Under the pieces are notes generated by a model. That model was not told the origin of the DNA. It searched no databases and saw only the letters and a list, made by a program, of their open reading frames with translations. Shown here one piece after another: positions 1 to 26,034 of a DNA stretch of 26,034 bases. A program made the position numbers and the translations under genes. Where the stretch lies: positions 1-26,034 of the forward strand of contig CAYSIM010000001.1 of NCBI GenBank assembly GCA_964431165.1, read 5' to 3'. Positions within the stretch are counted from its first letter, which is position 1; each line of letters starts with the position of its first letter. This DNA is from an uncultured Thermoplasmatales archaeon. Its GTDB lineage: Archaea > Thermoplasmatota > Thermoplasmata > Thermoplasmatales > ARK-15.

Positions 1-556
1 CCCTTACCTTCTCCCATACGGTATCCAGATCAACATTTGAATCAATTACTTTATAATTCCTCAAATTTGCCAAGTAAAGGTAGAATCCCCTCACCTCCTT
101 TAGGTAATTCACCTTTTCAAAAACCTCCTTTTTCCTGGGTCCTATCCTTTCAAGGCCTTTTTCAGGATCCACGTCCAGATAAAAAATTATGTCGGGGTCG
201 AATGAAAATGGTTCATAAATATCATTAAGATAAGAAAAGGCATTTTCCCTTGTTCCTAAAATTTTTTCAAGGGAACTACCCTGATAGGCAAATGTTGAGT
301 CCACATACCTATCGCATATTACAATATGCCCAGATGAAATTTTCTCCTTAATATGCTCTACCCTGTCCGCCATGAAAATAAATACCCTAGTAAATACGTC
401 CAGTTCTTTTTCCATGATATCCTTAACATCAAAGATAATTTTTGTAGGTTCCTCCGTTAGATAGACGGTTTTACCTTTACTCTGTAAATATTCTGACAAT
501 CTCCTTGCAATGGATGTTTTACCAGAGCCATCAATGCCTTCCAGGGTGATGAACAT
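1..556 (-). CDS. tmk: Thymidylate (dTMP) kinase, 3'-partial (runs off the window edge; absent from the ORF track)
   Basis: Manual translation from ATG 556: MFITLEGIDGSGKTS (P-loop), EEPT, FMADR, ICDRYVDSTFAYQG, PDIIFYLDVDPE. No stop before position 1. Confidence 0.93.
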   Translation of the reverse strand, partial: MFITLEGIDGSGKTSIARRLSEYLQSKGKTVYLTEEPTKIIFDVKDIMEKELDVFTRVFIFMADRVEHIKEKISSGHIVICDRYVDSTFAYQGSSLEKILGTRENAFSYLNDIYEPFSFDPDIIFYLDVDPEKGLERIGPRKKEVFEKVNYLKEVRGFYLYLANLRNYKVIDSNVDLDTVWEKVR

Positions 557-612
557 ATGTTTCTTTAATGATCTACCATAAGATTAATTTTATTCCACTT
601 GATTACCCAAGC

Positions 613-1851
613 ATGGATTTTGAACAGGGGGATTTTATAGAGGTAAAGACAAAAAAAGGCATCTTCAGGGGTATATTGATGCCCAGGCATGCCTTCAGCG
701 GAGAAGATATAATCATACTCAAGCTTGATAATGGCTACAACATAGGTATAAAGATTGATGGTGAAACTGAAATAAAACTCATATCCAAGGGTGAAAAGAA
801 AAAAATTGAAAGGAATGTGGTGAAAAATGAATATGGCCCAAAAATTTCTGTTTTAGGCACGGGTGGAACAATTGCAAGTTACATAGATTATTCAACGGGG
901 GCTGTTAAGCCTGCAGTTTCCCAGGAGGAACTTCTTTTAGCCATACCTGAAATAAAGGAAAAATACGCTATCAGAAGCAGGGTTATTTTTTCCATACTCA
1001 GCGAAAACATGAAGGTAAGTCATTGGAAAATACTTGCAAGAGAAGTGGAAAGGGAATTTCAAGAATCCTCCAGTATTATAATCCCCCATGGAACGGATAC
1101 TATGTCATATACAGCTTCTGCCCTAGCATTCATGGTGCAGAATTTGCCCGGGCCCGTTGTTCTGGTAGGTGCGCAGAGATCAAGCGATAGACCAAGTTCA
1201 GATGCATATTTAAATTTAATTTCAAGCCTAAAGCTAGCTGGTACGGATCTTGGGGAGGTTGTGGTGGCCATGCATGGTTCAGTTTCAGACAGCTTCATTT
1301 ATGTTCACAGGGGTGTCAGGGTAAGGAAAATGCACACGAGCAGGAGGGATGCCTTCAGAAGCGTTAACGATTTACCCATTGCAATAGTTGAAAAGGATGT
1401 GAAATTCCTGGGTGAATACAGGAAAAGATCTGGACCACCTGTTCTCAGGGAAAATATGGATGAGAAGGTAGCACTTTTGTATTACTATCCAAACATGGAT
1501 CCGGATATACTTCTTGATATAGGAAATAGGATGCACGGAATAATCCTGGCTGGAACAGGTCTTGGACATGTTTCTGAGGACCTTATTCCCATAATAAAGG
1601 ATCTTAATTCAAGGGGTGTTTTTGTTGGTATTACATCTCAATGTCTTTACGGTTCCGTAAATCTTAATGTATATTCCACAGGCAGGGAAATGGTTCTTGC
1701 AGGTGCAGTACCCCTGAAGGACATGCTTCCTGAGGTAGCCTATGTGAAGCTGATGTGGGTACTTGCCAATTATCCGGGGGAGGAGAAAAATAAAATGCTG
1801 GAGAATTTTGCAGGTGAAATATCCGATAGGAGGGTGTCCGAATATGTTTAA
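613..1851 (+). CDS. gatD: Glu-tRNA(Gln) amidotransferase subunit D
   Basis: N-terminal GILMPRH/KLDNGYNIG domain plus asparaginase motifs GTGGTIAS and HGTDTM. Start taken at ATG 613 (MDFEQGD) rather than 568. Confidence 0.96.
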   Translation: MDFEQGDFIEVKTKKGIFRGILMPRHAFSGEDIIILKLDNGYNIGIKIDGETEIKLISKGEKKKIERNVVKNEYGPKISVLGTGGTIASYIDYSTGAVKPAVSQEELLLAIPEIKEKYAIRSRVIFSILSENMKVSHWKILAREVEREFQESSSIIIPHGTDTMSYTASALAFMVQNLPGPVVLVGAQRSSDRPSSDAYLNLISSLKLAGTDLGEVVVAMHGSVSDSFIYVHRGVRVRKMHTSRRDAFRSVNDLPIAIVEKDVKFLGEYRKRSGPPVLRENMDEKVALLYYYPNMDPDILLDIGNRMHGIILAGTGLGHVSEDLIPIIKDLNSRGVFVGITSQCLYGSVNLNVYSTGREMVLAGAVPLKDMLPEVAYVKLMWVLANYPGEEKNKMLENFAGEISDRRVSEYV

Positions 1852-3670
1852 GGCAGGTCTTGAAATACATCAGCAGCTAGACACAAAAAAATTGTTCTGC
1901 TCCTGCGATTCTTATTTGAGCGATAATGTGAGGGGTGAATTCACAAGGATACTTAGACCTGTGCAGAGTGAACTTGGTGAATATGATGCAGCAGCGCTTA
2001 TGGAATCCATAAAGGGAAGAACCTTCGTTTACCAGATTACGGATAATTCGTGCCTTGTGGAGATGGATGAGGAACCACCCCACGAAGTAAATATGGAGGC
2101 ACTTGAAACATCCATCCAAATAGCTTTAATGTTCAACTGTAGAATAGTGGATGAAGTCCATTTTATGAGAAAAATAGTGATTGATGGATCCAATACATCA
2201 GGATTCCAGAGAACTGCCCTCATAGGTATGGATGGCTACATAGAAACGGATTCAGGCAGGATTACAATCAGATCTGTTTGCTTGGAAGAAGAAGCAGCAA
2301 GGAAGGTGGAGGAAAGGGAGGGTATTGCAATCTACAGACTGGATAGACTTGGTATACCCCTCATTGAGGTGACCACAGGCCCGGATATGAAAACACCAGA
2401 GGATGTGAAGACTGTGGCGGAAAGGATAGGCTATGCGCTCAGGGCAACTAGGAAGGTGAAAAGGGGTGTGGGCACCATAAGGCAGGATCTGAACATTTCC
2501 ACCGATGGTGGAAGGGTAGAAGTAAAAGGTGTTTCAAGGCTGAATCTCATAGAAAAAATAGCCAGGTACGAGATGGAAAGGCAAAAAATGCTAACTGAAA
2601 TAGCCATGGAATTAAAGAAAAGAAAGCCTGATTTGAATAATATGGAGATATTTGATGTTACTGAAATATTTTCATCAACTGGAAGTAAAATAATAAAAAA
2701 TTCCCTTGTAAGGGGTGAAAGGGTACTTGGCATAAAGGTACCAGGATTCAGGGGGCTTTTGAAGGGGGATAAATACAGATTCGGAAAAGAACTTGCAGAA
2801 CTTGCTAGGGCCATGGGAATTCCCGGCATATTCCATTCTGACGAGCTACCAAACTATGGCATTACAAATGATGAGGTAAATAAACTCAAAAGATTTTTCA
2901 ACATCTCAGGTGATGATGCATTCATAATAATGGCTGCAGAAATATCTAAGGGTAAGGAGGTGATGGCGTACATAATAGAAAGGATTAGAAAGGCAATGGA
3001 GGGAGTTCCTTCAGAAACAAGGGGTCCAAGGGATGATGGCACGACAGAGTTCATGAGACCTCTGCCAGGCAGGGAAAGAATGTATCCTGAAACGGATGTA
3101 CCGCCAATAAAAATTAACGAGGAAATGATTGAGAGATTGAAAAAAACATTGCCAAAATCCTTCGAGGAGGCTCTGGAAGAGGTATCGAAAAAATATGATA
3201 TATCCCAGCAGCAGGCAAGGCAAATACTCGATGAAAACAGGGAGGATGAATTCTCAAGATATTTTTCAATTTACAGTAATGGAAAAGTGATTTTCAGAAC
3301 TCTATTCAACACACTTCCCGAAATGGAGAAGGAGGGTCTTGACGTTTCAAAAATTAAGGAAGAGGATCTTGAAAAAATATTCAAAGCAGTGGCTGAAAAA
3401 AGGGTGCTGAAGGAGGCGATACCTTATATGATAAAATACATCATCGAAGGTAAAGGATTGCCTTTCGATGAATTCTCACCTCTGGATGAGGACTCTTTAA
3501 GGCAGATGCTTGAAAAGATTTTAGAAGAGAATTTGAATGATGTTAAATCGAGGAATGCTCTCCAGGCCATGATGGGTATAGCCATGGATAAACTAAAGGG
3601 CAGGGCAGATGGTGAATCCGTTAACAGGATCCTGAAAAAATTGCTGGATGAGAGGGGTGGTATGAAATGA
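1844..3670 (+). CDS. gatE: Glu-tRNA(Gln) amidotransferase subunit E
   Basis: KAGLEIHQQL, KLFCSC, RKIVIDGSNTSGFQRT, DRLGIPLIE, RMYPETD motifs. ATG 1844 overlaps the gatD stop, with SD-like AGGAGGGTG upstream. Confidence 0.96.
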   Translation: MFKAGLEIHQQLDTKKLFCSCDSYLSDNVRGEFTRILRPVQSELGEYDAAALMESIKGRTFVYQITDNSCLVEMDEEPPHEVNMEALETSIQIALMFNCRIVDEVHFMRKIVIDGSNTSGFQRTALIGMDGYIETDSGRITIRSVCLEEEAARKVEEREGIAIYRLDRLGIPLIEVTTGPDMKTPEDVKTVAERIGYALRATRKVKRGVGTIRQDLNISTDGGRVEVKGVSRLNLIEKIARYEMERQKMLTEIAMELKKRKPDLNNMEIFDVTEIFSSTGSKIIKNSLVRGERVLGIKVPGFRGLLKGDKYRFGKELAELARAMGIPGIFHSDELPNYGITNDEVNKLKRFFNISGDDAFIIMAAEISKGKEVMAYIIERIRKAMEGVPSETRGPRDDGTTEFMRPLPGRERMYPETDVPPIKINEEMIERLKKTLPKSFEEALEEVSKKYDISQQQARQILDENREDEFSRYFSIYSNGKVIFRTLFNTLPEMEKEGLDVSKIKEEDLEKIFKAVAEKRVLKEAIPYMIKYIIEGKGLPFDEFSPLDEDSLRQMLEKILEENLNDVKSRNALQAMMGIAMDKLKGRADGESVNRILKKLLDERGGMK

Positions 3671-5442
3671 AATATGTACCCGATACATCTGTTATAATAA
3701 ATGGAAAATTTCTCGAAATAATTTCTGATAATGATGAAATAATAATTCCAGAATCCGTTCTTTCAGAAATAGAGGCACAGGCCAACAGGGGTTTGATGAT
3801 TGGTTTTACTGGATTGAAGGAGCTTGAAAGGTTAAGATCCATGGAGAGGGAAAAGAACCTGAAGATTTCATTCTACGGTAGAAGACCTGATAAATGGCAG
3901 ATAGAAAGGGCAAAGAGCGGTGAAATTGATGAGATGATAAGGCAGGCAGCACTGGAGAATAATGCAAAGCTTGTAACGTCAGATTTCGTGCAGGCAAGTG
4001 TGGCAAGGATTAAGGGTGTGGATGTTCTTTTTATAGAAACTAAGAGAGGACCATCGGTAAAGATAGAGGACTTTTTCGATAATGATACCATGAGTGTCCA
4101 TCTGAAGGTAAATACATTCCCTATGGCGAAGAAGGGAAGCCCCGGAAATTTTAATCTTGTAAAAATATACGATAATATTCTAGAGGAAAATGATCTTGAA
4201 GAGATTGCAATGGACATTGTTGAAAGGGCAAGGAGTGAGAGCAATTCATTCATTGAGATTGAAATGAAGGGTGTAACCGTTGTTCAGTTGAGGGAATACA
4301 GGATAGTTATAACAAGGGAACCATTTTCAGATGGCATTGAAATCACAGCCGTAAGGCCAATAGTGAAATTTAGCATTGAACATTATGGCCTTGATGATAA
4401 TCTCATAAAAAGGCTGAATGAAACAACTAGGGGAATAATAATCTCTGGTGCACCAGGTGCAGGAAAAACAACATTTGCTCAGGCACTTGCTGAAATGTAC
4501 AGTGCCTCAGGGAAAATAGTTAAGACTATTGAGAGGCCCAGGGATCTACAGGTGAGGGATGAGATCACGCAGTACACTGCACTGGAGGGAAGCATGGAAA
4601 AAACAGGGAATATACTATTGCTTGTTAGACCTGATTATACAATTTTTGATGAGGTAAGGACATCGGAGGATTTCCAGGTTTATGCGGATTTGAGACTCTC
4701 AGGTGTTGGTATGGTGGGTGTTGTTCATGCGACGCGTCCGGTTGATGCCATACAGAGATTGATAGGTAGAATAGAGCTTGGAATGATACCACAGGTAACG
4801 GATACATTCATCCATATTGATGCAGGGAGTGTGAAGAGTGTTTATTATCTTGAATACACCGTGAAGGTACCTACTGGAATGAAAGAAGAGGACCTATCCA
4901 GGCCCGTTATAGAAGTAAGGGATTTCTTTACAAATGCCCTCGAGTTCGAAATCTACAGTTTCGGTGAACAGGTGGTGGTGGTACCTGTAAAAGAGGAGAA
5001 AAACAGGATATACCAGCTTGCAGAGATGAGAATACAGGAAATTCTAAGGAAATATATTCCACACGGTTTTAAAGTGGAGATTTCATCACCTGCCAGCATG
5101 AGGCTATACATTCCATCTGAAGATATTCCTGAAATAATAGGGAAGGGTGGGAGCAATATAGATAAGCTTGAAAAAATTGTTGGACTTCACATAGATGTTT
5201 TTCCCATGCATGAGGGTGAAATAATCCCGGTAATGGTGCAGAAAAAGAAGGATGTTTTTTACCTGGTACTTGAGGGGGAGGTGAAGAAAAGGGAGGGAAA
5301 TATTATGGCAGATAGTGATATATTATTTACAGGTGTTTTCTCAAAGGAAGGCATTATGAAAATAAAACAGAATTCACAGGAAGGAATGGAACTCATGAAT
5401 GCACTCACACAGGGTAAAAAAATTTATTTCAGACCCTGGTAA
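3667..5442 (+). CDS. PINA-type ATPase (PIN domain + RecA-like ATPase + KH); Holliday-junction branch-migration motor family
   Basis: N-terminal PIN (YVPDTSVII), Walker [31 protein letters not shown] motif [13 protein letters not shown] overlap with gatE. Confidence 0.9.
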
Positions 5443-5911
5443 ATTTCTCAAAATATTTATCCTTAAGCTGGTACTGCCTCACCTTGATATCGCTCTCAAG
5501 GAGAACTAACTTTGCAAGATCGTCGGGATAGCCTTCAGCATATACTATTTCCCTTATACCCGCATTTATTATCATCTTTGAGCAGACAACACAGGGGTGG
5601 TTGGTAACGTAAATAACAGAATCCCTCACACTAACACCATGCACGGCTGCCTGTATTATGGCATTCTGTTCCGCATGCAAACCCCTACAAAGCTCATGCC
5701 TTTCACCAGAATCAATGCCTAGATCCTCCCTTATGCATCCTGTTACCTCGCAGTGTGCAAGGCCAGAAGGTGGACCGTTATAGCCAGTGGCAATCACTCT
5801 CCTATCCTTAACTATTACTGCACCCACCTTTCTTCTCAGGCAGGTGGACCTTGATGCAGCAAGGTAAGCCATGCGCATAAAGTATTCATCCCAGTCAGGC
5901 CTTCCTTCCAT
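5429..5911 (-). CDS. dCMP/cytidine deaminase family zinc protein
   Basis: [23 protein letters not shown] and PCVVC zinc-deaminase motifs. Confidence 0.92.
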
Positions 5912-5941
5912 ATGGAAAGGAATTGATTATGATATTAAAAT

Positions 5942-6415
5942 TTATTTCAGCAATTTTTCTTCATACATTTTTATCAGATCATCCACATTGACTTTATTTT
6001 CCACAGCATAGATGAATGCAAGTATTTCAATTGTGAAATATTTGTTTTTTGATCTCATCTTGTTTATTTCACTCACTATTTCATTTCTTTTTTTACCCGT
6101 TGATTTCTCTATCCTGTCTATTGTTGCCTTGAATATATCCTCTTCTTTCTCTTCCCTAATCTCTATCTCCTGAGGTGTAATCTCAAAATCCACCGGAATC
6201 TCAAGGTCCTTGAATGAAAATTGTGGAATGTAATGATCCTCCTCCTTTTTAAGGAGATTCAGCTTTACACAGTTCTCCAGGAATTTTTCAACATAGGATG
6301 GTTCCATCCACCTGTTCTCGAAGGAGATTATTTTAATGAAATCCTCCTTTTTCAGCTCCTGCCTGCCAACCTTCTTCTGAACAAGGAATATTAATACTTT
6401 GAATTTCTCTATCAT
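5942..6415 (-). CDS. DUF2240-family protein
   Basis: Pattern FIKIISFENRWMEP..VEKFLE.C.KLNLL...YIPQF resembles archaeal DUF2240. ATGA overlap with the upstream gene. Confidence 0.7.
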   Translation of the reverse strand: MIEKFKVLIFLVQKKVGRQELKKEDFIKIISFENRWMEPSYVEKFLENCVKLNLLKKEEDHYIPQFSFKDLEIPVDFEITPQEIEIREEKEEDIFKATIDRIEKSTGKKRNEIVSEINKMRSKNKYFTIEILAFIYAVENKVNVDDLIKMYEEKLLK

Positions 6416-6861
6416 ATTTCCACCAGCCTGCCATCCGTCAATTTGAATTTTCTGGGTAGCTCCAATCCAAGGCTGGTGATGAAAATTTTTCCTCCCATAT
6501 TGAGGAATTTTTTCACCAGATCCTCATCATCGCTTTTAAGTGCGATGTTATCCGTGTACTGCAATGAATATGCAAGGAATTCTTCATCCACCTTTTTTGT
6601 ACCCAGGACTGCCACCTTTGCCCCTGATAGGATTATATCATAAACATCATCCTTCCAGCGAATGTTGGCCTCGTACCATACACCGTAAATATTGGCAATC
6701 TTTGAGAGTAATTTAAAATTTATATCCCTTCCCCTGAAAGAAGGTACATCAACCACATATATTTCCTTTTCCTTAACACCATCAATAAATTCGTCAAGGG
6801 ATCCAAAGCCCCTTATTGTCCTTTTTTCAAGGTAAAACACGGGGATTGAAATTTTTTCCAT
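6412..6861 (-). CDS. Short HisA/HisF-like barrel protein, function unknown
   Basis: IPVFYL, IYVVDV, ANIRWKDDVYDIILSGAKVAVLGT resemble HisA strands and the GIR..DD...GA..V.LGT segment. 149 aa from ATG 6861. Confidence 0.55.
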   Translation of the reverse strand: MEKISIPVFYLEKRTIRGFGSLDEFIDGVKEKEIYVVDVPSFRGRDINFKLLSKIANIYGVWYEANIRWKDDVYDIILSGAKVAVLGTKKVDEEFLAYSLQYTDNIALKSDDEDLVKKFLNMGGKIFITSLGLELPRKFKLTDGRLVEI

Positions 6862-6893
6862 CAGAATAATGAATGATTTATTCATATAAATAT

Positions 6894-7669
6894 TCAGCGA
6901 TTTTTCCTAGGCCAGTAGTCATAGAATATGACGGCAGCAGCTATTAATGCCAGTGTAATGAAAAGATAAACATAGCTCATGGTGGGTATGTCCCCTGTCT
7001 GACCAGCAAGAATGAGTTTTATGTCTCCAAGCCATGGTATCCATCCTGTGGCAAGACCATAGACCATCCCCATTGTAACAGGTCTAGGGGCAATGCCCAC
7101 ATTCTGATCAGCAGCATAGTAGGCTACGTCTGGATATATAACATTTGGATCCATGAATTGTGAATTGGCAAGATTGTTATCACCCATGGTGATGAATCCA
7201 TCCTCACCAATGAATTTTGAAAGGTCAACAACGAGATTCTTGTGTGAAAAACCTACATTTAATATTACAACTTTATAACCCAGTATTTCAAGCCAGTTTC
7301 CAGCCTTATATGGAAAAATGGACCGTTCCATGAAACGTAGAACATGGCCCTATGTATTACAGGCACAGAATTTGGATATGGAAGGTAAAGGATTACATCA
7401 CCATAATCACCATATGAAACATGGTTAATTTCCCTTCCTTCAACATAGGTTATTATACTGCTAACGTTCGTCACCTTCTTTGGTATGACAATATCCCCCG
7501 TGTTAATAACACCCCATGTAAAATCGCTACCATGCTGCATTGATGATGATTCGATTATTGTCATCGGTGGCCATATACCTGAGTAGGCGTAAAGTGCAAG
7601 GAATACAATAAGAACTGCAGCTACTGCAATACCCAGGCTCTTCAATGTTTCTTTTACTTCCTTCTGCAT
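6894..7669 (-). pseudogene. Signal peptidase I (S26, archaeal Ser/His type) split by a -1 frameshift; may be an assembly error
   Basis: ORF 7265-7669 has an N-terminal TM, IESSSMQH (catalytic Ser), GDVI and VIHRA (His). ORF 6894-7331 has FITMGDNN and a C-terminal TM. Adding one base between ~7349 and 7268 gives a single 258-aa protein. Confidence 0.85.
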
Positions 7670-7735
7670 ACTAGATTATAAAGGAATGCATTCTTAATAT
7701 TTTTTCTGATTTTTTTATCACATCTTTGCTTTTAA

Positions 7736-8206
7736 GACATCTTTCTAAAGCTAAAGGATAGAAAAGTGAATAGTGAGTGTGAGAAATATTTTAATACAAG
7801 AAAAAACATAGAATATAATGTATGAGAATAGATGCAGATTTGATTAAGGAAGATAGGAAAAAGGTGAAGCAACGGGCAGATAAACGAAGATTAAAGATAA
7901 CAAGGGCTTATGCAGTATTAATAAGGAAGGCTCTGGAGTATGAAAATTCAAAAGGTAATTAAGTGCGAAATAATCGGTCCAACGAGAATGAAAGAAAGGA
8001 TATTCAAATGCGGAGTATTTGGATTGAAATATAATAGATATTTTAACGGGGCAGTTAATATAGGAAACAGGCTCTCTGGCTATATGCTGAAGGCCAGAAG
8101 AAGTGGACCTGCGAACTCCCCCAGCGAACAATATCCCGAAAGGGAACATAATGGCAATTCAGTATTCGAGGGGAGAAGCTCCATCGGTAAAGGTGGGGTA
8201 GTTCAC
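7736..8206 (+). mobile_element. Non-autonomous, internally deleted IS200/IS605-family (tnpB-only, IS1341-like) element; left boundary tentative
   Basis: Right end GAAGCTCCATCGGTAAAGGTGGGGTAGTTCAC (8175-8206) matches the family's subterminal hairpin plus TCAC end. A tnpB remnant lies inside. Candidate TAM TTTAA 7731-7735 is followed by an imperfect hairpin at 7739-7764. Confidence 0.8.
7822..7962 (+). CDS. Small ribbon-helix-helix-like protein (46 aa) upstream of tnpB; below the ORF-track cutoff
   Basis: MRIDADLIKEDRKKVKQRADKRRLKITRAYAVLIRKALEYENSKGN, a strand-helix-helix pattern. Overlaps the tnpB start by 23 nt. TATA-like TTTTAATA 7789-7796 sits about 25 nt upstream. Confidence 0.6.
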   Translation: MRIDADLIKEDRKKVKQRADKRRLKITRAYAVLIRKALEYENSKGN

Positions 8207-8221
8207 TATTTCCTATCATGA
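7940..8221 (+). pseudogene. tnpB: TnpB remnant: N-terminus fused in frame to a degenerate C-terminal zinc-ribbon/RuvC-III segment
   Basis: MKIQKVIKCEIIG resembles archaeal TnpB N-termini. IFKCGVFGLKYNRYFNGAVNIGNR is a decayed FxCxxCG...NRDxNAAxNI motif (second Cys lost, catalytic Asp now Tyr). The frame reads through the right end. Confidence 0.78.
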
Positions 8222-8226
8222 TAGCT
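8103..8226 (+). ncRNA. TnpB omega RNA (reRNA) scaffold 8103-8206 plus putative flanking guide from 8207; 5' end approximate
   Basis: Hand-checked pairings: pseudoknot GUGGAC 8103-8108/GUUCAC 8201-8206; CUCCCC 8116-8121/GGGGAG 8170-8175; CGAA 8125-8128/UUCG 8165-8168; UCCC-GAAA-GGGA 8134-8145; terminal 8-bp stem 8178-8185/8192-8199 with G-U pairs. Confidence 0.72.
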
Positions 8227-8231
8227 TTAAA

Positions 8232-10559
8232 ATGTGGAAAATCGCATATTTAATCATTGCATTGCTGCTCATCTCATTGAATTTCCATGTTACGGATACG
8301 GGAGATTCAAATAGTATTATTATTGGTTATTCTGGAAATCCTTCCAATTTAATTTCTTTTTTATCATCCATGGGCATATCCTATTTTCATCTGGGAAATT
8401 ATTATCTTCTCTATGGAAACACCTGTAATTTCTTTTTTAACATTCCTTTACAAATATCCAAAGATATATTCTTTATTAGAGAACCTGTAAAGGTCAAGCC
8501 TTTTATTGAGTATTCTTCTGACCCATACACCATAAATGATATTATTTCAGCCTATGGCATCTCCAATCTCAAGGGTAAGGGTGAAAATTTCACAGGTATT
8601 GTCCTAGTTCCATACGGGGATCCATATATTTACAGAAATTTAAATTACTTTGATTCAAGATTCGGAATAGGTAATGCCAACATTTCCGTTTATTATTTTC
8701 CCTCACCACCAAAGGATTTTCCCTCCTCATGGGTTTCTGAAACGGACCTCGATGTGGAAGTACTTCACGCCACTGCACCTGAAGCTAAAATTTTATTGTT
8801 TGTTACAAAGGATGATAACGTTTCCACACTTGAAATGGCATTGAAATATATAGTCGATAATAAACTGGGTGATGTTGTTTCAATGAGCTGGGGAGGTCCA
8901 GAACTTCAGGTTTATGATTCTTTCTTTCACGAGACCATAAAGGAAGCTGCTGAAAAGGGTATAACGTTGATAGCATCTTCTGGTGACACAGGTGATGTGT
9001 ATTATCCTGCCTCCGACCCTTATGTACTTTCAGTCGGAGGTACTTCCCTTGTTACTTCAAATGGAAAATATTCCTATGAGTATGTATGGAAGAATAGCGG
9101 TGGTGGTATTAGTTCAATTTTTAAGGAACCACTATGGCAGATTCCAGAAGTGAGGCTTGAGGGGCGGGGTGTGCCCGATTTATCGTTGGATGCGGATCCT
9201 GACACTGGTGTTTTCATATATTCCAACGGTATAGTAGGTATGGGAGGTACTAGCCTCTCTGCGCCTCTTCTTGCTGGGATGCTTTTAGATGTCGATTCCA
9301 TAAAGGGTTATTCCCTTGGTTTTATTACACCACAGCTTTACTATTTACATGAAAATTATAAAAATTATTTTCATCCAATTCTCTACAACAACACCTTTTC
9401 ATTTTCCTGGGAAGTAAAAACTGGTCTGGGAAGTCCTATTATTGATAACTGGTCCTTCCCATATTCCTATTTCGGTGCATCTGTTTTCCTTGGCAATTTC
9501 ACAAATGCCGATGTGGTTCAGTTCAGCATAAGAGGCATAAAAGAGGAGAGTTTCCATATTGATGATTCTTTTTCATTCTTTGCTCTGCTGAAAGGTAATG
9601 AAAATGTTAGTATTGGCTATAAAATACCTGAGGGAAAATTTTTCTATTCCTGGCCCAATGGGACGGTTTATTTTGGAAATGTTAATAAAGGTTTTCTCTA
9701 CAATCTAAAAATATTCATAAAAAATTCAACAATTATTTTGGATGGTGTGTCCTACAAAATGCCATTTTTCCCGGGTAATTTTTCACTTTATGCCTATTCC
9801 CTGGCAGGGGGTAATGAGAGCTATTATACCAATCTGGGTCCCGCAGAGTTCAGGAATTTCATCGTTATTTCTGGAGGTATACCAAAATATCCTGAGAAAA
9901 TCATTTCCGTGGAGAATAAAAAAAGCATTTACGGTGCAATGGAAATTCCATTCATATACAACGACTTCCTCATTGGCAAGGTAGATGGATATGCTGAAAA
10001 AAATCTCTGGCCTGGTAATTTTTCATATACAAAGGTTCATAATTTCATTCTAGGCAGAAATTCCATTCCTAATTTCCCATGGATTGTAGGAACAGGGAGA
10101 GCGAACGATCCATACATAATATCAGGTTTTGATATCTCTGGGTACGTTGCAATTCTTATAAATATATCAGGCGAAATTGTGTTCAAAAATATAAGGGTCT
10201 CTGGAATTTTTGGCATTGTGGATCACGGCAATAATTCAATATATATCATTAATTCAAGTTTTAGCAATTTACTTGGCATACAGTGCATTTCATGTAAGCT
10301 CATCATCGAGAATTCTACATTCTTTACAATTTTTTCAATATACTCTTTATTTTCTAGCATTTCCCTTGAAAAAGACACATTCTATTCCCTTGCAGGCATT
10401 TTTCCTCTTTTTGGATCTGTCTCCATGCAATCTACCTGGATAATATCACCCATTCCTTTTCTAACAAATTATTTCATTGGTGTACCTAATTATTTATTCA
10501 TATCCATTTGGTTTTTAATAATCTTTTTCATACTTATTCTCAGAAAAAAGAAAAAATAA
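8232..10559 (+). CDS. Secreted, membrane-anchored S53 (sedolisin/kumamolisin-like) peptidase with a long C-terminal extension
   Basis: Signal peptide; ETDLD (catalytic Glu/Asp); ASSGDTG (oxyanion Asp); GGTSLSAP (Ser); TGLGSP; GTGRANDPYII and beta-helix-like repeats; C-terminal TM followed by RKKKK. Confidence 0.88.
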   Translation: MWKIAYLIIALLLISLNFHVTDTGDSNSIIIGYSGNPSNLISFLSSMGISYFHLGNYYLLYGNTCNFFFNIPLQISKDIFFIREPVKVKPFIEYSSDPYTINDIISAYGISNLKGKGENFTGIVLVPYGDPYIYRNLNYFDSRFGIGNANISVYYFPSPPKDFPSSWVSETDLDVEVLHATAPEAKILLFVTKDDNVSTLEMALKYIVDNKLGDVVSMSWGGPELQVYDSFFHETIKEAAEKGITLIASSGDTGDVYYPASDPYVLSVGGTSLVTSNGKYSYEYVWKNSGGGISSIFKEPLWQIPEVRLEGRGVPDLSLDADPDTGVFIYSNGIVGMGGTSLSAPLLAGMLLDVDSIKGYSLGFITPQLYYLHENYKNYFHPILYNNTFSFSWEVKTGLGSPIIDNWSFPYSYFGASVFLGNFTNADVVQFSIRGIKEESFHIDDSFSFFALLKGNENVSIGYKIPEGKFFYSWPNGTVYFGNVNKGFLYNLKIFIKNSTIILDGVSYKMPFFPGNFSLYAYSLAGGNESYYTNLGPAEFRNFIVISGGIPKYPEKIISVENKKSIYGAMEIPFIYNDFLIGKVDGYAEKNLWPGNFSYTKVHNFILGRNSIPNFPWIVGTGRANDPYIISGFDISGYVAILINISGEIVFKNIRVSGIFGIVDHGNNSIYIINSSFSNLLGIQCISCKLIIENSTFFTIFSIYSLFSSISLEKDTFYSLAGIFPLFGSVSMQSTWIISPIPFLTNYFIGVPNYLFISIWFLIIFFILILRKKKK

Positions 10560-10613
10560 TTTGTTTTAAAATTCAAAGAAAATTGAGGAAATGTCAAATA
10601 TTGTACAAAAATC

Positions 10614-10643
10614 TTTATATATAGGATTGCATTAATATGCAAT
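10614..10643 (+). promoter_or_regulatory. TATA box followed by a 7-4-7 inverted repeat
   Basis: TTTATATA 10614-10621 with an A-rich BRE-like upstream segment; ATTGCAT-taat-ATGCAAT 10626-10643. Confidence 0.45.
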
Positions 10644-10687
10644 TGATCACGCTGATGCCCCTCCTCCCCTTTTACTTATCCTGAAAT

Positions 10688-10695
10688 TTTATATA
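10688..10695 (+). promoter_or_regulatory. TATA box of the tRNA-Tyr gene
   Basis: TTTATATA ending 23 nt before the mature tRNA 5' end, preceded by GAAA. Confidence 0.65.
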
Positions 10696-10718
10696 TCAAA
10701 TTACTATTTTCAATCTTA

Positions 10719-10813
10719 CCCGGCTTAGCTCAGTGGTAGAGCGGCGGACTGTAGTGGGAAAAAATTCCGCCGCGGACATCCGCATGTCCCCGGTTCGAAT
10801 CCGGGAGCCGGGA
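10719..10813 (+). tRNA. tRNA-Tyr(GUA) with a 23-nt intron (10755-10777) at canonical position 37/38
   Basis: Acceptor CCCGGCT/AGCCGGG with C1-G72 and discriminator A; D arm GCTC/GAGC; anticodon stem GCGGA/TCCGC; GTA at 10751-10753; T arm CCCGG-TTCGAAT-CCGGG; bulge-helix-bulge can form; CCA not encoded. Confidence 0.96.
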
Positions 10814-11230
10814 TTATTTCTGAGAGTTGTTGAATTTTTTAAAATACTCGTAGACATTTTTTGCATAATTCTTTATTTCCTTTATCTTTGGGTTTCTGGA
10901 ATATTTGTTTAAATCAATGTTTGATAGTGGTAAAAGATATTCTTCCATCAATCTTTTCCTTCTTTTCTCAAAAACATCGATGAAATTTATGTTTGCTGAA
11001 TAAAGGCTCTTCCTTCCCGTTTTTATCCTTTCTACAAGGTTATTTTCCATAAGATCCTTTATGGAAGAATAGACCATTGTAATGGAATATCCCGTCTTTT
11101 CAGCGATTTCCCGTATTGAAAGTGGTTTTTCAGAAATTGAAAGAACAGCATATACCATGCAGGATGAATCGTTGAGACCAATGTTCTTCATTAGCTTTTT
11201 AATGAGAATTATAAGCTCATCTTTAGTCAA
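10814..11230 (-). CDS. Winged-HTH transcriptional regulator (GbsR/MarR- or TrmB-like)
   Basis: VYAVLSISEKPLSIREIAEKTGYSITMVYSSIKDLMENNLVER. Start reassigned to TTG 11230, overlapping the upstream TGA (TTGA) with SD-like GGGGTGGTG; 138 aa. Confidence 0.85.
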   Translation of the reverse strand: MTKDELIILIKKLMKNIGLNDSSCMVYAVLSISEKPLSIREIAEKTGYSITMVYSSIKDLMENNLVERIKTGRKSLYSANINFIDVFEKRRKRLMEEYLLPLSNIDLNKYSRNPKIKEIKNYAKNVYEYFKKFNNSQK

Positions 11231-12618
11231 GGGACACCACCCCCCAGATCTATATTCATTACCTTCCTTGCGTAGGGTATGAGCCTCCTGAAAACAAATC
11301 CATGCGTCCTTGCAAGATCTTTTAAAAGATATATCGGTCTTACATAGAATGATACATATGCCCAGGAAAGCCATTTTAATATCTGCTCAGAAGTGAAATT
11401 CTTTAACTTAATTACAGGTGAAAGTGTTGTAAACTTTCTCCAGTTCAAGGTAAGAAGGAGATTCCTTTCAACCACATAATCCCAGAGTCTTGTACCAGGA
11501 TATGGTGTGGCTATCGTGAACTGTGCTACTGTTACCCCAACCTTCTTGGAAAAATTCACGGTAGTTTTAACATCCTTTACAGTATCATCAGGAAAACCAA
11601 TTATGAATGAACCAAGGGTATTAAGGCCCGCTTCATTGGCCTTCCTGACGGAAATTTTTGCAAGATCGAGCGTTATTCCCTTACCTATGAAATCAAGTAT
11701 CCTTTGAACTCCTGATTCTATGCCAAAATATACGGTGTGTGCACCTGCTTTTTTCATATTCCTTGCAATTTCATCGTTGAATAAATTTACCCTTGCAGAT
11801 GCTGACCATCTGATATCAAGGCCTTCTTTATTTATTCTATCTGTTAGCTCAATGGCCCTTTTCATGTTAAGGGTAAAGGTATCATCCAGGAACTCTATCT
11901 CCTTTTTGTTATACTTATACCTGAGTGTTTTTAGTTCATCAATCACCCTTTCCACTGAATGGCCACGCCATCTTTTACCAAATTGTAAAGAGGAGGAGCA
12001 GAAAATGCAGTTATAGGGGCAACCCCTGGATGTCATCACAGTTCCAAATTGCACACCGTCTATCTCATACTTCTCCATGGGAAGAAGATCCCACGAAGGT
12101 TCCGGGATAGTGTCCACATCAACTATAAGTGGTTGTGGAGGATTATCCACCACTGCATCACCTTTTCTGAATGCTATGCCCAACACATCCTTTGGATCCT
12201 TTTTACCATGAACTACATCGAGAATACCTGAGAATGAAATCTCACCTTCACCCTTCACCACATAATCAATATCCTTACTTTCCTTCAGTGTAAGCTCAGG
12301 AACGAATGTAACATGCGGGCCGCCTATCACTGTTATAATGTCCCTGGAAATTTCCTTTGCCTTCTTTGCCACCTGATATGCATCCGGTATCATGGATGTG
12401 GTGGATGTAATGGCAACAATGTCTGGAGAATAATCTTTCATTATTTTTTCCACTTCCTCGAAGGTGAGATCCTCCGCTATGGAATCAATTATCTTTGAAT
12501 CAAAACCCTTTTCCCTTGCAACAGAAGCAAGATAGGCAAGACCCAAAGGTGGGCCTGTGGTTCCAACTATGCTCTTTATTGCTGATTCAGTGGGAGGAGA
12601 AATGAAAAGAATTTTCAT
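11227..12618 (-). CDS. Cobalamin-binding radical SAM enzyme (class B methyltransferase-like); candidate GMGT methylase Gmm
   Basis: N-terminal B12-binding domain (PPLGLAYLAS, GGPHVT, GEGE), SRGCPYNCIFC, FLDDTF, GIESG, TPYPGT. Family call is strong; the Gmm assignment is inferred. Confidence 0.88.
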   Translation of the reverse strand: MKILFISPPTESAIKSIVGTTGPPLGLAYLASVAREKGFDSKIIDSIAEDLTFEEVEKIMKDYSPDIVAITSTTSMIPDAYQVAKKAKEISRDIITVIGGPHVTFVPELTLKESKDIDYVVKGEGEISFSGILDVVHGKKDPKDVLGIAFRKGDAVVDNPPQPLIVDVDTIPEPSWDLLPMEKYEIDGVQFGTVMTSRGCPYNCIFCSSSLQFGKRWRGHSVERVIDELKTLRYKYNKKEIEFLDDTFTLNMKRAIELTDRINKEGLDIRWSASARVNLFNDEIARNMKKAGAHTVYFGIESGVQRILDFIGKGITLDLAKISVRKANEAGLNTLGSFIIGFPDDTVKDVKTTVNFSKKVGVTVAQFTIATPYPGTRLWDYVVERNLLLTLNWRKFTTLSPVIKLKNFTSEQILKWLSWAYVSFYVRPIYLLKDLARTHGFVFRRLIPYARKVMNIDLGGGVP

Positions 12619-14108
12619 TTTTTACCACCAATTTCAGGTGCCAGAGCAAATTCCTTCAAAATTTCATCATAATATTTCTCATTGTATGAGCAACCAGGAT
12701 CTGGTGCAAGATAATTACCGAAGTATCCATAGGCCCTTGCCCTGCAACCACCGCAAGGGTTTCTGAAGATACAGGATTTGCAATTCTCTTCATATAGATC
12801 CCTGTTTCTAAGTTCCCTTAATACCTGTGAATTTTCCCATATCTCCTTGAACGGTTTTTCTCTAATATTTCCCACCTTTATGGGAAGGAAAACGCAGGGA
12901 CCTACATCACCATTGTCCTCAAGAGATGCATAAAGCCTTCCCGCACCGCATCCTCCTATGAACTCTGCGAGACCTACACCTGTAGAACCATAGTCCGCTG
13001 AAGCAAAGTGAGTCGGAGAATATGTTTTTCCCGTTCCTGCAAGTACCCTTTCAATTCCAATTTGTGAATATGTAGGGCTCGTTGAAAAAATATCTATTTT
13101 CTTTTCCTGCCATCTATCATAAAGATAATTCAGGAGATCCGTCCTTTCCTTGGGTGAAAGATCCTGCATTATTATTTCCTTTCCCCTGCCCGTGGGAACA
13201 AAATTGAAAACAATGAATTTCTTTACACCTAGCGATATGGCAAGGTCTATCATCTGTGGTATTTCGTCAATATTATATTTAGTTGCAGTTGTTGCTATGG
13301 CTGTGTCGAAAGCGCCGGATTGAACAACATTCTTTATGCCTTCCACTGTTCTTTCCCATGCACCCTCAACACCCCTGAACATATCGTGTGTTTTTGGCTC
13401 AGGTGCATCCAGGCTTACCTCAACATACTTTATACCTATGCTCTTCAATCTTTCAACGTTTTGTTTTGTTAGCAATGTACCGTTGGTAGCTATAGTTGTG
13501 TACATCCCTTTCCTGGATGCATATTCTGCAACTTTCCAGAAATCCGGGCTGATTAAAGGTTCACCCCCTGAAAATGATAACATTGTTACACCCGCTTCAT
13601 CAAACTGATCCACAACGCTGAACTTTTCTTCCAATGTCAATTCATCCGCATGTTTGAATGGTCCAGCATTAGCATAGCAGTGAAGGCACCTCAAATTGCA
13701 TTGCTTGGTTATATTCCACACTATGAGCAAAGGAGCTTCAAAAATCTGTGGCCTGGTGATCCCGTATTTGGCCACAGACCTCAGAGTGATTGCAACTCCC
13801 TTCCTCACAAACGGTTCCTTCAGTGCATTTTTTATTAAAGAAATATCATCTATCCCAAATGTTTTCATTGCCCTTTTAAGCGCTGCCTCAATTGTTTTTA
13901 CCTCTAATTCCTCACTAACAGAATTATATTCCTCAACACCTGCAAATATACCTAAAACATGCTCGAATTTTTTTGGAGTAATCATCCTTCTCATTATGAA
14001 TTTAGCAAACCTGTTATCCACTATCTTCTGAAATTGTGCAACAAGCTGTGTAGTATCTATCTTTCCGGTATAGGCTGTAACCACATCACCTCCTATTTTT
14101 TCATCCAT
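12615..14108 (-). CDS. Radical SAM/SPASM enzyme with a long N-terminal extension; candidate GMGT synthase Gms
   Basis: CNLRCLHC, SGGEPL, ATNG, HDMFRG; SPASM with 7 Cys (CGAG, GPC, CKSC, CGGC, PGC); ~125-aa N-terminal extension ending ALKEPFVRKGVAITLRSVAKYGITRPQ. Family call is strong; the Gms assignment is inferred. Confidence 0.88.
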   Translation of the reverse strand: MDEKIGGDVVTAYTGKIDTTQLVAQFQKIVDNRFAKFIMRRMITPKKFEHVLGIFAGVEEYNSVSEELEVKTIEAALKRAMKTFGIDDISLIKNALKEPFVRKGVAITLRSVAKYGITRPQIFEAPLLIVWNITKQCNLRCLHCYANAGPFKHADELTLEEKFSVVDQFDEAGVTMLSFSGGEPLISPDFWKVAEYASRKGMYTTIATNGTLLTKQNVERLKSIGIKYVEVSLDAPEPKTHDMFRGVEGAWERTVEGIKNVVQSGAFDTAIATTATKYNIDEIPQMIDLAISLGVKKFIVFNFVPTGRGKEIIMQDLSPKERTDLLNYLYDRWQEKKIDIFSTSPTYSQIGIERVLAGTGKTYSPTHFASADYGSTGVGLAEFIGGCGAGRLYASLEDNGDVGPCVFLPIKVGNIREKPFKEIWENSQVLRELRNRDLYEENCKSCIFRNPCGGCRARAYGYFGNYLAPDPGCSYNEKYYDEILKEFALAPEIGGKK

Positions 14109-14112
14109 GTTT

Positions 14113-14138
14113 TCACCTCCTTATCATAATTATGATAA
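14113..14138 (-). promoter_or_regulatory. Shine-Dalgarno GGAGGTGA directly preceded by a perfect 18-bp palindrome (candidate operator)
   Basis: TTATCATAATTATGATAA at 14121-14138 is its own reverse complement. The SD is the complement of TCACCTCC 14113-14120. Confidence 0.65.
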
Positions 14139-14399
14139 TTTTAATTATTTTAATTTTTTCAGTAAATTATCATTTTTTAAGTTCCATGTTCTGATATGAA
14201 TATTAAGAAATTATCCATCGATAAAAAAAATTGGACAAAAAACAAATCCCCATGCCCCAAAAATAATCGTTTATAATGAGAAAAAATAACCTGATATTAT
14301 TTTTTGGTTCAAGATAAAAATCCTATGGTAAATTAGTCATAAAAAATACAAAATTTCAATGATAATGCTCTGTAAAAATCCCTCAAAAAAAGTTTTAAG

Positions 14400-14434
14400 A
14401 AATTTATATATATATATTTATTATATATTATAAT
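14400..14434. repeat. 35-nt A/T-only tract containing a (TA)6 microsatellite
   Basis: No G or C between 14400 and 14434; TATATATATATAT at 14405-14417. Confidence 0.7.
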
Positions 14435-14747
14435 GAATATTATAAAAATTAACACCGCCCTAAAATAGACCGGATAATTTTATAAATTTGTTGATTACAT
14501 CAATTTATTCATAAGGATCACTTTGGAAAATAATTTAACATTAAAGTTTTCATTTTCAAAAAAGTATCCTCTTTTCATAAAATAAGGCATACAATTCTAT
14601 TATTGCCCTGAATTGATTAATAATGCACTTGATAAATCAAAAAGATCTTTTAAAGAGGTAATGATCCAATAAAAATATGGGGAGCGGATGATGGTAGGTA
14701 GGATTTATAAAAGGCCTGTAAAGACAGGAATTTTTATATTACCATAT

Positions 14748-14779
14748 TATTTGCAAAATCATTGCAAATATTTTATATA
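14748..14779 (+). promoter_or_regulatory. 9-5-9 inverted repeat and TATA box upstream of the ATPase gene
   Basis: TATTTGCAA-aatca-TTGCAAATA 14748-14770; TTTATATA 14772-14779 lies about 22 nt before the inferred coding start. Confidence 0.55.
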
Positions 14780-14801
14780 CTAATTTGTAATAATATTACA
14801 T

Positions 14802-16048
14802 ATTGAAAACTATAACCCTTGGTGGATTCACGAAGAAGATATTGGTTATCTACAGTGGAAAGAAGCTCAGATAAATTGGATTCCAAGTGTTGTAGAAGAG
14901 ATTTCCATGAAACCCTTTTCCCTTAATTTCATCTTTGGACCCAGACAGGTTGGAAAGACAATGGCCATAAAAATACTTATACACAATCTTTTGAAGTACC
15001 ATGATCCTAGGAAAATATTTTATTATTCCTGTGATGAACTTACGACTATCAGGAACTTGGAGAGGTTCTGGATAATTATCTTTCAGCAAGAAAAGCTTGG
15101 GGAATAAGAAATTCAATGATTTTTTTGGATGAAATAACATTTGTTAAGGAATGGTGGAGAGTCATAAAATCCAGAATAGATTCTGGAAATTTATCGGGAG
15201 ATGTTCTTACAATAACCGGTTCAGCTAGCATTGAACTCATGAAACAGAGAGAATTTTTCCCAGGAAGAAGAGGAAATGGAAAAGATCATATAATGATGCC
15301 TTTAAAATTTTCTGAATATGTCAAGATTCTTTCTAAAATTGAACCTGTCACAGGCAAAATAGAAGAAATTGATAGAAATGTAGATGCAAACAGAATGTAT
15401 TCCTCCACACTCAAAGAATTATTCACAAACTATTTGAAAATTGGCGGATTTCCTAGGGCAATTATAGACTTTTACAGATACGGAAGGGTTTCACAGGAAA
15501 CAGTGAAAACTCATTTAGACAGGATAAGAGGAGACTGGTCAAAGACTGGAAAAAGCGAGAAATATATGAAGGAAGTTCTGACTTACATAATAAAGGCATC
15601 TGGTACACCTATAAGCTGGAATGGTATATCTTCAGAGACAGGAATTAACTCCCCTCACACTGCAAGGAGTTATGTTGAGGTTTTGGAAGGTATATTTTCT
15701 GTAATTATACTTCATATGATCTCACCTCAATCGCAGGTTCTTTATAGAAAAAACCGCAAAATACATTTCACTGATCCACTCCTTTACAGAGTTTTTTCAG
15801 ATTATGTTGGGGTAAAATTTTCTGAAGACTGGCTTTTAGAGGGTGTAGCTGCAGCGCTTTTATCAAGGATGTGTCCTGTCTACTACTGGAGAAATTTTAC
15901 GGAAGTTGATATTATCTGTAAAATGGATGGTGAAAATATCGGGATTGAGATAACAAAAGGATTGAAAAAGTGGAAGAAACCATTTCATATAAAAAAGACC
16001 TATGTTTTAAATGATGATAATATTCATCTCTATATGGCTTCTATTTAA
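14802..16048 (+). pseudogene. COG1373-type AAA+ ATPase (DUF4143 C-terminus), frameshifted and lacking an ATG
   Basis: First frame: IENYNPWW...GPRQVGKT (Walker A)...YYSCDELT. Second frame from 15044: DYQELGEVLDNYLSARKAWGIRNSMIFLDEI (Walker B), TGSAS, GGFP, EVDI...IEI. One base is missing near 15042-15044. Confidence 0.88.
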
Positions 16049-16136
16049 TTTTTAAAACTCACTTTTTATTTGTTTATCCAAAAAATTTTAAAAAAATTAA
16101 TAAAGAAAAAATGGATAATTAAAAATGGTGTAGTAA

Positions 16137-17156
16137 ATGGGAGTTGATATATCCGACATAATTGAGTCGGTAGAATTGGAATTGGGTGATCTAAAGGGTA
16201 AAATAGTGGCCATAGATGCATTCAACACACTTTATCAATTCCTGAGTATAATTAGGCAGCCGGACGGAACACCCCTTATGGATAGGAATGGAAAAATTAC
16301 CTCCCATCTATCTGGTTTGTTCTACAGGAGTGTCAACATAATGGAAATGGGCATAAAACCAGTTTATGTTTTTGATGGAAAACCACCTGAATTGAAGGGT
16401 AAAACAATACTTGAAAGAATGCAAAGAAGGGAAAAAGCGGAAAAGGAATGGCAGGAAGCACTGGAATCTGGTAACATAGAGGAGGCAAGGATTTGGTCGC
16501 AGCAGTCCAGCAAGCTTACACAGGAAATGGTGGATCAATCAAAAAGATTGCTTGAACTTATGGGTGTTCCATGGGTACAGGCACCAAGTGAGGGCGAAGC
16601 TCAGGCAGCACATATGGCAAGGAAGGGGAATGCTTATGCCTCAGCTTCCCAAGACTTCGATTCACTTCTTTTTGGCACACCGAGACTTGTGAGAAATCTT
16701 ACCATAACGGGAAAGAGAAAATTACCCAGGAAAAATGTTTACAAGGAGATAAAACCCGAGATTATAGAGCTTGATAAAGTTCTTTCTTCACTTTCCATCA
16801 CAAGGGAACAGCTTGTGGATATTGGTATCCTAGTTGGTACCGATTTTAATGAAGGTGTGAAAAATGTTGGTCCTAAAAAGGCCCTTAAGCTAATAAAGAC
16901 TTACGGTAACCTTGAAAAGGTAATTGAAAACACGGAGATAAAAATTGAAAATTATATTGAGGTAAGGGAAATATTTCTGAATCCACCTGTAACCGATGAT
17001 TATAGATTTGAATGGAAAGATCCTGATGTGGAAGGAATATTGAAATTCATGTGCGATGAGCATGATTTCTCCAGGGAAAGGGTAATGGGAGCCATTGAAA
17101 AATTAAAAGAATTTAAAAAGGTGAAATCTCAGAAAAATCTTGAAGAATGGTTCTGA
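16137..17156 (+). CDS. fen: Flap endonuclease 1
   Basis: MGV start, AIDAFNTLYQFL, IRQPDGTPL, VFDGKPP, APSEGEAQAA, SQDFDSLLFG, GTDFN, C-terminal PIP box QKNLEEWF. Confidence 0.97.
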   Translation: MGVDISDIIESVELELGDLKGKIVAIDAFNTLYQFLSIIRQPDGTPLMDRNGKITSHLSGLFYRSVNIMEMGIKPVYVFDGKPPELKGKTILERMQRREKAEKEWQEALESGNIEEARIWSQQSSKLTQEMVDQSKRLLELMGVPWVQAPSEGEAQAAHMARKGNAYASASQDFDSLLFGTPRLVRNLTITGKRKLPRKNVYKEIKPEIIELDKVLSSLSITREQLVDIGILVGTDFNEGVKNVGPKKALKLIKTYGNLEKVIENTEIKIENYIEVREIFLNPPVTDDYRFEWKDPDVEGILKFMCDEHDFSRERVMGAIEKLKEFKKVKSQKNLEEWF

Positions 17157-17224
17157 ATCAAAATATTGTGCATACAAAGATCTCTTCCTATTTACCATAA
17201 TATTTTCTTTGAAATTTATTAAGA

Positions 17225-17242
17225 AATGAAAAATTTTTCATT
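17225..17242. repeat. Perfect 18-bp palindrome in the fen-tyrS intergenic region
   Basis: AATGAAAAATTTTTCATT is its own reverse complement. Confidence 0.6.
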
Positions 17243-17357
17243 AATTCCCCTTTTAATTAATTTGATTTTTTATTTTTTCATTACAAAGGCTCTTTATACA
17301 GATAATTTAAAAAAAGGTATAAAAATTTAAATAAACATAGCAGATTATTTTCTTCCA

Positions 17358-18392
17358 ATGAACATTGAAAGGATAAAAAAGAACGTCCAAGAGATAGTAA
17401 CAATTGAGGATCTTGAGAAAATTTCGGGAAGAAGCGGACTGAAGGGTTACATAGGGTTTGAGCCATCAGGTCTTGTACACCTTGGAACGGGGCTCATATG
17501 TGGTAACAAGATTAAGGATCTTGCAGAAGAGAATGTTTCTATGAGGGTGCTGCTAGCTGACTGGCACGCATTTATAAATGATAAATTCTCAGGTGATATG
17601 GAGAAAATAAGGCTGGCGGCAGAAATAATGAAGGAATCATTCCTTGCCCTTGGAGTACCCAATAGTGTGCAGTTCGTCTATGCCGAGGAACTTGTGGATG
17701 GCAAGGAATACTGGTCCATACTCCTGAAGGTGGCAAAGAATACAACACTGAACAGGGTGAGGCGTGCACTGGACATAATGGGAAGGAAGAGCTCTGATCT
17801 TGATATGGACACATCAAAGATGATCTATCCTTTCATGCAGGTAACTGACATATTTTTCATGGATCTAGACATAGCACTAGGTGGAATGGATCAGAGGCAT
17901 GCGCACATGCTCGCAAGGGAGCTGGCACCAAAATTGGGTTTCAAGGTCCCAGTTGCTATACACACACCTTTACTTACAAGCCTGAAGGGAGGTGACAGGA
18001 TGGATTTTACATCTAAAATGAGCAAGAGCAAGGCTGAGAGTGCAATATTTGTTACGGATACGCCAGAGCAAATAAGATCAAAAATAAGGGGTGCCTACTG
18101 CCCTGAAGGTGAGGTAGATAATAATCCAGTTCTTGATATTTACAGATACATAATATTCCCTTACTATAGGGAAGAAATAAAAATAGAAAGGAAGTATGGT
18201 GGTGATATAATAGTTAAGGGCTATGCTGATCTGGAATCACTATATTCAAGGAAAGAAATACATCCCCTCGATCTGAAGGAGAATATTTCACAGCTTCTCA
18301 TTGAAATTTTAAAACCTGTAAGGGAAAAGCTTGAAAGCAAAACAGAAATGAAGGAGATGATAGAAAAGATTTCATCACAAAATAAAAATTAG
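17358..18392 (+). CDS. tyrS: Tyrosine--tRNA ligase (archaeal type)
   Basis: YIGFEPSGLVHLG (HIGH-like), LADWHA, YPFMQVTDI, GGMDQRHAH, KMSKS. Confidence 0.96.
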   Translation: MNIERIKKNVQEIVTIEDLEKISGRSGLKGYIGFEPSGLVHLGTGLICGNKIKDLAEENVSMRVLLADWHAFINDKFSGDMEKIRLAAEIMKESFLALGVPNSVQFVYAEELVDGKEYWSILLKVAKNTTLNRVRRALDIMGRKSSDLDMDTSKMIYPFMQVTDIFFMDLDIALGGMDQRHAHMLARELAPKLGFKVPVAIHTPLLTSLKGGDRMDFTSKMSKSKAESAIFVTDTPEQIRSKIRGAYCPEGEVDNNPVLDIYRYIIFPYYREEIKIERKYGGDIIVKGYADLESLYSRKEIHPLDLKENISQLLIEILKPVREKLESKTEMKEMIEKISSQNKN

Positions 18393-18449
18393 CTGAAAAA
18401 TTTAATTTTTCGAAAAAATTTTTTAATACTCTGCTCTTTTTCCATTTCT

Positions 18450-19853
18450 ATGGAATTTTCGAAGAAAGACTTCAACGAATGGTACAATGAGGTAATAGAG
18501 AATGCAGGTCTTGTGGACAAGAGGTATCCGGTAAAGGGAATGAATGTTTGGCTACCATACGGATGGTCCATCGCTAGGAAAATAGACGAAATATTGAGAA
18601 ATCTTATGTTCTCCACGAACCATGAAGAGGTATATTTTCCTCTATTAATTCCAAAGGATCAATTTGCAAAGGAGGAGGAGCACATCAGGGGATTTGCGGG
18701 TGAGGTGTTTTGGGTGGAGAGGGGGGGTGATACACCCCTTGATATACCTCTGGCCCTAAGGCCAACCAGCGAAACAGCCATGTACCCTCTATTCTCACTC
18801 TGGATAAGAACTCATGGTGATCTCCCACTTAAGGTGTTCCAGATAGTGAATGTCTTCAGGTACGAGACAAAACAGACGAGGGTATTTCTCAGGGTAAGGG
18901 AAATACATTTCTTCGAAGCTCATACATGCCACAGGAGCTATGAGGAGGCAGAGATGCAAATAATGGAGGACAGGGAAATATGGAAAAAATTCTGTGATTT
19001 ATTGGCTCTTCCATACATACTCAACAAAAGACCTGACTGGGATAAATTTGCAGGTGCAGATTATACAATAGCTGCCGATACCATTATGCCTTCAGGCAGG
19101 CCTTTGCAGATAGGAACCATGCACAACTACAGGCAGAATTTCTCAAAGGCCTATGGAATAATGTTCCTGGATGAGAATGGAAAGAGGGATTATGTTCACC
19201 AGACAACATTCGGAATAAGTGAAAGGGTAATAGGTGCCATTGTTGGTATTCATGGTGATGACAGGGGATTGATTTTGCCACCTGCCATCGCGCCCTACCA
19301 GGTGGTGATTGTTCCCATAGTTGGTGAGGAAAAGGAGAATGTTATAAATGAAAGTAGAAAATTCTACGAAGAAATAAAAGAGAAATTCAGGGTAAAGATT
19401 GATGACAGGGATAATTACACACCCGGTTACAAATTCTATGAATGGGAAATGAAGGGTGTGCCTCTCAGGGCTGAGCTAGGTCCAAGGGATATAAAGAATG
19501 GTGTGGTAACACTTGCAAGGAGGGACACATTTGAAAGGATAACAGTGAAAAGGGAAGAAGCTGTTAAAAGTATAGAAAGTATTTTAAATGAAATACATGA
19601 AAATCTTAAATCCAGGGCATGGAAGGAAATGCAGAATTTTATTGAGGAGGCAAAAACTCTGGATGATATTGTAAAGAGCAACAAAGTGAATATAATAAAC
19701 TGGTGCGGAAGAGAGGAATGTGCAAGGAAGATAGATGAAATAGCCGGAAAGAATGTTCTTGGAATACCTGTTGAAATGGAAGGAAAAGAGGGGAAATGTG
19801 CCGTCTGCGGTAAAGAAACAAAAATTGTATGTTACGTTGGAAAATCCTACTGA
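18450..19853 (+). CDS. proS: Proline--tRNA ligase (archaeal/eukaryotic type)
   Basis: YPVKG, LRPTSET, FRYETK.TR.FLR.REI, QTTFGISERVIG, KFYEWEMKGVPLR, C-terminal zinc-binding Cys residues. Confidence 0.96.
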   Translation: MEFSKKDFNEWYNEVIENAGLVDKRYPVKGMNVWLPYGWSIARKIDEILRNLMFSTNHEEVYFPLLIPKDQFAKEEEHIRGFAGEVFWVERGGDTPLDIPLALRPTSETAMYPLFSLWIRTHGDLPLKVFQIVNVFRYETKQTRVFLRVREIHFFEAHTCHRSYEEAEMQIMEDREIWKKFCDLLALPYILNKRPDWDKFAGADYTIAADTIMPSGRPLQIGTMHNYRQNFSKAYGIMFLDENGKRDYVHQTTFGISERVIGAIVGIHGDDRGLILPPAIAPYQVVIVPIVGEEKENVINESRKFYEEIKEKFRVKIDDRDNYTPGYKFYEWEMKGVPLRAELGPRDIKNGVVTLARRDTFERITVKREEAVKSIESILNEIHENLKSRAWKEMQNFIEEAKTLDDIVKSNKVNIINWCGREECARKIDEIAGKNVLGIPVEMEGKEGKCAVCGKETKIVCYVGKSY

Positions 19854-20038
19854 GACTTTTCATTCAATCTTGCAAGTATTACACCGAGGATGCCGAATAT
19901 AAAAATTGGTGTGACGAATGAAAATAGACCCACATCAAACCATGCGTTGTATTTGAGTGACCATCCAAGATAAAAAATAAGTGCTGTTACTATGAGAATA
20001 TAACCGAAAATTTCCACTAGCAGGTTTTTCCACATCAT
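19847..20038 (-). CDS. Small two-TM membrane protein, unknown function
   Basis: MMWKNLLVEIFGYILIVTALIFYLGWSLKYNAWFDVGLFSFVTPIFIFGILGVILARLNEKSQ. Start taken at ATG 20038. Confidence 0.65.
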   Translation of the reverse strand: MMWKNLLVEIFGYILIVTALIFYLGWSLKYNAWFDVGLFSFVTPIFIFGILGVILARLNEKSQ

Positions 20039-20095
20039 TCGGAAGAAATCGAAACAATATAAAAAGATTTTTACCATTAGCACAATACTCCAATC

Positions 20096-20803
20096 ATGAA
20101 GGTGGGTGTTTGCGGTTTCTGCATGAAAAGATCTGAAATATATAAGGAGCTTGATGCAGTGGAGATACAGAAAACATTCTACGATTTTGTGGATGAATCC
20201 TGGTTAAAACGCCTGAGGGATGAGTCTGGAGATTTTGAATTCACCATAAAAGCAATACAGGTGATTACACATGGAAAAAATTCCACTACCTATAGAAGAT
20301 TCAGGTCCTCATTTGGAAATATGGAAAATTATGGGGGTTTCAGGGAAACGGATGAAATTAAAAACGCCATGGAGAAGATGCTCCTTTATGCTAGAATCTT
20401 GAATTCAAGAATCATAATATTCCAAGCACCCCCATCATTCTCTGAAAATGAAGAGAATTTGAAAAATTTGATGAATTTTTTTGTAAAATATAAAAGTAAT
20501 GAAATTTTATATGGCCTGGAGCTAAGGGGAAAATGGAGCATGGAAACTCTAAAAAATATCTATGAAACTCTTGGCATAATTCACATTGTTGATCCATTCA
20601 AATCAGAAAGTGTGAGTGAAGGAATGAGATACTTCAGGCTTCATGGCATAGGAGGTTATGCCTATTCATACACAGACGAGGATCTTTTCATATTGAAGAA
20701 TAAAGTTAAAGAAAATGATTATATAATGTTCAACAACACCAATATGTGCAAGGATGCAATCAAATTCAGGATGATGATCCATGGAATCAAGAACACCCGC
20801 TAA
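20096..20803 (+). CDS. DUF72 (YecE-like) family protein
   Basis: KVGVCGF, AVEIQKTFY, FEFTIKA.Q.ITH, FQAPPSF, ELRGKW, YFRLHG, YSYTDEDL, MFNN. Confidence 0.88.
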   Translation: MKVGVCGFCMKRSEIYKELDAVEIQKTFYDFVDESWLKRLRDESGDFEFTIKAIQVITHGKNSTTYRRFRSSFGNMENYGGFRETDEIKNAMEKMLLYARILNSRIIIFQAPPSFSENEENLKNLMNFFVKYKSNEILYGLELRGKWSMETLKNIYETLGIIHIVDPFKSESVSEGMRYFRLHGIGGYAYSYTDEDLFILKNKVKENDYIMFNNTNMCKDAIKFRMMIHGIKNTR

Positions 20804-21704
20804 GGTGATACTATTCGGTGAACATGCAGTTGTTTATGGTGAGCCAGCAATAGCTGTGGCAATAAATCTCTATTCCTATGTAAGAGTGGAAAAATCCGAA
20901 TACATGCTTGTGGATGGGCATGCACCCGATAAACGGTACCATTCATATATTATAAAAGCTTACGAATTCTCAGGTATAGATTTCCCTGTCAGCATAAATG
21001 TGAAGAGTTCACTTTCGCAGTCCTCTGGACTGGGCTCTTCAGCATCTGTTACAGTTGGCACAGTTTCCTCTCTGCTTTCATTAAAGGCTTCATGGTCCAA
21101 GGAAGAAATAGCAAGGATAGCTTTTGAAACTGAGTATAGTGTCCAGGGAAAAGCAAGTCCGGTGGATACTTCAACCGTAACATCAGGTGGTGCAGTATTA
21201 ATCTCATCCAAGGAGAAAAAAAATGCTCTATGGAGAATAGAGAAAAACGGTCTATCCTGGTGGGTGGAAAGATTAAAAATAAAGGATCTTGACCTTATCG
21301 TGGCCAATTCTGGAATTAGGGGATCAACAGCACAGATGGTGGCAAAGGTGAACAGCTTTGTCTCAAGGAATACCTTTGGCATGGAAATAATAAGGGAAAT
21401 AGGAAAAATATCCATGGAGGCGCTTGTTCCCCTTGAGAATGGGGATCTTGAGGCAATAGGCAATTTGATGAATAGGAACAATAAATTGCTAAACATACTT
21501 GGTGTAGGTCATGAGATTACAACAAAAATAATGGAGAGCGTATTGCACTATTCATATGGCACAAAGATAACTGGTGCTGGTGGAGGCGGTTCTGTTCTTA
21601 TACTCCCAAAAGAGAAGGAAAAGGTAGTTGAAATACTGGATAGAATGGGCATAAAATTCTTTAACGTAAGAATTGACAAGGATGGTGTTCTACTTATTGA
21701 TTGA
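20781..21704 (+). CDS. mvk: Mevalonate kinase (GHMP family)
   Basis: [38 protein letters not shown]. Confidence 0.88.
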
Positions 21705-24086
21705 TGGTATCCTTGTTACGGCCACCACCCTATCATTTTCCTTCAGGTCTATTAACTTTACCCCTGCAGCATTCCTGCTGAGTTCAGGTATTTCGGATAT
21801 TGAAAACTGTATGGTCATGCCGTTCATTGTCTGGAGCATTATGGAATCATCATTTTCTATCTTTATGGCACCTGCAAGGTTACCCGTTTTTTCATTCAAT
21901 CTCTGCCCTTTTATACCCACCGTTCCCCTATGGGTTTTCCTGAACATACTTACAGGCGTTACCTTACCCCTCCCAAATTCCGTTACTGTTAATATCATAT
22001 CCCTATCCTTCACGGATGATATTGATAAAACCTGATCTCCTTGCCTCAATTTTATACCCCTTACACCATGGCTTACCCTTCCCATATCCCTCAGCTCTTT
22101 TGCCGAGAACCTCACAGCCTGTCCTTTAACTGTGAATATAAAAATATCATCTTCCTCACCTACCAGGGCCACATCTTTTATGGAATCATCCTTAAGTGAT
22201 ATGGCTATTATTCCCCTCTGTCTTATGTTCATGAAATGTTCCAGCCCTGTTTTCTTAATAATTCCACTGCTTGTTAGGAATACTATGCTTCCTGCCGGTT
22301 TATCATTCACGGGCAATATTCTCTCCACCCTTTCATCTTCATAAAGATCGATATAATTCCTTATGTTCTTTCCCGTGGCTTTTCTTGATGTTTGCAATAT
22401 CCTGTAGCATTTGAGTGCATATACCCTCCCCTTGTTTGTAAAGAATAGCAGGGTATCCCTGCTGTTGGCTATCAATACCTGCTTCGGAAAATCGCCCTCA
22501 GAATATTCTGTGATCACACCTGTGCCGCCCCTACCCTGGGACCTGTACTCTTCGAGGGAGATCCTCTTTATATATCCATCCCTTGTGAATGTGACTATGA
22601 AATTCTCAGGCGGGATAAGATCCTCGATTTCACGCCTTCCAATCTCTTCCTTTGCTATCTCGGTTCTCCTTTCATCCCCGTATCTCTTCTTAAGGTCAAG
22701 CATCTCCTTTTTCATCATTTCATAGATTTTTTCCTCATGCGCCAGAAGATCCTTCAATCTTTCTATTTCTTTTCTTACATCCATCTCCTCTTTCAGGATA
22801 GATTCCCTTTCAAGTGCAGTAAGCCTTTGCAGCCTTAGATCAAGAACGGCCTTTGCCTGAATTTCGCTCATAAGAAAATTCTTCATTAATGCCTCCTTTG
22901 CCTCCTGGTAATCCTTGGATGCCCTTATTGTCCTTATCACCTCATCTATATGATCAAGGGCTATTATGTAACCCTGGAGTATGTGTGCCCTCTCCTCATT
23001 TTTCTTTAGATCAAATGTGATCCTGGCGGTGATCACCCTGAACCTGTGCTTAACAAATTCGGATATAAGTTCCTTGAGATTGAATATCCTTGGAACATTA
23101 TCTATAAGTGCCAGATTTATTATTCCGTAGGAAACCTCCAGCTGTGTGTGCTCGAAAAGCTGATTCAAAACAATATCCATATTTGCATCCTTTTTTAATT
23201 TTATAACTATTCTTATGCCCTCTTTATTGCTCTCATCCTTTATTGCCTGGACACCACTAATTTTTTCCTCCTTTACCAGTTGTCCTATGTTTTTCAACAA
23301 TTCTGATTTATTCACCTCATAGGGTATTTCTGTAAAAATTATGTCCCTATCTTGAATTTCATATTTTCCCCTTATTTTTACAGTGCCCCTACCAGTTTTA
23401 TACGCCTCTATCAAACCTGAATAATTGAATACAATACCACCGGTTGGAAAATCTGGTCCTTTTATTATGGTAATAAGTTCATCCACAGTGCAATCCCTGT
23501 GATCAATATAATGAATGATTGCATCCACAACATCTGCTATGTTATGTGGCGGCATATTGGTTGCCATGCCCACGGCTATGCCAGATGATCCATTGATCAG
23601 CAGATTCGGTGCCTTTGAGGGAAGATAGATAGGTTCGTTAAGAGTTCCATCAAAATTCTGCATCATTGGCACGGTTTCCTTTTCTATATCCTCAAGCATT
23701 TCCTCCGCAAGCCTGTCCAGCCTTGCCTCTGTGTACCTCATGGCAGCGGGTGAATCACCATCAATACTGCCAAAATTCCCCTGGCCCTGAACAAGAGTAT
23801 ATCTGAGTGAAAATGGCTGTGCCATTCTCACAAGAGCATCGTATATGGCAGCCTCCCCGTGTGGATGGTATTTACCCATCACTTCACCAACTATCCTGGC
23901 GCATTTTCTGAATGGTTTTTCATGGGTAAGGCCCATCTCATACATTGAATAAAGGATCCTCCTCTGAACGGGTTTCAGACCATCCCTTACATCCGGCAGA
24001 GATCTACCTACAATAACACTCATGGCATAATCCATGTAAGAATACTTCATTTCCTCCTCTATGTTCTTTACCTGTACGTTTGGCAT
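21690..24086 (-). CDS. gyrA: DNA gyrase subunit A
   Basis: [26 protein letters not shown] (catalytic Tyr), GyrA-box-like QGRGGTG, six-blade CTD repeats. Confidence 0.97.
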
Positions 24087-24096
24087 TCATTCCACC

Positions 24097-26034
<1,938 letters not shown>

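Follow-up and report, generated by a model that had tools for sequence, protein, structure and literature searches.

A 488-bp segment in the genome of an uncultured Thermoplasmatales archaeon is very probably a decaying, non-autonomous derivative, shortened by an internal deletion, of an archaeal (Thermoplasmatota, hot-spring) IS200/IS605-type element that has no tnpA. It occupies positions 7719-8206 of the DNA analysed here (the window; 26,034 nucleotides, positions 1 to 26,034 of contig CAYSIM010000001.1, assembly GCA_964431165.1, forward strand) and retains both ends, a gene for an RHH-like protein, a tnpB stub and an omega-RNA scaffold. The source assembly (1.14 Mb in 138 contigs, 82% complete, 37% G+C) is derived from a hot-spring metagenome, and a genome of the same family bears the label Thermoplasmatota; the contig of the window is designated C1, and two other contigs of the same genome (G000) are designated C6 and C42. 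A preliminary description of this DNA had proposed a miniature IS200/IS605 derivative of ~470 bp. The derivative itself is upheld, its size is corrected to 488 bp by a left end at 7719, and an intact 46-aa RHH-like gene inside the element (7822-7962) that the description omitted has to be added. That proposal depended on TnpB similarity and on the existence of copies or an empty site, and TnpB-like halves, sibling copies and an uninserted site in the genome G004 have all been found. Every component is of an already published kind, with precedents both for RHH-TnpB pairs and for miniature elements bearing an omega-RNA, and the element represents no new system.

The 93-codon open reading frame (ORF) noticed earlier is present on the plus strand at 7940-8221. 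It is a tnpB remnant by homology, not a functional member, as judged from tblastn of an intact 393-aa TnpB (P0002, described below) against the genome of the window, from the alignment of sibling copies and from a weak match to the Pfam family Cas12f1-like_TNB (PF07282; ORF residues 9-41, E 0.0012, 19.4 bits, below the cut-off of 26.3). Both halves are derived from TnpB: positions 7940-8005 correspond to TnpB residues 1-22 (17 of 22 identical), positions 7982-8128 (ORF residues ~15-63) to residues 321-370 (60%), and positions 8112-8198, in another frame, to residues 366-393 (72%). Thus, tnpB codons 1 to ~20 (7940-~7999) are joined to codons ~321-393, and the ~300 codons that have gone (~21-320) held RuvC-I, RuvC-II and the first half of the zinc ribbon. 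In what is left, the second CxxC is broken (CGVFG), the TnpB tail is out of frame because of a 2-nt deletion after 8111, and the RuvC-III motif at 8033-8041 reads NRY, as had been pointed out, where intact relatives (the same-family genome G012, P0002 and the metagenome contig L053) have NRD. A protein with RuvC-I and RuvC-II deleted, Tyr for the RuvC-III Asp, half a zinc ribbon and a frameshifted tail does not qualify as a functional TnpB.

The search for siblings suggested in the preliminary description has yielded two further copies in the same genome. The C6 copy (20366-20803, minus strand), 88% identical over window positions 7762-8207, has the same deletion junction as the window copy at an unrelated locus, with a right flank unrelated to that of the window. 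A 4-nt indel at its junction places the two tnpB parts out of frame, and the in-frame fusion reported before is accordingly real in the window copy but particular to it. The C42 copy (6870-7088) is 88% identical over window positions 7990-8206 only, i.e., the 3' ~220 nt; it is a 5'-truncated tnpB pseudogene covering residues ~160-393, with one stop and two frame changes and with no RHH gene. Since one junction occurs at two loci, the mini-element moved after the deletion, from which we infer mobilisation of the deletion derivative in trans on at least one occasion. All three copies have Tyr at the position of the RuvC-III Asp, and this substitution is therefore older than the deletion and than the divergence of the copies. 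The insertion site of the C6 copy is not comparable because an N run, at about 1945-2000 of L002 (G000:C6) and directly left of the left-end hairpin of this copy, hides the left flank. Both the C1 and C6 variants are present in contigs of the source metagenome, and no empty-site joint was found in these source-run contigs, which drop rare variants.

A full-length parent, which the preliminary description had recommended looking for, exists as a family whose form of ~1.4 kb is found in metagenome contigs. When the TnpB fragment of G012 was compared with 1.8 billion representative proteins, it led to P0002, a 393-aa TnpB, 82% identical to the fragment, which is encoded on the 1523-bp contig L034; a gene call of 50 codons on this contig overlaps the start of tnpB. 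With the small RHH-like protein as query, a scan of metagenomes led to L053, a 45-kb contig with a 46-aa gene at 3001-3138 and a 394-aa tnpB at 3119-4303. A scan of genome contigs with the G012 TnpB fragment gave distant relatives only. The full form comprises, in this order, the putative TTTAT target, the left-end hairpin, the putative promoter, the 46-aa RHH gene, the 393-aa tnpB, the omega-RNA scaffold, the right-end hairpin and TTCAC, with tnpB overlapping the RHH stop codon and the scaffold the 3' end of tnpB. The TnpB family (P0002, L015, L053 and C42) has Gly at the expected position of the RuvC-II Glu (IVFGDV) and keeps Asp in RuvC-I and RuvC-III, apart from the RuvC-III Tyr of C42 given above.

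Shortened forms of this family are not confined to the genome of the window. In G053, a genome of another family in the same order, a small RHH gene and 47 codons of tnpB are followed by the terminal ~130 nt of the element; the junction differs from that of the window and therefore reflects an independent deletion. In G012, an element of ~140 bp (L074, G012:C75, about 1370-1515), preceded by TTTAT, consists of the left end joined to the right-end hairpin only. The deletion in G053 and the ends-only element in G012 show that the family spawns miniatures repeatedly. G012 also has left-end copies on its contigs C3 and C12 and right-end copies on C74 and C75, the contigs breaking inside the element, and a separate mini family of ~260 bp with the terminus GGTAGTTCAC (L072 and L073, i.e., G012:C32 and C63). 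Another miniature is found on the minus strand of L021 (G026:C4) at about 1500-1830; it begins with a 53-aa gene having a putative resemblance to COG1753/VapB-type small DNA-binding proteins, followed by ~23 codons from the N-terminus of a different TnpB (MAVRSYKSRLYPN...), which precede a right-end hairpin of type 1 (defined below) with GTAGTTCAC.

The ends of the element have been located by comparison with these relatives. TTTAT lies 7 nt before a TTGCTT motif in the window (7714-7718, plus strand), L053, L034 and G053; in the 140-bp mini-element of G012, the counterpart of this motif is TTTCTT and the distance is 6 nt, and the sequences upstream of TTTAT are unrelated between these copies. 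The left-end hairpin of L053 follows TTTAT at a distance of 19 nt. In the IS608 paradigm, the left cleavage site is likewise 19 nt 5' of the hairpin. Because similarity starts at the common TTTAT and the spacing in L053 mirrors this paradigm, the left end was placed at 7719; the conserved TTTAT would then be the left cleavage and target site as well as the predicted TnpB TAM. The preliminary description had put the left end at 7736 after TTTAA, but similarity to the full-length elements reaches 17 nt further left. The left end of the window copy (7719-7761) aligns to those of L053 and L034 and includes an eroded subterminal hairpin (7736-7761). The right end (8178-8206) comprises a hairpin (8178-8199) and the terminal AGTTCAC; its terminus ...GTAGTTCAC ends at 8206, exactly where eight related copies lose similarity, and in other elements with the same terminus similarity also stops after TTCAC.

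These ends have the arrangement of the IS200/IS605 family, with subterminal hairpins on the same strand, termini that are not inverted repeats of each other, and insertion 3' of a short target with no duplication, the two flanks, TTTAT and TATTTCC, being different. In L053 and L034, 8-bp hairpins of similar sequence occur at the left (CTCCTTCC/GGGAGGAG) and right (CCCCATCC/GGGTGGGG) ends. Stems of this type 1 are found in L053, L034 and the window, and stems of type 2 (CCTCGC/GCGGGG) at both ends in G053; the latter match the ends of complete insertion sequences with TnpA and TnpB in G012 and G053. Left and right hairpins that are alike and change together would be expected of sites read by a single Y1 transposase. 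The hairpins of the window are recognisable and weakened: as DNA, the z-score of folding at the left end is -0.44 in the window versus -3.0 in L053, and that at the right end is -1.57 versus -2.6 to -3.5 in intact relatives. The right end that had been called canonical is thus confirmed in its terminus at 8206 by the eight copies, while its hairpin is a weak one.

At the 3' end of the tnpB remnant, a consensus structure of 33 base pairs was obtained with RNAalifold from eight 3' regions. It defines a scaffold of 134 nt with five helices on the plus strand (8073-8206), the helices being at 8073-8093, 8102-8108/8201-8207, 8116-8124/8167-8175, 8134-8145 and 8178-8199. Eight of the pairs are changed on both sides, as compared with 1.9 ± 1.2 in column shuffles (0 of 500 reaching this number) and 0-3 in slid controls, so that the fold is backed by covariation. 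The pairing of AGUGAAC (8102-8108) with GUUCACU (8201-8207) at the terminus immediately precedes the would-be guide, for which a flank at 8207-8226 (plus strand) may be assigned, by position only, from the known architecture of TnpB omega-RNAs (PMC10055086). A structured RNA that overlaps the 3' end of tnpB and stops at the right end fits an omega-RNA and is predicted to be one, while no omega-RNA family of Rfam reached its gathering score in the window. The window copy keeps all 33 pairs (seven of them wobble), as compared with 25 of 33 in C6 and 29 of 33 in C42. Both independent deletions, that of the window and C6 and that of G053, kept the whole scaffold, and the ends-only mini-element kept the last hairpin only. 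Mini-elements carrying omega-RNAs and relying on TnpB in trans have been described (Meers et al., 2023, PMC10055086).

The element lies in a 562-bp spacer between a signal-peptidase-like gene (minus strand, start 7669) and a gene for a secreted subtilase-type peptidase (plus strand, start 8232), its right end being 25 nt from the ATG of the latter. In G004, a genome of the same genus, the same two genes are separated by a spacer of 86 bp, with AATTTTTAT where the window has a T-run and TTTAT followed by the element. This uninserted site, the search for which had been suggested, supports an insert of ~480-490 bp; as a comparison between species, it does not fix the boundary to the base, and when the flanks were joined by excising the element and aligned to G004, many pairs of boundaries scored alike (71-78). 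With the C6 copy and the short spacer of G004, the element is thus present in more than one copy and has an uninserted counterpart, to the precision just given. The only A/T-rich box before the peptidase gene in G004, TTTTTATAT, is about 30-40 nt before the ATG; the element sits there, and in the window this box is now 488 bp away. The peptidase gene may depend on read-through from the element. The signal-peptidase-like gene (6894-7669, minus strand) is split in the window into two overlapping ORFs (6894-7331 and 7265-7669), and it is a single open frame of 257-316 aa in 15 of 15 same-family genomes; the split is a frameshift, either of a pseudogene or by an assembly error. Elsewhere in the window, positions 10719-10813 give an Rfam tRNA match (95 nt, 61 bits), ARAGORN finding none, and may represent an intron-containing archaeal tRNA.

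The RHH/Arc-like gene (7822-7962, plus strand) is an open frame encoded inside the element beside tnpB, and its homologues precede and overlap tnpB in L034, L053, G053 and G012. Such a gene precedes tnpB in three TnpB lineages, namely the P0002/L053 family and the two more distant ones of L055 and L056-58. Twelve homologues align gap-free, and the features common to them, an MRID.. segment at the N-terminus and two predicted helices, conform to the RHH pattern. The AF2 monomer has two helices with a pLDDT of 77 and no strand. A Foldseek search of the PDB with this model gave no match at E ≤ 0.001, and its top list is mostly RHH proteins (CopA, ORF56, AmrZ, CopG, Arc and SvtR) with E values of about 1 or worse. 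Comparison of the RHH alignment with the sequences of Pfam and the PDB gave nothing meaningful, a word-index protein search returned only the protein itself, and a homodimer prediction scoring 0.36 against a mark of 0.42 has been counted neither way. Taken together, an RHH fold of the 46-aa protein is at most moderately supported by these predictions. A putative promoter with an A/T-rich TATA-like box (7784-7796, plus strand) precedes the gene, and an operator-like palindrome remnant, CATAGA-N6-TGTATG (7807-7824, plus strand), extends into its start codon. The palindrome is perfect (CATACA-N6-TGTATG) in L053 and L054, where it likewise overlaps the start of the RHH gene, and the subgroup of L034 and G053 has GTATG direct repeats 12 nt apart; the palindrome has one mismatch in the left half-site in the window and is lost in C6. 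The protein would presumably act as a repressor of the element promoter by binding to these sites.

Across the family, the dN/dS of the RHH gene is 0.05-0.25. Between C1 and C6, the gene has 10 nonsynonymous changes and one synonymous change, indicating neutral drift since the split of these copies, and residues conserved in the family are altered, for instance Gly23, which is Arg in C1 as well as C6, and Tyr30, which is Asn in C6. RHH-like sequences occur in other settings as well. In L059 (1133-2407) and L060 (3001-4275), the domain forms the N-terminus of a 424-aa non-TnpB protein, and L054 has an RHH-like gene alone, in front of an unrelated gene. A 124-nt contig of the source run X1 aligns with window positions 7814-7937 with 14 differences and is distinct from a C6-like contig, which suggests a further RHH variant in the community.

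No Y1 TnpA was found in the 82%-complete genome, either as a PF01797 match or by tblastn with the TnpA of G012, and the search for tnpA that the preliminary description had called for is thus negative in this assembly, where no Y1 HUH transposase was detected for the element either in cis or in trans. Matches to Y1 TnpA number ten in G012 and one in G053, and there are none in G026 (99% complete), which nevertheless has type-1 right ends; among all sequences searched, a transposase for type-1 ends was identified nowhere. The assembly also has no intact cognate TnpB. Its only intact TnpB belongs to an IS607-type element (G000:C86:2563-4393) composed of a 204-aa serine recombinase with a MerR-HTH and a 435-aa open frame holding TnpB. 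As a possible parent or mobiliser, this element was ruled out because its TnpB is only 27% identical and its ends are of another type. The three copies in the genome are 86.5-89% identical to each other, in comparison with 98% for the two right-end copies of G012. Most likely, the window copy is an old, now immobile and probably inert relic, whereas the missing 18% of the genome could hold TnpA or an intact TnpB, and the 33 kept omega-RNA pairs and open RHH frame are compatible with residual function. As to mobilisation in trans by TnpA, the preliminary description agrees with the C6 junction for a move in the past, but mobility at the present day is unlikely for copies so old and eroding.

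These observations are consistent with a stepwise decay. The RuvC-III Asp would have been replaced by Tyr in the lineage of all three genome copies, after which ~900 bp (tnpB codons ~21-320) would have been deleted, possibly between two short stretches coding for KER/KGR. A Y1 TnpA acting in trans would then have peeled out the mini-element and pasted it, giving the C1 and C6 copies. The transposase would finally have been lost, or have never been resident, and the copies would have drifted since.

The retained RHH gene invites the explanation that the remnant is kept for a function, in which the orphan RHH protein would repress incoming cognate promoters, like a repressor-only defective prophage, or control the downstream peptidase gene. 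For Arc (RHH) proteins encoded by elements of the IS605 family, Moon, Zedaveinyte, Wiegand & Sternberg (2026, bioRxiv 10.64898/2026.09.24.754181) have reported binding to the promoter of the element and its repression, and the family-wide dN/dS, the position of the insertion at the only A/T-rich box before the peptidase gene of G004 and the frame that is open in both mini-copies and after the independent G053 deletion agree with such a role. The 10:1 ratio between C1 and C6 is, however, what is expected without selection, both copies have altered conserved residues, the palindrome is degraded or lost, and a frame of 46 codons can stay open by chance, so that this explanation is very unlikely. 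In an extended form, derivatives with only RHH and omega-RNA would be repressor-only copies that silence incoming RHH-TnpB elements (transposon immunity), the peptidase gene here also coming under the element promoter; that the two independent deletions, in this genome and in G053, kept the RHH gene and the whole scaffold is a weak hint of this, and we accord it very little probability.

Both deletions, having removed tnpB and kept the RHH gene, might also have left the antitoxin of a toxin-antitoxin pair whose TnpB toxin was deleted, as proposed for an archaeal RHH/MazE-TnpB clade whose catalytic site is rearranged (PMC10691335), and the Gly for the RuvC-II Glu in the parent TnpB family (IVFGDV) recalls this clade. 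The P0002/L053 family is only a candidate match to it, and IS200/IS605-type ends, several copies and ends-only miniatures fit a transposon, for which addiction is not required. Moreover, the replacement of Asp by Tyr is older than the deletion, so an active nuclease in need of neutralisation had probably gone by then, and the RHH gene has drifted neutrally since; a toxin-antitoxin remnant is therefore extremely improbable. It is also highly unlikely that the mini-element is still active, with TnpB loading the omega-RNA and TnpA cutting the ends, both encoded either in the 18% of the genome missing from the assembly or in another member of the community: copies 11-13% apart with no near-identical pair, weak DNA hairpins, the absence of an empty-site joint in the source-run contigs (though these drop rare variants) and the failure to find a TnpA outweigh the intact set of scaffold pairs, the at least one further RHH variant in the source metagenome and the described mini-elements served by TnpB in trans (Meers et al., PMC10055086). 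A decaying deletion derivative accordingly remains the preferred reading.

The element resembles several known systems. Arc-containing IS605 elements, noted earlier by Zedaveinyte et al. (2023, bioRxiv 10.1101/2023.11.20.567912), similarly have a small RHH gene beside tnpB, promoter repeats or palindromes, IS200/IS605-type ends and a 3' omega-RNA. The present element differs from them in that it is archaeal and has no tnpA, in that its RHH gene is co-directional with tnpB and overlaps the tnpB start, and in that its RHH protein has no detectable similarity to Pfam or PDB RHH families; repression is putative here, and tnpB has been lost in the window. Altae-Tran et al. (2023, PNAS, PMC10691335) have described TnpB groups with a rearranged RuvC-II, Gly replacing Glu, and an archaeal RHH/MazE-TnpB clade that was read as a possible toxin-antitoxin pair and described as non-mobile, the RHH/MazE-associated branch having His in RuvC-III. 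An archaeal tnpB directly downstream of a small RHH gene, a long 3' guide-RNA region, a patchy distribution and the Gly for the RuvC-II Glu are common to these groups and the present family, whereas transposon ends, several copies, miniatures and an uninserted site distinguish it from that clade, and intact members keep Asp in RuvC-III instead of His. Like PATEs and MITEs (Dyall-Smith et al., 2011, PMC3119063; PMC10055086), the window element is short and non-autonomous, arose by internal deletion, occurs in more than one copy and has both ends and, as is often the case for them, an omega-RNA, TnpA and TnpB being required in trans. PATEs have no protein-coding gene between their ends, as is true of the ends-only element of G012; the window element is unlike them in having a complete RHH gene and a 93-codon tnpB stub, and in being present in only two copies, both old. 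The parent form corresponds to IS1341-type (tnpB-only) members of IS200/IS605 in having tnpB and subterminal hairpins with no tnpA, but it also has an RHH gene, and the window copy has no functional tnpB.

Collectively, the copies provide a stepwise example of how a transposon with an RNA-guided nuclease is whittled down to a miniature element, a single family comprising the complete element, a miniature that has kept both RHH gene and omega-RNA, and an ends-only element of 140 bp. Surveys of thermophilic TnpB have candidates in the full-length P0002 and L053, for which the TAM is predicted to be TTTAT and the scaffold has 134 nt. With its TnpA-style ends, this archaeal RHH-TnpB family shows the behaviour of a mobile IS200/IS605-type element, and this mobile behaviour bears on the question of whether RHH-TnpB pairs are transposon modules or toxin-antitoxin pairs.

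Follow-up and report, generated by a model that had tools for sequence, protein, structure and literature searches.

Does the guide RNA region that a transposon carries beside a ruined tnpB gene still serve a purpose, or is it decaying together with the gene? The question is raised by a locus in the window (the whole 26,034-nucleotide stretch of DNA analyzed here), which forms the first 26 kb of contig C1 of an archaeal assembly (G000) of 1.14 Mb in 138 contigs, 82% complete. The runs that contain the stretch are all DNA runs of one hot-spring metagenome study, and an RNA run was not among them. A first-pass annotation made from the letters alone had described a structurally intact omega-RNA scaffold beside a dead TnpB and had proposed that it might be kept as an orphan guide, loaded in trans by a TnpB or by a nuclease-dead TnpB-derived regulator encoded elsewhere; as a fallback, it had offered decay in the absence of selection. 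Our data agree with the fallback. The locus is most probably the decaying right-end/omega-RNA remnant of a gutted TnpB element, that is, an ordinary transposon fossil, because the 5' helices of the scaffold are damaged, no matching TnpB was found in the assembly, and no sign of selection was detected.

The locus holds a non-autonomous, PATE/MITE-like element that derives from an archaeal TnpB element by internal deletion. It spans positions 7709 to 8206 (498 bp) on the plus strand, on which all features of the element described below also lie. Homology at both ends was confirmed. The left end (7709-7821) can be aligned, as far back as a TTTAT at 7704-7708, with the sequence that precedes the intact tnpB of the related loci L076 and L042, and the right end with 51 relatives, while ~300 tnpB codons are absent in between. 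The first-pass annotation had placed the transposon end at 8206, and both sets of copies agree with it: the similarity of three in-genome copies stops exactly after GTTCAC, and the terminus TAGTTCAC is common to more than 40 related elements from other archaea. The left boundary was derived from the window copy and its relatives; a run of N directly beside the copy on contig C6 masks the boundary there. TTTAT or TTxAT abuts the start of the left-end homology in L076, in L042, and in a second subfamily. In addition, the two genes that flank the element are separated in a congener (G004) by an unbroken spacer of 87 nt, in which, at the corresponding place, ...TTTTTAT is directly followed by ATTG.... 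The alignment with L076 and L042 and this spacer thus place the element at 7709-8206, 3' of TTTAT, the exact insertion junction being a probable one since the flanks of G004 and of the window are only ~70% identical. Judged by its place directly 5' of the left end, TTTAT would be the likely target motif and the TAM of the element.

The neighbors of the element are a minus-strand signal-peptidase gene (start at 7669) and a plus-strand gene for a 775-aa peptidase (start at 8232). The would-be guide segment, given by its position past the right end (8207-8226), therefore coincides with the 5 to 25 nt upstream of the peptidase start codon. Within the left end, we found a degenerate subterminal hairpin (~7733-7758), at the equivalent place of which L076 and L042 carry 8-bp hairpins, and an A/T-rich TATA-like box (~7786-7795), seen in the alignment with the same two loci. 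A 46-codon open reading frame (ORF) with a ribbon-helix-helix-like pattern follows (7822-7962) and overlaps the start of tnpB. The gene of a 46-aa orthologue immediately precedes the intact tnpB of L076; the Pfam search of the 46-aa product gave no match and did not recognize a ribbon-helix-helix. Since the small ORF is still open and the promoter still plausible, a transcript running through the scaffold is likely.

What is left of tnpB is a 93-codon frame (7940-8221), recognized by alignment with full-length relatives, by tblastn, by a motif scan, and by a weak Pfam match (PF07282). It starts with MKIQKVIKC..., like the N terminus of its TnpB clade, and then jumps to the C-terminal segment containing the zinc ribbon and RuvC-III. 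The first ~20 codons are thus joined to the last ~55 codons of a TnpB of ~394 aa (377 to 404 aa in the parent clade), with ~300 codons gone. In the part that remains, the RuvC-III aspartate is replaced by tyrosine (codon 8039-8041), and the frame is shifted at 8111/8112.

The omega-RNA family to which the right end belongs was defined from its relatives. Starting from a partial but open TnpB in a related genome (G015), we recovered 80 homologues of 377 to 404 aa; the 62 loci of this TnpB clade come from Thermoplasmatota, Asgard archaea, Bathyarchaeia, Wukongarchaeota, Archaeoglobus, and Alkanophaga. A covariance model (R1) was built from 38 right ends, and 51 were realigned to it, resulting in an alignment of ~146 positions. 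The family structure consists of a 10-bp stem (S1), a hairpin (P2) with GUGAAC in its loop, a pseudoknot in which this loop pairs with the terminal GUUCAC, a 7-bp stem (P3), a 4-bp GAAA-capped hairpin (P5), and a terminal hairpin of 6 to 8 bp (P6). From a MAFFT alignment, RNAalifold did not recover P5 or the whole of P2, and it cannot show a pseudoknot; these were added by hand and checked after realignment to the model. An inner extension of P3 (~8123-8129 with 8160-8167 in the window) was dropped, as it showed no consistent pairing across the relatives.

In the resulting structure, 90.3% of the cells are paired, compared to 44 to 55% when the partners are slid by one to three columns. Double changes occur in 26 of the 33 R1 pairs, and none of 500 shuffles reached the observed values. 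S1 is 98% paired in the relatives, with double changes at all 10 of its pairs. The pseudoknot forms with 6/6 pairs in 48 of the 51 relatives, and compensatory variants are found (GUGACC/GGUCAC, AUGGCC/GGUCAU, and UUGACA/UGUCAA). P2 is 61% paired in a single register; its length varies between subfamilies, and its counts in the relatives are therefore underestimates. The tnpB gene of L076 ends with a stop codon just 5 nt away from the element end, which means that its last ~47 codons are shared with the scaffold. A search of Rfam 15 over 7600-8400, at gathering thresholds and at E values up to 10, returned no family for the region. As a by-product, we thus obtained a covariation-supported omega-RNA model, including a pseudoknot, for a widespread archaeal TnpB clade that has no counterpart in Rfam.

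R1 matches the window over its full length (model positions 1 to 146, 111.6 bits, E of ~1e-26), which sets the scaffold-coding region at 8066-8206. The region had been identified beforehand as the omega-RNA right end of a TnpB element, with a dead tnpB adjoining it and a guide taken from the flank past the right end. This identification was borne out, the element being of the IS200/IS605 type and the guide starting at 8207. Moreover, the four helices drawn at that stage can all form where they had been placed, and most of them turned out to be helices of the family. The pseudoknot GUGGAC/GUUCAC (8103-8108 with 8201-8206) keeps 6/6 pairs, one of them G-U, and coincides with the covarying family helix; its GUGGAC strand also occurs in four relatives. 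The GNRA-capped hairpin at 8134-8145 is the GAAA-capped P5, with 4/4 pairs, and the terminal stem with G-U pairs is P6 (8179-8198; 8179-8185 with 8192-8198), in which 5 of 6 model pairs can form, including G-U pairs. Lying next to the element end, P6 would be the best candidate for the right-end hairpin recognized by a Y1 transposase. As for the long stem proposed at 8116-8128/8165-8175, only its outer portion has a family counterpart. The outer six pairs (8116-8121 with 8170-8175) covary across the 51 relatives and belong to P3 (8116-8175), which encloses P5 and keeps 7/7 pairs in the window (8116-8122 with 8168 and 8170-8175, A8169 being bulged). The inner part, CGAA at 8125-8128 with UUCG at 8165-8168, can form as well but is peculiar to the window copy and has no support in the family.

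The scaffold as a whole, however, is not intact. It starts at 8066, 37 nt upstream of where the first-pass annotation had let it begin, and the damage lies in its 5' part. S1 (8071-8095; 8071-8080 with 8086-8095) is mismatched at C8072/C8094 and at C8076/A8090 and retains 8 of 10 pairs, compared to 9 or 10 pairs in 52 relatives. Of the 6 pairs of P2, the hairpin whose loop carries the 5' strand of the pseudoknot (8097-8112), only 2 remain, the 5' strand of the hairpin having been deleted and, in the window copy, a CC having dropped out at 8111/8112; all 6 pairs are kept in the nearest relatives whose P2 3' strand is CUGCCC. Hence, when all conserved helices are considered together, S1 and P2 are deficient, and the pseudoknot, P3, P5, and P6, in the 3' two-thirds, can be formed.

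The R1 scores are in line with partial damage. The score of the window copy is 33 to 53 bits below those of the nearest intact relatives (L021, L027, L062, and L076, 145 to 165 bits). It falls inside the range of relatives from other lineages, which extends from 70 to 165 bits. The two sister copies in the same genome, on contigs C6 and C42, score 88.5 and 85.1 bits, respectively. Folding energies gave z-scores of -0.83 (8080-8230), -1.57 (8066-8206), and -1.86 (8103-8206), and the minimum free energy of 8066-8206 was -43.9 kcal/mol, compared to -69.0 kcal/mol (z of -4.44) in L076 and -51.6 kcal/mol (z of -2.84) in L021. As folding energy does not set the window region apart from shuffled sequence, thermodynamics was not used as evidence of function.

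The sister copies show when the damage arose. The first of them (C6:20366-20818) is 86 to 88% identical to the window copy and has the same internal deletion. The other (C42:6870-7088) is 88% identical from window position 7990 on and is preceded by a longer tnpB remnant, which is 5' truncated and frameshifted. The internal-deletion junction is common to only two copies, those on C1 and C6, and the deletion derivative has thus been copied at least once more. At RuvC-III, the three genome copies read NRY or NGY, while each of the 72 database homologues for which the motif could be located has an aspartate there (NRD, NAD, or NTD). The mismatches in S1 and the loss of P2 are likewise common to all three. 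The copies therefore go back to one nuclease-dead progenitor with a damaged 5' scaffold, and since the same defects occur at three separate loci, this progenitor was copied after having acquired them.

We then asked whether the window copy bears a mark of selection on its RNA. The first-pass annotation had pointed to a comparison of the substitution rates in the stems and in the tnpB remnant, and the outcome did not favor a preserved RNA. Between the C1 and C6 copies, the 3' part of the RNA (8103-8206) has diverged by 15.4%, compared to 7.4% for the tnpB remnant (7940-8065); the stems are thus no better conserved. The small ORF (7822-7939) differs by 8.5%, and the left end (7741-7821), by 30%, is the most diverged segment. 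Changes in the window lineage were polarized with the C42 copy and four outgroups. Five substitutions and one 2-nt deletion fall in the 141-nt RNA region, and about 3 substitutions (8012, 8019, and 8044, read by eye from the three-copy alignment) fall in 76 nt of the adjacent tnpB remnant, which is a similar rate.

Two of the five RNA-region substitutions struck paired positions (8106 A>G and 8180 C>U), and a wobble pair was retained at both. Such retention is unremarkable: when five random substitutions were placed on the inferred ancestor in a neutral simulation, all 30 ancestral pairs were kept in 19 to 29% of the runs. Among the sisters, C6 has lost 7 and C42 has lost 4 of the 30 ancestral pairs, which is above the neutral mean for their numbers of changes. 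Overall, three copies with few substitutions gave no signal of purifying selection on base pairs relative to the flanking pseudogene, a sample in which weak selection could escape detection.

Neither a protein partner nor a target for the guide emerged from our searches. In a tblastn search with a full-length clade member over the 82%-complete assembly, we recovered only the three decayed clade copies and a protein on contig C86. The latter is an intact TnpB of 432 aa, 24% identical to the clade query, and the adjoining serine recombinase identifies its element as IS607 type; an R1 search of contig C86 revealed no omega-RNA of the window family. The first-pass annotation had counted the lack of any intact TnpB-family protein in the genome against a trans-acting guide. 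This lack extends to cognate proteins but not to the family as a whole, given the unrelated TnpB on C86. Other matches to PF07282 or PF01385 were rejected as partners: those on C75, C111, and C78 fall in decayed pieces of TnpB genes of other types, and the one on C39 is unrelated, its sequence being that of what we take to be a zinc-ribbon ribosomal protein. Y1 transposases (PF01797) gave no match in the 82%-complete G000; of 15 genomes from the same family, 7 contain them, among these G015, which has 10 matches and also carries intact members of the window's element family. Repeated IS copies often stay unassembled, and at 82% completeness, a cognate TnpB could therefore be missing from the data.

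As for targets, the 20-nt guide flank TATTTCCTATCATGATAGCT had no second match in the genome within 3 mismatches, and, over 16 nt, it had no TTTAT-adjacent match in the genome within 4 mismatches. The exact 20-mer was absent from the viral contigs, and the element had no match in the plasmid collection. The only exact match to the 12-nt seed, at C8:20309, was taken as chance, since it is preceded by TTTAA instead of TTTAT and diverges after 12 nt. The search for guide matches that had been suggested along with the orphan-guide proposal thus yielded no TAM-adjacent target in the genome. At the element's own locus, the guide-matching DNA is preceded by the element end and not by a TAM, as expected of a homing guide.

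We propose the following history for the locus. An internally deleted archaeal TnpB-only element of the IS200/IS605 type would have inserted 3' of TTTAT between the signal-peptidase and peptidase genes. Its segment 8066-8206 is the right-end part that overlaps the last ~47 tnpB codons in intact relatives and codes for the scaffold, with the guide that would follow from 8207 on. The progenitor of the three copies had already lost its catalytic aspartate in RuvC-III and some of its 5' scaffold and was copied later, presumably by a postulated Y1 transposase supplied in trans and needing the ends only. Since then, the copies would have been in neutral drift, the window copy probably no longer being maintained as a guide RNA. 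That the 3' two-thirds of the scaffold still look well folded is explained by the small number of substitutions in this lineage (about five), none of which happened to break a pair.

Three other explanations were weighed against an ordinary fossil. The element might persist as cis-acting DNA, its right-end hairpin and terminus serving as the substrate of a Y1 transposase, or the folded region might act as the 5' leader of the peptidase mRNA, with read-through from the element's promoter driving the gene at 8232. The internal deletion shared by two copies shows that a miniature element was copied after tnpB had been gutted, Y1 transposases are common in the related G015 (10 matches), where intact family members occur, and the insertion lies within 25 nt of the peptidase start, where the congener has an A/T-rich promoter region. 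However, no Y1 transposase was found in G000, no other part of the element has diverged as much as the left end (30%), and nothing indicates that the peptidase gene depends on the element, so that we consider persistence of this kind unlikely. Quite improbable, in our view, is that the locus yields an orphan omega-RNA that is transcribed and loaded in trans by a cognate TnpB from an unassembled fifth of the genome or from a co-resident element. Its purpose would be that TnpB cuts the empty donor site (TTTAT plus guide) and thereby guards the non-autonomous element from loss, as proposed for PATEs, a concept stated by Meers et al. 2023 (PMC10055086). Consistent with such a use are the formable pseudoknot, P3, P5, and P6, which fit the family, the score of 111.6 bits within the 70- to 165-bit range of relatives from other lineages, the retained promoter-like box and left end, and the 82% completeness of the assembly. 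Damage to S1 need not abolish function either, since the part of the ISDra2 omega-RNA 5' of -116 is dispensable (PMC10097598). But P2, beside the pseudoknot, is largely lost, and its position is that of stem 1 of ISDra2, a part of the minimal scaffold. Furthermore, neither a cognate TnpB nor a Y1 transposase was found in the assembly, and without the latter there is no excision for a trans-acting guide to guard against. Finally, there is no excess of conservation in the stems, the sister copies are losing helices, and no other TAM-adjacent target was found, all of which speaks against the orphan guide of the first-pass annotation.

The same annotation had also considered a nuclease-dead TnpB-derived regulator as the partner. 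Such a regulator would be TldR-like, in which case the change from aspartate to tyrosine would mark a TnpB lineage turned DNA-binding repressor and the window RNA would be one of its guides. The three copies do share the loss of the RuvC-III aspartate and a remodeled 5' scaffold, which means that they spread after the death of the nuclease, and exapted TnpB regulators exist in bacteria (PMC10705468). No open frame of the clade is left, however: the C1 and C6 copies are without ~300 codons, and the C42 copy is 5' truncated and frameshifted. In addition, the 72 database homologues for which the motif could be located include none with a tyrosine at the RuvC-III site, and the only match of the guide is its own flank, where a TAM is lacking. 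We therefore regard a regulator of this type as extremely improbable. More generally, it is very unlikely that the window RNA is transcribed from the element's promoter and loaded in trans by any TnpB of the clade, active or nuclease dead, that is missing from the assembly. If it were so, the locus would represent an archaeal protein-less element keeping only its guide RNA, as a homing guard or as a regulator beside the peptidase promoter, and a naturally occurring archaeal case of the orphan guide RNAs that, for PATEs, have been no more than postulated to date. An ordinary fossil remains the reading that we favor. By itself, it carries little weight, being one more non-autonomous remnant of the IS200/IS605 type. 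It is nevertheless a clear case of copies having multiplied after the loss of the TnpB catalytic aspartate and the gutting of tnpB, and this fits the view that spread does not rely on the nuclease of the element itself but on a transposase acting in trans.

How does the window RNA compare with known systems? Haloarchaeal sense-overlapping transcripts (sotRNAs), which Gomes-Filho et al. reportedly described in 2015 from expression data, are said to overlap the 3' end of IS1341-type tnpB-only elements. They and the window RNA are both archaeal and both overlap the tnpB 3' end; they differ in clade and in sequence family, and the window RNA is known from its sequence only.

A close counterpart is the omega-RNA of ISDra2 (PMC8612924, Karvelis et al. 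2021; PMC10097598), whose coding region likewise lies at the right end and extends into the 3' end of tnpB and whose guide comes from the flank. In both, the scaffold is ~116 to 140 nt long, and the nucleotides preceding the guide are pseudoknotted to a segment ~100 nt upstream. The positions are also close: nucleotides -6 to -1 pair with -104 to -99 in the window, while the ISDra2 pairing joins -5 to -3 and -103 to -105 (PMC10097598, Nakagawa et al. 2023). Unlike in ISDra2, to which it has no detectable sequence similarity, the window RNA belongs to an archaeal clade, its 5' scaffold is damaged, and its protein is gone. With TldRs, RNA-guided transcription factors that derive from TnpB and are nuclease dead (PMC10705468), the window lineage has in common that a RuvC catalytic residue was lost in a TnpB lineage while the guide-RNA region is still present. 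TldRs, however, are intact proteins with promoter-matching guides, whereas the window protein is gutted and its guide matches its own flank only.

That an omega-RNA may act in trans is not new as a concept: non-autonomous IS200/IS605 derivatives (PATEs) that still encode omega-RNAs and would need a TnpB supplied in trans were described by Meers et al. 2023 (PMC10055086); for the window copy, the idea is unsupported. In contrast to the gene-free PATEs, the window element keeps a small ORF and ~75 tnpB codons, its deletion is present in two copies only, and no transposase was found in the genome. Nevertheless, like PATEs and other MITE-like derivatives, it is short, has both ends of its family and no working mobility gene, occurs in more than one copy, follows a short conserved motif, and carries an omega-RNA region.

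The 498-bp element is flanked on its right by the peptidase gene, whose start codon (window position 8232) is no more than 25 nt from the element (window 8200-8232). In the congener G004, where the same two flanking genes are found with no element between them, the insertion place corresponds to an A/T-rich spot (locus L093, about 1914-1999). This is probably where the peptidase promoter of G004 is located, and the peptidase gene of the window may have come to rely on transcription reading through from the element. To the left of the element, the minus-strand signal-peptidase gene (window 6894-7669) is broken in two, with frame 7265-7669 (134 aa) overlapping frame 6894-7331 (145 aa), while in G004 it is a single frame of 262 aa (L093 1125-1913). 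The split reflects a frameshift, decay into a pseudogene, or an error in the assembly.

Within the remnant, a 46-aa open reading frame with a ribbon-helix-helix-like pattern (window 7822-7962) immediately precedes tnpB, and the two overlap at the tnpB start. The same arrangement is found in the intact related element at locus L076 (1383-1523), and a similar small frame precedes tnpB at L041; other subfamilies are devoid of it. A Pfam search with the 46-aa frame gave no match. Since about nine of the ten differences between the copy in the window and its sister copy on contig C6 alter a residue (counted by hand from the translated sequences), the small frame seems to be under relaxed constraint in these two copies. 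The C6 copy is directly adjoined at its left end by a run of N (left of 20818), making its left junction and TAM unreadable.

The same genome harbors other TnpB-type elements. Contig C46 carries a lone right end left over from an element of another subfamily (6485-6567; L091 1501-1583), matched by our omega-RNA covariance model at 25.7 bits, with a perfect 8-bp P6 hairpin (the terminal hairpin) capped by GAAA and followed by UAGUUCA; no tnpB lies beside it. Contig C86 carries an apparently intact IS607-type element (L004 24-1851), encoding a MerR-HTH serine recombinase (202 aa) and then an overlapping TnpB (432 aa), which appears to retain candidate catalytic motifs (D, E, and D). Elsewhere in the window, a tRNA match (10719-10813; 61 bits) spans 95 nt against a 71-position model, suggesting an intron-containing archaeal tRNA.

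In the Asgard subfamily (metagenome-assembled loci L030, L031, L038, and L057), the omega-RNA has an insertion of about 30 nt inside the loop of P2, the pseudoknot-presenting hairpin, which also lengthens the C-terminal tail of TnpB by about 10 residues. In most TnpBs, the RuvC-II glutamate lies within I..E.L. At this place, the motif IVFGD is invariant in the TnpB clade of the window's element (alignment A1 of full-length relatives, proteins P0002 to P0040), and the RuvC-II acidic residue of this clade may be an aspartate or may have been relocated.

Follow-up and report, generated by a model that had tools for sequence, protein, structure and literature searches.

The window, a 26,034-nucleotide stretch of DNA from an uncultured archaeon of the class Thermoplasmata, carries on its minus strand three overlapping genes whose products we assign as a GMGT synthase (Gms), a GMGT methylase (Gmm), and a winged-helix regulator. 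On the sequence evidence, we think it reasonably likely that they form an autoregulated, probably repressed, operon for tailoring membrane-spanning tetraether lipids. Both enzymes are of kinds already published; what is new here is the regulator beside gms. The host does not belong to DHVE2 itself but to a sister family, and its enzymes are 67 to 69% identical to I-plasma/Thermoplasma-type sequences versus about 50% to those of DHVE2.

Architecture of the operon

A preliminary description of this DNA had reported three genes joined by 4-nt overlaps, encoding a SPASM radical SAM enzyme with an ~125-aa extension, a B12-binding radical SAM enzyme, and a winged helix-turn-helix (HTH) protein. The open reading frame listing, the translations, and a reading of both junctions bore out the arrangement, and Pfam bore out the three protein types. 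The first gene, gms (positions 12615 to 14108, minus strand; 497 aa), was identified by Pfam, NCBIfam, BLAST identity, phylogeny, and alignment; the second, gmm (11227 to 12618, minus strand; 463 aa), by Pfam, identity, and phylogeny; and the regulator gene (10814 to 11230, minus strand; 138 aa, TTG start) by Pfam, sequence and fold matches, and linkage. At the gms/gmm junction (...AAA AAATGAAAA), the TGA stop and the ATG start share ATGA, while at the gmm/regulator junction (CCTTGACT) the TTG start and the TGA stop have 4 nt in common (TTGA). This TTG was chosen over a longer ATG frame at 11374 because the N termini of homologues fit the TTG start.

In Gms, Pfam matched Radical_SAM (residues 132 to 290) and SPASM (387 to 446) domains but no domain in residues 1 to 125. 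Gmm comprises B12-binding (18 to 131) and Radical_SAM (196 to 356) domains, and the regulator matches the TrmB-type winged HTH (PF01978; 42 bits versus a cut-off of 25.6). The radical SAM motif of Gms (C137/C141/C144) and seven C-terminal cysteines are invariant in an alignment of 19 homologues. Convergent to the regulator gene is an intron-containing tRNA gene (10719 to 10813, plus strand), missed by ARAGORN and recovered with Rfam (61 bits); it forms one border of the cassette. No precursor-peptide gene was seen within the tightly packed operon.

Family and fold of the regulator

Sequence and predicted structure both indicate that the regulator is a GbsR/MJ223-type, MarR-like winged-helix protein. 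Its best solved relative by sequence is MJ223 (1KU9; phmmer E = 2.2e-7), and the predicted structure (pLDDT 94) has 1KU9 as its top Foldseek match (E = 3.5e-8), followed by MarR-type regulators. The Pyrococcus furiosus homologue matches 1KU9 end to end (E = 2.7e-11), and JGI names homologues of the regulator GbsR (MarR family). Assignment to the TrmB family was rejected: only the HTH matches, the protein has 138 aa versus about 340 aa including a sugar-binding domain, and the NCBIfam TrmB equivalog scores 18.7 bits versus a cut-off of 600. Here and below, the genomes referred to as P. furiosus, T. guaymasensis, and A. boonei are probable assignments, supported for one of them by locus-tag order. 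Pairwise similarity between the window regulator and its P. furiosus homologue is not detectable by BLAST, and the link between the two rests on the profile described below and on the T. barophilus counterpart (E = 9e-11).

Linkage of the regulator to gms across archaea

The gene order of the window (gms-gmm-regulator) is kept in 12 genomes of the same family. A regulator-first order, in which the regulator gene directly precedes gms and often overlaps it, was found in DHVE2-titled contigs, two complete probable Aciduliprofundum genomes, and five other Thermoplasmata MAGs. In Thermococcaceae, a profile built from Thermoplasmata regulator sequences only detected a homologue divergent from gms in 16 of 17 type II (PF0647-type) loci, at 62 to 75 bits; other winged HTH proteins of the host genome score 28 to 29 bits against the regulator profile. 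Across 97 Thermococcaceae genomes, 42 had both genes and 47 had neither, while type II gms occurred alone in three and the regulator alone in five. Six of the seven genomes of the DHVE2-like family have gms, the same six have the regulator, and neither was seen in the seventh. One genome of the same genus as the host lacks exactly this cassette, with the tRNA gene joined directly to the fen-1 upstream region. The regulator and the enzymes are gained or lost together as one cassette. The regulator is not required for the pathway, however, because several Thermoplasmata families (I-plasma-like and Thermoplasma-like, f3 and f7) carry gms-gmm with no regulator homologue.

Candidate operator and promoter

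Directly 5′ of the gms ribosome-binding site (RBS), between it and a TATA-like box, is a perfect 18-bp palindrome, TTATCATAATTATGATAA (14121 to 14138), which we propose as the operator on the basis of its sequence, the conservation of its dyad, and the recurrence of its core word. The RBS, GGAGGTG (14114 to 14120, minus strand), is kept at this place in relatives as GAAGGTG or GGAGGTG. A BRE/TATA element, GAAAAAA-TTAAAATA (14146 to 14160, minus strand), is predicted from a reading of the sequence, and the predicted transcription start would fall inside the right arm of the palindrome. Only 64 bp upstream of gms (14109 to 14172), containing the BRE/TATA stretch, are conserved in same-genus genomes.

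Among 444 AT-rich upstream regions of 60 nt from the host genome, only 0.7% contain a perfect 18-bp palindrome. The dyad is retained or symmetrically changed in genomes of the same family; in genera g2 and g3 of that family, no strong dyad was found within 60 nt before gms. Six lineages with the regulator have the core word ATCATAAWT, expected at about 0.003 per locus, where the operon begins; six gms-gmm loci that lack the regulator do not have it there. TATCA-N6-TGATA occurs only five times in the 1.14-Mb host genome, where no other site is within fewer than three mismatches of the 18-mer. Both the regulator and the operator-like palindrome put forward in the preliminary description are conserved with gms well beyond the host genome, as judged by linkage and core-word comparisons. 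A second repeat (10626 to 10643), also pointed out there, gained no support as a further site: its likeness to the operator is limited to CAT-N4-ATG, and it sits in the tRNA upstream region.

In the regulator-first Thermoplasmata operons, too, the putative site appears downstream of a TATA-like box and ahead of the first gene. No match to the Thermoplasmata half-site pattern (ATCA-N5-8-TGAT) was found in Thermococcales intergenic regions. They have their own conserved palindrome, ATGTCA...TGACAT, in the regulator-gms promoter region, just upstream of the gms BRE/TATA and between the two divergent promoters.

Proposed mechanism and mode of regulation

In the mechanism that we propose, Tes, encoded elsewhere in the genome, would make GDGTs. 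Gms, with its N-terminal lipid-binding domain, would forge a C-C bond between both biphytanyl tails to give GMGTs, and Gmm would then methylate the cross-linked tail by cobalamin radical SAM chemistry. The regulator, presumably dimeric and translationally coupled to the enzymes, would bind the 18-bp palindrome between the TATA-like box and the predicted transcription start, repressing the operon, itself included, until it is released by some signal, for which heat, acid, and membrane stress would be the obvious candidates. Palindrome binding, whether the protein represses or activates, the releasing signal, and which lipids are made are all inferred.

In Thermococcales the dyad precedes the TATA box of gms, where activators would more typically bind, so that the proposed sign of regulation may differ or be wrong. 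Archaeal factors bound upstream of BRE/TATA often activate. A regulator dedicated to gms but acting as an activator or dual regulator, and not as an autorepressor, would suit that position between divergent promoters, and the increase in GMGT content with temperature in several archaea (PMC11214058) could be produced by either mode. We nevertheless consider this reading unlikely, if credible, since the window and the regulator-first operons seem to place the site where archaeal repressors block polymerase recruitment.

The winged-helix protein might instead be a general or otherwise targeted factor (Lrs14/TrmB-like), incidentally co-transcribed with Gms and Gmm, and the palindrome an ordinary AT-rich promoter feature. 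The host genome holds a 48%-identical paralogue of the regulator at an unrelated place (contig C4), adjoining an S19e gene and a CDF transporter gene; because this paralogue is retained in same-genus genomes without the operon, members of the regulator family can have other targets. In families f3 and f7, the gms-gmm pair evidently functions with no regulator present, and block-shuffled genomes yield 5 to 11 perfect 18-bp palindromes versus the 13 observed. Incidental co-transcription fits poorly, however, with a linkage that holds through three gene orders in two archaeal classes, with the co-occurrence of regulator and gms in Thermococcaceae, or with their joint gain or loss. An ordinary promoter feature would also hardly explain a core word of such low expectation recurring only where the regulator is present, or the lack of any near match to the 18-mer elsewhere in the genome. 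We therefore regard an incidental association as decidedly unlikely.

A broader generalization suggests itself, for and against which we would give even chances: that in Thermoplasmata and Thermococcales alike, one GbsR/MJ223-type family is dedicated to switching GMGT synthase at the level of transcription, acting via lineage-specific palindromic operators. Such a switch family would include the neighbor of PF0647 in P. furiosus and its T. barophilus counterpart.

Identity of the two radical SAM enzymes

Reference proteins come from the gms-gmm pair of T. guaymasensis (X802_RS00105/00110) and from P. furiosus, whose Gms (PF0647) was tested in Garcia et al. 2024 (PMC11214058; see also Li et al. 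2024, PMC11186832). The window Gms is 43% identical to PF0647 across residues 19 to 486 and 53% identical to the probable T. guaymasensis Gms (Tg-Gms; E = 0.0). A defining feature of Gms is an ~100-aa N-terminal extension (COG4001) that is absent from AhbD (PMC11214058), and residues 19 to 125 of the window protein align to the N-terminal regions of PF0647 and the probable Tg-Gms. The host's own AhbD-like protein, in comparison, aligns with Gms from residue 121 only, across the core alone (29% identity). Following PMC11214058, we took as Gms those proteins with an E value of ≤1e-80 to Tg-Gms, a length of ≥400 aa, and placement in the clade of tested Gms, apart from the AhbD outgroup; the window protein falls within all three limits and has the CxxxCxxC motif, the SPASM cysteines, and, by alignment, the extension. 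The tree split 42 N-extended sequences, PF0647 included, from an outgroup of the host's own AhbD-like, AhbC-like, and other SPASM paralogues (support 88/95). The closest curated NCBIfam model for Gms is AhbD, but a reading as AhbD was rejected: Gms scores 294 bits where the cut-off is 500, it carries the extension, and the host genome encodes an AhbC/AhbD-like pair elsewhere, adjoining hemL.

Gmm is 63% identical over 461 aa (E = 0.0) to the B12-binding radical SAM protein encoded by the gene overlapping gms in the probable T. guaymasensis genome. Membership, likewise following PMC11214058, was set at B12-binding plus radical SAM domains, ≥400 aa, and an E value of ≤1e-65 to Tg-Gmm; the window protein has these domains, length, and similarity, and its gene clusters with gms through the ATGA overlap. 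Adjacent gms-gmm pairs are also found in Thermoplasmata, Thermococcus, Thermoproteota, Nitrososphaerota, and Bathyarchaeia loci. Of the groups from which Gmm should stand apart (the Cgm/Pgm GDGT methylases, Ted, and MoeK5), the tree took in the Cgm/Pgm class. It placed Gmm in a clade with gms-adjacent homologues (100% support), apart from the Cgm/Pgm class of Thermococcaceae (33 to 38% identical; 527 to 536 aa). Tree and length led us to reject a Cgm/Pgm assignment. With an identity of just 31% between Gmm and the published Ted, confusion of the two is unlikely (preprint 10.1101/2025.10.20.683597).

The resemblance of both enzymes to Gms and Gmm noted in the preliminary description thus survived comparison by identity and phylogeny: Gms falls with the tested Gms proteins and not with the AhbD-like paralogues, and Gmm with gms-adjacent Gmm and not with the Cgm/Pgm methylases. 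The preliminary description also suggested looking for tes and B12 uptake; the host genome has tes (contig C3; 520 aa; NF045702 Tes, 629 bits versus a cut-off of 450) and late cobamide genes (CobS, CbiB). A second pair of a winged HTH gene and a B12-like radical SAM gene, on contig C31, was considered as a regulated tes and rejected, as its radical SAM protein has no Tes match and Tes is encoded on C3.

That the two enzymes do other chemistry—heme b synthesis (AhbD), peptide maturation, methylation of unbridged GDGTs (Cgm/Pgm-like), or desaturation (Ted-like)—is very improbable: the best curated models are indeed AhbD/NirJ for Gms and BchE/HpnJ for Gmm, a desaturase and GDGT methylases count among the homologues of Gmm (preprint 10.1101/2025.10.20.683597), and Gmm may methylate GDGTs in some organisms (PMC11214058), but all curated scores are far below their cut-offs, the Gms extension aligns to that of PF0647, the trees (for Gmm, one with the Cgm/Pgm class) nest each protein within its own clade, Gms or Gmm, the Cgm/Pgm class is distant in identity and length, the AhbC/AhbD-like pair is separate near hemL, and no precursor-peptide gene was seen in the operon. 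By sequence, the gms product is a GMGT synthase orthologue and the gmm product a GMGT methylase orthologue.

Significance and comparison with known systems

The preliminary description had supposed a dedicated control circuit for lipid cross-linking to be new. This stands for the regulator, which the papers defining Gms and Gmm do not mention, but not for the enzyme pair, which was already published, including 74 Thermoplasmata Gms sequences (PMC11214058). If the family-wide reading above is true, no regulator of tetraether-lipid tailoring in archaea would have been identified earlier, and the family would be the molecular link through which GMGT content goes up with heat or acid. GMGTs find use as environmental and paleotemperature markers, and a stiffening of the membrane against heat or acid stress is attributed to them. 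Since the putative regulator-operator pair is also found in cultivable, genetically tractable Thermococcales, control of GMGT dosage becomes ordinarily testable.

The closest known system is the gms-gmm pair of T. guaymasensis, which shares with the window pair (53% and 63% identical) the enzyme families, the domain architecture including the Gms extension, the order gms then gmm, and a stop/start overlap. The window differs in adding a translationally coupled regulator gene after gmm, in having no grs in the cluster, and in coming from an uncultured Thermoplasmata MAG. AhbD/NirJ, the best NCBIfam match of Gms, has a homologous radical SAM/SPASM core, but AhbD lacks the N-terminal extension, forms a separate clade, and as a model scores Gms beneath its cut-off. 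For the regulator, the best match by both sequence and fold is MJ223 of Methanocaldococcus jannaschii (PDB 1KU9; GbsR-type branch, COG1510), which is of similar size and likewise has a winged HTH between N- and C-terminal helices, although the conserved WG-motif tryptophan of the GbsR/MJ223 group is replaced in the genus of the window. We know of no ligand for this group. Bacterial GbsR controls osmoprotectant genes, whereas the archaeal group described here is tied to a lipid gene.

Layout of the gms-gmm-regulator operon

The window belongs to an archaeal metagenome-assembled genome (MAG; 1.14 Mb in 138 contigs, 82% complete), and its proteins find their best matches in Thermoplasmata MAGs. 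ORF listing and translation placed three genes on the minus strand: gene A (gms, for GMGT synthase; 12615 to 14108, 497 aa), gene B (gmm, for GMGT methylase; 11227 to 12618, 463 aa), and gene C (the regulator; 10814 to 11230, 138 aa). Genes A and B share the stop/start overlap ATGA, and genes B and C share TTGA, whose TTG is the start of gene C and fits homologue N termini better than the longer ATG frame. The 4-nt overlaps reported in the preliminary description were thus confirmed, and this structure forces co-expression of the three genes. Read from the sequence of the minus strand, the region before gms contains a candidate BRE/TATA (a purine run and TTAAAATA; 14160 to 14146), a 7-base gap, the perfect palindrome TTATCATAATTATGATAA (14138 to 14121), the ribosome-binding site GGAGGTG (14120 to 14114), and the ATG start at 14108.

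The stop codon of gene C is touched by an intron-containing tRNA gene (10719 to 10813, plus strand) found by Rfam (61 bits); ARAGORN in default mode called no tRNA in the window. The intron follows the anticodon loop, and the anticodon was read as GTA (Tyr). A TyrRS gene lies at 17358 to 18392 of the window.

Identification of Gms and Gmm

Gene A was matched by Pfam to a radical SAM core plus a SPASM domain. Its first ~125 residues had no Pfam match, which upholds the N-terminal extension of that length noticed earlier. Its best curated models were AhbD, NirJ2, and TIGR04053, each far under cut-off (AhbD, 294 versus 500 bits). Gms has been described as an AhbD homologue with an N-terminal extension of ~100 aa (PMC11214058), and the AhbD-like core and unmatched N terminus of gene A fit the same description. 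The extension was kept in 19/19 diverse aligned homologues, as were ten cysteines, three of them those of the radical SAM motif.

The tested genes are PF0647, X802_RS00105 (Tg-gms), and X802_RS00110 (Tg-gmm), the latter two overlapping (PMC11214058). References of both types were drawn from a search of 97 Thermococcaceae genomes. One of these we take to be Pyrococcus furiosus DSM 3638, since its Gms-like gene has the position expected of gene 647 (660 kb); gene A is 43% identical to this presumed PF0647 (residues 19 to 486; E = 5e-136). Another is presumably Thermococcus guaymasensis, with gms and the B12 gene where genes 21 and 22 are expected. There, at 16.7 to 19.5 kb, gms and the B12 radical SAM gene overlap and are preceded by a radical SAM gene of 540 aa (PF04055 only), a layout that fits the described grs-gms-gmm cluster, with the 540-aa gene as a candidate grs. 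Genes A and B are 53% and 63% identical, respectively, to this gms-gmm pair. The MAG's own AhbD-like protein shares 29% identity with gene A, in the core region only, and its gene and an AhbC/NirJ1-like gene adjoin hemL on contig C36. Maximum-likelihood analysis separated 42/42 N-extended sequences, PF0647 included, from the MAG's own AhbD-like, AhbC-like, and other SPASM paralogues (support, 88/95). It placed gene A within a Thermoplasmata clade (support, 100/100) whose sister is a DHVE2 clade that includes the Thermococcus sequences of T. guaymasensis type as well.

Gene B combines a B12-binding domain with a radical SAM core (Pfam). Its Thermococcaceae relatives fell into two classes: one, 60 to 65% identical, includes gms-overlapping genes; the other, 33 to 38% identical, includes genes from genomes that we presume to be those of T. 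sibiricus and T. litoralis. Homologues of Cgm clade 2 (Pgm-type; Cgm and Pgm are GDGT methylases) have been reported for these two species (10.1101/2025.10.20.683597). The four members of the 33 to 38% class placed in the tree measure 527 to 536 aa, and gene B and the gms-adjacent genes formed a 100%-supported clade apart from that class. No second member of the gene B family was found in the window's MAG. The proposal that the two enzymes are Gms and Gmm therefore held under phylogeny and identity comparison, with both grouping with Gms and the gms-adjacent Gmm, and we make this assignment with high confidence.

T. guaymasensis-type gms-gmm pairs occur in five Thermococcaceae genomes (loci L196, L195, and L011 among them), and both trees nested these pairs within the DHVE2 clade of Thermoplasmata. 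PF0647-type Gms occurs in about 45 genomes and is distinct from the T. guaymasensis type; two genomes carry both. This placement suggests that Thermococcus received the pair from Thermoplasmata.

The genome check proposed earlier found Tes (629 bits versus a 450-bit cut-off), CobS, and CbiB encoded in the MAG; the genome therefore has the substrate pathway as well as genes for late cobamide assembly. Two TIGR04190 B12 radical SAM proteins are possibly ring synthases. On contig C31, a small wHTH gene (Lrs14/ArsR-like; L114:5612-5992) lies directly upstream of a gene for a 506-aa radical SAM protein (L114:4089-5609), both on the minus strand between the EF-1alpha and TruD genes. The 506-aa protein weakly resembles TIGR04013; as a candidate Tes it was rejected.

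The regulator and its association with gms

Gene C matched the TrmB-type HTH PF01978 (42 bits) and no other domain or family model above cut-off; it differs from true TrmB in having no sugar-binding half. Its closest solved relative is Methanocaldococcus jannaschii MJ223 (1KU9; E = 2e-7), with which the P. furiosus homologue aligns end to end (E = 2.7e-11). The AlphaFold model (pLDDT 94) has a winged HTH between one N-terminal helix and C-terminal helices, Foldseek ranked 1KU9 first for it and then MarR-type and Lrs14-type regulators, and JGI labels the homologues "GbsR (MarR family)." The predicted fold is MarR-like.

The association of this regulator with gms is conserved. In the window's family, the gms-gmm-regulator order is kept in 12 genomes of four genera, with the regulator diverging fastest (42 to 77% identity, versus 78 to 90% for Gms and 74 to 86% for Gmm). 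Elsewhere in Thermoplasmata, a regulator homologue directly precedes gms in the same orientation, and the two overlap at several loci. This order was found in two DHVE2-titled contigs, in two complete genomes and one more of that family, and in five other Thermoplasmata MAGs. The two complete genomes are presumably Aciduliprofundum boonei and a sister strain. With gene C as the query, the best whole-genome match was the gms neighbour in three genomes of the Aciduliprofundum/DHVE2 family.

A profile built from Thermoplasmata regulator sequences only was run against every ORF at 100 gms loci and matched a divergent gene of ~155 aa, 10 to 700 bp upstream of gms, in 16/17 type II (PF0647-type) Thermococcaceae loci (62 to 75 bits), PF0647's neighbour included; other wHTH proteins in the window's own genome scored 28 to 29 bits. 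Among the 97 Thermococcaceae genomes, which are kin and so do not amount to a formal test, 42 had type II gms together with the regulator, 3 only the former, 5 only the latter, and 47 neither. Where a complete genome has an intact type II gms, the regulator adjoins it; in the one exception to adjacency, gms is a stop-interrupted fragment ~100 kb away. In one genome of the DHVE2-like family, neither gene was seen.

Two observations count against a universal role. The I-plasma-like and Thermoplasma-like families have gms-gmm, and no regulator homologue was found in them. The window's MAG also encodes a paralogue of the regulator (C4:794-1216, minus strand; 48% identical), with an S19e gene beside it and a divergently oriented gene for a CDF cation transporter; same-genus genomes devoid of the gms operon retain this paralogue.

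Ten Thermococcales loci, L181 (9582 to 9929, plus strand) among them, encode a conserved protein of ~116 aa in the gap separating gms from the regulator gene, in the orientation of the latter. This protein has predicted membrane helices and no significant Pfam family, is 71 to 87% identical among loci, and is absent from Thermoplasmata loci and the window's genome. It may partner the regulator on the membrane side.

Cassette borders and the limits of the promoter

The gms-gmm-regulator cassette is present in some genomes of the window's genus and absent from others. In G006, a same-genus genome, the tRNA directly abuts the region upstream of fen-1 (L111, contig C106), with exactly the cassette missing (window positions 10821/16090); it is also missing from G005. 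The 64 bp before gms (14109 to 14172) are the only upstream stretch common to same-genus genomes, the remainder of the 1-kb spacer being part of a ~1.9-kb insertion, so the promoter and site must lie within those 64 bp. The insertion (14173 to 16077) is absent from same-genus G004 and G001, where the gms-fen-1 gap is only ~120 bp. It contains a 27%-GC spacer and an AAA_14/DUF4143 ATPase gene (15116 to 16048), which looks N-terminally truncated because its AAA_14 match begins at profile position 66/129. A 22-nt inverted repeat (14153 to 14174 and 14358 to 14379) marks the insertion border. A ~230-bp repeat at ~14416 to 14644, with copies 71 to 80% identical on at least six other MAG contigs (C43, C75, C96, C58, C38, and C2), is probably a miniature mobile element.

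A candidate operator and its possible action

Sequence comparison shows a dyad conserved at the start of the operon. Perfect palindromes of at least 18 bp are rare in the MAG (13, versus 5 to 11 in block shuffles), and among 444 AT-rich upstream regions of 60 nt, 0.7% have a perfect 18-bp palindrome and 3.4% one with 8/9 pairs. Same-family genomes have the dyad at the same place upstream of gms with single changes (TTATCATAATTATAATAA, TTATCAAAATTATGATAA) or changes on both arms (TTATTA...TAATAA), and in another genus of the family a different perfect palindrome, TTCTTAAAATTTTAAGAA, replaces it. At least 8/9 pairs were reached in 6/12 same-family loci; two other genera, g2 and g3, had no such dyad in the 60 nt scored, and g2 has a different perfect palindrome farther upstream.

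The core word ATCATAAWT, with a background frequency of about 5e-5 per strand-base, occurs no more than ~30 nt from the beginning of the first operon gene in six regulator-bearing lineages: the window's genus, the presumed Aciduliprofundum genome, a second DHVE2 genus (17 bases identical to the window's site), and three more Thermoplasmata MAGs. It occurs in 0/6 gms-gmm loci that have no regulator. In regulator-first operons, a good TATA box precedes the word, and the start codon, which is probably leaderless, follows it. The pattern TATCA-N6-TGATA has only five occurrences in the MAG, and MAG-wide there is no other site within fewer than three mismatches of the 18-mer. In Thermococcales, the conserved palindrome is another one (ATGTCAGAAATTTCTGACAT and variants), placed between the divergent promoters. 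The operator-like palindrome of the preliminary description is thus supported by a perfect dyad before gms and a core word that tracks the regulator, with binding predicted.

The right arm of the window's palindrome (14121 to 14129, minus strand) reads ATGATAA, and the same word precedes the likely start codon of the regulator in regulator-first operons from other lineages (ATCATAATT-ATG, or ATG ATA GAC). Speculatively, the window's promoter may be an old regulator-first promoter that now stands before the gms ribosome-binding site.

Archaeal repressors act by binding between the TATA box and the start. The dyad occupies this interval, with the TATA-like box on one side and the predicted start on the other; a regulator dimer bound there, upstream of gms, would therefore repress the operon and thus autoregulate it. 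In Thermococcales, activation rather than repression is left open, as the site lies just upstream of the gms BRE/TATA. Repression of the window's operon would be released upon some signal; GMGT content increases with temperature in several archaea (PMC11214058), which makes heat or membrane stress a natural guess.

Comparison with known gms-gmm systems

The gms-gmm pair has already been published, including 74 Thermoplasmata Gms sequences (PMC11214058). The main texts of that study, of Li 2024 (PMC11186832), and of the Garcia 2025 preprint (10.1101/2025.10.20.683597) do not mention a regulator or transcription, and a literature search on GMGT with transcriptional regulators, on PF0648/PF0649, and on tetraether regulators found nothing relevant. 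To these enzymes, the present analysis adds one regulator family that, together with its predicted site, accompanies gms across Thermoplasmata and into the model organisms of Thermococcales.
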